Under the pieces are notes generated by a model, which did no database searches, was not told the DNA's origin, and saw only the letters and a list, made by a program, of their open reading frames with translations. A stretch of 64,000 nt of DNA from a virus: positions 1-64,000 of IMG/VR virus record IMGVR_UViG_3300009128_000011; one strand, given 5' to 3'. Shown piece after piece: positions 1 to 64,000 of this stretch. Position 1 is the first letter of the stretch; each line of letters starts with the position of its first letter. A program made the translations under genes and the position numbers.

Positions 1-601
1 ACTCCTTCTTCTTCCCCACCAGCGTCAGCCGGTTGACCGACAGCTCCACCCCGCGGCGGTCGTTGCCGTCGTTGTCCGTCCAGTGGCTGACCCGGATCAC
101 GCCCGACAGGTGGACGCTCGACCCCTTCTGCAGGTACTGCCCCGCGATCTCGGCCGTGCGCTCGAACGCCGTCGCCCGGATCCAGTCCGTAGTGGAGTTC
201 TCGCCGAAGCCGTAATCGGTGGCGACCGAGAAGTTGCAGACCGCCTTCCCCTCGTTCGTCGAACGGCTCTCCGGGTCGCGCCCGAGCCTCCCCATGACGA
301 AGGCCTCGGCGACCGTCGCCTCCGGCTTCGCCTCCGCGGCCAGGAAGGTGATCCGGTACGCCTTGATCACGTACGTCGGCGGGTTGTCTCCCACCGAGGA
401 CATGCGCCCCTCGGCGCGGACGAGCTGGCCGACCTGCAGCTCCTTGGCGGCGTCCACGGCGTTGCCGCTGCACAGCAGGTAGTGCTCGTGCTTCTGGTTG
501 CCGGCCTTGGTGGCGAGGACCACCTTGGCGCCGTCCCCCGCCTTCACGGGGGGCTTCGCCACCTTGCCGATGATCCTCACCTCGTTGACGGTCCCTGCCA
601 T
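1..601 (-). CDS. ssb: Single-stranded DNA-binding protein with two tandem OB folds (3' end outside window)
   Basis: Manual translation (absent from ORF track): MAGTVNEVRIIGKVAKPP...GQLVRAEGRM, then a second SSB unit VMGRLGRDPESRSTNEGKAVCNFSVATD...TDWIRATAFERTAEIAGQYLQKGSSVHLSG; GGAG RBS before ATG at 601. Confidence 0.85.
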   Translation of the reverse strand, partial: MAGTVNEVRIIGKVAKPPVKAGDGAKVVLATKAGNQKHEHYLLCSGNAVDAAKELQVGQLVRAEGRMSSVGDNPPTYVIKAYRITFLAAEAKPEATVAEAFVMGRLGRDPESRSTNEGKAVCNFSVATDYGFGENSTTDWIRATAFERTAEIAGQYLQKGSSVHLSGVIRVSHWTDNDGNDRRGVELSVNRLTLVGKKKE

Positions 602-610
602 GTCGATCTC

Positions 611-1570
611 CTACCAGCCCGCGTCCGCGGGGGTGTCCTGCTGTGCGGCCTTGAGGTCCGCCAGCTCCTTCGTGATGTCCCGTCCGGCCTGGCGCAGCGT
701 CTCCGTCGGCATCGTCGCCTCGTCGGCGAACAGCTTGCCCTGGCCGGTGATCCCGTGCTTGACCAGCGCCTGCGGCGCGTTCGCCGGCGCGTTCGGCAGG
801 CTCATGGCCTGGTTGGCCAGCTTGTCGATCTGGTGCTGCACGTCCTTGCGGCTGTTCGTCGCCCACGGGTCCGCCGGCGCCGTGTCCGCGGGGGGTGTCT
901 CCGGCTGCGCGGGAGGGGAGGCAGAGCCGGGAGCGGCCTCCCCTCCCGCGGCCGGACCGCCCTCCGAAGAGGAGGAGGAAGGCGGCGTGCTGGTGTCGGG
1001 CGCGGCGCTCTCCGCCTCGCCGGCGGCAGCGCTGTCCGTCAGGGACGAGCGGTGCGCCTTGAGGCCGAGCCGGTCCTCCTTGTCGCGGAGGGACAGCCCG
1101 AAGGCGGTGCCGAGCAGAGCGGCGGCGCGCTTGAGCGCGGCCGTCTCCGCCCCCCGGATCGCCGTGTCGAAGTTCGGACCGAGCCCCTCCCCCTGCCGGC
1201 TGTCGCACGTCCCCGTGCCGGGGTAGAAGCCCCCGTCCTTGATCACGAGGACCACGCTGCAGGTGGCGTACACCCGCCATTTGCCGGAGATAACGACCGG
1301 GTCCATGAGCAGCCGCGGGGGGTCGGTGTGGTAGGCGCCCCACCCGTCCTCGCCGAACAGTCGGTTGAGCTGCCGCACCACGTGCTCGCCCGAGAGAAAC
1401 GGCTTGTCGAGGTCCCCGACGACGCCCTTCTCCTTGTCCTCCCCCACGAAGTGGATCGGGGAGTCGGGGTGCTCGAAGTGCGGGAGGGACTCCCGGATGA
1501 CGCCCTTCTGCTCGGGGGTGAACCCCCTACCGAAGGCAAGCGCTGCGACGGGCTTCTTGGGGTCTGGCAT
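611..1570 (-). CDS. Rad52/Rad22-family (Sak-like) ssDNA annealing protein
   Basis: FLSGEHVVRQLNRLFGEDGW and AIRGAETAALKRAAALLGTAFGLSL match the Rad52/22 fold; low-complexity C-terminal tail; adjacent to ssb. Confidence 0.8.
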   Translation of the reverse strand: MPDPKKPVAALAFGRGFTPEQKGVIRESLPHFEHPDSPIHFVGEDKEKGVVGDLDKPFLSGEHVVRQLNRLFGEDGWGAYHTDPPRLLMDPVVISGKWRVYATCSVVLVIKDGGFYPGTGTCDSRQGEGLGPNFDTAIRGAETAALKRAAALLGTAFGLSLRDKEDRLGLKAHRSSLTDSAAAGEAESAAPDTSTPPSSSSSEGGPAAGGEAAPGSASPPAQPETPPADTAPADPWATNSRKDVQHQIDKLANQAMSLPNAPANAPQALVKHGITGQGKLFADEATMPTETLRQAGRDITKELADLKAAQQDTPADAGW

Positions 1571-1596
1571 GTGGCTCCTATCCTTGGCTGGGGACC

Positions 1597-1625
1597 ACGG
1601 TACAGGGGACATATCCCAGAGTCAA
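1597..1625 (-). promoter_or_regulatory. Sigma70-type promoter for annealase-ssb operon
   Basis: TTGACT-17 nt-TACCGT on minus strand. Confidence 0.55.
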
Positions 1626-1646
1626 CAACTTTCTTTACCACCGGAC

Positions 1647-1675
1647 TTGCGCACAATAACCGATAGGTGTAGGCT
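1647..1675 (+). promoter_or_regulatory. Divergent sigma70-type promoter, probably giving a leaderless mRNA for the XRE gene
   Basis: TTGCGC-17 nt-TAGGCT, 7 nt before ATG 1683, no Shine-Dalgarno. Confidence 0.5.
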
Positions 1676-1682
1676 GCCCCTC

Positions 1683-1892
1683 ATGGATGACGCCAAGACC
1701 GAGTTCGCCAGCCGGCTACGAGCCGCCAGGGAAGCGGCAGCCCTCTCGCAGGAAGCCGTTGCCCGACACCTCGACGTCGCCCTCGGCACCTACGCCAACT
1801 GGGAACGTGGGAAGGGATCGCCGCAGGGATGGCGGATCCCGTCCATCTGCGCGTTGCTCGGCTGCAAGCCGAAGGACATCCTTCCAGCATGA
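1683..1892 (+). CDS. XRE/Cro-like HTH regulator
   Basis: FASRLRAAREAAALSQEAVARHLDVALGTYANWERGKGSP; ATGA overlap with next gene. Confidence 0.85.
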   Translation: MDDAKTEFASRLRAAREAAALSQEAVARHLDVALGTYANWERGKGSPQGWRIPSICALLGCKPKDILPA

Positions 1893-2353
1893 CCCTCTCC
1901 TTCCACGTCCCCGGCCCGCCGCAGCCATGGGAGCGCGCGACGCCCATCGCCTTCGCCAACTGGCTCAAGGGGGTCGTGCGCCGGCGCCCGAACGCCACCG
2001 TGGCCGAGATGTACGACGCCATCGTCAAGTCCGCCTTCGCCATGCAGACGACGCCGCCGCGGACCCGGGACTGGCAGGGAAGGGTGGGGGCCTGCGCCCA
2101 GCTCGCCATGACCGAACAGGGCATCGAGCGCTTCCCCGCCGGCGTCCCCCTCCTCCTCGAGCTGGACGTCTGCACCGACCAGAAAGGGAAGACCGCCGGC
2201 GACGCCTCCAACTTCCAGAAATCCGTCGAGGACGGCCTCAACCGGATCGCCTGGGACGACGACGAGCAGGTCGTCCGGTGGGTGGGGCAGCTCGTGCGGG
2301 GATGCCACCCGGAGAACGCGGGGGTGGGGGTGAGGGTGGGGCCCGCCTCGTGA
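1889..2353 (+). CDS. rusA: RusA-family Holliday junction resolvase
   Basis: FHVPGPPQPWER and GDASNFQKSVEDGLNRIAWDDDEQV (D..N..K...D.L....DD..V). Confidence 0.8.
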   Translation: MTLSFHVPGPPQPWERATPIAFANWLKGVVRRRPNATVAEMYDAIVKSAFAMQTTPPRTRDWQGRVGACAQLAMTEQGIERFPAGVPLLLELDVCTDQKGKTAGDASNFQKSVEDGLNRIAWDDDEQVVRWVGQLVRGCHPENAGVGVRVGPAS

Positions 2354-4116
2354 CTCCCCTCGTCCTGCGCGCCGACTACCAGCAGCCGTCCGTCGACGCG
2401 GTGCGACGGGAGTGGGCTCGCTGGCAGCGCCCCATCGTCTCCGCGGCTACGGGGATGGGGAAAACGGTCATCGGCATCGGCCTCGCCCGGGAGCTCCTCA
2501 CCCAGAAGCCCGACGGGCGTCTCCTCTGGCTCGCCCACCGCAAGGAGCTGATCACCCAGCCCTACGAGGCGTTCCGGCGGTGGTGCCCCGAGCTGTCCTG
2601 CGGCATCGTCAAGCAGAAGCGCCGGGAGTACGACCGCCAGGTCGTCATCGCCAGCGTCCCCTCCCTCGGGCCGAAGCGGCTCCCCGAGCTGCCGCACCTC
2701 GACTGGATCCTCATCGACGAGGCCCACCACTGCCTGCGGGACAACTCCTACGGCCGGATCGTCAACTACGTCTACGACGACAGCCCGGGCGTGCGCCTGG
2801 CCGGGATGACCGCCACCCCCTGGCGCACCGACGGCGGCCTCGGCGGGGTCTTCGACGGCTGCGTCGGCGGCTACGATCTCCAGTGGGGGATCGAGCACGG
2901 TCGGCTGGTCCCCGTGGTGGGGAAGCGGGCCGTCACCGACATCTCCCTCGACGGCGTGGCCAAGCGGGGAGGGGACTTCGTCGCCAAGTCCCTATCCGAG
3001 CGGATCAACACCGACGACCGGAACCGCAAGGTCGTCGACGAGTACCTCAATGTCGCGGGCGAGCGGCCGTTCATCGCCTTCGCAGCGGACATCGCCCACG
3101 CCCAGGATCTGGCCGTGGCCTTCCGGGCGCGCGGCGTGGCCTGCGAGGCGATCTGGGACGGCATCGACAAGGAGTGCGGGAAGGGGAGCCGGGAGCGGGT
3201 GCTCGCCGACCACAAGGCCGGGCGCCTCCACGGCGTAGTCAACGTGGGGATCCTCACCGAGGGCTACGACGACCCTCGGATCCGCTGCGTCATCCTCGCC
3301 CGGCCGACCCGGTCCAAGCTCCTCCTCTTCCAGATGGTCGGCCGCGGCACCCGGCTCGCCGCCGGCACCGAGTGGGCGCACGAGTCCGCAGACGCCGGCA
3401 AGCGGGACTGCCTGCTGCTCGACTTCGCCGACGCAGTCGGCAACGCCGGGCCCCTCGTCTCGATCCTCGACCTGGGCGTTCCCGTCCCCGACGTGGAGAC
3501 GGGGGAGGAGATCCTGCCCCCCGAGGAACCCGTGGTCGACACCGGGCCCCCGACGGACCGGCACGGCCGCGTCGAGTGGACGCTCCAGGAGTTCGACCTC
3601 TTCACCGGTCGGCTGCGCTGGGAGTGGGTGGGGCAGACCCGGGTCCTCGGGCTCGACGACAAGCTCACCCGCATCGTGGTGGTCTGGCCCGACGCTCCGG
3701 GGTACCGGGCGATCCTCGCCGACGTCAAGGAGCGTCGCGTGCAGTGGCTCACCTGGGGCACCGTCTCCGAGTCCGAAGCCCTGCGCAAGGCCGAGTCCTG
3801 CTGCCGGAAGTCCGGGGCGAACGGACGCCAGCTCTACAAGCACCCCTCCTTCTGGGCGAAACCGGCCTATCCGCAGCAGCGCACCGCCCTGGAACGGTAC
3901 GGCTTCCCCGCCGGCGAGACCGTGCACTGGTCCCGGGCCAAGGCCCGGCGGGCCCGGGAGTGGTGTCTCGCCCGGGCCACCTTCGAGTGCCACATCCACG
4001 GCCGCTGGCCGACGCCAGGGCGACTGCTGCGCTACGCCCGGGAGTTCTACCGGGCCGGCGGGCAGATACCGGAGGAGACGGACGTGCGGCCCGCGGCCGC
4101 GGGGGGGACGTGGTGA
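2350..4116 (+). CDS. Superfamily 2 DEAH helicase
   Basis: ATGMGKT, LAHRKEL, LIDEAHH, GMTATP, LTEGYD, QMVGRGTR; GTG start overlaps rusA stop. Confidence 0.9.
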   Translation: MTPLVLRADYQQPSVDAVRREWARWQRPIVSAATGMGKTVIGIGLARELLTQKPDGRLLWLAHRKELITQPYEAFRRWCPELSCGIVKQKRREYDRQVVIASVPSLGPKRLPELPHLDWILIDEAHHCLRDNSYGRIVNYVYDDSPGVRLAGMTATPWRTDGGLGGVFDGCVGGYDLQWGIEHGRLVPVVGKRAVTDISLDGVAKRGGDFVAKSLSERINTDDRNRKVVDEYLNVAGERPFIAFAADIAHAQDLAVAFRARGVACEAIWDGIDKECGKGSRERVLADHKAGRLHGVVNVGILTEGYDDPRIRCVILARPTRSKLLLFQMVGRGTRLAAGTEWAHESADAGKRDCLLLDFADAVGNAGPLVSILDLGVPVPDVETGEEILPPEEPVVDTGPPTDRHGRVEWTLQEFDLFTGRLRWEWVGQTRVLGLDDKLTRIVVVWPDAPGYRAILADVKERRVQWLTWGTVSESEALRKAESCCRKSGANGRQLYKHPSFWAKPAYPQQRTALERYGFPAGETVHWSRAKARRAREWCLARATFECHIHGRWPTPGRLLRYAREFYRAGGQIPEETDVRPAAAGGTW

Positions 4117-5636
4117 GCTTGCAGGTCACCGACCCGTGCCCCGAGTGCGAGAGCACCGAGCGCGTCTACCTCTGGCAGCCCTACGCCAGTGGGCGCCACC
4201 TCCGGTGCGAGTGCACCTGCGGCCGCTGGATCCGCTACCTCAAACAGACGCCGGAGAACGTCGCCCTGGTGGAGGGGGAGGACGAGTCAGCGGCGGAGAT
4301 CGCCGTCGAGGCCATCGTCTCCCGCTCCGACGTCATCCTCTCCGACGCGCAGAACGCCGTCGTCGACGGGGTCTGCGGCCTCGAGCGGGGACAGGTGCTG
4401 GTCTGCGTGGGGTACGCAGGTGTGGGGAAGTCGACGACGCTACGGACCATCCTCCACCGGACGCGTGTTGCCGCGGTCCTCACTCCGACGGGGAAGGCGT
4501 CGAGCCGACTCGCCGAGCTGGGTGTCCCCGCCCGCACCATCCACTCCCTGCTCTACTCGCCCCGGGAGACGCGGAAGTCCCGTGAGGTGGAGTGGGACCT
4601 GAAGGAGCCGGACGTCTTTGACGGGGACCTGCTGGCGCTCGACGAAGGGTCCATGGTGACTCCTCGGATCGCAGAGGACCTGGCCGACCTTGTCGAGCGT
4701 CGCAAGCTGCGCATGGCAATCTTCGGCGACGGCTTCCAGCTCCCGCCCATCCTGTCCCGACGGGAGCAGCGGGACTACCCCGCCGGCTTCTCCCTGCTCG
4801 GCGACCACGGCGGCCACCTGGTGGAGGGGGCCAAGCGCTTCGCCCTGACCGAGGTCTTCCGCCAGGCCCTCGACAGCCCCGTGCTAGCCGCTGCGACGTC
4901 GATTCGCAACGGGGGCACCGCCAATCCACCCGAGGGCCAGGACGCCCACACGAGCGAACAGGGAGGGGTGGAAGAGGTGGCGCAAGCCCTCGCCGCCGCG
5001 CTGGCCGACGAGACCGACGTCGTCGGGATCACCTGGACCAACCGGGACCGGCACGCCGTCAACCGCCGCGTGCGCTCCCTGCTGGGCCGGTGGGGAGCCC
5101 TCCCCGTCTCCGGGGAACCCCTCATGGTCCTCCACAACCAGCACGCCCTCGGGCTCATGAACGGGGAGACCGCCATCGTGCAGGAGGTCTACGAGCACAC
5201 GCTGGCCCCCCTCCGGCTCGACGACGACGACGGACCCAAGGGAGTGGAGGCGAGGCTGCTCACCCCCCGTGGCTACCCCCTCGACGTCACCCTCGCCGTC
5301 GACTTCCTCGGAGGCACCGACCGCTGGTACCCCGCCGAGTTGTACCGCCGCGACTTCGGGCTGCCTCGCTACGTCAAGGCGGGGCTGCTGGTCGCTGACT
5401 GGGGGTACGCGTCGACGGCGCATAAGGCGCAAGGCTCGGAGTCAGACCACGCCATCGTCTACGTCTCCACCGCCCTGGCCCGTTGCCTCGATCCCGAGGA
5501 GCGACGACGCCTGGTATACACTGCCATCACCCGCGCCCGCTCTCGTCTCCACGTCGTCTACGGCGAGGGGCTGGGGTGGTGCTTCGGACCGACCGTTCAA
5601 CCACAGGAGCCTATCCCATGCCCGACACCGATCTGA
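4113..5636 (+). CDS. RecD/Dda-like superfamily 1 helicase with N-terminal Zn ribbon
   Basis: CPEC...CECTCG, GYAGVGKST, LTPTGKA, LDEGSMV, GDGFQLPP, LTEVFRQ, YASTAHKAQGSE, VYTAITRAR. Confidence 0.9.
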   Translation: MSLQVTDPCPECESTERVYLWQPYASGRHLRCECTCGRWIRYLKQTPENVALVEGEDESAAEIAVEAIVSRSDVILSDAQNAVVDGVCGLERGQVLVCVGYAGVGKSTTLRTILHRTRVAAVLTPTGKASSRLAELGVPARTIHSLLYSPRETRKSREVEWDLKEPDVFDGDLLALDEGSMVTPRIAEDLADLVERRKLRMAIFGDGFQLPPILSRREQRDYPAGFSLLGDHGGHLVEGAKRFALTEVFRQALDSPVLAAATSIRNGGTANPPEGQDAHTSEQGGVEEVAQALAAALADETDVVGITWTNRDRHAVNRRVRSLLGRWGALPVSGEPLMVLHNQHALGLMNGETAIVQEVYEHTLAPLRLDDDDGPKGVEARLLTPRGYPLDVTLAVDFLGGTDRWYPAELYRRDFGLPRYVKAGLLVADWGYASTAHKAQGSESDHAIVYVSTALARCLDPEERRRLVYTAITRARSRLHVVYGEGLGWCFGPTVQPQEPIPCPTPI

Positions 5637-5977
5637 GCATCACCACCATCGGCGGGGGCGCCCTCGCCGAGGACTTCAACCGCGCCCTCCAGCGCGTCTT
5701 CGACGACGTCGAGCGCGACCCGGACCTCAAGGACGCCGTCCGCACCATCTCCGTCAAGGTGACGATCCAGGACTCCGACAAGAGCGGCTACTTCGTCACC
5801 AAGCACTCCGTCACCACCACGCTGCCCGCGAAGAAGACTGCCGGGATCGCGTGGGTGGACGGCGACGCCATGCGGACCAGCAGCCAGGTCCGCAGCGAGG
5901 ACGCCCAGCTCGAGCTCGACGGGTCGCGCTCCGACAAGGTGACCCCCATCAACCGCCGCACCGGGGGTGCATCGTGA
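5618..5977 (+). CDS. Conserved phage protein upstream of the DUF2303-like gene
   Basis: AGGAG RBS; IGGGALAEDFNRAL...RTISVKVTI; coupled to next gene. Confidence 0.55.
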   Translation: MPDTDLSITTIGGGALAEDFNRALQRVFDDVERDPDLKDAVRTISVKVTIQDSDKSGYFVTKHSVTTTLPAKKTAGIAWVDGDAMRTSSQVRSEDAQLELDGSRSDKVTPINRRTGGAS

Positions 5978-6792
5978 TCGACCTGAACGACCTGCCCGAC
6001 GCCGTCGTGAACACCCTCAACGTGCTGACGGACGAGGCCGTCGAAAAGATCCCCGTCACGCACGGTTCCGTCCTCGTCCGCGACGGCTACTCTGTCGAGC
6101 ACCTGGACGACCGGCCGCCGGCGCGCAAGCACGCCGTCAACGACCTCCCCTCTCTCCTGGCGTGGGCCAAGCGGTGGGGGAAGCCCGAGGAGTCCACCCT
6201 GTTCTGCGATCCCGGCGGCTTCGTCCTCGTCCTCGACGACACCGGCAGCCAGGAGGTGGGGCGCGAGATCGTCAGCTACCACCCGACCCTGTCGACCGCG
6301 GCCAAGGCGTGGCTGGGACGCGGTGCGGCCGGCGCCCCGTGGACGAAGGAGCACATCCCCTTCAAGCGCTTCGTCGAGGAGCGCGCCGACGACCTCGTCG
6401 ACCACGAGCTGCTCGACGCCGTCCTGCGCTTCAAGACCCGCACCGAGTTCTCCTACGACGCCGACCTCGAGGACGGGAAGTCCGTCAGCTTTACCGTGGT
6501 GAGCAAGCAGGGCTCGGGGAAGGGGGTCGTGACGCTTCCCAAGGTCTTCTCGATCCGCATCCCGCTGTTCCGGGGGACGGTCAACCCCGAGACCGACGAC
6601 GAGCGGCTCTACGACGTCGAGTGCCGGCTCTCCTACGAGCAGGTGGCCGACGGGTCCAAGATCGCCTTCGAGGTCCGGCCGCAGCACGTGGCCGAGCTGA
6701 TGGACAAGGCGCTCGCCGACCTGGTCGCCGACGCCAGGGCCGACCTCGGGCCGGCGTGGCTCATCGTGTCCGGAGCCCCCTGCTACCGGTGA
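5974..6792 (+). CDS. DUF2303/YfdQ-like phage protein
   Basis: DLPSLLAWAKR, FVLVLDD, LSTAAKAW, FVEERADDL, LPKVFSIRIPLFRG. Confidence 0.65.
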   Translation: MIDLNDLPDAVVNTLNVLTDEAVEKIPVTHGSVLVRDGYSVEHLDDRPPARKHAVNDLPSLLAWAKRWGKPEESTLFCDPGGFVLVLDDTGSQEVGREIVSYHPTLSTAAKAWLGRGAAGAPWTKEHIPFKRFVEERADDLVDHELLDAVLRFKTRTEFSYDADLEDGKSVSFTVVSKQGSGKGVVTLPKVFSIRIPLFRGTVNPETDDERLYDVECRLSYEQVADGSKIAFEVRPQHVAELMDKALADLVADARADLGPAWLIVSGAPCYR

Positions 6793-7348
6793 GCACGAGA
6801 ACGCCCGAAGGGGCGACCGGCTGGGGGCCGTCTCCCACGTTGGTCGAGCAGGAACCCCCGGGGACGGAGCTCGTCCGCCCCGGGGCGTTCCTGCAGTACC
6901 GTCTCCCGATGACCGACTGGACCCCCGTCCGGGTCCTCGCCGTCCGGGAGACCCGGGTCTGGCTCGACGCCCCCGCGCTGGAGCGCACCATCGCCGTCGA
7001 GCGCGTCGCCGTCGACGACGGCACCGCCCGCTGGAGGAAGCCCCCATGGGGGACGTGAACCCGCTCGCCAAGCTCCGAGGTCACTACGCCCAGCGGCTCG
7101 GGGTCCTCCTCACCTGGCCCGAGGTGAAGGCCGTCCAGGAGGAGATCACCAGGCTGCGGGGGGAAGCCCGCTCCAGCGCGGCGAGAGCAGCACGAGCGCG
7201 CATCGGCATGATCGCCCGCAGCCCCTGCCGGCACGCGCAGGGGAGCTTCCCCGACGAGGGCGACCCCCTACGCTGTCCCGCCCTCTTCGGGGCCACCAGC
7301 CGGGATCGGTGGTGCGAGGCGTGTCTGGCGCGGGAGGTCTCCTCATGA
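6789..7348 (+). CDS. Two small coupled hypothetical genes (6789-7058 and about 7046/7055-7348)
   Basis: Start/stop overlaps continue the operon. Confidence 0.5.
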
Positions 7349-7839
7349 CCCGCCCCACCGCCGACCTGATCGGCCGCACCTACAGCGTCCCCGTCCCCTA
7401 CCACGGCTGGGAGGAGACCGGCGTCCCGGTCGTGGTCGACATCACCATCAACCGCACCGCCGACGGGCGCGTGGTCGAGGTCTTCATCGCCGGCACCCCC
7501 CCGGGCTACAAGGCCATGGCAAACGCTGTGTGCCGGATCGTCTCGGCCGCCCTGCAGCACGGTCTCCCCGAAGGCCGCGTTGTCAAGATGCTGCGCGGGC
7601 AGGCCGAGGGATCCACCCCCGTCCGGTGGGGGCCGGGGGAGCGCAACCGGGTCTCCTCCATCCCCGACGCCATCGGGCGACTGCTCGCCGAGGAGATCGG
7701 CCTCGAGCCCGTGCGCGAGCGCTTCGACTTCAGGAAGAGCGCCCTCGACGACACCACTCCCCTCAAGCCGCAGTGCCGGTGCGGCCTCGACCTCGACCAC
7801 CCGGGGCCGTGCCGGAGCTTCGTCCCGGAGGTAGCATGA
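7345..7839 (+). CDS. Stand-alone TSCPD-like domain protein (class II ribonucleotide reductase C-terminal-like)
   Basis: ITINRTADGRVVEVFI, AVCRIVSAALQHG...VVKMLRG, SSIPDAIGRLL. Confidence 0.7.
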   Translation: MTRPTADLIGRTYSVPVPYHGWEETGVPVVVDITINRTADGRVVEVFIAGTPPGYKAMANAVCRIVSAALQHGLPEGRVVKMLRGQAEGSTPVRWGPGERNRVSSIPDAIGRLLAEEIGLEPVRERFDFRKSALDDTTPLKPQCRCGLDLDHPGPCRSFVPEVA

Positions 7840-7985
7840 GCAAGCCGACCCAGCGCCCCCCGTCGTGTGCATGTGTGGTTCCACCCGCTTCAAGCGGTCT
7901 TCGGGACGATGAGTGGGATCTGCGGGAACGGCTGTACAACGAGTGCAGAAACCTAACATACGGACCCGTCGGGAGAGACTGAGGG

Positions 7986-8816
7986 ATGGAGAAAGTTGAC
8001 ATCTGCGTTTTCCACAAAGACTGCATGGACGGAGTCGCCGCGGCCTGGGCCGTCTGGCTCAAGCACCCCGAGGCCAAGTTCGTCCCCCTGGAGTACGGCG
8101 TCCCCCCGGCACTCGAGACCTTCGGCGGCCACCACGTCGTCCTGGTCGACTTCTCCTACCCGCGTCACGAGCTGGAGCACATCCGGCGAGTCGCCGGCAG
8201 TCTGCTCGTCCTCGACCACCACAAGACCGCCCAGGCCGACCTGCAGGACTTCCCCGGAGCGGTCTTCGACCTCGACAAGGCCGGGTGCCGGCTGGCGTGG
8301 GAGCAGTTCCACCCAGGCGAAGCCGCGCCCTGGGTGATCGACTACGTGGAGGATCGGGACCTGTGGCGGTGGAAGCTCCCAGACAGCGAAGCCGTCAGCG
8401 CTGGTCTGGCGCTCCACGGGATCCCGACACATCCTCACGACTTCGAGCCACTGGCAGCGGGGCAACAGGGAGACGCCGACTGGTGCCACCTGGTGCAGTG
8501 CGGGGAGGTCGTTCTCACCTGCCGCGCCGCCCTCGCCCGCGCCATCTCCCTGACCGCCTACACCGTCGAGATGGGGGACGAGCAGGTCCCCATCGCCACC
8601 TGTCCCAAGCTCCTGGCCTCCGAGGTCGGAGAGCTGCTGGCCGACGGGATGCCCTTCGGCGCCACCTGGCACCAGCGACATGACGGCCGCATCGTCGTCG
8701 AACTCCGGTCCCGGGAAGGGGGCACCGACGTCTCCGAGGTCGCCAAGCTGTACGGAGGAGGAGGCCACCGGCACGCTGCTGGGTTCGTGACCGACCGGCC
8801 TTGGTGGCTGCGATGA
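7986..8816 (+). CDS. DHH/DHHA1 phosphoesterase
   Basis: FHKDCMDG, LVDFSY, LDHHKT, EDRDLW, GGGGHRHAAGF. Confidence 0.88.
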   Translation: MEKVDICVFHKDCMDGVAAAWAVWLKHPEAKFVPLEYGVPPALETFGGHHVVLVDFSYPRHELEHIRRVAGSLLVLDHHKTAQADLQDFPGAVFDLDKAGCRLAWEQFHPGEAAPWVIDYVEDRDLWRWKLPDSEAVSAGLALHGIPTHPHDFEPLAAGQQGDADWCHLVQCGEVVLTCRAALARAISLTAYTVEMGDEQVPIATCPKLLASEVGELLADGMPFGATWHQRHDGRIVVELRSREGGTDVSEVAKLYGGGGHRHAAGFVTDRPWWLR

Positions 8817-9374
8817 GCGGACCCGACCGGGAAGACCTGCTCGACGCCCTCCAGGCCCTCGCCCCCAACCCATGGGCCGAGCCCTGCCGCACCTGCGTCC
8901 ACCTCGACGAGGAGGGGTGCAACGACTGCGGTCGACCGAACTGCGACCTGGTCGACCGGGACGCACCGGACGCCACCGGCGACTGCACCGACTACGAGGA
9001 CGGGAGGTAGGGGCGTGAACTGCACGCACGACTGGGACCACGAGTTCGCCGGGTGCACCGCCGACGGTGGGACCGTGATGGTGCTCCGGGCTCGGGGATC
9101 CGGCATCACGGAGGCCACGCACCGGCTGCAGAACGCCCTCGACGACTTCGGCACCGCCACCTACGACAACGTCGGCCGCATCGGGCAGATCGCCGAGGAC
9201 ATCCGCAGGGCAGAGGCCCAGGTCCAGGCCATGCTCCGCAACGCCGAGATGTCCAGGGTCGGCCCCGAGCTGGACCTGCGCCCGACCCCCCGCCCGCGGA
9301 TCTCCCGCTGGCCCGAGCACGCGCTGCAACGACGGTTCGCCCGGAGGGACCGGGCGCTGGCGGTGAAGGCGTGA
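8813..9374 (+). CDS. Two small hypothetical genes (8813-9010 Cys-rich; 9015-9374)
   Basis: Coupled ORFs on the operon strand. Confidence 0.5.
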
Positions 9375-10537
9375 ACTACGCCGAGACCGTCGCCCCCTTC
9401 GTCGACCGCTGCCTGTTCGGGGACGCGCTGGACCGGCTCCGGGGCGTCCCCGACGGCGTGGTGCATTCGTGCTGTACGAGCCCCCCCTACTGGGGCCTTC
9501 GGGACTATTCAGCAGAGGGACAACTCGGCCTCGAAGCGACGCCGGCCGAGTACGTCGACAAGCTCGTCACCATCCTCCGGGAAGTCCGCCGCGTCCTCCG
9601 GCCCGACGGCACCCTCTGGCTCAACCTGGGGGACTCGTACAGCGGCAGCGGCGTCAACGACGGCACGAAGTCCCCGGGGCTGTCCAAGGCAGCGGCCCGC
9701 GGCAACCCGCAGAAGCGCCCCGGCGCGAACCGGTGGTCCTGCCCGCTGCCCCGGAAGAACCTCGTCGGCATCCCCTGGCGCGTCGCCTTCGCCCTCCAGG
9801 ACGACGGCTGGGTGCTCCGCTCGGACATCGTGTGGGCCAAGCCGTCCTGCATGCCAGAGTCTGTCACGGACCGGCCAGTGCGGTCGCACGAGTACGTCTT
9901 TCTGCTCGCGCCGGGGCCCGTGTACCACTACGACGCGGTGGCGGTGCGGGAGGGGGATAGCGGGGCCCCGGCAGGGAACACCGAGCGGAAGGTAGCGGAC
10001 GGGACAGAGGGGCGACTTGCTACCCACGCAGGGCGCGGTGTCCCGTGGAAGCCCGGTAGCGGCCGCAACCAGCGCGATGTCTGGACGATCAGCACGAAGC
10101 CGTACGCCAAGGCCCACTTCGCCGTCTTCCCGCCGGAGTTGCCCAAGCGCTGCATCATGGCGGGCACGAGCGAGAAGGGCTGCTGCCCCGAGTGCGGGGC
10201 GCCGTGGGAGAGGGTGGTGGAGAAGACCGCCGAACCCGACGTGAGCAGCCGAGGCAGTCGCTTCGACAAGGGCAAGACCGGGGTCAACGGCCAAGGGCGA
10301 ACGCTACTAGGAGAGCGGACCACATCCGTCATCACCGGCTGGCGCAGAACCTGCACCTGCGACGCCGGGGATCCGGTGCCTTGCCTGGTGCTGGATCCGT
10401 TCCTCGGCAGCGGCACTACCGCGATGGTGGCCCAGGACCTCGGGCGGCGCTGGCTCGGGGTCGAGCTGAATCGGGACTACGAGGCGCTCCAGCGGGAGAG
10501 GACGCAGCAGCTCGGGCTGCTGGGGTACGTGCCTTGA
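9371..10537 (+). CDS. Orphan beta-class N4-C/N6-A DNA methyltransferase with inserted Cys-rich segment
   Basis: TSPPYWGLRDY, IVWAKP...PESVTDR, HFAVFPPEL, CPECG insert, VLDPFLGSGTT. Confidence 0.92.
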   Translation: MNYAETVAPFVDRCLFGDALDRLRGVPDGVVHSCCTSPPYWGLRDYSAEGQLGLEATPAEYVDKLVTILREVRRVLRPDGTLWLNLGDSYSGSGVNDGTKSPGLSKAAARGNPQKRPGANRWSCPLPRKNLVGIPWRVAFALQDDGWVLRSDIVWAKPSCMPESVTDRPVRSHEYVFLLAPGPVYHYDAVAVREGDSGAPAGNTERKVADGTEGRLATHAGRGVPWKPGSGRNQRDVWTISTKPYAKAHFAVFPPELPKRCIMAGTSEKGCCPECGAPWERVVEKTAEPDVSSRGSRFDKGKTGVNGQGRTLLGERTTSVITGWRRTCTCDAGDPVPCLVLDPFLGSGTTAMVAQDLGRRWLGVELNRDYEALQRERTQQLGLLGYVP

Positions 10538-10815
10538 CCCCTTCCGCCCCCGACTGCCGCGCCTGCGGTGCCTGCTGCGGCACCGACGACGAGAACCGCT
10601 GCGGCTACCTCCACGGCACCATCGGAGAGCACGTCACCTGCGGGAGGTACGACAGCCCCAGCCGACCGCGCATCTGCGGTCTGTTCCCCCGCGACGACCC
10701 CGTCTGCCACCTCGCACGCTTCGAGCGCCTCGGCATCCCATGCGACGCCGAGACCCTCCGCAAGGGGGAGCGGCAGTTCGAGGAGCTCACCGCACTGCTG
10801 GAGCCGCTGCCATGA
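10534..10815 (+). CDS. YkgJ-like CxxCxxCC cysteine-cluster protein
   Basis: DCRACGACC...C.YL...C.RY...RPRICGLFP; TTG start overlapping the MTase stop. Confidence 0.65.
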   Translation: MTPSAPDCRACGACCGTDDENRCGYLHGTIGEHVTCGRYDSPSRPRICGLFPRDDPVCHLARFERLGIPCDAETLRKGERQFEELTALLEPLP

Positions 10816-10935
10816 CACCTCCAGACCACCCTCCCCTCACCCCCTCCGAAGCCCTCCACGTCGCCCGTGCCGTCCTCCTCGCCGCTGCCGGCGACGACGC
10901 AGGCGACCCGCGGGCAGGAGGGGACTGGGAGGTCG

Positions 10936-11241
10936 TCAGGCTCGCCGCGGACGTGCTGGGGCACCTGGGGGAGGCGGTGGGGGAGAGCGTCGCTCGACCT
11001 CCTCGACGAACGAGGTAAACGGCCCCGGAGGCTCCGGCTCGAACTCCGCGCACTCCAGAGCCCCCGCGCACATCGGACAGTCGTCCCCCCTCCTGATCAC
11101 GTGCCGCGGCGTCACGATGCGTCCCCGGTCGTCGCTCAGCAAGCCACCCTCTCCGGACTGCCAGAGGCAGTCCGGGCACTCGAGCAGCACCGTGTCCGGA
11201 CCCATGTCGCAGGGGATGATCTCGACCGTCAAGCGTCCCAC
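10936..11241 (-). CDS. Small Zn-finger protein
   Basis: CPDC...CPMC; immediately downstream of the primase gene. Confidence 0.5.
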   Translation of the reverse strand: MGRLTVEIIPCDMGPDTVLLECPDCLWQSGEGGLLSDDRGRIVTPRHVIRRGDDCPMCAGALECAEFEPEPPGPFTSFVEEVERRSPPPPPPGAPARPRRA

Positions 11242-11242
11242 G

Positions 11243-13852
11243 TCAGTACCACTCCTGCTGCTGGGGCTCGGCCTGCGCTGGTGGCGCCGGCTCGCCCTTC
11301 ACCCCCTCGAGCCCGAGCTGCCCCCGGGGCGGCGACAGGACCGAGTAGCGCACGTTGCCTCGGCGGTCCTTGTCCTCGTACCAGGGGTGTGCCTTGAGGA
11401 TGTCCGTGATCCGGCGCACCTCCCAGTCTGCGTACTCCGACCGAGCCGGCATCGCCGCCGACAGCGCCGTCGCGTTGAGGAACAGCCGACGCCCGTTCGG
11501 ATCCCAGCCGCCGAGCAAGAGCGGAAGGTCGACTGCCGTGCTCCCTGTCCCGATGCTGCGTCGGACCGTTGTCAGACGCCTGCTCCCGTGGTCATCCAGA
11601 ACCGCCAGCGGGACGTCCAGCACGTACTCCAGGAAGCGTTGCTCTTGAGGCCCCGACTCCCGCAGCTCCTCACATGCCCCTGCCTCGTAGGACTGTAGCA
11701 GCGCCTCCCACGGCTCCCCCAGCATCTTGAGCATCATCGCCGCGGGGATCACGTTGCGCGCCAGCCGCACGGGGATCCCCGCCTCGTCTGCCCCCCTCCT
11801 GACCGTCTCGTACTCGTCCAGAAACCGTGGGGCGTGACAGGCGAGCCCCCACGACACCACCGGCCGCAGCCTGGCGAGCAACTCCTCCTGCCCCGCCAGC
11901 GGGCTGGCGTGCCCGGGCTCCTGCACTGTCCGCACCTGCCAGAACCGGTTGAGATCCTGGTCCTGCGGCGGCCCCGAGATCCCCGAGTAGATGAGCGGGC
12001 CGAGCAGCCGGCACCGCTCCACCTTGCTCGACCGGTTGATCGTGCCCCGGGTCATGTACCCGACCCGGTACATATCGAAGATCAGGTCCCGCTGCCGCAG
12101 CGACCGCGGGTTGTTCTCCACGTCGTCCATCACGCACGCCGCCGACTTGTTCCCGAACTCCTGCATGAGCGTGTACGGCGTGGCGTTTCCCAGCTCCAAG
12201 ATGTGCTCCGACAGGGCGAACAGCGCCGTGCACAGGTTCGACTTCCCGCTGTTCGTCTGCCCCTGGATCCACACCCAGGGGGGCTCCCCGGGGATCGCCG
12301 GCGTCAGCGGCACCGTCAGCGTCGTGGCGGCCAGGAAGTACGGCACCAGCGCGCTGTCGAACGTCCACCGGCCGAACAGCTCGCACAGCTCGTGGTAGGC
12401 CGCCCGGATCTCGTCCGGCGTGTGCACCGACGGCGTCGACCGCACCTTGCCGCTCGGCGCCGAGAAGTGGCCAGCCACGATGGGGGCCGGCAGCCGCTCC
12501 CACGCGCTGCCCGAGAAGACGAACGTCCCCGCCTTGGAGATCGCCGCCACCTCGTCGCCCAGTAGGTGTACCCCGTCGGCGATCTCGTCCTCCGGCACCG
12601 GCTCCGAGCATACCTGGCCGAGGATCTCCGCCACCTGGTTGCGCGCCTTCTTCTCGTCGAACCGCTTGAACACCCGCTTGACGTTGCCCTCGTCGTCCTT
12701 CTTGTCCTCCCACACAGCCCCGAGCTTGTGCTTCGCGCTCTCCCACTTCGGGCCCAGCGCCACGCCGAGACGGGTCTCGTTCGTCGCCTGGTTGATCGGG
12801 ATCTCCACCCGGCGGTCCCGGTAGCACACCAGTGACCCGCCCAGGCTCCCGATGGGCAACACGCTCCCGAACAGCTTGCGCCACCGGGCCAGCGGGCGGA
12901 GCTGCGCCACGATGTCGTCCGGCAGGCTCGACGCCCCCGCCACCTGGTCCCCCTTCTCCAGGCGCTTGATCTGGTTGTCCACGCACCGGGTGTAGCTGCG
13001 CCGGCGGTCGCTGTCAGGATCCTGCTCCACCCCCTGGCGCCGGCACACCTCGTCGATGATGCGCAACAGGCCCTCGCGGTCGTAGTGCTGCTTGAGCAGC
13101 AGACCCGTGACCGACCGCCACGTGATCGTTCGCGACTTGCCGTCTGGCGTGCCAGGCCCACCGCTGAAGGGGACGAACGGTACGAGCACCGCGACGATAC
13201 GTGCCCGATAGAAGGCCTCCACCCCGTCGTCCCACCGCAGCCCCCCCTCGTACTTCGGGGCAAGGCGCTCCGCAGGCTTCGGCTCCCAATCGCCGATGTC
13301 CTCCACGGCGTCGAGCAGCTCGCCAAGCTCGTGGTGAGAGACCGGCTCGCGCGGTGGGGACGACGGGTGCGCAGGCAGGTAGTAGACCCGGCTGGCGTCC
13401 TTGCACTTCTCGTCGAACGCCCCGTCCCACTCCTCGTACCACTTCGCCCACAGGGTGGCGTGCACCGCCGAACTGACCGGCGTTGCCAGCGGGAGGACCA
13501 CCCGGAACCGGTCGCATGCAGGCGCAACGAAGTTGCCCTTGTCGTCGTACTTGTCCACCCAGTGGGAATAGGAGGTGTGCAGGACGTACTCGAGCCCCAG
13601 GCTCTCCAGGTGGCGCATCACCTCGGGGATCGTGATGTTCTCGTCGAAGTCCAAGACGAGGGCCGTGACCTGCTCCACGCCCTCCTTCGCCCGCGTCTGC
13701 CCCGTCGGGTAGACCGTCGGGCTCCACAGCACCCCTTCCTTCCTGTCGCGCTCGTCGAACTCCATGAAGGGGTCCGGCCAGTCTACGCCAAGCGGCCTGG
13801 GTACGTTGTCCTTGAGGTTGTCGAAGCGGTCAGCAGCGAACGTGTCAAGCAC
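11243..13852 (-). CDS. Replication protein: AEP primase (prim-pol) fused to a P-loop NTPase/helicase
   Basis: LVLDFD, LHTSYSH, RFRVVLPL, KDASRVYYLP in the N-terminus; GQTNSGKS Walker A and CVMDDVE Walker B in the C-terminus. Confidence 0.8.
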   Translation of the reverse strand: MLDTFAADRFDNLKDNVPRPLGVDWPDPFMEFDERDRKEGVLWSPTVYPTGQTRAKEGVEQVTALVLDFDENITIPEVMRHLESLGLEYVLHTSYSHWVDKYDDKGNFVAPACDRFRVVLPLATPVSSAVHATLWAKWYEEWDGAFDEKCKDASRVYYLPAHPSSPPREPVSHHELGELLDAVEDIGDWEPKPAERLAPKYEGGLRWDDGVEAFYRARIVAVLVPFVPFSGGPGTPDGKSRTITWRSVTGLLLKQHYDREGLLRIIDEVCRRQGVEQDPDSDRRRSYTRCVDNQIKRLEKGDQVAGASSLPDDIVAQLRPLARWRKLFGSVLPIGSLGGSLVCYRDRRVEIPINQATNETRLGVALGPKWESAKHKLGAVWEDKKDDEGNVKRVFKRFDEKKARNQVAEILGQVCSEPVPEDEIADGVHLLGDEVAAISKAGTFVFSGSAWERLPAPIVAGHFSAPSGKVRSTPSVHTPDEIRAAYHELCELFGRWTFDSALVPYFLAATTLTVPLTPAIPGEPPWVWIQGQTNSGKSNLCTALFALSEHILELGNATPYTLMQEFGNKSAACVMDDVENNPRSLRQRDLIFDMYRVGYMTRGTINRSSKVERCRLLGPLIYSGISGPPQDQDLNRFWQVRTVQEPGHASPLAGQEELLARLRPVVSWGLACHAPRFLDEYETVRRGADEAGIPVRLARNVIPAAMMLKMLGEPWEALLQSYEAGACEELRESGPQEQRFLEYVLDVPLAVLDDHGSRRLTTVRRSIGTGSTAVDLPLLLGGWDPNGRRLFLNATALSAAMPARSEYADWEVRRITDILKAHPWYEDKDRRGNVRYSVLSPPRGQLGLEGVKGEPAPPAQAEPQQQEWY

Positions 13853-14061
13853 GACGCGTCCACGCGACAGCCGAGGGGGTCTGGGTCAGCATGCGGTCTC
13901 CCTGTCGACAACGACGGGCCCGGGGCCGGTCAGGGGCGACAGGGAGTCCGTAGAACCCTGCCGGCCAACCGGCCCGCCTCGCCCTCGGGTCGCGACCCCC
14001 GAGGACTGGAATGACTCCAGGATGCCCCAGCCCCGCCTCGGCGTCAACCAACCGGCCCGAC

Positions 14062-14369
14062 CTCAGCCAGGTCGCCAGGTCTCAAGTCGACCTGGCTGAG
14101 ACCTGGCTGAGTAGATCCGGGGGGTCTAACTATCTATTACTATTATAGATCTTCTTCTACTACTACTACTGCTCAGCCAGGTCGCCAGGTATAGGGGTCT
14201 ACGTGAATTACATGCGGAGAAGGAGAGGGAGGAGATCGGATCCGTGATCGGGTCATGTGAATAGGCACGCATCGCGCTCTAGACCTGGCGACCTGGCTGA
14301 GAGTCGACGAATCGGCAACGATCAAGGATGGTTAGGCCTCAGCCAGGTCGCGGTCTTCCTCTGGCTGAG
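14062..14369. repeat. Putative replication origin: iteron-like repeats around an AT-rich tract
   Basis: CTCAGCCAGGTCGCCAGGT at 14062 and 14172, inverted at 14283-14301; shorter copies at 14089, 14100, 14338, 14361; AT-rich tract at about 14127-14170. Confidence 0.75.
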
Positions 14370-14546
14370 ACCCGGCGAGATGCCCCACAACGACCGACGC
14401 CCCCGACCATGGGGCGTGGCAGGGGGCGTCAGTCCCGTCAGGCCACGGATCAGCGTCCCGACGGTGCCAAGGTGCCCGGGGACAGGAGTCGCCCGAGCTC
14501 TTGACGCCAGGCTACCACCCCCCGCCGGAGGCGAGCAAGGGAGGGG

Positions 14547-14882
14547 CTACAGGGCCAGGATCTCCCAGTACAGCCCGTGTTCGTCCCGGCCGACTGCGCC
14601 GAGGCCGATGGCGAACTTCCGCCGGATGGCGTCGAGGGATGGGAAGGGGATGCAGTAGGAGGCGTAGCCCCCTGCCTGCCGGTTCATCAGTCCCCATCCC
14701 CCTTCGGGCAGCGGGCGCGCTACCGTATCGCAGAACAGGCGCGTAGTGCCCGAAGGCAGGCTATTGACCCGCTGGCGGACCCATCCGGCGCCTCGCTCAT
14801 CGATGCCCTCCCCCGGCCTGACCGCATCCCGGGCCTCCCGCTCGTTCTTCGCCGCGAAGCGGTTCTCTGCTGCTGCACTCAT
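14547..14882 (-). CDS. Hypothetical protein, island 1
   Basis: GGAGG RBS; overlap with upstream stop. Confidence 0.6.
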   Translation of the reverse strand: MSAAAENRFAAKNEREARDAVRPGEGIDERGAGWVRQRVNSLPSGTTRLFCDTVARPLPEGGWGLMNRQAGGYASYCIPFPSLDAIRRKFAIGLGAVGRDEHGLYWEILAL

Positions 14883-15328
14883 GCCGTCCTCCGAGTCGTC
14901 AGCGCCTGCTCCAGGTCCCGGACCGCACCGGCCACGCCGCCGGGCCCGTACTGGATGCCCATGGTGTAGATCTCCTCCCCGTCAGCGTCCCGGGCCAGCT
15001 CGATCCGGCCGGCCTTCGCCGCCGCCTTGTCGATGGCCAGGAAGCCCTGAGTCCCGAGGTCCACCCGGTAGGTGTCCCCCCCCCAGGCCGTCACCTCCGC
15101 CCGGTGACCCTGCACCTCGATCACCCGGCACGGCAGCGCCGGCCCCGGCGTCCCCTGCGTCCCACCCATCCCGCTGTCCCGGTACACGTGACCCGGAGGC
15201 ACCAGCCCCAGCCCGCCGCACTCGAAGCACTCGCCGCTCGCGACGTGCTTGAACTGCGGGAGGTACCCCGTCCCGCCGCAGCGGGTGCAGCGCTCGGTCG
15301 GGTCCGCGAGGTCGTTGGTCGTCGGCAT
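14879..15328 (-). CDS. DnaJ-type CxxCxGxG Zn-finger protein, island 1
   Basis: CTRCGGTG...CFECGGLG. Confidence 0.7.
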   Translation of the reverse strand: MPTTNDLADPTERCTRCGGTGYLPQFKHVASGECFECGGLGLVPPGHVYRDSGMGGTQGTPGPALPCRVIEVQGHRAEVTAWGGDTYRVDLGTQGFLAIDKAAAKAGRIELARDADGEEIYTMGIQYGPGGVAGAVRDLEQALTTRRTA

Positions 15329-15598
15329 CTACTTGGCCTCCAGCCGCACCGCCCACCCCCCGTGGCTGTCGCCCACCAGGGTGAGACCGGTGCCGTCGTC
15401 GTACACGGCGACCTCGTCCGTGGCCCACGCCTCGACGAGCAGCTCGCCGAAGAGAAACTCGAGGCCGTTGATCCCGCCGTCCTCGATGCCCACGGCGAAC
15501 CCCTCACCTTCGGCGTTGAGGCGGTCCCATGCACTCGAGGCCATGTTCTGGCACGCCTGCGTGGTGGGGGCGGTGCGGATCATGGTGGCGGTAGGCAT
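15329..15598 (-). CDS. Hypothetical first gene of island 1
   Basis: ATG at the fixed position within the repeated promoter module. Confidence 0.65.
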   Translation of the reverse strand: MPTATMIRTAPTTQACQNMASSAWDRLNAEGEGFAVGIEDGGINGLEFLFGELLVEAWATDEVAVYDDGTGLTLVGDSHGGWAVRLEAK

Positions 15599-15697
15599 CG
15601 TGTCCCCCGTGCTGTTGTGTTCCCTGACCATGCGTACATAGTAGCAACGAACCCGGGGGTCGTCAAGGGAAAAGCGCACGAGGGGCGAGAAAAGATC
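15598..15697 (-). promoter_or_regulatory. 100-bp promoter/leader module, copy 1
   Basis: GATCTTTT..CGC...GTGCGCTTTTCCC TTGACG-17-TACTAT, 6 nt, 33-nt leader, ATG. Confidence 0.85.
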
Positions 15698-15917
15698 AAG
15701 GTGAGCGGTTCGTGCCACGGTGGGACATCTCTCGCGCACGCGTAGGGCCCACTGCGCTCTCCAGGTCTCGTCGCGCATGCGCGCCCGAGGCTCCCCCGCC
15801 ACGACTCCTCGCTGTCAAGGATGTCATCCGCAGTACGGCTCGCGTGGTGGTCGCGGTGGGGAGCGGGGTCATCGTAGCATGCTTCGCTGGGGCTACTCGG
15901 ATCCGCTCTTCTTTCTC

Positions 15918-15946
15918 TTGACGCGGCCCAGCGTCTCGTCCACAAT
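15918..15946 (+). promoter_or_regulatory. Sigma70-type promoter for rightward accessory genes
   Basis: TTGACG-17 nt-CACAAT upstream of GGAGG and ATG 15997. Confidence 0.55.
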
Positions 15947-15996
15947 GGTTGCTGCCAAGGGAGAACGGTCCGAGCAGGACCAAGACGGGAGGATCG

Positions 15997-18190
15997 ATGG
16001 GAGAGCAGAGGAGACCGAGCACGGTCCGGGTGCGCCTGGGGCGCGGCTCTGGCTTCGTGGCGCAGGTCCCGGGTCGGGAGACGGTGCGTTCCCCGCACCT
16101 GTTCACGGCGCTGGTCCGTGCGCTGGGGTGGCACGGGACGAGTTCGGAGGAGTTGGAGGCGAGGATTCGGTCGGGGGAGTTGGTGGTGCAGGGGGTGGGG
16201 AGATGACCCCCGCCGGCCGAGCCGAGTGGCGTCGCCGGGCGATCCGCTCCTACCTCGACGGGTCCAGTCTGGCGATCCCGGCGTTCCTCCTGCCGCGGGA
16301 GGACGACCAGTTCGCCGCTGTCCTGGCGTGTCTGGTGGGGGTTCCGGCGACCGACGTCCCGGCCTATCAGCGGGCGCTGTCCGTGGCGCTGTCGTGCGTG
16401 ATGGCCCTGACGGCCGGCATGCGGTCGGGCCCGCACTACCAGGCGCTGATGGGGGAGGTGGCCGTGCGCCTGGGTGACGACTTCGCTTGGTCGCTGCACT
16501 ACTGGCGCCGCGAGGCGCCGCTGGAGGGAGCGTGAGCTGGCCCACCGACGCTCCGGCGCCGACCGACCGGGAGCGGGACCGGATCGAGTACGTGGAGAGG
16601 CGGCAAGACCGCAGAGCCCGGAGGTTGGAATGCCCTACCACCTGACCCTGCCCGTGGACGAGACCCGGGCGAAGTTGGAGGAGCTGGACGGCCGGCTGAC
16701 GGGGATCCTGCCGGCGCGGGGTCCTGACATGGCCAGCGACGACGTGTACCTGCACCGAGCCGCGGACGCATTCGACGAGGCGCTCAAGTGCTGCGTCGGT
16801 TCGGTGGCACCGCGATTGGCCGCGGCCATCGACTCGCTGGAATACGTTACCTGCGGGCACAAGGGAGTCGTCGACGAGCTGCTCGCCGGCCTGCGGGCGC
16901 TGGTGACGGAGGAGGCGGAGGAGGACGGGGTGCTCCCCTTCCGGAGTTGGACGATCCTCGAGGACGGTGTCGTGTTGGAGGACGGCCCGGCGGGTGTCCC
17001 CGGCGACCAACGGGTGTCCGGCGGGGCGCCCCGTCCAGCGGTGGTCGAGACCGCCGCCCCCCCCGCCTTCACCGCCACCGTCCAGGCGGCTCTCGCCCAC
17101 CTGGCGGAGGTGAAGTCGTGCCCGGCGGAGGTGGGGGTCCACATCGGGCGGGCGGAGCGGTGCCTGCGGGCGCTGGTGCCGGACGGGGGGGACCGTGGCT
17201 GACCCCCTCTCCCCCGACGCCGCCAAGGCCCTCCGCTACTTCCGCGACCGCCACCACAACAAGGGGGTGCCGGTGGACTGCGTGGCGCGGGCCTGCGACT
17301 GGTACCGCAGCAACGAGCTCGACCCGACGGCGTTCTCGCAGTCGAAGCTGCGCCTCAACACCCGACGCGCCCAGGTGGCGCTCGACGAGCTTGCAACCCG
17401 CGGCCTGATCTCGGGCCGCCCAGCGGCGAGGGGCTACCTCTGGTCCCTGGCCTGATACGAGGAGATCCCGGACATGAGCGACGACCCGACGACCGAGACC
17501 ACCGAGAAGGCCCCCAAGCCGAAGCGCAAGCCGAAGCCGCGGCCGTACAAGAGCATCGGCTACTGGCTGGACAGCATCGCCCCGGAGGGGAGGCTGGCCT
17601 ACCTGAAGGCTCCCTTGCTGGACGCGGCTGGCTACGTCTCCGGCCTGCGGTACCCCGTCCCCGCCGGGGGCATCCCCGCCAACCTGGCGGAGCACACGGA
17701 GGTGGTGGAGTTGCTCGCCCAGGTCCCGGTGACCCACCGTCGCGGCGCGGCCGAGATCCTCGCCCGGTCCGTGGACGCGGTGTCCGAGGGGGGCAGCAAC
17801 TCCCGGCTCTACTTCAAGGCCTGCCGCGAGGTGGAGCGGGTGCTGGGCCCCGAGGTCCGCGACCTGGTCCTCGAGGCCGAGCCGGCGCCGGTGGAGGAGG
17901 CGTCCACCGGGTGGGGGACGTCGTCGCCCGACGACGAGTCCGACGACCTGCCGCTGTAGGTGCGAGCCGACATTCGGCGCAGCACGTCGTTCCCGGCGCA
18001 GGAGCAGGCGGTCATGCGGGTGGTGCTGGCCGAGCTGGGCCGCGATGAGGATGCGGCCCGCGACGCTCTGCGCACCCCCGCCGGCCGCCAGCTCGTCGAG
18101 CGCTTCTTCCGGCTGCGGGAGCGCATCCGGGCGGACCTGGTAGCGGCCGAGGAGCGGCGCAAGCCGGAGGAGGGGAGACCGTGGGGATGA
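15997..18190 (+). CDS. Run of small coupled hypothetical genes (15997-16206, 16203-16535, 16630-17202, 17195-17455, 17474-17959, about 17960-18190)
   Basis: RBS motifs and start/stop overlaps; no family recognised. Confidence 0.55.
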
Positions 18191-18615
18191 GCGATTCGAA
18201 CGGGCGCCGTCCGGGCGTGATCCTGACGAGGAGTCTCGGGGACTGTCGGCCGGGGGACACTCTTGTCGTTCGGTCGGCACCCCGCGTGCAGCCGCCGGGG
18301 ACGTCGCTGCTCTTCTACGCTGCCCCCAGTCGCGACCTGCTGGCGTGGGCGAGGGAGGAAGGCGACAGCGAGGAGACGTGGGCGCAGTACCGGGAGGACT
18401 ATCTCGACGAGCAGCGGGGGGAGTACTCCCGTCGCCCCGACCGCTACGCCGCCCTGGTAGGCCGGGCACGGGACGAGGGGCTGGCCCTGGTCTGCTACTG
18501 CCCGACGGAGGAGTGGCCGCCGGACACGCACTGCCACCGGATCATCCTCGCCGACGAGGTGCTGGTCCCGGTGGCGGAGAGCATGAACATCCAGTTACGA
18601 GTGGAGCACCTGTGA
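18187..18615 (+). CDS. DUF488-like protein
   Basis: AAPSRDLL...WAQYREDYLDE...LALVCYC...HCHRIILA. Confidence 0.7.
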   Translation: MSDSNGRRPGVILTRSLGDCRPGDTLVVRSAPRVQPPGTSLLFYAAPSRDLLAWAREEGDSEETWAQYREDYLDEQRGEYSRRPDRYAALVGRARDEGLALVCYCPTEEWPPDTHCHRIILADEVLVPVAESMNIQLRVEHL

Positions 18616-19211
18616 GATGCGAGATCCCGACCTGGCCAGACGACGCCACCATCGGCGACACGCTGCGCCACCCCGTCTTCGGGGCGGCCAAGGACGGCGC
18701 ACCGGGTGCGGAGTCTGCCTTCGCTGCGGGGCTGGCTGCGGGGAGTGCAGCCCGTGGGTGACGCCAGCGCCCGCCCCCGGTGGTTCACCGCCGAGGCCGA
18801 CACGTGGCGGGAGGACGAGCCGCGAGTGGCCCTGCACCGCCGAGGCGACGGTCGGGACATCGAGCAGGACCCGTTCGCAGACCAGGGCTGTACGTACCTG
18901 CTTTCCCTGGACGACGCCAGGGCACTCCGGGACGAGATCACCGCGGCGCTGGTCGAGCTGACGGAGGAGGAGAGCCGTGCCGAGTGATCACGTCCAAGTG
19001 CCCATTCACTGGTGGGCAGGCCGTCTCTTCCACGCCAGCATGGCCCGCTCGCTGGTGACGAGGGCGGCGCTGGCGGGACTCGGCTACACGCAGAAGCGGC
19101 TCGGCGGTCTGCTCGTCGTCGAGTACGTCGACACGGTGTCTGGACCCAGGGACAAGGTCGCGGCGTTCCTTCGTTCCGCGGAGCCCATGTTCGGGCACAA
19201 GGAGGACCCCC

Positions 19212-19760
19212 ATGCCGAGTGACCTCCCGCCCCTGCGGGCGTTGAGTCTCTGGAGGCCGTGGCCCTGGGCCTTCTTCGAGCCGGTGCCCCCGCGCGCCAG
19301 GAAGACCATCGAGAACCGCAGCAAGCCCCCGCCGCGGGCGCTGCTGGGGCACGACCTGGGGATCCACGCGGCGAAGCGGTGGGACAACGGTGGGGATACG
19401 GACATCACCTTCGCTCTCATGGATCTGGGAGCCCCCGAAGCGAATGCGCATAGGCCGGACAGCGAAAGCTTCGAGCCGGGCATCTGGGGACTCGTCCGCG
19501 TCGTCGGCTGGATCGAGGTGGACGCCGACCTCCAACTCCTCCGCTCGGAGACCATCGACGAGGTGGGCCCGGAGGTGATCGCCCGCGCCCTGCGCTCCCC
19601 GTGGCTGTCCGGCCCGTTCGGCTGGCTGGTGGATCGCCCGCGCAAGCTGACGGAGCCGGTGGAGATCGGCGGCCGCCAGACGCTGGGGTGGGTGGTGCCC
19701 CCGGCGGTGGCGGCGGAGGTGTACCGGAGGCTGCCTGGCGCCGAGGAGGGCGAGCGATGA
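19212..19760 (+). CDS. ASCH domain protein
   Basis: RALSLWRPWPW...KTIENRS...LGIHAAK...GPFGWLV...PVEIGGRQTLGW. Confidence 0.8.
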   Translation: MPSDLPPLRALSLWRPWPWAFFEPVPPRARKTIENRSKPPPRALLGHDLGIHAAKRWDNGGDTDITFALMDLGAPEANAHRPDSESFEPGIWGLVRVVGWIEVDADLQLLRSETIDEVGPEVIARALRSPWLSGPFGWLVDRPRKLTEPVEIGGRQTLGWVVPPAVAAEVYRRLPGAEEGER

Positions 19761-20608
19761 ACGACGCCCGTCTGCGGGAGGAGCGCAACGACGCCCTGGA
19801 CCGCGCCGAGAAGGCAGAGGCCGCCCTCGCCCGTCTGCGGAAGGAGTACGCCGAGCTACGGGTTCGACACCGCGAGGTGGATCACAAGGCAGCGCTGGCC
19901 ATGGGGCGGTTGGGAGTTCCGTTGGACGCCCCCGGCTTCTTCTGTGCCTGCGGCGTCTGGACGACCGTCGACTACGATGACCGCGGCATCTGCGAGATGT
20001 GCGGTCTGCACGCCGACGAACTCGCCCGTCTGCGAGAGAAGCGCCTCGCCCTGGTGGAGGCGGTGGCGTGGGTGACGGACAATGCCGACCCGCCCGTTGC
20101 CCCGTGCAAGGACTGTGATGCCTGCGGGTGCTCCTCGTGCCGCGGTGCGACGCCTCATCCCTACGGCCCTCGCCCGTCTCGCTGGGAGGGAGGGGTGAGG
20201 CGCGAAGACGACCCGCTCGCCGTGGCCCCGGACAACGTCTGGGGGTACCGGCAGAACCAACCGAAGCTCGTCGCCCGGGACCTTGCCCGGCTCGCCGACG
20301 TGCCGCACGCGGTCACCCACGCCGTACTCGTTGCCCGAGGCGTCTACAAGTGGCTGGCGGTGCGACGGGACTTGATCCGGCTCAAGGACAAGTGGAAGGC
20401 CCAGGTGCGGCTCGCCCACTATGCCGTGACGGCCTGTCGGCGCGGGGCACGGAAGGTCGACGGGCGCCCTCGGGAGTGGTGGCGTGGCTACCTCGCTGCG
20501 AAGACGGAGGATCGGGCGGACGTGCGGGCGCTCTGCCACTCGGAGCGGTGGAGAGCGCCGGACAACGACGACGAGGCGCAGGCGTTCCTGGCCCGGGGGA
20601 CCCCATGA
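19757..20608 (+). CDS. Hypothetical protein with coiled coil and Cys clusters
   Basis: ATGA overlap; CACG...CEMCG, CKDC..CGC..C. Confidence 0.55.
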   Translation: MNDARLREERNDALDRAEKAEAALARLRKEYAELRVRHREVDHKAALAMGRLGVPLDAPGFFCACGVWTTVDYDDRGICEMCGLHADELARLREKRLALVEAVAWVTDNADPPVAPCKDCDACGCSSCRGATPHPYGPRPSRWEGGVRREDDPLAVAPDNVWGYRQNQPKLVARDLARLADVPHAVTHAVLVARGVYKWLAVRRDLIRLKDKWKAQVRLAHYAVTACRRGARKVDGRPREWWRGYLAAKTEDRADVRALCHSERWRAPDNDDEAQAFLARGTP

Positions 20609-20714
20609 CCGAGTGGGACTGGCTACTGGCCGCCACCTTCGCAGCGGTGGTGGCGATTGCCGCCTGGTGCGTCCTGGACCAGCGGAGGGAAGACAAGTGA
20701 GGCGAGGAATCCAG

Positions 20715-21095
20715 ATGGTCGCTTGCTACGCGCTGTTCCCCCTCGCTGTGGGGTGTCTGCTGGGGCTGCTGTTCGGCTGCCAGGTCGACGACCCCCGCCC
20801 GCCAGACACCCCCCAGGAGTGGATCCGCATCTTCGAGCACCCCCTCCTCGACTGGACCATCGTGATCTCCGACCGGGAGGCGCCGACCACCGACTGCACG
20901 GTCACGGTCCACGTGGACGACCGCTACGCCGTCTTGCACCCCTGCCCCGACTGGGACCAGACTCGCTACTCGCTGCACGAAGTCCTGCACGTGGTGTTCG
21001 CCGCCGTGTGCGCGGACAAGGAAGCCGGCAGCGACGCCCGAGAGGAACAGGCGGTAGACGCCGTCGTCGGGGCGGTCCTCGACGGGCCGTGGTAA
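20715..21095 (+). CDS. Putative lipoprotein with HEXXH motif
   Basis: Hydrophobic N-terminus ending LLFGC; YSLHEVLHV; downstream EE. Confidence 0.5.
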   Translation: MVACYALFPLAVGCLLGLLFGCQVDDPRPPDTPQEWIRIFEHPLLDWTIVISDREAPTTDCTVTVHVDDRYAVLHPCPDWDQTRYSLHEVLHVVFAAVCADKEAGSDAREEQAVDAVVGAVLDGPW

Positions 21096-21646
21096 GCTTT
21101 TGACGCCGCCCCTCCCGGGAGTACCCGCCCGCTGGGCCTCCGGTGCTGCAAGCACCCCGGGAGGTGGCGGCGAACCTCCGTCCCTGCTAGACTTCGCGGT
21201 GCTTGCAGTTGAGACGGAGGACAGCATGGCGACTCGCTACGACTACTACTGTGAGGGGTGCCAGTGGGGGACGCGTCGCGTGTCGCTAGAGATCAACAGG
21301 GAGCGCAGGGAACGCCGAAAGCGGACCGCGGACCTGGAGGCTGACTCGAGGGCGCGGCTCGAGCACCTCACCGACGTGGTGCAGCGTCTCGTCCTGGAGG
21401 GGCCGTGACCCCTCCCACCTGCCGAGCCATCCGCGCAGCGGCCCGGACGGAGTTCTGTCCTGCCGACTGCGAGCTGCGAGGGAAGCCCCCGGCCTCGTGC
21501 CGGTGCGTCCGTCTGCAGGCGGTGGCGGACCGGGTCCGTGCGCAGCGGGAGACGGCTGACGCCCCCATGCGGCCGACGTCGGGCCAGGGGCGGGTGCGGT
21601 ACATCCAAGAGCCCGAGTGGGCGTTCGGTCGCCAAGGGAGGAGACG

Positions 21647-22048
21647 GTGAAGCGCTGGCACACGAAGATCGACGAGCACACCTGCGACCCCTGCCGGTCC
21701 ATGGACGGGGTGCTGGTCCCGGAGGGGACGTTCCCGCCGCTGGCGGAGTGCGAGTCGGAGGCGCCGTGTCGGTGCGGGGTGGAGCAGGCGTTCGCCGAGG
21801 CTCCCTTCGCTGGCACGCACGCCTTCCAGCTCGGGTGGGGGGATCGGCTGCGGCTGCTCCTCGGCCGGCCGCTGGTAGTGTCGACGGAGCTCGTGGTGGC
21901 CTACTTCGACGGCGACCGCTCCATCGACGTCGGTCCGGCCCGGTGGCTGGCGGGCGCGGTGCCGTTCGGCCGGCCGGCGTGGACGCGGTGGGGGTGGTGG
22001 CGGGGTCTCCTCCCCTCCCGCAGCGCGGAGGCCGAGCGTGCCCCCTGA
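21647..22048 (+). CDS. Small protein with MuF-like Cys motif
   Basis: RWHTKIDEHTCDPCRSMDG...PP...CRC; GGAGG RBS. Confidence 0.5.
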   Translation: MKRWHTKIDEHTCDPCRSMDGVLVPEGTFPPLAECESEAPCRCGVEQAFAEAPFAGTHAFQLGWGDRLRLLLGRPLVVSTELVVAYFDGDRSIDVGPARWLAGAVPFGRPAWTRWGWWRGLLPSRSAEAERAP

Positions 22049-23159
22049 TCTCCCTCCCCTCTTCACCTGCGAGGTCCACTCCTGCCGGATGACGCGCCAG
22101 GCGTGCCTGCGTCGGCAGCAGCCGCAGAAGCTCGGTCGGGGCACCCGCGAGACGAAGCGAGTCCCGTGCCCGGAGGACTGCGAGGAGGGGTCGGAGACGA
22201 GTCGCCTGGCGGAGGTCGGCGAGCTCCCCGACGCGGACTTCTCCGAGCTGCTGGACAACGACTGCGACGGGGAGGACAACGGCGGGGGGGAGGGTGGCGT
22301 GCCGCCCGTCGCCCCGGAGTCCCCCGAAGCCTCGCCCAGTGCGGGTGAGGTGGCGAACCTGCTGGAGACGGAGCCCGCGGGTGAAGATCCCCCCGAGGCT
22401 ACGCATGATGCGCCGGAAGTCCGCACGGAGCCTGCGTCCGACAACGACTGCGACGGGGGTGATGACGGTCGTCGCTGCTCCGAGTGCAACAAGCCGTTCC
22501 GGTTCCGGTCTCGTGACCGTCGCCGGCGCACCTGCAGCACCGAGTGCAGCGGCGTCCGGCGGGACCGGAAGAGGAACGAGAAGCGCCGCGCCGTCGCCCG
22601 TGCGTCCAGGGAGGCCAATCCTCCTCCCACTCACTGCTCCGAGTGCCCGAACGAGCTGCCGCAGCAGACAGGGGGCAGGCAGCGCCTGACCTGCAGCAAG
22701 AAGTGCTACCGCCGGCGGAAGGCGCGCCTGGCCCGGGAAGCGAGGGGGAAGCCCCCTCTTGCGCCCCGTCCCCCTCCCGACGCCCCTCTCCCCATCTGCG
22801 CGGTCCAGTACCCCCACAAGCGGTGCACCAACTCGGTGGGTGTCCTCTCTGGCGGCAAGCGGCTGAAATACTGCGACGAGTGCAACGCTGACGGCTCGGC
22901 CAACCGCTACCGGGCGTGGGACTACCGGAGGCGCAAGCCGGACCCGAGGGGGCAACGGTACGACAAGCGGGGGCGGCCGCCGAAGGGGAGCAAGCCGAAG
23001 CCGAAGGCACCCCCTCCGAAGCCGGCTCCCCCTCCCCGCATCAACTACCAGTTCAAGCTGGTCGAGCTGCTCAGGAAGGCCAAGCCGGAAGACCTTGACC
23101 TCGGCGCTCTCCCCGCCTGGTTCGTCCGGGCGTGCGCTCGCTACCTGGATCCGCGATGA
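22038..23159 (+). CDS. Multi-Zn-finger basic protein with acidic linker
   Basis: Repeated CxEC...TCSxxC units; duplicated DNDCDG. Confidence 0.6.
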   Translation: MPPDLPPLFTCEVHSCRMTRQACLRRQQPQKLGRGTRETKRVPCPEDCEEGSETSRLAEVGELPDADFSELLDNDCDGEDNGGGEGGVPPVAPESPEASPSAGEVANLLETEPAGEDPPEATHDAPEVRTEPASDNDCDGGDDGRRCSECNKPFRFRSRDRRRRTCSTECSGVRRDRKRNEKRRAVARASREANPPPTHCSECPNELPQQTGGRQRLTCSKKCYRRRKARLAREARGKPPLAPRPPPDAPLPICAVQYPHKRCTNSVGVLSGGKRLKYCDECNADGSANRYRAWDYRRRKPDPRGQRYDKRGRPPKGSKPKPKAPPPKPAPPPRINYQFKLVELLRKAKPEDLDLGALPAWFVRACARYLDPR

Positions 23160-23342
23160 TGGTCTCCACGATGCGCCCCTTCCTCTTGCGGCTCCGCTCC
23201 TGGTGGCTGCGGCTCAAGCTCGACCTGCTGGAATGGCAGATCCGGGGGGTCGACCCCGGTGATCCCGGGAGGGGGAGCCTGGTGGCGGACAGCATCCGGG
23301 TGCGCCGGGAGCTCGCCCGCCTCGGGCGGGAGGGGAGGCGCC

Positions 23343-23987
23343 GTGGAGGAGCGTAGGTCTCCGAACCCTCTCCCTGACGAGGAGGAGCTGCGGCTCAAGC
23401 TGCTCGACAGGATGCCGCCGGAGGAGGCGAAGCTGCTGACGCTGCGGATGCGCCGCGCCGGGTACAAGCTGCAGGAGATCGCCGACGCGACGGGGCGCAA
23501 GAAGTCGCAGGTCGGGTACTGGTGCCGCAAGGCGGGGCTGTCCCGTGGCAAGCCGGCGCCGGTCCAGCGGGGGGAGAGCCCGACGATGGTGCGCAAGCGG
23601 CTCTACCAGAGCCTGCGCACGCTCAGCCTCGACGGCGTCCCCCCCACGCAGGAGGAGATCGGCAAGGAGACGCTGCGCACGATGGCGCGGGCGCTCGCCG
23701 AGTTCAACCGGCTGCTACTGGCGGGGGCGGTGAGTGCGAAGGACCTGATCAAGTACCTGGAGACGGCCCCGAAGGCCGCGGCCCTCATGTTGGGGGAGCC
23801 GACCGACATTGTGGACCAGCGGGTCCGGGACGAGAGCGGCGGGTCCGACGCGACGGACATCATCATGGAGGGGCTGGCGGCGCAGGGGTGGGAGGTCTCG
23901 CTCCGTCAGAAGGGGGCGCCGGAGGTGGAGGCGGAGATCGTGGAGGAGGAGGAGCCGAGGGCGCTCCCCCCTCACGACGAGGACTAG
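23343..23987 (+). CDS. HTH protein, putative terminase small subunit
   Basis: AGYKLQEIADATGRKKSQVGYW HTH, helical middle, LGEPTDI; upstream of terL on the same strand. Confidence 0.5.
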   Translation: MEERRSPNPLPDEEELRLKLLDRMPPEEAKLLTLRMRRAGYKLQEIADATGRKKSQVGYWCRKAGLSRGKPAPVQRGESPTMVRKRLYQSLRTLSLDGVPPTQEEIGKETLRTMARALAEFNRLLLAGAVSAKDLIKYLETAPKAAALMLGEPTDIVDQRVRDESGGSDATDIIMEGLAAQGWEVSLRQKGAPEVEAEIVEEEEPRALPPHDED

Positions 23988-25515
23988 GCCGCGGCCAGGT
24001 AGTAGACCCGGGCGGGGCGCCCGGAGTCGGCGTCCATCTGGTCGCACTCGAGCCGGTAGCAGGCGTCCCGGAGCCAGAGCTGGAGCTCGGCCCCGCGGTC
24101 GGGGTCCTGCTCCAGCCCGGGGCCGACCCAGTCGTGGGCGTGGAGGAGGAGGGGGCGGGCCCCGTCGAGGTCGCCGCGGTCGAGCGCGGCGTTGCCGTCG
24201 TCGAGCAGGGCGGACAGGCGGTCGATGGGGGTCGGCATGGCGTTCTCCTTCAGGCGTTGAGGTGGTTCCAGGCGTCGATCACGTCCACCTGCTCGTGTCC
24301 CTGGCGCTCCAGGTCGTCGGCCCGCCGGTTGGCGGTGTCGAGCGTCCGGTGCCAGGTGGCGTTGCCGTCGCCGTCGCAGCAGTAGAAGCCGGAGCGGCGG
24401 CGGGGGAGCGAGTGGAGGCGGTAGAGCTTCACGGCTACACCAGCCCCGAGCGGGCGAGCCAGCGGGCCCAGCGGGCGTCCCGCTCGGCCTGCTCGGCCTT
24501 GACCTTGAGCTGGGCGATCTGCCCGTCGGTGAGCAGGGCGCCGCGGGCGTTGTCGAAGCGCGCCCAGGCGTCCCTGGCGCGCTTCTCGGCTCCGGCGTAG
24601 TGGCCGAGGCGGGGGTCGGTGTCGTGGTGGGGCTGCATCAGTCGTTACTCCTGGCGGCAGCGCTCCAGCGATCCCTGCGGCGGATGTCGTCTCGGATCGC
24701 CCATTCGGCGGAGGGCCAGCGTCCGAGGTGTCGGATGGGGTCGGATCGCCCCTCTTGCTTGGCGATCTGGCTCTCGGCCTTGGCGGTGCCGATGAGCCAC
24801 GCAGCCCACTCGTGGACGGTCGCCCGGAGGGCTTCGTCGAAGGGCTGGCCGGCCTGCAGCCGGGCCATGTTGAGGTCGTCGACCTCGCAGGCGACGGCGG
24901 TGAGAGCCCGCAGGGCCATGTCGAGCTGGTGGAGGGTGATCATCAGCCGTTGCTCCTGTCGAACGTCGTGCACATCTCGTCGAAGTGGGGTGCCCGGCGG
25001 CTTCCGTCGGCGTCCGCTTCATCGCTCCAGGCGACCCAGTCGTGGGCGTGGTGGAGGAGGGGCCGGGCCCCGTCGAGGTCGCCGCGGTCGAGCGCGGCGT
25101 TGCCGTCGTCGAGCAGGGCGGTCAGGCGGTCGATGGGGGTGGGCATGGTCTCCTCCAGTCTCGGGTTCCTCTACCACCCAGACCCCGTGCCGGGGCTACG
25201 GGGTGAGGGGGTGTCAGCGCCAGAAGGCGCCGGCGTCTAGTGGTCCCCGGCGGGGCCGGCCCGGTAGCCGTCCGCCGTGATGTGCAGCAGCCCCGCCTCG
25301 TCGACCGGCGTGACCGTCGGCTCGGTCGCGGTGAGGTACCGCACCGACTCCAGCACGTCGTCGAAGGTGACGCCGAAGTGGCGCGCCGCGGCGTCGAACG
25401 CCGACTGCGTCCCGAAGATGGAGATCCGGTCCCGCCAGTTCGTGCCCCGGACCTCGCAGGTGGGGTCGACGACGTTGAAGGCGGCCATCATACGGTCGTG
25501 GTGGGTGTCGTCCAT
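23984..25515 (-). CDS. Island 2: six small genes (25237-25515, 24943-25146, 24638-24943, 24435-24638, 24250-24432, 23984-24238)
   Basis: Tightly packed minus-strand ORFs downstream of module copy 2. Confidence 0.7.
24124..25148. repeat. 117-bp direct repeat (24124-24240 and 25032-25148)
   Basis: 4 mismatches by manual alignment; both encode MPTPIDRL.ALLDDGNAALDRGDLDGARPLL.HAHDWV. Confidence 0.92.
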
Positions 25516-25614
25516 GTTCCGTGCTCCGTTGTGGCGTCCCCTAACCATGCCCATATAGTAGCAGCACCCCCGGGGGAGGTCAACCCCAAAACGCACGTTG
25601 TGCGAAAAAAGATC
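25515..25614 (-). promoter_or_regulatory. 100-bp promoter/leader module, copy 2
   Basis: GATCTTTTTTCGCACAACGTGCGTTTTGGGG TTGACC-17-TACTAT, 33-nt leader. Confidence 0.85.
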
Positions 25615-25620
25615 CCCACC

Positions 25621-25650
25621 TTGCTCGTCCGCCAACTCCCCGGGTATAGT
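25621..25650 (+). promoter_or_regulatory. Divergent promoter for a leaderless RHH gene
   Basis: TTGCTC-18 nt-TATAGT, 6 nt before ATG 25657. Confidence 0.6.
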
Positions 25651-25656
25651 CCATCT

Positions 25657-25827
25657 ATGGCCAAGACCTACAACCTACGTGTCCCCCTCGACGATGATCA
25701 GGCCGAGTGGCTGAAGGCGGAGGCTGCCCGGCGGCGGGTCTCCATGGCCGCGGTGGTGCGGGAGCAGCTCCTGCGGATGATGGAGGGGAAGCCGGAGCCG
25801 CGGGGGCAGCGGGAGGCCACTGCGTGA
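25657..25827 (+). CDS. Ribbon-helix-helix (CopG/Arc-like) regulator
   Basis: YNLRVPLDDDQAEWLKAEAARRRVSMAAVVRE. Confidence 0.75.
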   Translation: MAKTYNLRVPLDDDQAEWLKAEAARRRVSMAAVVREQLLRMMEGKPEPRGQREATA

Positions 25828-26240
25828 GCCGCCCTCCTTCCCTCGCCACCCTCTGCGCCCGCTTTCGCAAGCGGGCCGACCGCTACGCGCCTGGCGCTGT
25901 CGTGCTCCTCAATGACTCGCTGGCGCAGTCCGTGGCGGCGCTGTGGCAGGCGACGCCGTCGGAGTGGACGAGGCCCTCCACCAAGCCCCCCCGCGACCCG
26001 TACGAGTGGGCGTGGACCGGCGTGGACCTGACCGCCGTGGCGGAGGACATCGCGGGCGCCAGCGGGATCCCGCTGCCCACGGTGGCGGTGAAGCTCCTGT
26101 TGTTGATCAGGACCAGGATGGTCTACCCGGACGGGACGGTGGCGGACGCGTGTCGGGACATCTTGGACGCTCGGCGCTTGGCGCACACATCCTCGGCGCT
26201 CCAGTCCTTGGAGAAGGGCCGCAAGGCCGTGGACAGGTGA
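25824..26240 (+). CDS. Hypothetical protein
   Basis: GTGA overlap with the RHH gene. Confidence 0.55.
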   Translation: MSRPPSLATLCARFRKRADRYAPGAVVLLNDSLAQSVAALWQATPSEWTRPSTKPPRDPYEWAWTGVDLTAVAEDIAGASGIPLPTVAVKLLLLIRTRMVYPDGTVADACRDILDARRLAHTSSALQSLEKGRKAVDR

Positions 26241-26422
26241 GGCTACCTGTTCTCTCGGATGGCCTGTTCCTTGGTCAGGCCGAACAACTCGACGCCGGGC
26301 GCGATTTCCCCTACGGCCGTTCGGGCGGTGGCCGCGGGGACGGTGCGGATCGTCCGCTTGCGACGTCGTCCGCTGTGGGTGAAGGGGAAGGAGGCTTGCT
26401 TGGTGGAGGGCATCGGTCCAGC

Positions 26423-27283
26423 CTACAGGGAGCGGGGGCAGTACGGACAGCCGTCGGGGCAGTCGCTACCGCTGTGGGCGTTGCCCTTTTTTGGGGTCTC
26501 CAGCCCGGCGTGCTCGACTACGGCCCGGTAGAGGTCCTCGCCGTAGCAGCCCTGGTAGTGCCGGAGCCACGCCTGCGCCTTGTCGGGCGTGATGCCGCGG
26601 ACCTTGGCCGTCGCCAGCGTCCAGCGGGTGGCGCTCTCGGCGGGGACGTACCACTTCTCGGCGTTGCCGTAGTACTCGTAGTAGGCGGTCGTGCCGTCAG
26701 CGAGGCGGTACTCGTCGAGCGTGGCCCAGCCGAGCCGGCCGTCGGGGCCGAAGTTGCTGGCGAGCCGGTCCACCTTCTCGACCTCGTCTCCGGCGTCGTC
26801 GGGGGTGGTGGTCGTCTCGGTCAGCCCGGCGGTGCGCTCGTCCTTGATCGCCCGGTAGGCGATGGCGGTGAGGTCTCGGCCGAGCAGCGTCACGGCGGCC
26901 TCGGCCCTCTGCACTTCCTGGGCCTTGGGCGCCGCCAGCCTCCGCTCCTCCTGACGGCCCTTGCAGGCGTCCTGGTCCAGGCAGGACACGTGCCAGCGCC
27001 CCCCGTCGTGGCTCGCGTCCTCGCACTCGAAGTGGTTGGAGCTGGAGCCGAGGCACTTCCACGTCTCGCCCTCGCCGGGCTGGCAGAGGTGACCGCACTC
27101 GTAGCAGCACTCGGCGCGGCGGTTGGCCCGCACGGTCGGGGCGTGGTCGTGGGTGCAGGTTTCGATAGCGGGACACTCGGTGTGTCGGACGGCCCAGCGG
27201 CCGTTGCTGCGGTAGCACTCGCCTTCGTTGGCGGCCACGTAGCCGCCGCACTCGCTGCAGGTTCCTGGGTAGCGGTTGTTCAT
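26423..27283 (-). CDS. Island 3 protein with two Cys/His Zn-finger repeats (followed by small ORF 26243-26413)
   Basis: NRYPGTCSECG..V...EG...W...H..C and NRRAECCYECG...GEG...WHVSC. Confidence 0.7.
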   Translation of the reverse strand: MNNRYPGTCSECGGYVAANEGECYRSNGRWAVRHTECPAIETCTHDHAPTVRANRRAECCYECGHLCQPGEGETWKCLGSSSNHFECEDASHDGGRWHVSCLDQDACKGRQEERRLAAPKAQEVQRAEAAVTLLGRDLTAIAYRAIKDERTAGLTETTTTPDDAGDEVEKVDRLASNFGPDGRLGWATLDEYRLADGTTAYYEYYGNAEKWYVPAESATRWTLATAKVRGITPDKAQAWLRHYQGCYGEDLYRAVVEHAGLETPKKGNAHSGSDCPDGCPYCPRSL

Positions 27284-27382
27284 CGTATTGCCTCGCGTTG
27301 TCGCGTCCTTGACTATGCCCATAGTGTAACAACCCACGCTGGCCTGGTCAAGGGAAAAGCGCACATCGGGCGAAAAAAGATC
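27283..27382 (-). promoter_or_regulatory. 100-bp promoter/leader module, copy 3
   Basis: GATCTTTTTTCGCCCGATGTGCGCTTTTCCC TTGACC-17-TACACT, 33-nt leader. Confidence 0.85.
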
Positions 27383-27403
27383 ATGCCTGCGAGCCCCCGC
27401 TAG

Positions 27404-29335
27404 GTGCCCTCCCCCCCCGACGTCCAGGCCGACCTGCGGGCAGCGGTCGACGCCCTCCCGGAGGAGGACAAGCAGCGGCTGGCGGCGGCCTTCCGGGAGG
27501 ACGCCGAGCGGCGTCGACAGGAGCAGGCGCAGCACGAGGAGCGGGAGAGGGAAGCGCGCAAGGCCCGGGGACGCCGGGATCCCGCGTGGTTCCTGCGGTG
27601 GTACCTGCCCAAGGCCTTCCGGCTGAAGTTCGGCCGCTTCCAGCTCGACCTGATCGACGACTTCAAGGAGCTGATCGAGGCGTCGCTGGCGAAGGAGGAG
27701 CGCGTCGGCCCTGCACTTCGGCTCGTCGAGGAGGACTGGCGGGAGGTCGATACGGAGCCCGACGACGGGGAGGACTACACCGAGGAGGAGCTGGAGGCGC
27801 TCCTTGAGCAGGCAGCCGGGGAGGTGCCGCACTGCGAGGTCGCCGTGTGCCCACGCTTGCACGGCAAGACTTCGTTGCTGGAGGGGCTCGTCCTGTGGTG
27901 CGTGGCGTATGGGCTGCGCAACTTCATCCTGTTCTGTTCGTCGATCCAGGAGCAGAGCATGGACCGCCTCAGCGTGGTCATGGGCCACATCGAGAGCAAC
28001 GACCGTCTGCACGCTGACTTCCCCGAACTGCGCCCGGGCAAGATCAAGTGGACGAACAAGGACGGTGTCACGTCCACGGGGATCCGCCTCAAGGCGTACG
28101 GGATCCTCAACCGGATTCGGGGGGTCAAGCACGGGGAGCTGCGCCCCGACCTCGCCCTCGGTGATGATATCGAGGACACGGTCAACGTCGAGACGGAGCT
28201 CCAGCGGCGCAAGGGGCGCACGTGGCTGACCCGGGTCCTCATGCCGGCGCTCGACAACCTGCGGGGCGTCCTGTTCATCGCCGGGACCATCCTCCACTAC
28301 GACGCCCTCCTGGCCCGTCTGGTGGACGAGGACGAGCACTTCCCGGGGTGGCGCAAGCGGCGCTACAAGGCACTCAACAAGGACGCCAACGGGAAGTTGT
28401 GGGCTCTCTGGCCCTCTCGGTGGCCGGTGCCCGCGCTGCTGGCACAGCGGTCGGCCAAGACGGGGGTGGGTGCAATCGCCTTCGCCTGCGAGTACCAAAA
28501 TGACCCGATCAGCGACGAGACGACCCTCTTCCAGATGACATGGCTCCGCGGTGGCCGCGACCGCGGCCGCGCCTTCGCCGAGAGCTACGAGGCGGCGAAG
28601 GCGACGCTGGGCGGGGTACCTCCCCTCGTCATGGTCCCGGGGTGCGACTTCGGGTGGGTCCACGACAAGAAGAGCGCGGAGGAGCGGGACTCCAACTACA
28701 CGGTGTGCATCACCGTCGCCGTCCACCCCGAGACCCGCCACCGCCACATCCTGCGCATCTACCGGGACCGCGGGCGCACGTCACAGCAGTACATCGACGC
28801 CATCGCCGACGAGGTGCGGGTCACCTACCCGGACCCGGTGGAGTGTCCGCGCCACCGCCTGGCGGTGGAGACCGTGGGGCTGCAGCGGCAGCTCTACGAG
28901 CTCGGTTTCCAGGAGCAGACCGACCTCAGCGTGGTCGGGATCAACACGGGCACCGAGAAGGCCGACCCCTACGAGGGGATCCCGATCTTGTCGGCGCTGT
29001 TCGAGGGCGGCCAGTACCACACGCCGTGGCCGGTCGGTGACGACCCGGAGTCGGTCCGGCAGCGGGAGCTGGTGCAGACGCTGGAGAACGAGCTGTGGGG
29101 GCTCGGCTCCGAGGCGCACGACGACATGGTCCTGGCCCTCTGGTTCACAGAGGTGGTGATTCGCCGTATGCTGAGGGTCTACGACGCCGCCCTCCGACAG
29201 GCGGCCCAGCGGGAGGAGCAGCCCAGTGGCAGACCGCAGCAGCCGCCGACACCCGCCCCAGCTCGAGAGCCGCAAGGCCCAACAGGGCAGCGGGTCATCC
29301 CCACCAGGCCCATCGGGGTCCGTCGTGTCGGGTAG
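27404..29335 (+). CDS. terL: Terminase large subunit
   Basis: PRLHGKTS Walker A, RPDLALGDDIED Walker B, GTILH, EYQNDP, GCDFG, HDDMVLAL. Confidence 0.93.
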   Translation: MPSPPDVQADLRAAVDALPEEDKQRLAAAFREDAERRRQEQAQHEEREREARKARGRRDPAWFLRWYLPKAFRLKFGRFQLDLIDDFKELIEASLAKEERVGPALRLVEEDWREVDTEPDDGEDYTEEELEALLEQAAGEVPHCEVAVCPRLHGKTSLLEGLVLWCVAYGLRNFILFCSSIQEQSMDRLSVVMGHIESNDRLHADFPELRPGKIKWTNKDGVTSTGIRLKAYGILNRIRGVKHGELRPDLALGDDIEDTVNVETELQRRKGRTWLTRVLMPALDNLRGVLFIAGTILHYDALLARLVDEDEHFPGWRKRRYKALNKDANGKLWALWPSRWPVPALLAQRSAKTGVGAIAFACEYQNDPISDETTLFQMTWLRGGRDRGRAFAESYEAAKATLGGVPPLVMVPGCDFGWVHDKKSAEERDSNYTVCITVAVHPETRHRHILRIYRDRGRTSQQYIDAIADEVRVTYPDPVECPRHRLAVETVGLQRQLYELGFQEQTDLSVVGINTGTEKADPYEGIPILSALFEGGQYHTPWPVGDDPESVRQRELVQTLENELWGLGSEAHDDMVLALWFTEVVIRRMLRVYDAALRQAAQREEQPSGRPQQPPTPAPAREPQGPTGQRVIPTRPIGVRRVG

Positions 29336-31283
29336 CCAGGTGACGGTCAAGGGGTTCACCTTCGGTGGGGACGGCGCCCCGCGTTCTCCGGGCCGCGGGG
29401 ACAAGATCCTCGTCCCGTTCTCGCAGATGCAGCCGCAGGACCCGCTGTTCTCGCGGCTCATGGCCGAGGGGGACCGCGGCGAGCGGCTGTACGAGCTCCC
29501 CATCCCGCCGCCGGTCGACCTGGACGACCTGGCAACGGCACACTCGGCGTCGTGCATCCTGCCGCAGCTCGGGGACGCCATGTCGTCCGCGGTGGAGGAG
29601 CAGGGGCACGAGTTCGTCCCGGTGCGCAAGTTCAAGGCGGATGAGGAGGACGAGGACGGGACGTCGCCGCAGCTCAAGGCGGAGATGGCTGTCGAGCGGC
29701 GCAACCTGCGCCGCTTCTTCCGTCACGCCAGCCGCCCGGTGTCGTGGAACGCGACGACGGCGCAGACCCGGACGGACCTCGAGCCCATGGGGTGGCGGGC
29801 TCTCCAGGTGCTCCGGCTTCCCCCGGAGGGGTGGGAGAAAGCCGGCGACGACTGGCAGCAGCAGGCCGAAGGGACGCGCAACGAGGACGGGACGATCAAG
29901 GCGCCGGGCTGGGGTGCGGAGCGGGATCCCCTCGGGCCCATCGTGGGCGTCCAGCACATCGAGGGCAACACCCTGCGCTACTGCGAGTCGTCGGATCCGC
30001 TGTACGTGACGGACTGGCTGTACGAGGAGGACGAGGACCCGGAGCACACGGAGGAGGACGACCCCGGGACGCCGAGCTACGTCCCGATGCCAGCGTGGCG
30101 GCGCTTCCGGCTGATCGCCCATGCCAGGACCTCAAGCTTCGCGTCGAACATCGGGCGTGAGTACGCCGAGACCACGATCCCAAACATCGGGGAGGGGGTG
30201 CGGTACTTCCGGCAGTTCGGCGACCCGAGGATCATCGACTGCCGGGACGGGAAGGTCATCGGCAACTACCTGACCGGCGACTTCCCCGACCCGACGGCGA
30301 GGGACCACAAGGGGGACCTACTCTACCCTCCCGAGTGCTGGGCGAACGAGCTGATCGTCGACCGGTACTACCATCCCCTGTGGGAGCCGTACGGCCGGCC
30401 GTGGTGGTTCGGCGTCCAGGAGACGGATCAGGCGCTGACGAGCGCGGCGTCGGCGAACCGGCACGGGATCGAGGACCCGACGATCCCCAGGGTGTTCCTC
30501 ACGTCGGAGGGGACGAACACCTCGGTGGGGGACTTCGACCGGGCGCTGGAGACGGCGGAGAAGAACCGGGGGCAGGATCCGTCCGCGCATTTCCGCATGA
30601 TGCTGGTGGAGACGCAGCCCCACCCGTCCGGCGACCCCATGGTGGACGGGGGCAAGCAGGCGAAGCCGGCCTTGAACGTCCACCAGATTCAGGTGCTCCC
30701 CGATGACGGCCTCTTCGTCGACTTCGACGAGCAGGGGCGCAAGAAGCTCCGGAGCGCCCGGCGCCTCTCCAGCCAGTCGGTGGGGCTGTCGGAGGACGAC
30801 AGCTTCGCTTCGGCCCAGGCCGCCCTCGTCATGGAGGACAAGTCGGTGGTCGGTCCCGAGCGGGATCGGTGGGACGCGCTGATCAACGTCACCCTGGTGG
30901 CGTCCCTGCGGATCAAGTGGTGGCGCTACCAGACGAAGGCCCGCAAGCTCGTCAGCCCGGAGGACCGGAGCAAGGCGGTGGACGCCGCGGAGCGGGGCGG
31001 GGCGATGACGCCGAACCTCCACCGGGAGCGCCTGGGGGAGACCATCGGGGAGGAGATCGACCCCATCGCCGAGAGCTGGGGGGACGCGCCGTTCGCCGTG
31101 ACCCTGGAGGAGACGAAGGCGCTCGGGCAGTTCGGGCTGGCGCCGGAGGTGGAGGAAGACGTCGAGGAGACGCCCGGGGGCGAGGAGGGTGCTGGCGCCG
31201 AGAAGGCGGCCGCTCCGGACGATGACGACCTGGTCGTGGCGCTCAAGGGGCTGCGGCGGTACCTGGAGGCCCGGGAGGCGTGA
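29325..31283 (+). CDS. Portal protein (start codon uncertain)
   Basis: Follows terL; YFRQFGDPR, ANELI, YGRPWW, AMTPNLHRE. Confidence 0.8.
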   Translation: MSGSQVTVKGFTFGGDGAPRSPGRGDKILVPFSQMQPQDPLFSRLMAEGDRGERLYELPIPPPVDLDDLATAHSASCILPQLGDAMSSAVEEQGHEFVPVRKFKADEEDEDGTSPQLKAEMAVERRNLRRFFRHASRPVSWNATTAQTRTDLEPMGWRALQVLRLPPEGWEKAGDDWQQQAEGTRNEDGTIKAPGWGAERDPLGPIVGVQHIEGNTLRYCESSDPLYVTDWLYEEDEDPEHTEEDDPGTPSYVPMPAWRRFRLIAHARTSSFASNIGREYAETTIPNIGEGVRYFRQFGDPRIIDCRDGKVIGNYLTGDFPDPTARDHKGDLLYPPECWANELIVDRYYHPLWEPYGRPWWFGVQETDQALTSAASANRHGIEDPTIPRVFLTSEGTNTSVGDFDRALETAEKNRGQDPSAHFRMMLVETQPHPSGDPMVDGGKQAKPALNVHQIQVLPDDGLFVDFDEQGRKKLRSARRLSSQSVGLSEDDSFASAQAALVMEDKSVVGPERDRWDALINVTLVASLRIKWWRYQTKARKLVSPEDRSKAVDAAERGGAMTPNLHRERLGETIGEEIDPIAESWGDAPFAVTLEETKALGQFGLAPEVEEDVEETPGGEEGAGAEKAAAPDDDDLVVALKGLRRYLEAREA

Positions 31284-32617
31284 CCGCCGTCCACCCCGCC
31301 CTCCCCGAGGTCGACGCCTGCCTCGCCGCCCTTGGCCACGGGCGCCCGATCCGCGATGCCCTCAAGATCACCGACGAGCAGCTCGCAGCGATCCAGGAGC
31401 GGCTCGGGGTGGCGCTGGACCTCGAGGGCGAGCTCACCGTCGGCATCATGGCCGAGTGGACCCCACGAGCCCGGGAGGCGCTGGCAGGTCTCGACGACGT
31501 GCTGGAGGCGGCGGGAGGGGACGTCGACGCGGTGGTCGCCGCCCTCGGTGAGGAGTTCAAGGGCATCGGGAAGGTGCTGGAGCCCCTGGTCTCCGACAAG
31601 GTCGGCGTCGCCTACGACACCGAGCGGGTGGCGGTCATGCGGTCGGGGGCCATCTCGGAGGCGGCCAGCTTCGACGTGGTGGACGTGGCGGCCAAGGAGT
31701 GGCTGGACAAGGACACCGTCTACTGGGTCGATAACGCCTACGACCGGGTGATTGGCAAGCGGGTGGCGACGGTCGTGAGCGACGTCGCCGTCGAGCAGGG
31801 GCTGGGGACGAGGGCCGCGGCGCAGGCGCTCCGAGAGCAGCTCCCCCCGGAGCTCCTGGGGAAGAAGCCGCGGGGGTACTTCGAGGTGGTGGCTTCGAGT
31901 GCTACCACGCGGGCCAGGACGTTCGGCGCCATCGCCAGCTTTGAGCAGGCGAACATCGCCTCGGCGCAGTACATCTCGGTCCTGGACCAGGTCACCTCCC
32001 GGATCTGCCGGGAGCTGGATGGCCGTGTCTACCGCGTCGAGGTGCTCACCGAGCTGCGGGACCGCATGCTGGAGGCCGACTCGCCTGAGGCGGCGAAGGA
32101 GATCATGCCCTGGGTGCCGGCGTCTTCGTTGCAGGGCAAGGCCACGGAGCAGCTCGAGGCGGAGGGTGCGATCATACCCCCCGCACACGGGAGATGCAGA
32201 TCGAGCCTGGATATCTTCGTCTCCGAGGGGACCGTGAACCAGACCGCCGGCCCCCAGGCCGCCCCCGAGACGACCGGAGCGTGGGGCGCCTACTCGGAGC
32301 GGGAGCTGGCGAACAAGCTCAAGCCGATCACGACGAACCCGCCGGCGCTCACGGCCGCCATCGACGCGGACCTGTCGACGGCGCAGGTGGCGAAGGCGCG
32401 CCAGGCAGTGGCGACGAGATCCGCGGTGGTGGGGACGTTCCCGGACGCGAAGGTGGGGCGGCGCATGGGGTTCTGGGACGAGTCCGCAGGGGTCCGCGCC
32501 GAGTTGGACGAGGCGGGGCTGATCTGGGCGGTGGAGGAGATGGGAGCCGGGGACGTGGCGGCTCGACTCGCGGCCGACCGGGCGACCGGCGTGTCGATGG
32601 CGCTGGAGGGACTGTAG
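31280..32617 (+). CDS. MuF/gp7-like head morphogenesis protein
   Basis: YISVLDQVTSRICRELDGRVY...PPAHGRCRS. Confidence 0.85.
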   Translation: MTAVHPALPEVDACLAALGHGRPIRDALKITDEQLAAIQERLGVALDLEGELTVGIMAEWTPRAREALAGLDDVLEAAGGDVDAVVAALGEEFKGIGKVLEPLVSDKVGVAYDTERVAVMRSGAISEAASFDVVDVAAKEWLDKDTVYWVDNAYDRVIGKRVATVVSDVAVEQGLGTRAAAQALREQLPPELLGKKPRGYFEVVASSATTRARTFGAIASFEQANIASAQYISVLDQVTSRICRELDGRVYRVEVLTELRDRMLEADSPEAAKEIMPWVPASSLQGKATEQLEAEGAIIPPAHGRCRSSLDIFVSEGTVNQTAGPQAAPETTGAWGAYSERELANKLKPITTNPPALTAAIDADLSTAQVAKARQAVATRSAVVGTFPDAKVGRRMGFWDESAGVRAELDEAGLIWAVEEMGAGDVAARLAADRATGVSMALEGL

Positions 32618-33724
32618 ATGCCGCTCATGGGATGCCAGAAGGACGGGGCCGACGGTTGGAAGTACGGCGAGTCGGGGACCTGCTACGTCGGTCCAGACGC
32701 CAAGCAGAAGGCCATCGCCCAGGGGGTCGCCATGGGGGAGATCAAGGCCGAAGACGCCGCCAAGTTCCAGGGCACGAGCCCGGCGCCAGGGAGCAAGGTC
32801 ACCGTCATGCTCCGCATCCCGGAGCCGCTGGCGGCGCAGTGGCCGGAGCACGACGAGGGCTCCCCTCCCCACTTCACCCTGCTGTTCGTCGGCGAGGTCC
32901 CCGACGACAAGCGCTCCGAGTTCCTGGTGGGGGTGGCGGCGGAGGTCCTCTCCACCGCAGCGTTCGACGTCGAGCTGGCCGAGGGCGTCTCCTGGTTCAC
33001 CTCCACCGGCGAGCATGCCGGCCAGGAGGTGGCCCACAAGGCGGTGGTGGACTCGGCACCGATGGCCGAGCTACACGGCCGGCTGCGGGAGGTGGCCGAA
33101 GATCTCGACATCGACGTCGCCCACGTCGGGGAGGGCTTCAAGGCGCACGCCACCCTGGCGATCCTGGACGAGCGCGAGTACCCGGGCCCCGTGCCGGAGG
33201 GTTCGTTCCGGGCCGGGGTGGTCGAGGTGTGGGGGTACCCCGAGGACTACGTCTTCCCGCTGGCGCCCAAGGTGGTCGTGGCCAAGGCCGCGGCGCCCCC
33301 TCCGGGCTTCACCCTCTCCCTCAAGCTCAACGACGAGCGCCGGGAGGCCACCGGGGTGCTGGCCAAGGCGTTCGACGGGACGTCTGACAGCCTCGACACC
33401 GACGGCGAAGCCCTCACGGCCGAAGACGTCCTCACGCTGGCCCGCAGCTTCATGCTCCAGGAGCTGATCGCCGGCCACGACGACAACCACGACCGGCTGC
33501 CGCACAACCGCCGGCTGGTGGAGATCTTCGTCAACGACGACCGGGTGCAGTCGCCCCTCTTCCCCGCGGACGCCGCGGTGGCGACCATGCACTACCCCGA
33601 GGACGAGGACTGGGCGCTGGTCAAGTCCGGGCAGCGGGCGGGCTTCAGCTTCGACGCTGGGACGATCCCGGTGGTCCGGGAGGTGGAGATCCTGGTGCGG
33701 CCGGAGGAGGTGGTGGGGGCTTAG
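32618..33724 (+). CDS. 2H phosphoesterase fused to XkdF-like prohead protease
   Basis: PHFTL and AHATL (two HxT motifs); C-terminal DTDGE...AEDV..LARSFM...H...VEIF...WALVKSGQRAGFSF. Confidence 0.75.
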   Translation: MPLMGCQKDGADGWKYGESGTCYVGPDAKQKAIAQGVAMGEIKAEDAAKFQGTSPAPGSKVTVMLRIPEPLAAQWPEHDEGSPPHFTLLFVGEVPDDKRSEFLVGVAAEVLSTAAFDVELAEGVSWFTSTGEHAGQEVAHKAVVDSAPMAELHGRLREVAEDLDIDVAHVGEGFKAHATLAILDEREYPGPVPEGSFRAGVVEVWGYPEDYVFPLAPKVVVAKAAAPPPGFTLSLKLNDERREATGVLAKAFDGTSDSLDTDGEALTAEDVLTLARSFMLQELIAGHDDNHDRLPHNRRLVEIFVNDDRVQSPLFPADAAVATMHYPEDEDWALVKSGQRAGFSFDAGTIPVVREVEILVRPEEVVGA

Positions 33725-33729
33725 GGGGG

Positions 33730-34006
33730 TTATCGGTCCACCACAGGTAGACGAGGACCATCACGGTAAGGGGCCACACGAGGCCAGCGACGACACAGGC
33801 GTCGGGGGAGTCGCCTTCGTCCAGAGAGTGGGCGATGCTGGACACGATGCCCCACCCGAGCAGGTAGGTTTTGATGTGCACGGCAGTGCGCCACGAGGGG
33901 AATCCGTCGGTCGTGGCGAAGATGACGACGGTTGTCCCCAGGACGAGCGGGAGTGCAAAGCCTGCCAGCAGGGCGTAGGCGATGGGTTGCCACTGGAAGC
34001 CCTTAC
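33730..34006 (-). CDS. Small membrane protein
   Basis: Hydrophobic segments in frame VGKGFQWQPIAYALL...GLVWPLTVMVLVYLWW; exact boundaries uncertain. Confidence 0.45.
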
Positions 34007-34497
34007 CCACCGGCTCCCCTTTCCACCGGCTCCTTCCAGGCCTTCCAGTGGTTCTTCCGGGCGGCCTTGTCCAGCTCCTCCTTGAGGGTGGTCTCGCCGG
34101 CGAGGAGCCGGAGGACCAGTCGGTCGCCGCCGCACGGGGCCGACTGCCCCAGGTTCCAGCGGCTGACGGTGCCGGGTCGCCGCCGCAGCAACCGGGAGAT
34201 GTCGCCCTGCGTGAGCCCCTGCTGTTCGCACACCTTCTGTAGGAGGGGGTCCTGGAGGGGGATCTGGGGCGTGCGAGAACTCTGGATGGCGACGACCTCC
34301 TTCGGCAAGGTGGTCTCGCAGGCGACCAGGCGCAGCGCGAGACGGTCACCGGCCCGGGGCTGCTGGAGCCGTCTGCTCCACTTCGACACGGTGGCGGTGG
34401 ACCGACCAAGCAACCGCGCTATGTCGGCCTGCGTGATGTTGCGCGTGCGACATGCCCGTCTGGCAAGGGGGAGATGCTTGTACGCTGGGTTACCCAT
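34003..34497 (-). CDS. Tandem double XRE-HTH protein, leaderless
   Basis: ITQADIARLLGRSTATVSKW and LTQGDISRLLRRRPGTVSRW; upstream TTGACG-18-TAGAAT, 6 nt before ATG. Confidence 0.8.
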   Translation of the reverse strand: MGNPAYKHLPLARRACRTRNITQADIARLLGRSTATVSKWSRRLQQPRAGDRLALRLVACETTLPKEVVAIQSSRTPQIPLQDPLLQKVCEQQGLTQGDISRLLRRRPGTVSRWNLGQSAPCGGDRLVLRLLAGETTLKEELDKAARKNHWKAWKEPVERGAGG

Positions 34498-34658
34498 GCC
34501 CTCATTCTAGCAGTGGCGTGTTGATTGCGTCAACGGTGGGTTGCTGTAAGCGCACGGGACAGATTACCGCACGCTGCCCTTCGTTGCACTACGTGTAGGG
34601 CGGGGTTGACAACCTGTCGCGACGTCGTGCACCCTTTCCCCAGTACGGGAGTCGCCCC

Positions 34659-36590
34659 GTGAAGACCCTCGAGTTCGATGCCGGACCAGACCAGATCCTC
34701 GAAGAGGTGGAGCAGGACGGCGAGACGCTCGTGCGCGTTCGACGCAAGGTGGCGTTCCTCACCGACCCCTCCGGCAACGCGATCAGCACCGTGACGAAGC
34801 CTGCCAGCGGCGAGACGTTCACCGCTGTGAAGGGGGAGACCCCCGCGGAGGACGCGCTCAAGGGGGCGGTGCCCAAGCACGCCCCGCCGAAGGAAGACCA
34901 GGCCACGGCGTGGGACGCGGCGGCAGCGAAGGGGCGGCTGCAGGAGTGGGCGAGCTCCGACGGTTCCGGCGACAAGGACAAGATCGGCTGGGACAAGTAC
35001 GCCACCGGCTTCGGCTGGTTCGACTCGGCCGACAAGGAGAACCTGGGCGCGTACAAGCTCCCCCACCACGACGTGGTCGACGGGGAGCTCAAGACCAACT
35101 TCAGGGGCGTCGCCGCGGCCATGGCCGCCCTCAATGGCGGCCGCGGCGGCGTGGTGCTGACCGACCGGGAGGCCGTCTACGCCCACCTGGTCGACCACTA
35201 CGAGCAGTTCGACGCGGAGCCCCCGGCACTCAAGGCGGAGGACGACATGGACGACGCCGAAAAGGCCGATGCTCTGGCCGAGGCGGAGAAGGGTCTGGGG
35301 GAGCGGCTCGTGGCCGCGGTCAAGCAGGCCTTCGGCATGGTGCCGGAGCTGGACCCCGAGGAGACGGACGCCCAGAAGGCGACCATCTCCCCCGTCACCA
35401 TCGACGAGGGGATCGCCCGGGACAAGTTCTGGGACCTCAAGTGGGCGTTCTCCGATGCCCTCTGCACGATCATGTGGGACGACGACCTGGAGGCTGACCG
35501 GGCCACGCTGCTCGCCGCTCTCTGCGACGACTTCAAGGCTCGAGCCCTGGCGATCCTCCCTGTCGTGACCGCGCAGAAGTCGGAGGACGACGGCGAGGCC
35601 ATCAAGGAGCACGCGGCCGCGTCCTACGCTCTGTCCGAGAAGGCCGGCAAGGTCATCTCGGCGGCCAACATGATGAAGCTGAAGGCGGCCACGGAGGCAC
35701 TCCAGGCCGTGCTCGACAAGGCCAGCCCGCCGCCGCCCCCCGCCGAGACCGAGGAGTCGGAGGACGAGGCGGAGAAGGCCGACGTGCCCCCGCAGTTCCA
35801 GACGGACGGCGAGGGCGACGAGGACGAGGACGAGGACGAGACGAGCAAGGCAACGCCGCCCCCCGAGGGCGAGACCGAGCCGGAGCCCCCGGCCGCCAAG
35901 AAGGAGATCGACATGGACGCGGAGACCCTCAAGGCCCTGCACGAGAAGGTCGAGGCGGCCAAGGCCGCGGACGACATGGACGCCATGAAGGCGGCCCTCG
36001 ACGAGATCGGCGTCGCCCTCAAGGGCGAGGAGCCGGGCGTGGAGGAGGTCGCCCAGAAGGCGGTCGCCGGCGCGGTCAAGGACGCCGTCGCCGAGGCGCT
36101 GAAGGAGGCGGGTCTCGAGGCCATCGCCACCCGCGGCACCAACACGCTCACGGTGCTCAAGGCACTGGTGGGGATGCCGGTCGACGGCGACGAGGACCCG
36201 CTCGGCGACGAGGTCGTGCGGCTGCTCAACGCGGCCCGCACCGAGGACGCCATCGCCAACGCCGGCCCGGGCACGCTCGACAGCGGCCCGGCCGCCCAGT
36301 CCCTGGGTGGCGGTCCCGCGGTCCCGACCTCGGGCACGCAGCGGGGTGGTCGCACCTCGGTGAAGGGCGAGGGCGACGGTGAGGAGTTGCCGGCCGAGGT
36401 CGACTCCATCGCGGCCCTCAAGGAGCACTTCGACGGGCAGGTCATGACCCTGCGGGAGAAGCTCGCCGAGACCCGTGGGGAGCTCAACGCGGTGAAGGGC
36501 GCGCGTCCCGCCGGGAGCGCCCCCCTCAACGGGCCGCAGACCGAGCCGGCCGCCGGTGGCTGGAGCGTCGGTTCCGGCCTCTTCGACTAG
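34659..36590 (+). CDS. Head scaffold/maturation protein
   Basis: Directly upstream of capsid; acidic and coiled-coil; contains WD...YKLPHHDVVDG.L...GV.AA...GGRGG domain typical of phage head proteins. Confidence 0.7.
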   Translation: MKTLEFDAGPDQILEEVEQDGETLVRVRRKVAFLTDPSGNAISTVTKPASGETFTAVKGETPAEDALKGAVPKHAPPKEDQATAWDAAAAKGRLQEWASSDGSGDKDKIGWDKYATGFGWFDSADKENLGAYKLPHHDVVDGELKTNFRGVAAAMAALNGGRGGVVLTDREAVYAHLVDHYEQFDAEPPALKAEDDMDDAEKADALAEAEKGLGERLVAAVKQAFGMVPELDPEETDAQKATISPVTIDEGIARDKFWDLKWAFSDALCTIMWDDDLEADRATLLAALCDDFKARALAILPVVTAQKSEDDGEAIKEHAAASYALSEKAGKVISAANMMKLKAATEALQAVLDKASPPPPPAETEESEDEAEKADVPPQFQTDGEGDEDEDEDETSKATPPPEGETEPEPPAAKKEIDMDAETLKALHEKVEAAKAADDMDAMKAALDEIGVALKGEEPGVEEVAQKAVAGAVKDAVAEALKEAGLEAIATRGTNTLTVLKALVGMPVDGDEDPLGDEVVRLLNAARTEDAIANAGPGTLDSGPAAQSLGGGPAVPTSGTQRGGRTSVKGEGDGEELPAEVDSIAALKEHFDGQVMTLREKLAETRGELNAVKGARPAGSAPLNGPQTEPAAGGWSVGSGLFD

Positions 36591-36650
36591 GGAACGACGG
36601 CGCCGCTGGGCGCAGGAGCAGAAGCCCCCAGACGGGGCGGGAGAGCCAGC

Positions 36651-37928
36651 ATGAACCACGACGCCGCACGCATCCAGGAATTCGCCAAGCGTCTGCGCTC
36701 CTTGAAGGGCGACGGGCCGATGACGACCCTCAACACGGGGACGGCATCGTTCATCAACGGCACCTTCTTCAGGGGGCTGATGGACGACACGGTCTCGCTG
36801 AGCAAGTGGCTCAGGGCCGGCGCCCACATGATCGAGGTCGACCCGGGCCAGGAGTCGATCCAGGTCGGCAACTGGGACGACGTGCGGTGGACGCACATCC
36901 CGGACGCGGACGAGGGCGACCCGACGGCCTTCGACGCCACCGTGCGCCCGACCTACCGCGAGGTGCTGATCGCCTGTCAGCACATGGGCATGGAGATGGA
37001 GCTCTCCATGCGCAACCAGAAGAAGGTCAAGGCCCGTCTGAACGCGGACCTGCGGCGGGAGAGCGAGGTCGGCTTCGCCACCGCGCTCGGCAACAACATG
37101 GCTCGGAGCTTCATCCGGGGGGACGTCACCTCCGCCGACCCGAGCCTCAACGGGTTCGACGGCCTGCGGGTGCGGGCGGCGGCTCAGGGCCGCGTGGTCT
37201 CGCTGGCGGAAAACGTCGGCGGCGTCCTGGTGGCGACCGCCTTCGACCCCAACACGGCCTTCCAGACGGCGCTCCTGCAGATGCCCGAGGGGCTGCGGAC
37301 CGACAAGCTCCGCTGGTACGGGCACAACAACCTGTGGCTCGAGTGGATGCGCTGGCTGCAGGCCAGCGGCACCGCCGAGCGTACCCGGGACGGCCTGGCC
37401 CGCGATGCCCTGGTCGACGGGGTCATCCCGCCGGCGAACGGCTACCTGCCTCTGCAGATCCCGCAGTGGCCGGCGGACGAGGGCCCGCAGGGCGTGCCCG
37501 ACGCGGTGGCGGACGACGGCGACGGCACGATGACCATCCGGGTCAACGTGATCCTGCCGGACCTCAACGACTACTCGGGCCGGCGCGTGCGGGTCACCTA
37601 CCTGCCCAACGGCGAGTTCGAGAACCTGACCGTCGCGCAGCCCGTCGTCGGGCAGAACGCCGTGGAGACGGCGGGCTCCCTCGGCCAGCCGGCCGCGGCG
37701 CTGGACGTGGTGGCGGCCAACTACACCGTCGAGGTCATCGACGAGACCACGCTGATGCTGGTCGACCCCTACAACTGCCTGCTGCCGGTCGAGAACGAGA
37801 TGCTGGCCATCAAGTCCTTCGAGGGCCGGGGCCTGACCTACAACGACATCGTGCACGCGTTCATGGACAGCCGCCTGCTCCGTCCGGACGCCGTCGTGCT
37901 GCTCACTGGCATCTGGGTGCAGGGGTAG
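36651..37928 (+). CDS. Major capsid protein with inserted domain
   Basis: ALGNNMARSFIRGD...LNGFDGL, LLQMPEGLR, LMLVDPYN; position after scaffold. Confidence 0.8.
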   Translation: MNHDAARIQEFAKRLRSLKGDGPMTTLNTGTASFINGTFFRGLMDDTVSLSKWLRAGAHMIEVDPGQESIQVGNWDDVRWTHIPDADEGDPTAFDATVRPTYREVLIACQHMGMEMELSMRNQKKVKARLNADLRRESEVGFATALGNNMARSFIRGDVTSADPSLNGFDGLRVRAAAQGRVVSLAENVGGVLVATAFDPNTAFQTALLQMPEGLRTDKLRWYGHNNLWLEWMRWLQASGTAERTRDGLARDALVDGVIPPANGYLPLQIPQWPADEGPQGVPDAVADDGDGTMTIRVNVILPDLNDYSGRRVRVTYLPNGEFENLTVAQPVVGQNAVETAGSLGQPAAALDVVAANYTVEVIDETTLMLVDPYNCLLPVENEMLAIKSFEGRGLTYNDIVHAFMDSRLLRPDAVVLLTGIWVQG

Positions 37929-37989
37929 GAAGAGGCCGGGGTAGCCCGGCATATCTGACGCGCCGCATCCCGGCGGCGGCGGAGGGAAG

Positions 37990-38646
37990 ATGACGAAGCC
38001 GACCCACATCAACGTCTACGAGGCCACCGGCCACCTGACCATCGCGTCGGCCGGGATCCACGTGCGTCCCGGCCAGAAGATGAACGGGACGCCGGGGACG
38101 CCGCTGGACGACATCCTGAGCAGCCTGGTGGGACGCGGGTTCAAGCCGCCGGTCGTGGAGCCCCTGACGACGGCCGGAGCGCATGCCGAGGCGGCCGCGG
38201 AGCACGCCATCCGGGCAGAACTCGCCAAGCTCACCGACCAGATCATGGCCGAGCGGCGTCAGCGGGCCGACGCAGAGCGGGCGGCATCGGAGGCCGTCAA
38301 CGACGCACAGCGGATGGCGCAGGAGGCCGACGAGGTCGTCTCCGAGATGCGTCAGCAGGTGGCCGAGCTGTCGGCCGACCTGACCGCCCTGCGGGCGACC
38401 GACGCCGAGCGCCAGGCGGAGATCGACCAGCTCGGTTTCGACCTCGACAACGCCAGGGAGCGCGAGACGGCTCTCAAGGGGGAGATCGATGGCGCCACCG
38501 TCGTCAAGACGGGGTTCGTCGCCATCAGCGAGGAGGAGCTTTCGGAGCTCCGAGCGCAGGCCGTCAAGCCGAAGAAGACGAAGAAGACCACGGCGAAGCC
38601 CAAGAAGGCGAAGCCGAAGAAGAAGACGAAGGCGAAGACCAAGTAG
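37990..38646 (+). CDS. Coiled-coil protein with Lys-rich tail
   Basis: C-terminal KPKKTKKTTAKPKKAKPKKKTKAKTK. Confidence 0.65.
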   Translation: MTKPTHINVYEATGHLTIASAGIHVRPGQKMNGTPGTPLDDILSSLVGRGFKPPVVEPLTTAGAHAEAAAEHAIRAELAKLTDQIMAERRQRADAERAASEAVNDAQRMAQEADEVVSEMRQQVAELSADLTALRATDAERQAEIDQLGFDLDNARERETALKGEIDGATVVKTGFVAISEEELSELRAQAVKPKKTKKTTAKPKKAKPKKKTKAKTK

Positions 38647-38676
38647 CGGCCGAGCCGCCCATCGGAGGACCCGAGC

Positions 38677-39285
38677 ATGAGCAAGGACTACTACCAGGGT
38701 CGCAAGGACTACGGGACGGACCGTCGCTACGTCGTCGAGGGGGCCCGGGCGTTCGCCCCGACGACCGCCTCGACCCAGACGGGGGCGGCCGGCGCGAACC
38801 AGACCACGATCCGGGTCAACGCGGACCGTGGTGTCGTGCGGCTGCCGGGCATCGTCACCCGCCCCGACCTGGGGGACGGGGCGCCGCAGCGCATGCAGCT
38901 CGACGACGGCGCCATCGACGACCTGGCCGCCGAGGTCGACACCGTTCTGCTGCCGGCGACGGCCGCGTGGGTGGCGCTCAACTTCGAGCGCACGATCTAC
39001 CGGGTCGCCGCCTACGACATGCAGAACCAGGCGGTCCGCTACGTCAACGTGGCGGGGACGGCGCAGGCGGACGCCGGCGTGGCCGGCGCGCCCCTCTGGC
39101 CGACCGTGGCGCAGATCCGGACGGCCATCGACTCCGACGCCGACCACCTGATCCCGTGGGAGATCGTGTACGGGGTGCGGGTGCGGCGGACGGGGGACCT
39201 GGTCATCGTGGTCACCTACGACAACACCCAGCGGCCCCTCGGTGTGCAGCGGGCGGCCAACGCGCAGTTCACCGAGCAGGTGTAG
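38677..39285 (+). CDS. Putative virion/head decoration protein
   Basis: GGAGG RBS; position after capsid. Confidence 0.55.
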   Translation: MSKDYYQGRKDYGTDRRYVVEGARAFAPTTASTQTGAAGANQTTIRVNADRGVVRLPGIVTRPDLGDGAPQRMQLDDGAIDDLAAEVDTVLLPATAAWVALNFERTIYRVAAYDMQNQAVRYVNVAGTAQADAGVAGAPLWPTVAQIRTAIDSDADHLIPWEIVYGVRVRRTGDLVIVVTYDNTQRPLGVQRAANAQFTEQV

Positions 39286-39297
39286 AGGGAGAAAACC

Positions 39298-39756
39298 ATG
39301 GCCTGGCAGCTCGATTTCGCCAATCTCCCGTCCCCGACGAAGCTCATCGTCGGGCTCCTCCAGCGAATCCGCGACCGGATCCACACGTGGGAGGACCAGC
39401 CGCTCGTGCAGGGCGACCGGCTCACCGGCGCCGGCACAGCGGGGCTCGGGGACGTCACCGCCGCGCTGGTCGCGGGGGCCAGGTACGACGTCACCTTCAA
39501 CGACACGCTCGGCCCGGTGCCGAACGCGGGTGCGGGGCCGATGTTCTGCCAGCTCTCGACGGCGGCGGCCTTCGGTGCCGCAGGTGCCCCGGCCGTCGCC
39601 ACCCTGGCGGGGGGGCTGCAGCTCCAGCATGGGGACAGCCGCTACATCCGCGTCCCGTCGACCGGCGGTCCGCACTACCTGTTCGCCCTGTTCCCCCACG
39701 CAGCGGCCTACGCCACCGTGACGCAGTCCGACGAGCGGTCGGAGATCGACTCGTAG
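39298..39756 (+). CDS. Putative virion protein
   Basis: RBS; Gly/Ala/Thr-rich. Confidence 0.55.
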   Translation: MAWQLDFANLPSPTKLIVGLLQRIRDRIHTWEDQPLVQGDRLTGAGTAGLGDVTAALVAGARYDVTFNDTLGPVPNAGAGPMFCQLSTAAAFGAAGAPAVATLAGGLQLQHGDSRYIRVPSTGGPHYLFALFPHAAAYATVTQSDERSEIDS

Positions 39757-39788
39757 CAGGAGCGGGCTGACGCCCGCGAGGAGACGCC

Positions 39789-42700
39789 TTGCCCCCGAGC
39801 TCCCGGCGCCCGGGTGGCCGGGCTCGGAACCGGGGAGGGTACGTCCCCCCTGGCACCGCGCCACCACCTCCCGAGCCCTTCGACTGCGACGTCCCTCCTC
39901 TCGCCGTCTCCGGCGACCTGCGGGTCATCTGGCTCGTCCCGTACTGGGATCGGCTGGATGGCCTCGTGCGGGGCACGGAGGACCTCTCCGGCTGGCTGGA
40001 CCAGCAGCCCGGCGTCTCGTCGGAGATCTGGTCCGAACTGCCGCCGAAGCGCGAGGGCGCGCTACATGCGCCTGTAGGGCGCTACCTACCGCTGGATCAC
40101 CGTCCGACGGTGGTGGTCTCGACGACGACGGCGACGACCCCGTGGCTGTGCCGCCCGGGCGCGGCGCGGCGCCCCGTCCCCACCGCGGTCTACGTCCACG
40201 GGGAGTCGAGCTGGGAGCCGGTGCGGCAGGCAGGCCTGCTGGACCAGGTGCGGACGTGGTTCGTCCCGTCCGCGGTGTTCGACTGGTCGACGTTCACCGA
40301 CTGGGCCAAGGCGCGCCAGGTGGTGCAGGTGCAGCCGGGCTTCATGCCAGACGCGTACCGCCCCCGCGGGCGCCCCCCGAAGCGGGCGGGCGTCCTGGCG
40401 ATCAACCCGTGCTTCGGCAAGGGGGCGAGGACCCTGCTGTCGATGGCTCGGGCGATGCCGGACGTGGCGTTCACTCTCGTGCTCGCCAGCATCCAGCCGG
40501 CCTACCGAGGATTGGGCGACCTGCCGAACGTCAAGATCGTGCAGCCGCAAGAGGATCTGCGGCCGTACTACGCCCGGGCGCAGGTGTACGTCAGCCCCAC
40601 GCACTCGGAGACGTTCGGCCGTACGGTGGCGGAGGCGCAGGCGGCGGGGACGCCGTGCGTGGTCTCCGACCTGGCGACCCTACGGGCGACCGCGGGGGAC
40701 GGCGCTCTGTACTGCGTCCCTGACGTGGTCGGCCCCTGGGTGGAGGCGTGCCGGGCCATCCTGGACGACGAGCAGACGTGGCAGGAGCGCTCCGAGGCGG
40801 CTCTCACCAACGCTGCCCGCTACGAGGCGCAGGAGGACTTCCACGTCTTGCTGTCGACGCTGCGTTCTCTGGCGCCTGCGGTCGCAGCCCCCGTGCCCCG
40901 GACGCGGCCGCAGGCGCCTCCCCCCCCTCCTGCGGCGTGCCGGGAACTCCCTCGTTCCGGCGACCCCTTCCCCCAGGGCGCCGTCCTCCACCTCGGCGCC
41001 GGCGGGAAGCGGGTCAAGGGGTACGTCAACACGGACGTGCGCAAGGCCCAGGCCCCCGATGGGGTGGTGGTGGACGTGCAGCGGACGCCGCTGCCGGCGC
41101 GGCGCTTCGGCGCGATCTACGCCTGCCACCTGCTCGAGCATCTGTACCCCGAGGAGACGGTCCCGATCCTGCGCCGCTGGCTGCAGGCGCTTCAGCCCGG
41201 GGGGACCGTCCGGCTGTCGGTCCCCGACCTGCGGCTGGTGGTGGCCAACTGCGTGGAGTCGCAGTCGTTCGGGCCGAACCCCGACGCGCCGCTCTTCGGG
41301 GACTTCCGCAAGGCGGCCCACGACTGGGACCGGCACAAGCGGTCGTTCACCGTCGAGATCCTGACGCGCCTGCTGGGGGAGGCGGGCTACGTCAACGTGC
41401 GGCCGTGGGTGCCGTCGCAGTACCCCGAGATCGCTGCGGTGCGGGACTGGAGTTCCTACGCCACGATCTCGCTCAACCTCGAGGCCGACCGGCCCGAGGA
41501 GCGCGCGCTGACTCCGACGCTGCCGGGGGGGCCGACCCCTGTCGAGGCGGCTGCGCCCGGGGAGCACGTCGAACTGTCGGTCATCATCGGGACCTACAAC
41601 CGCCTGGAGATGCTGCAGACGTTCGTCGCCAGCGTGCGCAACGGGGTCGTGCTGGCCGGGGCCGCAGAGCCGATCTGCTCCTACGAGTTCGTGGTCGCGG
41701 ACGGCGGTTCGACCGACGGGACGCTTCCCTGGTTGGCCGAGCAGCATGACGTGCGCGTGGTGCACGGTGGGCTGACGGGAGCCATCGACGCGTTCAACGC
41801 GGCCTACGAGGCGTCTTGGGGCGAGCTGGTCATGCACGCCAACGACGACACCCGCGTCGAGGGCGACGGGGTGGCCGTGGCGGTCGAGTACCTGCGGGCC
41901 CATCCCGAGGTGGGCCAGGTGGTCTTCGAGTGGACGCGGGACGGCGGGAAGACCTGGAGGCACGACGGGACGCAGCTCGGCGACGTGCCCCCGCACCCCA
42001 ACCAGGCGGTGACGCGCCGCCTGGCCATCGAGGACACCATCGCCCACGAGCTGGGCGCCTTCTGGGGCGATGAGGAGCGCCGGACGCACAAGACCTACGG
42101 CGGCGACACCTACCAGTGGGTGGTGCTGGCGCGGCGGGGGTGGCAGGCGGTGGGGCTCCCGGGGCGCTGCCGGATCCACGACTACATGCACGAGGCGGAC
42201 GACGAGCTGCGGGAGGCCAACCTGGTCGGGACGGGGCCCGGGTCGGACCACGCGCTCAACTTCCGCAAGATGTCCGGCGTCGGACGGCCCGGATGCTGGG
42301 ACCTCGAGATCCCCGGGAGTGGGTGGCCGCACGTCTACGTGGCCGAGCCGGGCCGGCCGGCGCGGCGTTCGCCCATCGCCGCCGGGCCGGAGGAGCGTCC
42401 TCTCGTGCTCCACATGGGGTGGGGGCCGGAGCCGCTGGACGGTCTGCGCCGGGCCTTCGCTCGCATGGGGCCGTACCGGGACGTGCCGTGGGTGCCGTTG
42501 CTCAACAACGGCGGCCCTCCGGCCATCGAGGAGGGGGTGCTACGCGCCGCCGCCGAGCTGCAGCCGACTCTGGTCTGGATGCAGATCCAGCGTGGCGACC
42601 AGTTCCCCATGAGCACGATCCGCAAGCTGCGGGAGGTCGTGCCGCCGGAGTGCCTCCTGATCTCCTGGAACGGGGACGTCCGAACGGGGGGGACGGCCTC

Positions 42701-43409
42701 CATGGAGGCGTGGCAGGCCGAGGTGGGTCGTCTCGTCGACCTGTACCTGGTCAGCAACAACACGCAGCCGGGCATGCTCGCGTCCGAGGGGGTGCGAGCC
42801 GGCTACCTGCCGGTCGGCTACGACCCGCACCTGTCGGACTACCGTCGGGACGCGGGGCCGCAGGAGGGTGAAGGGGGGGTGGTGTTCGCCGGGCAGATGT
42901 ACTGCCGGCTCGACCACGGATTCCGCCGCCGGCTCTTCGAGGCGGTGGCGCAGCGCTTCCCTGGACACCTGACGCTGTTCGGGGGGCTGTGGGACCACTC
43001 GCCCATCCTCAAACCGTGCTGCGGTGGGCAGCGGGACCAGGAGGCCATGAGCTACGTCTACAGCCGAGCACGGGTCTCGGTGGCAACGTCGCTGTTCACG
43101 GACCTGCGTCGCTACACCTCCGACAGGCTCAAGCGCATGCTCGGCAGCGGGGCGGTCACGGCGCTGCATGCCCTCGACGACTACGAGGGGCTCGGGATCC
43201 GCGACGGCGTGCACGCGCTGATCTGGCGTGACCAGCAGGATCTGCTCGGTCTCCTCGTCGACTGGCTGCGCCCGGAGCGAGACGGCGCTCGCCGGGCACT
43301 CCGGGAGGCGGCGCACGCGCTGGCGTTGGAGTCCATGACCTGGGACGTGATCGTGGAGAACCTGCTCGCCATCGTGCGGGCGGAGAGGCACCGGAGGGCG
43401 ACGTGCTGA
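39789..43409 (+). CDS. Four-domain glycan enzyme: GT4-like + SAM methyltransferase + GT2-like + CgeB-like glycosyltransferase
   Basis: ETFGRTVAEAQAAGTPCVVSD; LHLGAG...HLLEHL...LQPGG.VRLSVPD; LSVIIGTYNR...DGGSTDGT...NDD; YTSDRLKRMLGSG. Confidence 0.85.
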   Translation: MPPSSRRPGGRARNRGGYVPPGTAPPPPEPFDCDVPPLAVSGDLRVIWLVPYWDRLDGLVRGTEDLSGWLDQQPGVSSEIWSELPPKREGALHAPVGRYLPLDHRPTVVVSTTTATTPWLCRPGAARRPVPTAVYVHGESSWEPVRQAGLLDQVRTWFVPSAVFDWSTFTDWAKARQVVQVQPGFMPDAYRPRGRPPKRAGVLAINPCFGKGARTLLSMARAMPDVAFTLVLASIQPAYRGLGDLPNVKIVQPQEDLRPYYARAQVYVSPTHSETFGRTVAEAQAAGTPCVVSDLATLRATAGDGALYCVPDVVGPWVEACRAILDDEQTWQERSEAALTNAARYEAQEDFHVLLSTLRSLAPAVAAPVPRTRPQAPPPPPAACRELPRSGDPFPQGAVLHLGAGGKRVKGYVNTDVRKAQAPDGVVVDVQRTPLPARRFGAIYACHLLEHLYPEETVPILRRWLQALQPGGTVRLSVPDLRLVVANCVESQSFGPNPDAPLFGDFRKAAHDWDRHKRSFTVEILTRLLGEAGYVNVRPWVPSQYPEIAAVRDWSSYATISLNLEADRPEERALTPTLPGGPTPVEAAAPGEHVELSVIIGTYNRLEMLQTFVASVRNGVVLAGAAEPICSYEFVVADGGSTDGTLPWLAEQHDVRVVHGGLTGAIDAFNAAYEASWGELVMHANDDTRVEGDGVAVAVEYLRAHPEVGQVVFEWTRDGGKTWRHDGTQLGDVPPHPNQAVTRRLAIEDTIAHELGAFWGDEERRTHKTYGGDTYQWVVLARRGWQAVGLPGRCRIHDYMHEADDELREANLVGTGPGSDHALNFRKMSGVGRPGCWDLEIPGSGWPHVYVAEPGRPARRSPIAAGPEERPLVLHMGWGPEPLDGLRRAFARMGPYRDVPWVPLLNNGGPPAIEEGVLRAAAELQPTLVWMQIQRGDQFPMSTIRKLREVVPPECLLISWNGDVRTGGTASMEAWQAEVGRLVDLYLVSNNTQPGMLASEGVRAGYLPVGYDPHLSDYRRDAGPQEGEGGVVFAGQMYCRLDHGFRRRLFEAVAQRFPGHLTLFGGLWDHSPILKPCCGGQRDQEAMSYVYSRARVSVATSLFTDLRRYTSDRLKRMLGSGAVTALHALDDYEGLGIRDGVHALIWRDQQDLLGLLVDWLRPERDGARRALREAAHALALESMTWDVIVENLLAIVRAERHRRATC

Positions 43410-43954
43410 GGCGGCTGCGCCGGTGGCTCGTCGGGGACCGCGGCTTCGTGGTGTGGCTCACCGGTCTGCCGTGCTCGGGCAAGACCACGATGGCGAACCT
43501 GCTGGCGGGGGAGTTGCGTCGCCGTGGGCGCGGGGTGCTCGTCCTCGACGGCGACGCTGTGCGAGGAGGGCTCTCCTCCGATCTCGCCTTCGGGGACGAG
43601 GACCGGGCCGAGAACCTGCGCCGGCTACGGGAGGTTGCCCGGCTGGCTGCTCCCCAGGGGCTGGTGGTGGTCGTGGCAGCCATCACGCCCTACGAGAGCG
43701 AGCGGTTGAAGGTCCGCACGATGCCCGGGACTCTCCTGGCCTGGTGCAACGCGCCGGTGGCCGTCTGCGAGAGGCGGGACGTCAAGGGGATGTGGGCCAG
43801 GGCAAGGAAGGGGGAGATCGAAGACTTCACCGGGGTGGACGGCCCCTACGACCAGCCGGCCACGTTCGACGTGCAGCTCTACACGGACTCGCTGACGGAG
43901 ACAGCCGCGTTGCGGCAACTCTGGACAGCGCTTCGGGCCAAGGGGTGGGTGTGA
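43403..43954 (+). CDS. cysC: Adenylyl-sulfate (APS) kinase
   Basis: VWLTGLPCSGKTT, LDGDAVR.GLSSDL.F..EDRAENLRR, CERRDVKG, FTGVDGPY. Confidence 0.95.
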   Translation: MLRRLRRWLVGDRGFVVWLTGLPCSGKTTMANLLAGELRRRGRGVLVLDGDAVRGGLSSDLAFGDEDRAENLRRLREVARLAAPQGLVVVVAAITPYESERLKVRTMPGTLLAWCNAPVAVCERRDVKGMWARARKGEIEDFTGVDGPYDQPATFDVQLYTDSLTETAALRQLWTALRAKGWV

Positions 43955-44880
43955 CACGGCTCGTCCTGACCATCGACTGGCGCACGGCCGCGGCGGGCTG
44001 GCCCGGGGGGCAGCTCTACCTGCTCGACCTCGAGAGGCACGAGGTGCTCCACCACTACGTGGGGCCGCTCAAGCCCGCGGCGCTGACGCAGCCCGGGGGG
44101 TGGACGGGCTTCCGCGGCGTGTTCTGCCGCAACGGCCAGGCGTGGGTGGCGGACGCCGACAGCTTCCGGGTGTTCGACCTCGCCGGCGACCGCTTCCGGC
44201 TGGCCGAGGCGTGGACCGCCCGGCGTTGGTACGACATCCACGACACCTGGCCGGACGCTGACGGCAAGACCTGGTGGGCGACCTCGACGTCTTCCGACGA
44301 GGTGGTGCGCTTCCGCAAGCACGGAGCGCACCTGCTGGCGACGGAGGAGATCTGGGACGCCTACCTCGACCCCGCGGTGGTCAATCCCGACACGGGGATG
44401 ACGGGGCGCCGGAACGACCTGCACCACATCAACTCGGTGTGCATCCACGGCGAGCAGCGGTGGGCGCTGGCGCACCGGGGCGGCAAGGTGATCCGCTTCG
44501 CCCCTGGCCCGACGTGGGTCCACCCCCATCCGGTGTACGGCGGTCACTCGCTGCGGATCACGCCCACCGGTGGCGTCCTCGTCCTCGACACGAAGGCAGA
44601 GAAGGTGTTCCTCCTCGACCCCCGGGGCGGCCCTCCTGTGCGCTCCATCGACTGCGGAGCCAAGCGGCTCGCCCCGAAGATCAACCCCAACACGGGCAAG
44701 CGGGCGGATTCCGGCTGGCTGCGTGGGTGCTGCGTGCTCGACGGGCAGCATGCGGTGGTGGCGACCTCGCCGGCGCAGCTCTTCGTGGTCAACTACAGGA
44801 CGGGGAAGGTCGAGGACTACTGGTGGATCGACAAGAAGGACGTCCGGGCGTCGACCTTCGGTCTGGACGTCGTGAGGTAG
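43951..44880 (+). CDS. Predicted beta-propeller protein
   Basis: Repeated beta-strand blades; GFRG, DIHD, DLHHINSV, GHS, GWLRG motifs; GTGA overlap with cysC. Confidence 0.6.
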   Translation: MTRLVLTIDWRTAAAGWPGGQLYLLDLERHEVLHHYVGPLKPAALTQPGGWTGFRGVFCRNGQAWVADADSFRVFDLAGDRFRLAEAWTARRWYDIHDTWPDADGKTWWATSTSSDEVVRFRKHGAHLLATEEIWDAYLDPAVVNPDTGMTGRRNDLHHINSVCIHGEQRWALAHRGGKVIRFAPGPTWVHPHPVYGGHSLRITPTGGVLVLDTKAEKVFLLDPRGGPPVRSIDCGAKRLAPKINPNTGKRADSGWLRGCCVLDGQHAVVATSPAQLFVVNYRTGKVEDYWWIDKKDVRASTFGLDVVR

Positions 44881-44881
44881 C

Positions 44882-45646
44882 ATGCTGATCCCCCTGACCT
44901 ACGGCTCGGAGCGCCCGGAGATCCTCGCCGAGTTCGCCGAGCTGTTCACCTCCCGCAACCCGCGGTGGAAGTGGCCCTTCGTCCACACGCTGTACGCCAA
45001 CGAGTACGCGTGGACGGTGGACCGGCTGTTCGAGCGTCTGGGGGCCGACCTGACCGGCAAGCTGGTCATGGACGCCGGCGGGGGCGCCTCGGCGCTGCAG
45101 CACTATATCGCCCGGCGCGGCGCCGACGTGCTCAACGTCAGCCACGGGCCCGGGCAACTCCCGGGGAAGACGGCGGCGGGGGTGGTGATCCCGCGGGTCC
45201 GCTGCCACGCCGCTGACCTGGTGGAGACCGGCCAGGAGCCGGGGACGTTCGACGCCATCGTGAGCGTGAGCGCCATCGAGCACAACCCGTGGCCCAAGAT
45301 CGAGCGCATCGTGGCGCACCTGCTCGACCTGCTCAAGCCGGGAGCGCCGTTGATCGTGACGGTGCCGGCGGGGCGTGAGGGGAAGTGGTACCAGAGGGGG
45401 ACCTTCCCCGGGCGGCCCGAGTTCCCGAACGTGTACCTGTGGGACATCGTTGCCTTGGACAGGCTCACTGCCGCCGTGTGGCCGATGGCTCATCTCGTTT
45501 CGCAGCGGGGGGGGCCAGGCCGGGAGAGGTTCGCCGAGGACTACCGAGCGGCCTGGGACGCCATGATGGCCGGGCGGGATTCCACCCCTGGCGCCCAGCG
45601 CATGCCCTACCTGTCGGCCGGCTTCGTGTTCGAGCAGCGAGCGTGA
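44882..45646 (+). CDS. Class I SAM methyltransferase
   Basis: VMDAGGG, FDAIVSVSAIEH, LLKPGAPLIVTVP. Confidence 0.85.
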   Translation: MLIPLTYGSERPEILAEFAELFTSRNPRWKWPFVHTLYANEYAWTVDRLFERLGADLTGKLVMDAGGGASALQHYIARRGADVLNVSHGPGQLPGKTAAGVVIPRVRCHAADLVETGQEPGTFDAIVSVSAIEHNPWPKIERIVAHLLDLLKPGAPLIVTVPAGREGKWYQRGTFPGRPEFPNVYLWDIVALDRLTAAVWPMAHLVSQRGGPGRERFAEDYRAAWDAMMAGRDSTPGAQRMPYLSAGFVFEQRA

Positions 45647-45905
45647 TGTCCTCCTCGCAGCATCCACCATCTCTCCTTGGTGCACCCCGGGTGCCTGTGC
45701 TCGGGACCTACAAGGCGCGGTGCATGGATCCGTGTGATCATGAGGCCTGCAGAAGGGCGCGGGAGATCGTGGGTGCTGTGTGTCCTCTGTGCGGCAAGCC
45801 GGTGGGGCATGAAGGTTACTGCGTTCTCCGTGCGGGTGACTACGCGCACGCTGAGTGTGCCCGGGACGCCATCACGATAGGGGAGATCGACCCGGACAGC
45901 GTCCG

Positions 45906-47579
45906 ATGACCGCCCCCGACGTCGCAGTCCTCCTCGGCACGGTCGACCGGCCCGAGATGCTCGCCGAGTGCGTGGCGTCGATCCGGGAGAGCCTGGAGGG
46001 GAGCGGCTACACGCACGAGGTCGTGGTGGCAGTCGGCACGAAGACGGAGCCGGCCCTCCCCTGGCTCCGCCAACAGCCCGACGTCGTGATCGTGCTCGGC
46101 GGCATGGACGGAGCGATCCCCGCGTTCAACCGGGCCTGGGAACGGGCGGCCAAACTGTGTCCCCGCTACGTCTGCCAGATCAACGACGACGTGCTGATCG
46201 TGGGCGACTCACTCGCCCGTGCCCTCAACTACCTGGACCGGGACCGGGGGCTCGGGATGGTGGTCTTCACCTTCTCGGTGGATCGCGGGCACCGGTGGCT
46301 GGCGCCGACCTACCCTAGCGGTTACCCGCACCCGAACCAAATGGTGGCGCGTCGAGAACTTGTCGAGGAGGTCGCCCACGAGTTGGGCGCCTTCTGGGGT
46401 GACGAGGAGCACAGGACGCACAAGACCTATGGGGGAGACACGGCGTTTGGCCTCTGGGCCTGTCGTCTCGGCTGGCGTGCGGAGCGAATGCCGGATGTGT
46501 GTTGCCATGATCTCATGAGGGAGACTGATATCGCGCTGCGCAGGGCCAACCAGATTGGCACCGCAAGGCATGAGCGCGAGTTCGCCTACCGCTACCCCCC
46601 GGGCTTCGACAAGCCGGTGCGCCGGCTGGAGGAACGCAAAATGGACGAGCGCCCCCGCAACGTGGCCGGGACCGCCGGGATCGACAAGTCCCGCTTCGGC
46701 CCGCTCATGGACCGCTTCACGCTGGACGCCGTGAGCGGGATGGACCGGGAGACCTTCCGGGAGGAGGTCGCAGCCTTCGTCGAGGCCAACCCTTACGAGG
46801 CGTGGCGTCAGGCGTGGCAGGCCAACGACGGGACGTTCTTGGGGACGCTCTGTTGGGGGGCCGACCGCGAGTTCGTGCACCAAGGTCCGGGAGAGCGGAG
46901 GTGGTGGGTGAAGGGCGGCATGGACGACCGGCACGTCACCAACCTCGAGCGGGTGGTCAAGCCCGGGGGGCTCGACGTCGCAGCCCACGTCGAGGGCAAG
47001 ATGGCCGCGGTCGTCGGCTGCTGGTGCGGGGAGGAGAACCTCCTCCTGCGCGCTCTCGGGGCTCGGGGAGTGGACGGCGTCGAGGAGGTCAAGGAGTACG
47101 CCCGGCTGGCCGGGCTCCAGCTCCACGCCTTCGAGGTCCCCGGGCGCGTCTGGCCCTGCTCGCTGTACGCCCTCCCGCTGGCGGAGGTGGCCGGGCTGTA
47201 CGATCTGCTCTACGTCCCCGGGGTCATGTACCACCTGACCGACCCGGTGGCGGCGCTGGCCATCTTCTGGGCCATGCTCAAGCCGGGGGGCGTCCTCGCC
47301 TTCGAGACGGTCGTGACGCCGACGCAGGGCGGCCCCCGCCCCATGGCGGCCTACCTCGGTGCGCAGGTGGCGGGGTGGAACTGGTGGGCGCCGACGCCGG
47401 AGGCCTACACGCAGATGATGAGCGACGCCGGCTTCACCGACTGCCGGCAGGTGGACCAGGTCCCGGGGCGGGCGTGGTTCATGGGGGAGCGGACGGAGCG
47501 TCTCCCGCTGCTGGAGACGGGCGCGGCGGGCTTCTCCCGGCCCGACCTGCTCAAGCAGATCCAGAGGCTCGCCAAGTAG
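45906..47579 (+). CDS. GT2-like glycosyltransferase fused to SAM methyltransferase
   Basis: VAVLLGTVDR...AFNRA...QINDD; C-terminal VVGCWCG, YDLLYVPGVMYHLTDP, LKPGGVLAFET. Confidence 0.8.
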   Translation: MTAPDVAVLLGTVDRPEMLAECVASIRESLEGSGYTHEVVVAVGTKTEPALPWLRQQPDVVIVLGGMDGAIPAFNRAWERAAKLCPRYVCQINDDVLIVGDSLARALNYLDRDRGLGMVVFTFSVDRGHRWLAPTYPSGYPHPNQMVARRELVEEVAHELGAFWGDEEHRTHKTYGGDTAFGLWACRLGWRAERMPDVCCHDLMRETDIALRRANQIGTARHEREFAYRYPPGFDKPVRRLEERKMDERPRNVAGTAGIDKSRFGPLMDRFTLDAVSGMDRETFREEVAAFVEANPYEAWRQAWQANDGTFLGTLCWGADREFVHQGPGERRWWVKGGMDDRHVTNLERVVKPGGLDVAAHVEGKMAAVVGCWCGEENLLLRALGARGVDGVEEVKEYARLAGLQLHAFEVPGRVWPCSLYALPLAEVAGLYDLLYVPGVMYHLTDPVAALAIFWAMLKPGGVLAFETVVTPTQGGPRPMAAYLGAQVAGWNWWAPTPEAYTQMMSDAGFTDCRQVDQVPGRAWFMGERTERLPLLETGAAGFSRPDLLKQIQRLAK

Positions 47580-47588
47580 GAGGTCCCC

Positions 47589-48581
47589 ATGCCCACCGCT
47601 CTTCTCAGTGGCATCACCGGCCAGGACGGCAGCTACCTCGCCGAGCTTCTGCTGGCGAGGGGCTACGAGGTCCACGGATTGATTCGCCGAGCGTCGAGCT
47701 TCAACACGGACCGGATCGACCACATCTTCGGCCAGCTCCAGCTCCACCACGCCGACCTCACCGAGCCCGAGCGGCTGGCGTGGCTGCTGCGGGGGATCGA
47801 GCCGGACGAGGTCTACCACCTGGGGGCGCAGTCCCACGTGCGGGTGAGCTTCGACACGCCGGGCTACACGGCGGCGGTGACGGGGCTGGGGACGCAGCAT
47901 CTGCTGGAGGCGGTCTTCCGCCACCGCCCGGAGGCCCGGGTCTACGTGGCGTGCAGCTCCGAGATGTTCGGGGCGTCCCCGCCGCCGCAGGACGAGGCGA
48001 CGCCGTTGCGGCCGCGGTCGCCGTACGCCTGTGCCAAGGTCTACAGCTTCCACCTGGCTCGGCACTACCGGGACCGGGGGCTGTTCGTGTCGGCGGGGAT
48101 CCTCTTCAACCACGAGAGCGAGCGCCGCGGCGAGACCTTCGTCACCCGCAAGATCACCCGGGCGTTGGCCCGGATCCGCCTCGGGCTGCAGAACCGCCTC
48201 CAGCTCGGCAACCTGCAGGCGCGCCGGGACTGGGGGCACGCCGAGGACTACGTGCGCGCCATGTGGCTCATGCTCCAGGAGCAGATCCCGGACGACTACG
48301 TGATCGCCACCGGCGAGAGTCACTCCGTGGAAGACTTCCTCGGGGCGGCCTGCGCCTGGCACGAGATCGAGTTCCCGGACGAGCGGGTCGAAGTGGGCGT
48401 CCAGCGGCTGCTCCGGCCGACGGAGGTGGACGCGCTGGAGGGCGACGCCAGCAAGGCCAGAACGCGGCTCGGCTGGGAGCCGCGGATCACCTTCTCGGAG
48501 CTCGTCGACCGCATGTGCGAGGCGGACTACCGGCTGGCTCTCGGCGAGCGGGCCGCTGCTGTGGCGACCGGGGGCGGCTGA
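47589..48581 (+). CDS. gmd: GDP-mannose 4,6-dehydratase
   Basis: [59 protein letters not shown]. Confidence 0.97.
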
Positions 48582-49501
48582 TGCGCTACCTGGTCCTCGG
48601 TGCCCAGGGCATGGTGGGCCGGGCGGTGGCCGACGAGCTTGAGCGACGGCACGACCTGGTGTGGCGGCACGAGCGTGTCGGGGCGGACCTGACGCGGCAG
48701 GACCAGGTCGAGCGTCTGTTCGACCGCACGTCCCCTGACGCAGTGGTCCTCGCCGCCGCCCGGGTCGGCGGGATCGGCGCGAACGCGTCGGCGCAGTGGG
48801 ACTTCGGCCGGGACAACACGCTGATCGCCGCCCTGTGTATCGACGCTGCGGTGCGCCGGCGGGTCGAGCGGCTCGTCTTTCTGGGATCGAGCTGCATCTA
48901 CCCCCGCGAGGCGGAGCAGCCGATTCGGGAGGAGAGCCTGCTGACGGGCCCGCTGGAGGAGACGAATCGCGCCTACGCCGCGGCCAAGCTCACCGGCGTC
49001 GAGCTGTGCCGGGCGTGGAGCCTGGAGGGGGGGCGCCCTCGCTTCATCTGCCCCATGCCGACCAACCTCTACGGGCCCGGCGACAACTACGACCGGCGCA
49101 CGAGCCACGTACTGGCGGCCCTGGTGCGCCGGTTCGTCGAGGCCGAGGCGTCCGGCGTCGAGCGGGTGACCCTGTGGGGGTCTGGGGAGCCGCTGCGGGA
49201 GTTCCTCCACGTCGAGGATCTGGCCCGGGCAGTGGCGTTCCTGCTGCGTGACCCGGATCCTCCGTTGCTGGTCAACGTGGGGTGGGGGTGCGACCTGTCG
49301 ATCAGCGCGCTGGCGCGAAAGGTGGCGGAGGCGGTAGGCTACGGGGGCGAGATCGACTGGGACCGGTCCATGCCCGACGGCACGCCCCGCAAGCTGCTCG
49401 ACACCAGCCGCATGCGGGAACTCGGCTGGGAGCCCCGCATCGGGCTCGACGAGGGCATCCGGAGGACGGTCGCCGAGTACCGAGCGGAGGTGAGACGGTG
49501 A
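48581..49501 (+). CDS. fcl: GDP-L-fucose synthase
   Basis: GAQGMVG, AAARVGGI.AN, FLGSSCIYP, YAAAK, MPTNLYGPGDN, WGSG.PLREFLHVED, PDGTPRKLLD. Confidence 0.95.
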   Translation: MRYLVLGAQGMVGRAVADELERRHDLVWRHERVGADLTRQDQVERLFDRTSPDAVVLAAARVGGIGANASAQWDFGRDNTLIAALCIDAAVRRRVERLVFLGSSCIYPREAEQPIREESLLTGPLEETNRAYAAAKLTGVELCRAWSLEGGRPRFICPMPTNLYGPGDNYDRRTSHVLAALVRRFVEAEASGVERVTLWGSGEPLREFLHVEDLARAVAFLLRDPDPPLLVNVGWGCDLSISALARKVAEAVGYGGEIDWDRSMPDGTPRKLLDTSRMRELGWEPRIGLDEGIRRTVAEYRAEVRR

Positions 49502-50712
49502 GCCGACTGCGAGATCTGACCATGCTGCTGGCCCTGCTGGCGGTCTTCTTCGCGCTGCCAGAGGCCTCTGCACAGGAGGCGGTCCCTGGTGCGAAGACCT
49601 ACCAGGAGCGCCTGAAGAACGCTGTCGGCGTAGACGGCGGCCAGCTACGCACGACCGGCCCGGTGGCGAACCGCTACCACGGGCTACTGCAGGCGTGGAA
49701 CGACGCCGGCCGGCTGCGGGTGGTGGACGCCGGGAGCCCGCTGCCCGTGCAGTTCGTGGCGGCCTTCCCGGGAGCGATCAACCTGGTGCAGGTGGGGGGC
49801 AACCTCGTCACGGCGGGTGCCGGAAACGTTGCCGCTGGCACGCAGCGGATGACGCTGGCCAACAACGATCCGGCGGTGGCAGATCTGGCGGCCATCGAGG
49901 TGCTGCTCACTACCATCGAGGCGCAGTTGGACGTCCTGGACGACTGGGACGACGGCAGCGACCGCGCCAACGTGGTCGTCGCCGGGCCGCTCGGCGGGGG
50001 GTTGGAGGCGGCCGCCGTGCTCGTGACGGTGGCGAACGACAGCACGGGGCTGCTGTCCGTGGACGACAACGGCGGCAGCCTCACGGTGGATATCGACGGC
50101 TTCACGGTAGGCAACACGGACGCCTTGGGCGCTTATATAACCACCGGGGGCTGGGACGTCGAAACAGGGGCCGACGCATCGATCAAGACACACAACTTGT
50201 GGGGCGACGATGCCACGATCTGGAACCTGCCGCGCCAGATCGTGATCTCAGAACTGACCGTCCACGACGTCGTGGACGGGAACCGGGACCGCGTGCGGTC
50301 CTCAGGGGCCGACACGTTCGACGTGGCGGTGGGCCTGGAGTACGTGGCCGGGACGGCGACGGCGGTCGACCAGGGGCAGCCGGACGCCGGGACGCTGCGG
50401 ACGGTGGAGGCGCAGAGCAATGCGGCCACCCACCACGACATTGACCCGAACCAGAACGAGGTGGCGGCGGACATCAGCGCCAACACGAGCCGCCGCAAGC
50501 TTCTCTGCCAGAACGTCGGCACGGACATCGTGGCGGTCAACTGGTGCGAAAACACCGGGACGGGGACCCACGGCGTGTTCCTCGCCGGAGGGACGGCCGC
50601 GTTCGACGGGACTGGTGGAAGCGTCGAGATCGAGAGCACGTGCGCGGTCTGGCTGTACGACGTGAACAACACGACGAACGCGGACACCAACTGCATCGAG
50701 GAGACGATGTGA
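49498..50712 (+). CDS. Beta-rich protein with N-terminal signal-peptide-like sequence
   Basis: MLLALLAVFFALPEASAQ; Asp/Thr/Gly/Val-rich body (LSVDDNGGSLTVD). Confidence 0.6.
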   Translation: MSRLRDLTMLLALLAVFFALPEASAQEAVPGAKTYQERLKNAVGVDGGQLRTTGPVANRYHGLLQAWNDAGRLRVVDAGSPLPVQFVAAFPGAINLVQVGGNLVTAGAGNVAAGTQRMTLANNDPAVADLAAIEVLLTTIEAQLDVLDDWDDGSDRANVVVAGPLGGGLEAAAVLVTVANDSTGLLSVDDNGGSLTVDIDGFTVGNTDALGAYITTGGWDVETGADASIKTHNLWGDDATIWNLPRQIVISELTVHDVVDGNRDRVRSSGADTFDVAVGLEYVAGTATAVDQGQPDAGTLRTVEAQSNAATHHDIDPNQNEVAADISANTSRRKLLCQNVGTDIVAVNWCENTGTGTHGVFLAGGTAAFDGTGGSVEIESTCAVWLYDVNNTTNADTNCIEETM

Positions 50713-50880
50713 TGCGCTGGGCCGGCTCGTCTGCTCCCGTTCTCGTCCACGCGGCCGACTACGGCGACCTGGGCGGGCACGGGTGGCTGGCGGACGGGAA
50801 CGCCATGTTTGGCGCGGGTTCGGGCGCCGCTACCGTGACGATCGATATCGACTGGTTCATGGCCGGGAACTGGAGCTAGG

Positions 50881-51390
50881 ATGCCTCGACGACTGGCGCT
50901 GACCCCCACTCGCAGAGACGGCGCAGCGGTTGCTGGGGGCGCTGCCCTCGGCGCGCTTCTGACGGCTCTGGTCTCGGGGTCTCCAACCGCCCCCGGCACC
51001 CCCGAACCGTCGGCGTCGGCGAGACGTCCACCCGTCGAGGCAGAGGCGGCCCCGACGCCGCCGTCCCCCGCGGTGACGCCCCCAAAGCCCCAGCCCATGC
51101 GCCCCGCCAACGTCAAGGGCGTCCGCAGCACGACAAACCTGCCCAACCCCATGCGGGTCGTGTGGGACGAGCGGGGTCCGCGGGCGGTAGTTGGGGCCAA
51201 GCGCTACCCGGTGGCCCTCCGAGGCCCGGGGCTGGAGGGGGTCGAGGGGACGCAGTGCTATTCGACGGGCACGGCGGGCGACTTCGGCCCGAAGGGGCCG
51301 CGGCTCCGTCCGGGGGAGTACCTCGTGCTGGCCGAGCGGCCCTGTCGGAGTACGCCTTCGTCTCCCAAGCCTTCCGTGGAGGCTCCCTGA
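50881..51390 (+). CDS. Membrane-anchored Pro-rich hypothetical protein
   Basis: Hydrophobic N-terminal segment then Pro/Ala linker. Confidence 0.5.
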   Translation: MPRRLALTPTRRDGAAVAGGAALGALLTALVSGSPTAPGTPEPSASARRPPVEAEAAPTPPSPAVTPPKPQPMRPANVKGVRSTTNLPNPMRVVWDERGPRAVVGAKRYPVALRGPGLEGVEGTQCYSTGTAGDFGPKGPRLRPGEYLVLAERPCRSTPSSPKPSVEAP

Positions 51391-51917
51391 TGGGTGCCGG
51401 CGTGGTCCTCCTGGTCGAGGACGCCGACAGAGATGCGGCATTGATCGAGGCGATCTTGGGAGCGGCTGGCTACGCTACGCGCCGGGCGCTCTCCCTGGCC
51501 GGCGGTCTCGAGGCACTTCGGGACGTCGACTTCGACGTGGTGCTGATTGACCTCGGACTCCCAGATGCCGAGGGAGGCACCGTCCTGGATGTGGTCCTCG
51601 ACGCCGCGTGGCTCGCCCCCGTGGTGGTAGTCACCGGTCGCGACGATCCGGAGATGGAGCTCGACGCCCTGCGATCTGGGGCGCAGGAGTGGTTGTCGAA
51701 GGGGAGTGGTCTGACGTCGAGCGCTGTCCTGCGCTGCGTGCGTCATGCGATAGCGCGCCGCGAGGGGCAGCGGGCCGTCGACAGCCGCAACCTGGAGGCC
51801 GTCACGCAGCGACTGCGCTCTGCGCTAGATCGCACGGAGACGCTACGGCCAGCCAGCAACGGCAGGAAGCCGGAACGTCCCTGGTACACGAGAGCACTCG
51901 ATGCCGCCTTCGGTTGA
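51390..51917 (+). CDS. Response regulator receiver (CheY-like) protein
   Basis: LLVED, LIDLGLPD, VVVTG, GAQEWLSK. Confidence 0.88.
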   Translation: MGAGVVLLVEDADRDAALIEAILGAAGYATRRALSLAGGLEALRDVDFDVVLIDLGLPDAEGGTVLDVVLDAAWLAPVVVVTGRDDPEMELDALRSGAQEWLSKGSGLTSSAVLRCVRHAIARREGQRAVDSRNLEAVTQRLRSALDRTETLRPASNGRKPERPWYTRALDAAFG

Positions 51918-52140
51918 CACGCTGACCCGCGACCGCGTCCAGGAGCTCGCCATCGAGGTGACCCGGGTGGCGACCCTCCTGGAGACGCAGGCGGGGCTAC
52001 TGCCGGCGACGCAGGAGCTCGACCGCCGGCTGTCCCGGATCGAAGGTATCCTCAAGGTGGTGCTGATCGTGGGGACGCTGGCGACGGGGGCGGCCATCAC
52101 GGCCCTCGTCAAGACGTTCATCGGAGGAACTGGTGGCTGA
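51901..52140 (+). CDS. Small coiled-coil membrane protein (holin-like candidate)
   Basis: RRLSRIEG followed by a single C-terminal hydrophobic helix. Confidence 0.45.
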   Translation: MPPSVDTLTRDRVQELAIEVTRVATLLETQAGLLPATQELDRRLSRIEGILKVVLIVGTLATGAAITALVKTFIGGTGG

Positions 52141-52804
52141 TCCGCTCGTCACGCTTGCCCAGGTCCGCGCCGAGGGGCTGACGGTGGCGCAGGCCTCCGA
52201 CGCCAAGGTCACCGAGGCGATCCAGCTCGCCAGCGACCTGGTCGAGCGGCTGTGCCGGACGAGCTTCACCACGCAGACCTACACGACAGCGGCTCCCTTG
52301 CTGCTCAACGGCACGGGCCACGACACGATTTGGTTCGACGACCGGGTGCGGACCGTCACGGAGATCGGGATCCAGACTGCAGACGGGACGCAGCAGACGG
52401 CCTACAACGCCACCTCCTACCGGCTGTTCGCCAGCCGGACGCCGAGCGCCCGGGACTTCCGCAACCCCAAGGTCCAGCGGCTGGGGGCGCGGACCTTCCG
52501 GGAGGGGCTGCTCAACGTCTACCTGGCCGGCACGGTGGGGACGACGGAGCTCGTCGGAGGGGTCGAGTCCGTCCCTCTCCTGATCCAGCGGGCGGTGCTG
52601 ATCCTGGTGATCCAGGACTTCGCCTGGCTGCTCACGGACGACGCCCGCCAGAAGATGCGACTCGGGCGCTTCGTGAAGTCGCAGACGACGGAGGGACACC
52701 GCTACGTGCTGTCCGACATCGCCTTCTCGGGGGCGTACTCGGGCATCCGGGAGGTGGACCGGATCCTGCGCCTGTACTCGCCGCCGCTCGGGGTGCGGGC
52801 CTGA
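52133..52804 (+). CDS. Head-tail connector (adaptor) protein
   Basis: LVTLAQVR...AS..VERLCRTSF...VPLLIQRAVL...VDRILRLY. Confidence 0.75.
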   Translation: MADPLVTLAQVRAEGLTVAQASDAKVTEAIQLASDLVERLCRTSFTTQTYTTAAPLLLNGTGHDTIWFDDRVRTVTEIGIQTADGTQQTAYNATSYRLFASRTPSARDFRNPKVQRLGARTFREGLLNVYLAGTVGTTELVGGVESVPLLIQRAVLILVIQDFAWLLTDDARQKMRLGRFVKSQTTEGHRYVLSDIAFSGAYSGIREVDRILRLYSPPLGVRA

Positions 52805-53217
52805 TGTTCGGCCCCCCTCCCGCTCTCGACCTGGTCCATCCCGTCACGGTGACCATCGACCCGCTGGACACGGCGAGCACGAGGTGGGACGGCAGTGCCC
52901 GGGAGCCTGTCCCGCGAGAGTGCAGGCTGCCGACGGTGACCATCACCGCACAGGTCCACTGGACGAGGCGACGGGATCGCCAGCGGACGGCCGCGGGGCC
53001 GCAGGACAGCTCCGACGGCTTCCTCGTCTTCCGCCGCGTGGACCTCACCGCGCAGGCCTACGACCCCCAGCCCGGCGACCGGGTGGCGACGATCACGGAG
53101 GCGGGGGTGGCGGTCAACGTCTACCTGACCACGCCGGGGCAGCGCCGGGGCCAGTACGGGGGCAACTTCGGCCTCGTCCGGGCCTTCTTCGAGGACCGGC
53201 GCCCGCACCAGGACTGA
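52804..53217 (+). CDS. Head closure-like protein
   Basis: Position; P.PGDRV motif. Confidence 0.6.
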   Translation: MFGPPPALDLVHPVTVTIDPLDTASTRWDGSAREPVPRECRLPTVTITAQVHWTRRRDRQRTAAGPQDSSDGFLVFRRVDLTAQAYDPQPGDRVATITEAGVAVNVYLTTPGQRRGQYGGNFGLVRAFFEDRRPHQD

Positions 53218-53218
53218 C

Positions 53219-53812
53219 GTGCCCGCCCGCGGCGGCCTGCGACTCACCGGGGCGTGGAAGCGCTGGACCAAGCTCATCGATCCCCAGGACTTTGAGCGGC
53301 GCCTCCGACGGAACATCCGGCAGGCGACGATCAAGAACGGTCTCCTCGTCGTTCGGGAGATCCGGCAGGGGATCAAGAACCGGGACTACGAGCCCAACGC
53401 CTTCTTGACGCTGGCGGCCAAGGCGCCGAAGGACAAGCCGCTCGTCGACAGCGGGGACTTGTTCAAGGCGATCACGAAGGTGGTCCTGGACGACTTCCGC
53501 GTCTTCGTCGGGGTCAAGAAGACGGCGAAGGGGAAGGAGGGGGAGGCGCTGGTCAACATCGGCGCAGCGCTCCATGAGGGCTACACGGTTCGGGTGACGC
53601 CGGCGATGCGAGCCGCGGTCTTCGCCCGAATCCACGGCAACCAGCAAGGGCGAGCCATCATCAAGGCCGACCCGCCGGCGGGCCCGGCAGCGAAGGTGTG
53701 GGTCATCCCCCCTCGCCCCTTCATCGAGGCGGTGCTCGAGCGCAAGGACATCCAGGAGCGGGTCAGGCGGAACTGGTCCCGGGCGGTGGAGCGGGCGCTG
53801 GTGGGGAAGTAG
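53219..53812 (+). CDS. Virion morphogenesis/neck protein
   Basis: KPLVDSGDL, LHEG, IPPRPFI. Confidence 0.75.
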   Translation: MPARGGLRLTGAWKRWTKLIDPQDFERRLRRNIRQATIKNGLLVVREIRQGIKNRDYEPNAFLTLAAKAPKDKPLVDSGDLFKAITKVVLDDFRVFVGVKKTAKGKEGEALVNIGAALHEGYTVRVTPAMRAAVFARIHGNQQGRAIIKADPPAGPAAKVWVIPPRPFIEAVLERKDIQERVRRNWSRAVERALVGK

Positions 53813-53816
53813 GGGG

Positions 53817-54290
53817 CTACTTCGGCACCTTCCACCGGTCGGTAATCACCCGGACGGCGGCGAGGCAGAGGGCGTGCGGTAGGCAGTCGCCCTCGACGGT
53901 CCAATCGGCGCTGTAGGGCTCCATGTACACGCTCACCTGCTCCCAGAAGTGGATCGCCACGTTCCCCTCGTCGTCGAAAGTCCAGATCCAGTGCGAGGGC
54001 GAGTAGATGCGCTGTAGTCGCCTCCACACCTTCCAGCCGGCGGCGAGGTTGGTCGAGAACTGGTCCGGCATGTCCCCGGGCCGGATCCCGTAGGTGTCGG
54101 GCTCTATGCGATCCGGCAACCATGTCCGGGCCTGTACCCAGGTCGGGTCTTCGTCGGCTTCGTGCGTCCAGTGCAACACGCGCTTGACGAAGCGGCCCGG
54201 GCGCTCGAACAGGTAGGACTCGATCCAGGCGTCCAGTTCGACGCCGGCACGGAGCTGGTGTGGCTCGGGGTGGGGGAGCCGGGGCATCAT
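53817..54290 (-). CDS. Phage ABA-sandwich (BC1872-like) protein, island 4
   Basis: ELDAWI...FSTNLAAGWKV...LPHALCLAA. Confidence 0.6.
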   Translation of the reverse strand: MMPRLPHPEPHQLRAGVELDAWIESYLFERPGRFVKRVLHWTHEADEDPTWVQARTWLPDRIEPDTYGIRPGDMPDQFSTNLAAGWKVWRRLQRIYSPSHWIWTFDDEGNVAIHFWEQVSVYMEPYSADWTVEGDCLPHALCLAAVRVITDRWKVPK

Positions 54291-54498
54291 GGCGCCTCCA
54301 GCAGCCGCACCTTCCGCAGCCACCGCGGGGACGCGCAGACCACCTCGTGCAGGTAGCCCGCCGGCACGTCCCAGAGGACGGGGACCGAGCGGCACCGTCT
54401 CGGAGCCTGGCAGGCCATGCAGTGGTCCACCGTGCCGAAGCCGGCGCACTCGGGGTCGACATCCTCGACGCGCTCGCCGGGGGTGAAGTCGGTCGCCC

Positions 54499-54759
54499 TC
54501 ACGACGCCTTCTTCCTCCGGTCCGGGTGGTCCAGCCGGGCCTGATCGACCTCGTCCCGCAGGCGGTAGGACCAGTGCTCGGGGGGGTCGAGGGCGAGTTG
54601 CTGCAGGTCGCGCTCGAACGATCCGGTTGGGGTCGCCAGCCCCCGCACGTACTTCGACGCCTGCGTGTGGGAGCAGCCGAGCACCTGGGCGAGGCCGCGC
54701 TGGGTGAGGCCCGTCACCTGGCAGGCGGTGCGGGCGAGGGTGGGGGTCTTGGTCTTCAT
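54499..54759 (-). CDS. XRE-HTH protein, island 4
   Basis: GLTQRGLAQVLGCSHTQASKYVRG...P. Confidence 0.75.
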   Translation of the reverse strand: MKTKTPTLARTACQVTGLTQRGLAQVLGCSHTQASKYVRGLATPTGSFERDLQQLALDPPEHWSYRLRDEVDQARLDHPDRRKKAS

Positions 54760-56496
54760 GGGGTCTCGTTCTCCTTGGTGGTGGGATCCCAGCTCCGGAC
54801 GCACATGATGGTCGAACCGTCGGGCAGCCCTTCGTTGAGCAGTGCGCAAACGAGTGCGCGCACCCCGGGCTGGTCGGCCACTTCGAGCCGGTCCAGAAGC
54901 ACGGGACAGACGGAAACGGCTCTGCGCTCCCTGGCCTGCTCCTCTCCTTCCTGGAGCGTGGCGTAGAACCGGATGCGGCGAGTCCGCACGACCCGCGGCG
55001 TCCCGTCCGGACTCGGGTGAGCGCTCGGGCGCTCTTCCTGCCAGGTGACTCGGTAGACGGTGGCAGTCATCTAGTTGTCCCTCCCCAGCCGCAGGGGGCA
55101 GGTGTCGCAGGACGGCAGCCCCAACCGGAGGCGGATGACCATCTCCTCCTCGTCGGTGAGACCGGCGTCTTGGATGAGGCGCTCCACCTCCTCTCGCCCC
55201 TCGGGGGTGCGGGCCTTGGCGCGCAGCTCGTCGAGCCTGGTGTCGTCGTCGTTCTTCGTGGCCATGGCTATGCCAGCGCCTCCACCGTGCCCTCGAACGC
55301 CTGGCCCTGGAAGGTCCACTCGCCGTCGTCCCAGCACTCGTAGGCGGCAGCGGTCTCCCGCACGAACTCGGCCAGCGTGTAGGCCGGCCCGTCGTCGAGC
55401 ATCACGTCGAAGCCGTCGGGCTCGTCCAGGGTGGTGATCCGGTGGGTGGGCTTCCACCCGTCGAGCACGCCGGGCGCCCACTCGTAGGTCTCGTCGCCGT
55501 CGATGGCCTCGTCGATCAGCCGGTCCTGCTCGGCGCGGTAGGCGATCTCGAAGGTGCGCACCGTCTCGGGCGTGGGCTCCGGTCCGGTGAGCTCGTGCAG
55601 CCCGTTCTCGAAGTCGCCGTCGTAGGGGTCGTGGGGCTCGGCGGGGAGCCCGACGGCCTTCGCGTTGCCCTGGGCGCACTCGACGGCGCAGGTGACGATC
55701 AGCTCGGGGAGGAGGGGATCCTCCATCCAGATCAGCCCCGCGTCCTCGGCGGCGACCTCCCGGGCCTCGGCCCGCGTCAGGTCGTCGCAGGCGCCCTCCT
55801 CGGGGTCGGCGTACTTGCAGAGCAGCAGGTTGTGCTCCTCCGCGTGGTCGATGGCGGCGTGTCCGGTCAGGGTGCAGGTGGCGTCCACGGTGTCCTCCTC
55901 GGTGTCGTGCATCCCGGACGGGCCGAAGCCCGTTTCGTCCGCCGCCGCGGACTCGTCAGCGGGCGACGTCCCAGTCCATCCCCTCCCGGCGCCCGTTCTC
56001 CGTCCACTCGGCCCAGCGGGGGAGGTCGGACGGCCTGAGGTCGGCGGCCTGGAGGATGCGCATCCGCACCCCCGCGTCCGTCGCCCCGCACAGGTTGACG
56101 GGACCCTCGACGAACCGCTTGCAGATGCGGGCGTTGGGGCCGTAGGCGATGGTGATGTTGGCGGCCTTGCTCATCTTCTCCTCCTCGGTGTCGTAGCCTC
56201 CTACCCCGAAAGCCCCGACCCTTGCGGGTACGGGCGGGGGAGGGGGAGGGGGGCGGTCTAGGCGGCGAAGTCGGGGGAGGAAGGTCTGCATGCTACGCCA
56301 GCGCCTGCACCAGCGGGGCGTAGAAGCCGCCGCTGTCCGCGTCCACCTGGTTGCTGTAGTCGACCTCCCACCCATCGGGGATGACCGCGTCGACCTCCTC
56401 GGCGTCCACGCCGTCCGCGTACCAGACGCGGGGGCCGACGGCGGCGTCGAGGTCGATGATGACGGCGTCGAACTGCTGCCGGGGCGTGGCGTCCAT
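54756..56496 (-). CDS. Island 4 small genes (56293-56496, 55956-56174, 55268-55888, 55071-55265, 54756-55070; also 54287-54502)
   Basis: Packed minus-strand ORFs with RBS motifs downstream of module copy 4. Confidence 0.7.
55909..55968 (-). ncRNA. Hammerhead ribozyme (type I topology)
   Basis: CCCG CUGACGA GUCCGC-GGCG-GCGGAC GAAA CGGGC-UUCG-GCCCG UC/CGGG: complete core plus three stems. Confidence 0.9.
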
Positions 56497-56595
56497 GTCG
56501 TGCTCCGTGTTGTTGTGTTCCCTGACCATGCCTATATGGTACCAACCCCCTTCGTGGACGTCAAGGGGAAAAGCGCACGGTGGGCAAAAAAGATC
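56496..56595 (-). promoter_or_regulatory. 100-bp promoter/leader module, copy 4
   Basis: GATCTTTTTTGCCCACCGTGCGCTTTTCCCC TTGACG-17-TACCAT, 33-nt leader. Confidence 0.85.
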
Positions 56596-56651
56596 GCCGG
56601 CCAGCAGCCCCCTGGTCGCGCCCCGGCCGCGTCGTGTAGGATGGGAACCTC

Positions 56652-57950
56652 GTGGCGCGCACTCTCACCACCATGCTGGTCGACCTCGAAGTGCGTTCCC
56701 GCCGCGCCGACCGCTTCGCCGGCCTCGACTGGTTCACCACCCGCGACCGCCTGCGGTGGTCCCGCCTCGCCAACGCGCAGCCGGGGGTCTATGACTCCGA
56801 CCTGCGGGAGTTCTTCGGCGACCGAATCACCCTGCGGCCGACGACCCCCTTCTCGGGCACCTACACGACGGGGAGCGGGGGCGCTGCCTACTTCTGCACC
56901 TACCGGCGCACCGTGCCCGAGGCGAAGTCTTGGGCGGCCATCGAGCTGCTCTACGCCGAGCCCGAGCCCACGACCAACGTCCGGTTCCTCCTCGGCGACG
57001 CCACCGCCAGCCTGTACCGGTGGGACGGCGCGGCCTGGCAGGTGACCGACCCCGCGGTCTCCGGCAACTGGAACACCGAGGCCCAGCTCGTCGAAGGCTT
57101 CCCCTCCTGGACCGGCACCGTCGTCCGCGTGGCCTTCCGGCTGGCGACGTCGGACGAGGACATCACCCCGACCGTCTACGGCGCCCGGGCCTTCGCCAGG
57201 ATCTGGAGCCCGAGCCCGGTCGAAGACTTGGTCCTGCGGACGGTCATGCCCTACTTCGCCACCGCGGCCACGCCGGCCAGGTACAGCGAGGACGCCGACG
57301 GGTCGGGGACGGTGGACCTGTCCACCATGGTCGAGTACCGGCCGGCGGACGTGACCCCTTTCGCCGTGCACAACGTCACCGACGACCCCACCGAGCAGAT
57401 CGACCTCTTCCAGGCGTGGAACGCCGGAACGTTCCGGGTCACCCTGACCGCTGCGCAGGACGCAGGCGACGAGCTGCTGATCGACATGAACGTCGCCCCC
57501 CTCGTGGCGCGCGCCGCGCATCGCGACTACCTGGAGGTGAGCCGGCTCCCGGCCCTGATCATCCAGGGGGTGGAGGTCGTCGACGAGCCGAGCCGGCACG
57601 TCCCCACCGCGGTCAAGGACCGAGCCGCGCTCACGGCCCGGGAGATCGACCGGCCCGACAACTTCCGGCTGGTGCTGGACGTCCTGGCGGTGGCGGGCTA
57701 CGATACCGAGCTGCAACGGCTGTGCGACGCGGTGGACGCCTTGACGACCTGGGCCTACTCAGGGGTGACCGGAGAGCCTGTATCCGTGCGCCGTCTGGGC
57801 AACTGGACCCCGCGCGACGGGGGCGGCGACAACGTCGTCGACGCGCGGGCCTCCTTCGAGGCGGCCGGGATGATCGCGTACCGCGGCCAGGACACAGCCG
57901 CAGCCCTGCTCAACGAGATGGTGCCAACGGTGGCGGAGAACGCCACGTAG
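56652..57950 (+). CDS. Putative tail completion/terminator protein with extra domain
   Basis: Immediately upstream of sheath; beta-rich. Confidence 0.55.
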   Translation: MARTLTTMLVDLEVRSRRADRFAGLDWFTTRDRLRWSRLANAQPGVYDSDLREFFGDRITLRPTTPFSGTYTTGSGGAAYFCTYRRTVPEAKSWAAIELLYAEPEPTTNVRFLLGDATASLYRWDGAAWQVTDPAVSGNWNTEAQLVEGFPSWTGTVVRVAFRLATSDEDITPTVYGARAFARIWSPSPVEDLVLRTVMPYFATAATPARYSEDADGSGTVDLSTMVEYRPADVTPFAVHNVTDDPTEQIDLFQAWNAGTFRVTLTAAQDAGDELLIDMNVAPLVARAAHRDYLEVSRLPALIIQGVEVVDEPSRHVPTAVKDRAALTAREIDRPDNFRLVLDVLAVAGYDTELQRLCDAVDALTTWAYSGVTGEPVSVRRLGNWTPRDGGGDNVVDARASFEAAGMIAYRGQDTAAALLNEMVPTVAENAT

Positions 57951-57962
57951 CGGAGGACGAGC

Positions 57963-60671
57963 ATGCCAAGCCGCATCTACGGCCCGATCAACGCCCCTGG
58001 AGTCGGGCTCGAGGAGCTCACGACCCCCCGGCCGCCCCAGCCGGGGCAGATCGGGACGAGCTACGTCCTCGGCTCGTACCGCCGGGGCCCCGTGGGCGGT
58101 CCCGGGGTGCCCCCCGTGGCGATCCGTTCCATGGCCGACCTCTGGCGGCGCCGTGGCGTCAAGGTCGACGCGGCCGCGGATCACTGCGCCGAGCAGGCCT
58201 GCCGGGCCTTCCTCGATATGGCCGAGGGCGGCGGAGCGCTGTACACCGAGCGCGTCTGCGACGGGACCGAGGTGGCCTCCACCTGGACCCTGCTCACCCG
58301 CCGGTGCCCCCGCGGCGTCCTGTGCCGCAACGACGACACGCTGACCCCGACGGCGGTCACGGCCGTCTGCGAGTGGGCGGGCCGGGACGGCGGCAAGCAG
58401 AAGATCCTCGGCGGTCTGCTTCCCCTGCTGGCGAACATCACGGTCACGACCGTGGCGACCAGTAAGACGATGCTGCTCAACGAGCTGCGCGGCGGCACGC
58501 TGACCCTGCGGGGCGTGAGCGCCCGCACCTACACCATCGTGAGCAACACCACGGCCGGCGTGATCAGCGTCGAAGCCGATGCCACGATGGATACCGACAT
58601 CGCGGCCGACGACCCGACGAACCTCTACTGGATGGTCGAGGTCGTCAACCTGGAGACCGACGAGGAGAAGGGGGCGACCCGGCGTGCCGTCGCCCTGCGC
58701 GTTTCCCCGCGGGGGGCCAGGCGCCCCGCCATCGAGTGCGGCCTGCGGGTCAAGCTCGACCGCTTCGAGCAGCAGCACTACCCCGACCTGTCCATGGTCG
58801 CCGGCATCCCCGGACGCTCCGAGATCGCCGGACGGGTCAACAACGACAGCAACAACCACGAAGTCACGCTGGTCAACGCCTGGACGGGGGGAGACCAGGC
58901 GGACGCCCGGCCCGCCAACTGGGCCGGCATCGCCACCGCGGTCTCCGCCGGCGGCCTGACCCTGCGAATCGTCGAGTGGCAGCGGACGGTGGGCAACGCG
59001 ACGGGGTGGATCGACACCTTCACCTACGGCACCGACCTGCGCCCGCAGACCATCACGCTGACCTTCCTGACGCCGACCACCTACACGGTGGCCACCGACC
59101 TGGGGATCGAGGACATCCCGAACGCGGGGGCGCTGGGGGCCAACGCGCTGGACGCGCTGCACCCGCAGCTCATGGGCTTCACCGTGACCGCCGGCGCCGT
59201 GGCCTTCCAGGCCGGCGACGTCATCGTGATCCGGGTCAAGGCGCTCCCCACCGACGGGCAGATGGTGGGGGCCCGGCTCTGGCCGGACGGCGACGGCACC
59301 AACGCCGGCGTGAGCGTCCCGATCCAGTCCAGCACCTCCCGCACCGTGACGGTGCCGACGAGCTACGACCTGACCTCTCTGGCGAGCGTCCCCCTCCAGG
59401 CGGGGGCGACGACCACCGCGGCGGGCCCGTGGAACACCGCGGCCGGCTCCCACGGTGGTCCGGTCACCCTGACGGGGATCTCCGTCACCCAGGACGGGAC
59501 GGCGGTGGCGGTGGCCGACTACACCTTCCCCGACACGGTCAACCTGACCGCTGCCGCCCTCAAGGCCGACTGGGACGCCCACGCTGCCTGTCTGCTGGCG
59601 ACGATCAACGCCGACGGGACCGTGACGCTGGGCAGCGAGGGGACCGGCGGCCTGGTGAGCTTCACCTACACGGGCGGCACGGCCATCGGGATCCTGATGC
59701 CGGCCGCTGCCACCTGGACCGGCACCGACGGCTCCCTGATCCTGATCGAGTACGACCAGGAGGGGCAGGCGGGCTACGACGGCATCGCCGCCCTGGCCGC
59801 CGCGGACGTCGTCGGAGCGCTCGACCAGAACGGCAGCATCGCCGAGATCCAGGAGGACAACACCGGCCTGATCGTCATCGCCGCCCCCGGCTGGGCGTTC
59901 GACAACGTGGTGGCCGCGGGCAACCAGCTCGCCGCGGACATCAACGCCGTCTTCCTGCCCGAGTACGCCATCACCGTCCTGACCGAGGCCGCTGCCGTGG
60001 CCAAGATCTCGGACGACTGGGGGCTCGACGACTTCATGTGGCCCTTCTGGCCGTCGTGGGGCTTCGTCGACGCCCGGGACGGCGCAGGAGGGCAGGAGCA
60101 GGTCTCCCTGGCTGGCCACATCATGGGGCTGCAGGCGCGCTCCTGGGCCAGCAACGGCATGGGCAAGGCGCCGTCGGGGACCTCGACGAAGCTGCGGGGC
60201 GTCCTGCGTCTGCTCAAAGCGAACGACGACGTGCTCCCCGATGCCGAGCAGCTCAACCTGACGGGCATCCGGACCATCACGAAGCGCGGCACGACCGACT
60301 TCATCATCTGGGGCGACCGGTGCCCCGGGGAGACCGAGGTCTGGGTCCACAAGCGGGCGATCAAGGGGCAGGTGGGGCGGGAGCTCGTCTACCCCGGCAA
60401 CTTCGCCCAGTACATCTTTGAGACGAACGACACCACCCTGTGGGGCCGGCTCAACGTCGCCCTGCGCCAGCTCCTGCTGCCGCACTACGAGGACGGCTGG
60501 TTCGACTCGGATCGGGAGTTCGACGACGCGGTGCAGATCCAGATCGACGACGAGAACAACACCGCGGCCACCATCGCCGCCGGCCGGGTCATCGTGGACC
60601 TCGGCCTGTACCTGCCGAACACGGCCGAGCAGATCTGGTTCCGGCTCTCCGAGCTGGGCGTGGAGATCTAG
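57963..60671 (+). CDS. Contractile tail sheath protein
   Basis: APGVGLEE, G...RGPVG.P, IAAPG, LAGHIMG..AR, KAPSG, LNLTGIRTI, IWGDR, IFETND..LW, AEQIWFRL. Confidence 0.92.
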   Translation: MPSRIYGPINAPGVGLEELTTPRPPQPGQIGTSYVLGSYRRGPVGGPGVPPVAIRSMADLWRRRGVKVDAAADHCAEQACRAFLDMAEGGGALYTERVCDGTEVASTWTLLTRRCPRGVLCRNDDTLTPTAVTAVCEWAGRDGGKQKILGGLLPLLANITVTTVATSKTMLLNELRGGTLTLRGVSARTYTIVSNTTAGVISVEADATMDTDIAADDPTNLYWMVEVVNLETDEEKGATRRAVALRVSPRGARRPAIECGLRVKLDRFEQQHYPDLSMVAGIPGRSEIAGRVNNDSNNHEVTLVNAWTGGDQADARPANWAGIATAVSAGGLTLRIVEWQRTVGNATGWIDTFTYGTDLRPQTITLTFLTPTTYTVATDLGIEDIPNAGALGANALDALHPQLMGFTVTAGAVAFQAGDVIVIRVKALPTDGQMVGARLWPDGDGTNAGVSVPIQSSTSRTVTVPTSYDLTSLASVPLQAGATTTAAGPWNTAAGSHGGPVTLTGISVTQDGTAVAVADYTFPDTVNLTAAALKADWDAHAACLLATINADGTVTLGSEGTGGLVSFTYTGGTAIGILMPAAATWTGTDGSLILIEYDQEGQAGYDGIAALAAADVVGALDQNGSIAEIQEDNTGLIVIAAPGWAFDNVVAAGNQLAADINAVFLPEYAITVLTEAAAVAKISDDWGLDDFMWPFWPSWGFVDARDGAGGQEQVSLAGHIMGLQARSWASNGMGKAPSGTSTKLRGVLRLLKANDDVLPDAEQLNLTGIRTITKRGTTDFIIWGDRCPGETEVWVHKRAIKGQVGRELVYPGNFAQYIFETNDTTLWGRLNVALRQLLLPHYEDGWFDSDREFDDAVQIQIDDENNTAATIAAGRVIVDLGLYLPNTAEQIWFRLSELGVEI

Positions 60672-60706
60672 CGGGCGCCTGCGCCCTAGCATAGGAGGCA
60701 AGCAGC

Positions 60707-61120
60707 ATGCCGACCCCAGGACAGGACGACGCCCGCAGCACGAAGTTCGTCCTCTTCGCCGGCACCGCCCGGCTCGAGCCCGTGACCATCTCGGGCATCC
60801 AGGACGAGTACGTGGCCGTCGAGCGGCCCGACCGCACCCGGCGGGTGTCGGACCAGCGGGTGCCGTTCGACTTCACGATGACCTTCAAGGTGCGGGACCG
60901 CGTGGCGCTCGCCTTCCTGCGCACCTGGCGCAGCACCCGCGAGCACATCGACTGCACCCTGATCCTGCAGACGGAGGACCGCGAGGAGGTGGGCACGCTC
61001 CAACTCCTGAAGGTCTGCCCGCGCATGTGGTCGATCACCGACCTGTCGGTCTCCGAGGACGCCACCGAGGTGACCAAGGAGCTGACCTTCACGTGCGACG
61101 GCGTCAACGAACTCACGTAA
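60707..61120 (+). CDS. Tail tube protein
   Basis: Follows sheath; 137 aa; ends ELTFTCD. Confidence 0.75.
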   Translation: MPTPGQDDARSTKFVLFAGTARLEPVTISGIQDEYVAVERPDRTRRVSDQRVPFDFTMTFKVRDRVALAFLRTWRSTREHIDCTLILQTEDREEVGTLQLLKVCPRMWSITDLSVSEDATEVTKELTFTCDGVNELT

Positions 61121-61157
61121 CGCCGTCGCTTCGCCCGAGCCTATCCCGGAGGCGAGG

Positions 61158-62117
61158 ATGACGAAGCCCGACGAGACCGAGGGGGGCATGCCCCCGGAGA
61201 AAGAGAGCACCGTCCCCGACGAGGCGGACGGAGGCACCGTTCCAGAGGAGGACCTGTCCGACGAGTTGCTGGAGGGACAGCGGTGGACAACGGTCGGCGA
61301 CCTCGGCCACCGGCTCCCGTGCGCCGTCGGCCCAGACGTCTCCTACACCTTCCGCACCGCCAACCTGGGGCTGAAGCTGGAGCGGGGACGCAAGGTGCCG
61401 GAGACGCTCAAGGCGCGTCCCATGCTCTACCTCGCCCACTTCCTGGCGGTCTCGCTGGAGAGCGTACAGGGGCGCAGGCTGACCGACATGGGGGTCGAAG
61501 AGGCCGCTCTCCTCATGCGCTCGTTGCCGTCTTCATCGGTCCTGCAGATGCTCGTCAGGTACTGGATCGACCGTCGCGGTTCGGACGTGTTGGTCCGGGA
61601 TGACATCATCTGCCCCCAGGTGTCGTGCGGGGCGGTCCAGGACGTGCCGCTCCACCTGTCGCAGATGCGCGTGCGGGCGTGGGATCATCTCGACGCCCTG
61701 CCGCGCATCGAGTGCGAGCTGGTCGACGACTTCAGATTCCCCGGCGACCGGACGGTCAGCGCGGTCGCCATGGAGCCGGCGCCGTGGGACGCATGCTGCG
61801 AGCTCGGAGACGGCCAACTCGCCTCGGAAGGGGAGCAGGAGGTGGCGAACCTGCAGCGGGCCATCGTCAGCACCGATACCGTCGAGGGGCGTGTCACGAT
61901 CCCGAGGCCGGTGCTGGAGCGGCTGTCTGCCGACGACGCCGTGGGGCTGGGCCTCGACCTGGACCTGCTGTCCGGTGGTCCAGAGATGGCCATGGGTGCG
62001 GAGTGCGCGCGCTGCAAGAGCACGTTCTACGTGGGGGTGCCGTTCAGTAGCCTGGATTTTTTCGGGCAGGAGGTGCGGAGGATGCGCCGACGCCGCAGGA
62101 GGTTGGTGAGCAGCTAG
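61158..62117 (+). CDS. Tail assembly chaperone; -1 frameshift extension to 62254
   Basis: Between tube and tape measure; CP..SCG and CARC; T TTT TTC at 62057-62063 with open -1 frame. Confidence 0.75.
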   Translation: MTKPDETEGGMPPEKESTVPDEADGGTVPEEDLSDELLEGQRWTTVGDLGHRLPCAVGPDVSYTFRTANLGLKLERGRKVPETLKARPMLYLAHFLAVSLESVQGRRLTDMGVEEAALLMRSLPSSSVLQMLVRYWIDRRGSDVLVRDDIICPQVSCGAVQDVPLHLSQMRVRAWDHLDALPRIECELVDDFRFPGDRTVSAVAMEPAPWDACCELGDGQLASEGEQEVANLQRAIVSTDTVEGRVTIPRPVLERLSADDAVGLGLDLDLLSGGPEMAMGAECARCKSTFYVGVPFSSLDFFGQEVRRMRRRRRRLVSS

Positions 62118-62254
62118 CCTTCCTGGGGCACGTCTGCCACCAGCCAGCATCGGAGGTGCTCGCCATGGAGGACGCGGTGAGAAGATCGATGCTGAAGACG
62201 GCCCACAAGCTGTACCGAACCTGGGCGGAGGTCCAGGGGGCGAAGCTGCGGTAG

Positions 62255-64000
62255 ATGGGGGCGTTCTCCCGGGCGTTCGGCGGAGGCGGCCGCACCATGG
62301 GACTCGGGGCGATCCTCGACTTCCAGTCCCGGGATGCCGTCAAGAACATGAACAAGGCGCAGGCGGGGACGTTCCGCCTGCAGACGGGGCTGCAGAACGC
62401 AGGGATAGCGGCGCGCACGGCCGCGGGGACCATCGCCAAGTTCGGCTTGGCGCTCGTGCCGGTCGGCGCTGCGCTCGGCGTGGGGGTCAAGAAGGCGCTG
62501 GACTGGGAGACGGGGATGGCGCGGATCGGCACCCTGCTGACCGGCCCAGACCTGGAGCGCCTGCCGCAGATCAGCCGGGAGATGGGGGAGCTGACGCGGC
62601 AGTACGGGGTCGCCGCCAGCACCATGCAGGAGGGTATGTTCCAGGCGATCTCGGCCTCGGTGCCGGCGACGAAGTCCATGGAGTTCATGACCGTGGCGGC
62701 GAAGGCCGCTGTTGGCGGCTTCACGGACATGAACGTCGCGGTCGACGGGCTGACGAACGTGATCAACGCCTACGGCCTGTCCGTCGACCGGGCCGAAGAG
62801 GTGGCCTCGGCGTTCTTCGTGAGCAACCGCTTCGGGAAGACCACCTTCGATGAGCTGGCGCAGAGCCTCGGGCAGGTCAGTCCACTCGCGGCCAAGCTGG
62901 ACGTGGACTTCCGCCAGCTCTCGGCGGTCATCGCCGGCGTGTCCAAGCAGGGCATCGTGACGGCGGAGGTCGTCACCGGTCTGCGCGCAGCGTTCACCAA
63001 CCTGATGCAGCAGCAGCCCCGGGCGATCAAGATGGCGAAAAAGATCGGGATCGAGTGGGGGGTCGCGGGCATGAAGGCAGCCGGAGGCTTCGTCCCCTTC
63101 CTCGAAGAGATCACCAGAAAGGCGAAGGGCAACGTCTCGGTCATGCAGAGGATGTTCCGCTCCGTCGAGGGCCTCAAGGTGGTCCTGGCGCTGACGTCCA
63201 AGGTCGGCATGGCGACCTACACGCAGTCCATGGAGGACATGGCGACCAGGTCAGTACAACTCCAGGAGGCGTTTGCCAAGGTCGAGCAGAAGACGAAACA
63301 CCAGCTTCGGCGGCTTGGTGCCAACTTCTCCAGCTTGGCGAAGGACGTGGGGACCGAGCTACTCCCGGTTGTTCGGGAGGCGGCCAACGCGCTGGGCGAC
63401 ATGGTCGATACGCTGCGGGCCAACCCCCGAGAGCTTCGTGGCGCCATGCGGTCGCTGGCGACGGGCCTGCGGTCGGCGCTGCAGACGGCCAAGAAGACGA
63501 TGGGGTGGCTACGGGACAACCTGGAGACGATTCTGGCAGTCTCCAAGCAACTCGTCTCCACGTGGATCAAGTTCAAGGCGCTCCAGATCGGCATGGGGCT
63601 GGCGCAGGCGGGGGCTGGTGCGTTTCAGTTCGCCCAGGTCGTCTCCGCCCAGGGGCTCGCTGGCGCGCTCGGGATGCTGAAGACCGAGACCGTGAAGACC
63701 GCCGGCAAGATGAAGATCCTCGGCATCGCCACGACCGGCGGGATCGCGACGATGCGCGGCCTGCCGGTCGACCTGTCTGCCTTCTCCGGGGCGCTGGGTG
63801 GGGCGGCCAAGTCGACCCGTCGCATGTTCTGGGTAGGGCCGAAGATGGGTGTCGGTGCAGCGGGGACGATCTTCGGCCCCATCGGGAAGGCGTCGCTGAC
63901 GTTCGGCAATACGCTGCTCGTCGCCGCCGCCGGGATGGTCGGCTGGGAGATTGGACAGTGGCTCAACTCCCTTGGGGCCGATGAGCTGGTCTACAGGGGG
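62255..64000 (+). CDS. Tape measure protein (TP901-like core), runs off the window end
   Basis: Manual translation: WETGMARIGTLL, GMFQAISA, AAKAAVGG.TD, INAYGL, GKTTFDELAQSLG. Confidence 0.9.
   Translation, partial: MGAFSRAFGGGGRTMGLGAILDFQSRDAVKNMNKAQAGTFRLQTGLQNAGIAARTAAGTIAKFGLALVPVGAALGVGVKKALDWETGMARIGTLLTGPDLERLPQISREMGELTRQYGVAASTMQEGMFQAISASVPATKSMEFMTVAAKAAVGGFTDMNVAVDGLTNVINAYGLSVDRAEEVASAFFVSNRFGKTTFDELAQSLGQVSPLAAKLDVDFRQLSAVIAGVSKQGIVTAEVVTGLRAAFTNLMQQQPRAIKMAKKIGIEWGVAGMKAAGGFVPFLEEITRKAKGNVSVMQRMFRSVEGLKVVLALTSKVGMATYTQSMEDMATRSVQLQEAFAKVEQKTKHQLRRLGANFSSLAKDVGTELLPVVREAANALGDMVDTLRANPRELRGAMRSLATGLRSALQTAKKTMGWLRDNLETILAVSKQLVSTWIKFKALQIGMGLAQAGAGAFQFAQVVSAQGLAGALGMLKTETVKTAGKMKILGIATTGGIATMRGLPVDLSAFSGALGGAAKSTRRMFWVGPKMGVGAAGTIFGPIGKASLTFGNTLLVAAAGMVGWEIGQWLNSLGADELVYRG

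What the first reader, a model, noticed from the sequence alone, without database searches (positions are those of the whole stretch)
55909..55968. Hammerhead ribozyme whose catalytic core contains the upstream gene's stop codon
Seen: the minus strand has the full core CUGACGA...GAAA...GUC with a 6-bp stem II, a UUCG-capped stem III and CCCG/CGGG stem I. The UGA of CUGA (55958-55956) is the stop of ORF 55956-56174. Predicted cleavage between 55917 and 55916 lies about 16 nt before the GAGGAGG RBS of the next gene. Established: this consensus defines self-cleaving hammerheads, which leave a 5'-OH. Inference: the island-4 polycistron processes itself, and a terminating ribosome covering the core could couple cleavage to translation.
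Basis: partly seen in the sequence, partly recalled or inferred. Interest (0 to 1): 0.8.

Follow-up and report, generated by a model that had tools for sequence, protein, structure and literature searches.

The report
Phage hammerhead ribozyme holding a stop codon
A small self-cutting RNA (a type I hammerhead ribozyme) sits between two genes of an uncultured high-GC phage and contains the first gene's stop codon; this layout proves to be common among phage hammerheads, so it is a good new example of a known kind.

Summary
On the minus strand, 55965-55911 is a complete type I hammerhead: core CUGACGA/GAAA/GUC, stems of 4, 6 and 6 bp, and a UUCG cap on stem III.

- **Rfam:** RF00163 scores it 32.4 bits, just under the cut-off of 34. 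All 11 hammerhead matches in five other viral records also fall below it.
- **Independent model:** a covariance model built only from 50 hammerheads of other viral contigs finds it at 55.6 bits (E 8.8e-15). The next hit in the window scores 15.9 bits.
- **Chance control:** 0 of 300 shuffled windows contain such a motif.
- **Gene context:** third-position GC shows real minus-strand genes on both sides. The core UGA (55958-55956) ends a 72-aa gene. The predicted cut (55917|55916) lies 16 nt before the next gene's GAGGAGG.

The layout is not special. Among 157 distinct phage hammerheads, 133 have an upstream ORF ending nearby. In 28 of those the stop is the core UGA, and in 67 it lies within 12 nt before the core. 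Earlier notes of this scan reported the same on other DNA.

Most likely it cuts the operon mRNA, as Perreault et al. (2011) proposed for prophage hammerheads. Gating by translation remains untested. No RNA data and no variant of the locus were available. It is a new member of a known kind, of modest interest.

The parts
55911..55965 (-). Type I hammerhead ribozyme (whole match)
   Evidence: RF00163 32.4 bits over model positions 1-45; model R1, built from 50 other phage hammerheads, 55.6 bits, E 8.8e-15
55953..55959 (-). Core strand C3-A9, CUGACGA; its UGA (55958-55956) is the stop codon of the upstream 72-aa gene
   Evidence: Sequence; ORF list
55937..55952 (-). Stem II, 6 bp (GUCCGC/GCGGAC), loop GGCG at 55946-55943; closing pair G10.1-C11.1
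55933..55936 (-). Core strand G12 A13 A14 A15.1 (GAAA)
55918..55933 (-). Stem III, 6 bp including A15.1-U16.1, UUCG loop at 55927-55924
55916..55917 (-). Predicted cleavage site: after C17 (55917), before C1.1 (55916)
   Evidence: Position within the hammerhead consensus (alignment); cleavage itself not tested
55960..55963 (-). Stem I 5' strand CCCG, pairs with CGGG at 55916-55913
55913..55916 (-). Stem I 3' strand CGGG
55909..55911 (-). Candidate pseudoknot partner (UGC) of loop II GCG (55945-55943): two Watson-Crick pairs plus one G-U
   Evidence: Other members of the subfamily have GCG/CGC at the same place. Complementarity between loop II and the 3' tail is enriched in the whole sample
55904..55907 (-). 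Possible distal extension of stem I (CGAC with GUCG at 55967-55964) across a 5-nt bulge
   Evidence: Lowers the computed energy from -27.4 to -30.6 kcal/mol; no comparative support
55956..56174 (-). Upstream gene, 72 aa, no known family
   Evidence: GC3 0.97 against 0.73 for the in-frame stretch upstream of the ATG; no Pfam or PHROG match; one 97%-identical cluster only
55894..55900 (-). Shine-Dalgarno GAGGAGG of the downstream gene, 16 nt after the cut
55268..55888 (-). Downstream gene from the GTG at 55888 (206 aa, pI 4.05); the ORF list extends it to an ATG at 55912 that has no ribosome-binding site
   Evidence: GC3 0.98; charge; 446 domain-level relatives at E up to 0.001; no Pfam family
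56536..56564 (-). Promoter-like site (TTGACG, 17 nt, TACCAT with TG) ahead of the first gene of the minus-strand block
   Evidence: 1 found, 0.1 expected. A consensus match only

Best explanation
This is a genuine type I hammerhead self-cleaving ribozyme of the phage-associated kind. It lies in the junction between the second and third genes of a small minus-strand operon (about 56529 to 54499 or beyond) that sits between the tail-completion and tail-sheath genes of a 72-kb high-GC myovirus-like phage. When the operon is transcribed, the RNA folds into the three-helix junction and cuts itself after C55917.

The upstream product keeps the 72-aa gene with its stop codon and ends in the two stable hairpins of stems II and III, with a 2',3'-cyclic phosphate. 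The downstream product starts with a 5'-OH 16 nt before the Shine-Dalgarno sequence of the acidic 206-aa gene. The two halves of the message can then differ in stability and translation.

Shown here: the sequence and fold membership, the coding frames, and how common the layout is. Inferred: transcription, cleavage, and its consequences. The stop codon in the core most likely reflects tight packing of gene and ribozyme. It implies that a ribosome on the last codons and the folded ribozyme exclude each other.
For: The core is complete and all three stems are present. RF00163 scores 32.4 bits, E 9.8e-8 on the genome. Model R1, built without this sequence, scores 55.6 bits, E 8.8e-15, with the next hit in the window at 15.9 bits. 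Held-out members of the same subfamily score 54.6-60.7 bits. None of 300 shuffles gave a hit.

The search pattern specified only the core and 4 bp of stem II, yet 106 of 119 viral loci it retrieved had the rest of the hammerhead. Over 50 such sequences the three helices pair in 92.2% of cells, against 66.9% when shuffled, and 14 of 17 pairs change on both sides. The nearest look-alike (L079, 3087-3142) shares the stem I sequence and differs by a compensatory change in stem III.

GC3 of 0.97-0.98 shows minus-strand genes on both sides, with the signal dropping at the ribozyme. There is a promoter-like site upstream and no minus-strand terminator-like site in 53500-57500. The hammerhead-compatible ensemble is about 18% of the computed ensemble before any tertiary stabilisation. 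The 28 nt from cut to start codon is typical (median 36, quartiles 27.5-50, over the 87 of 157 hammerheads with a recognisable downstream gene). Perreault et al. 2011 showed cleavage in vitro for three tandem prophage arrangements and in E. coli for one of them, and proposed mRNA processing (passages read).
Against: There is no RNA evidence of any kind. No ortholog or variant of the locus exists in the collections searched, so there is no covariation at this locus itself: searches found nothing useful, and the contig laid is identical.

The match is below Rfam's curated cut-off. The minimum-free-energy fold is not the hammerhead, and the sequence folds no better than shuffles (z 0.13; MFE -33.4 against -27.4 to -32.9 kcal/mol for hammerhead folds). 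Stem I has only 4 bp, and the candidate tertiary contact is weak (two Watson-Crick pairs plus one G-U), so speed at cellular Mg2+ is uncertain. This is the only hammerhead in the genome, whereas many phages carry clusters.
Confidence: 0.72

Rival explanations
1. Translation-gated ribozyme. A ribosome terminating at the core UGA covers stem I's 5' strand, the core and the start of stem II. Cleavage would then happen only on messages whose upstream gene is not being translated at that moment, and the degree of processing would report translation of the 72-aa gene. This is an added layer on the best explanation, not an alternative to cleavage.
For: The stop codon is inside the core. The layout recurs: in 95 of 133 phage hammerheads with an upstream ORF, the stop is in the core (28) or within 12 nt before it (67). 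The frame ending at the core UGA is the long open one in 41 cases, against 21 and 9 for the other two frames. The computed MFE fold pairs the end of the ORF and the core with the 3' strand of stem II, so melting by a ribosome could reset folding.
Against: Nothing measures cleavage against translation. The same positional pattern follows from gene packing alone: the core offers a ready UGA in one frame, and stem I can hold a stop. My ORF calls are crude (stop-to-stop, at least 60 codons). I found no paper reporting such control.
Confidence: 0.2
2. A chance or decayed hammerhead-like motif that does not cleave. The hairpins would merely act as intercistronic structure, for example blocking 3' exonucleases.
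For: The score is below the Rfam cut-off. The fold is no more stable than shuffles. Stem I is short. It is a single copy in the genome. A second weak match in the rest of the genome (L121, 2557-2619) has a broken core, so hammerhead-like debris does occur.
Against: E is 8.8e-15 with an independent model, and 0 of 300 shuffles gave a hit. Every invariant core base is intact. Its stem I and stem lengths match a subfamily found in other contigs, whose held-out members score the same.
Confidence: 0.06
3. The element acts mainly as an insulator for the downstream gene: the cut gives it a fixed, short leader whatever is transcribed upstream, as engineered hammerhead insulators do.
For: The cut lies 8 nt before a 16-nt initiation region that is identical in front of both flanking genes. 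The leader after cleavage is 28 nt, and the Shine-Dalgarno sequence is not paired in the ribozyme fold.
Against: This is a consequence of cleavage rather than a separate mechanism, and there are no expression data. The comparison with engineered insulators is recalled, not from a call.
Confidence: 0.3

Closest known systems
Hammerhead ribozymes flanking genes in prophages and phages (Perreault et al. 2011, PMC3088659; passages read)
   Same: Hammerhead between small phage genes of unknown function, on the coding strand. mRNA processing is the proposed role. A pseudoknot-type tertiary contact is described for all three types.
   Different: Here there is a single copy rather than a cluster. The text read does not mention stop codons (0 occurrences of 'stop codon' in the main text). 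The supplements were not available.
Rfam RF00163 Hammerhead_1 (type I)
   Same: Full-length match to model positions 1-45 with identical core and stem-proximal bases.
   Different: 32.4 bits against a gathering score of 34, because stems II and III carry longer insertions than the model. All 11 matches at E up to 0.01 in five other viral records are also under the cut-off, at 17.1-31.9 bits.
CCCG/CGGG subfamily of high-GC viral and metagenomic hammerheads (L079, L026/L078, L072, L122-L129)
   Same: Same 4-bp stem I, an A after stem I, the GGCG loop II in most, the tail YGCA, and 5-7 bp stems II and III. In L079 two of the three copies also end an ORF at the core UGA.
   Different: The host genomes are not related to this phage by the tail sheath protein (0 of 5 records). 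The flanking genes differ.
Pseudoknot-containing hammerhead (crystal structure, PMC11300833; search listing and start of abstract only)
   Same: A tertiary pseudoknot in place of the loop-loop contact. My sample shows enriched complementarity between loop II and the 3' tail (34 of 155 with at least 4 Watson-Crick pairs, against 8.7 expected).
   Different: In this locus only two Watson-Crick pairs plus one G-U are possible. The paper's construct was not compared.
Earlier notes of this scan on other DNA (e1-6044132, e1-3481804, e1-6048749)
   Same: Phage hammerheads that begin at or contain the upstream gene's stop codon, with translation control suggested but unproven.
   Different: e1-6044132 and e1-6048749 concern type II hammerheads, and e1-3481804 and e1-6048749 describe a separate locking hairpin. 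Here the hammerhead is type I, with the stop in the core itself.

Membership tests
Hammerhead ribozyme (class) | Invariant core: C3 U4 G5 A6 N7 G8 A9, G12 A13 A14, pair A15.1-U16.1, and H17 (not G) at the cleavage site | tested here: met
   CUGACGA at 55959-55953, GAAA at 55936-55933, U at 55918, C at 55917
Hammerhead ribozyme (class) | Three helices radiating from the core, with G10.1-C11.1 closing stem II | tested here: met
   Stems of 4, 6 and 6 bp, all Watson-Crick; aligned to the consensus structure by two covariance models
Hammerhead ribozyme, type I topology | Stem I open; stems II and III closed by loops | tested here: met
   Loops GGCG and UUCG; the 5' and 3' ends leave through stem I
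Hammerhead ribozyme (class) | Tertiary contact between the stem I and stem II regions (loop-loop or pseudoknot), needed for fast cleavage at low Mg2+ | tested here: inconclusive
   Only GCG (loop II) with UGC (tail) is possible: two Watson-Crick pairs plus one G-U. Relatives have GCG/CGC there, and the contact is enriched across the sample
Hammerhead ribozyme (class) | Site-specific self-cleavage giving a 2',3'-cyclic phosphate and a 5'-OH | not testable with these tools
   No RNA holder listed; needs a bench assay
Hammerhead ribozyme (class) | Helices supported by covariation among relatives | tested here: inconclusive
   Strong at family level, but those sequences were picked by a descriptor that demands pairing. 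No variant of this locus was found. There is one compensatory change against L079
Rfam RF00163 (curated family listing) | Score at or above the gathering cut-off of 34 bits | tested here: not met
   32.4 bits. This is an operational threshold, not a property of the class. All 11 matches in five other viral records also fail it
Phage-associated intercistronic hammerheads | On the coding strand between phage genes, abutting the upstream stop, with a short distance to the next start | tested here: met
   GC3 frames. The stop is in the core, as in 28 of 133. 28 nt to the start, against a median of 36

The most novel reading that the evidence does not exclude
Placing the upstream gene's stop codon inside the hammerhead (core UGA or stem I) is a selected, general design of phage hammerheads that makes cleavage depend on ribosome traffic. 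Untranslated or ribosome-free messages would be cut and re-partitioned, while translated ones stay whole. The ribozyme would then act as a sensor of translation rather than a constitutive processing site.
Probability: 0.18. Interest if true: 0.65.

Novelty: new member of a known kind. Interest (0 to 1): 0.3.

Why it matters
Hammerheads between phage genes have been known since 2011, but their biological role is still open (review PMC6765202, passages read). This locus adds a clean, single-copy, high-GC example in which the stop codon, the ribozyme core, the cut site and the next ribosome-binding site all lie within about 70 nt. That makes it a compact test bed for two questions: whether translation and self-cleavage interfere, and whether cleavage changes the fate of the two halves of the message. 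The side survey suggests that most type I phage hammerheads in the sample overlap or abut the upstream stop, and that many use a pseudoknot between loop II and the 3' tail. Both points can be checked systematically. As an individual finding it is not surprising to a specialist.

Tried and rejected
**Relatives of the locus.** None was found. The 214-aa and 72-aa proteins gave no relative in viral contigs. The word-index search returned only the window's own 214-aa protein, seen on 4 contigs, and one 97%-identical cluster for the 72-aa protein. A search with that 72-aa variant (P0002) found no relative in metagenome contigs. The tail sheath protein gave no relative in viral contigs and only 20%-coverage matches to four Streptomyces phage records (three phages). 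blastn of 55200-56400 against cultured phages gave no match.

**RNA evidence.** No RNA holder was listed. Laying contigs of X2, X3, X5 and X6 showed an identical contig over 54850-56224 in X2 and no informative variant in the ribozyme. X3, X5 and X6 did not cover it.

**Thermodynamics.** The MFE fold is not the hammerhead and z is 0.13. I do not count this against the call, because the sequence is 76% GC and nearest-neighbour energies ignore the junction's tertiary structure.

**Other ribozymes.** There are none at Rfam's gathering score in the window, and none at E up to 1 in 53400-57000 apart from the hammerhead. An 18.1-bit R1 match in the last 8 kb of the genome has two invariant core bases changed, so I rejected it.

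**Function of the downstream acidic protein.** There is no Pfam or PHROG family for it, and no Pfam family for ten of its domain relatives. The Atlas model is poor, with no usable hit. An AlphaFold model with a 117-row alignment reached pLDDT 80 but found no PDB match at E up to 0.001. The idea that it is an ArdA-like DNA mimic therefore has no support beyond its charge.

**Literature.** Searches found no paper describing a stop codon inside a phage hammerhead. Supplements were closed, and Perreault's alignments there might show it.

**Other.** One search was an empty script.

Full report
**Setting.** The window is the first 64 kb of a 72,016-bp virus record rated 100% complete, with 70% GC. 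It has a tail sheath gene at 57963-60671 (phrog_23, E 1e-18) and a tail-completion gene at 53219-53812 (phrog_222) on the plus strand. Its only matches among cultured phages are weak hits to Streptomyces phage sheath genes. Between these two tail genes lies a block of small minus-strand genes.

**The observation.** Read on the minus strand, 55963-55913 is CCCG-CUGACGA-GUCCGC-GGCG-GCGGAC-GAAA-CGGGC-UUCG-GCCCG-U-C-CGGG. This is the complete hammerhead core with three perfect helices of 4, 6 and 6 bp (stem III counted with A15.1-U16.1), in type I topology.

**Is it more than chance?**
- The bare core pattern is expected about once per window, so the core alone proves nothing.
- A descriptor that also demands the three stems hits once in the window and in none of 300 dinucleotide shuffles.
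- Rfam RF00163 aligns it end to end at 32.4 bits (E 2.9e-6 on 501 nt against all families; E 9.8e-8 for that family on the genome). That is 1.6 bits under the curated cut-off, which is why the default scan lists nothing.
- The cut-off is not a good judge here. In five other viral records, all 11 hammerhead matches at E up to 0.01 scored 17.1-31.9 bits, while the 14 control genomes gave no match at that E-value.

**Independent family evidence.**
Of these, 106 had the remaining parts of a type I hammerhead, often several copies per contig.
- I aligned 50 of them, not including this one (A1). The three helices pair in 92.2% of cells against 66.9% after shuffling, and 14 of 17 pairs change on both sides. 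These sequences had been picked with a descriptor that requires pairing, so this shows variety of pairs, not proof of structure.
- The covariance model built from A1 finds 55965-55911 at 55.6 bits, E 8.8e-15, with filters off. The next hit in the window scores 15.9 bits and lacks the core.
- Members not used for the model score 22-61 bits. The four held-out members with the same stem I score 54.6-60.7 bits.
- The nearest look-alike (L079, 3087-3142) shares the six bases before the core and the stem I sequence, and differs in stem III by a G-C to C-G exchange.

**Genes and transcription.** Third-position GC is 0.97 for the 72-aa ORF (55956-56174), against 0.73 for the in-frame stretch upstream of its ATG. 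It is 0.98 for the downstream ORF and 0.97 for the 78-aa ORF at 56293-56529. The overlapping plus-strand ORFs show no such signal, and the periodicity breaks exactly at the ribozyme. So the UGA in the core really is the stop of a gene.

The downstream gene most likely starts at the GTG at 55888, 5 nt after GAGGAGG. The ATG at 55912 lies just 3' of stem I, overlapping the candidate pseudoknot tail, and has no ribosome-binding site. A promoter-like site lies at 56564-56536 on the minus strand, and no terminator-like site lies on that strand in 53500-57500. These are consensus matches only. No RNA run holds the region.

**Fold energetics.** The hammerhead secondary structure computes to -27.4 kcal/mol, or -30.6 with a possible distal extension of stem I across a 5-nt bulge, against an MFE of -33.4. 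Structures compatible with the hammerhead make up about 18% of the ensemble. The MFE alternative pairs the end of the ORF and the core with the 3' strand of stem II.

**How special is the stop codon in the core?** I took the 157 distinct hammerheads (stems of at least 4 bp, duplicates with identical 60-nt flanks dropped, this one included) found in the loci.
- 133 have an upstream ORF of at least 60 codons ending nearby.
- In 28 of those the stop is the core UGA; in 67 it lies within the 12 nt before the core, in or next to stem I; in 27 it lies 13-90 nt upstream; in 11 it lies inside or after the ribozyme. The remaining 24 have no such ORF.
- In contigs of at least 55% GC, 15 of 45 end at the core UGA.
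- Counting only open length, the frame closed by the core UGA is open for at least 60 codons in 41 cases, against 21 and 9 for the other two frames.

The distance from the cut to the next start with a Shine-Dalgarno sequence has a median of 36 nt (quartiles 27.5-50) over the 87 of 157 with a recognisable downstream gene; here it is 28 nt. The layout is therefore typical. After this survey I looked at the scan's earlier notes. Several report the same idea on other DNA, mainly for type II hammerheads.

**Tertiary contact.** In 155 hammerheads, the loop of stem II and the 10 nt that follow the first unpaired base after stem I can form at least 4 contiguous Watson-Crick pairs in 34 cases. Permuted pairings give a mean of 8.7 (maximum 18 in 500). 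For at least 3 pairs the figures are 80 against 42.8 (maximum 57). This fits the pseudoknot described by Perreault et al.. At this locus only GCG (55945-55943) with UGC (55911-55909) is possible, whereas relatives with the same GGCG loop have CGC there. The contact is plausible but weak.

**Mechanism.** The best reading is constitutive self-cleavage of the operon transcript.
- The 5' product retains the stop codon, so ribosomes still terminate normally, and it ends in two hairpins.
- The 3' product begins with a 5'-OH and an unpaired ribosome-binding site.
- From what is known of the ribosome's footprint on mRNA (recalled, not from a call), a ribosome on the last codons must unfold stem I and the core, so folding and termination exclude each other in time. 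Whether that is used for control is unknown.

**Literature.** Perreault et al. 2011 describe clustered hammerheads flanking prophage genes, demonstrate cleavage, and propose processing into gene-length mRNAs; the main text has no occurrence of 'stop codon'. The 2019 review still calls the bacterial and phage role open. Three type II hammerheads near phage-like genes were shown active in cells by cyPhyRNA-seq. Six searches found no paper on stop codons inside phage hammerheads. Supplements were closed.

**Verdict.** This is a new member of a known kind, of modest interest.

Noticed in passing
window 55893-55908 and 56179-56194 (minus strand): The two genes flanking the ribozyme share an identical 16-nt translation-initiation region (ACGACACCGAGGAGGA). 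A third copy with one mismatch lies at 27774-27789 (+). None of 100 shuffles gave 3 matches.
   Followed up: partly
window 55268-55888 (minus strand): The gene just after the cut encodes a very acidic protein (pI 4.05; 49 D+E against 10 K+R in 206 aa). It has two confidently modelled small domains (residues about 12-66 and 152-213; pLDDT 80). Each domain has many small stand-alone relatives (446 hits at E up to 0.001), but there is no Pfam family and no PDB match. Perreault et al. noted the anti-restriction gene ardA right after a hammerhead. A DNA-mimic role here is only a guess.
   Followed up: partly
window 55071-55265 (minus strand): An unlisted 64-aa gene (MATKNDDD...) follows the acidic gene. 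GC3 is 0.90-0.97 in its frame, and it is hidden inside a longer spurious ORF in the list. From memory, its C-terminal part looks like a sigma-factor region 4 helix-turn-helix; this was not tested.
   Followed up: no
L121 2557-2619 (minus strand), about 66456-66518 of the genome: Hammerhead-like match to model R1 (18.1 bits) with stems but two invariant core bases changed (CUGACGC, GAAG). It is either chance or a decayed copy.
   Followed up: partly
viral loci L002-L120 (for example L088 with 8 copies, L004 with 7, L019 with 5): Within one phage, the many hammerhead copies share the same stem I sequence while stems II and III differ. Loop II and the 3' tail are complementary far more often than in permuted pairs.
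   Followed up: partly
window 56175-56292 (minus strand): The 118-nt spacer between the 78-aa and 72-aa genes is very C-rich (runs of CCCCC/CCUCCCCC) and ends in a small GCAA-capped hairpin. No Rfam match at E up to 1.
   Followed up: no
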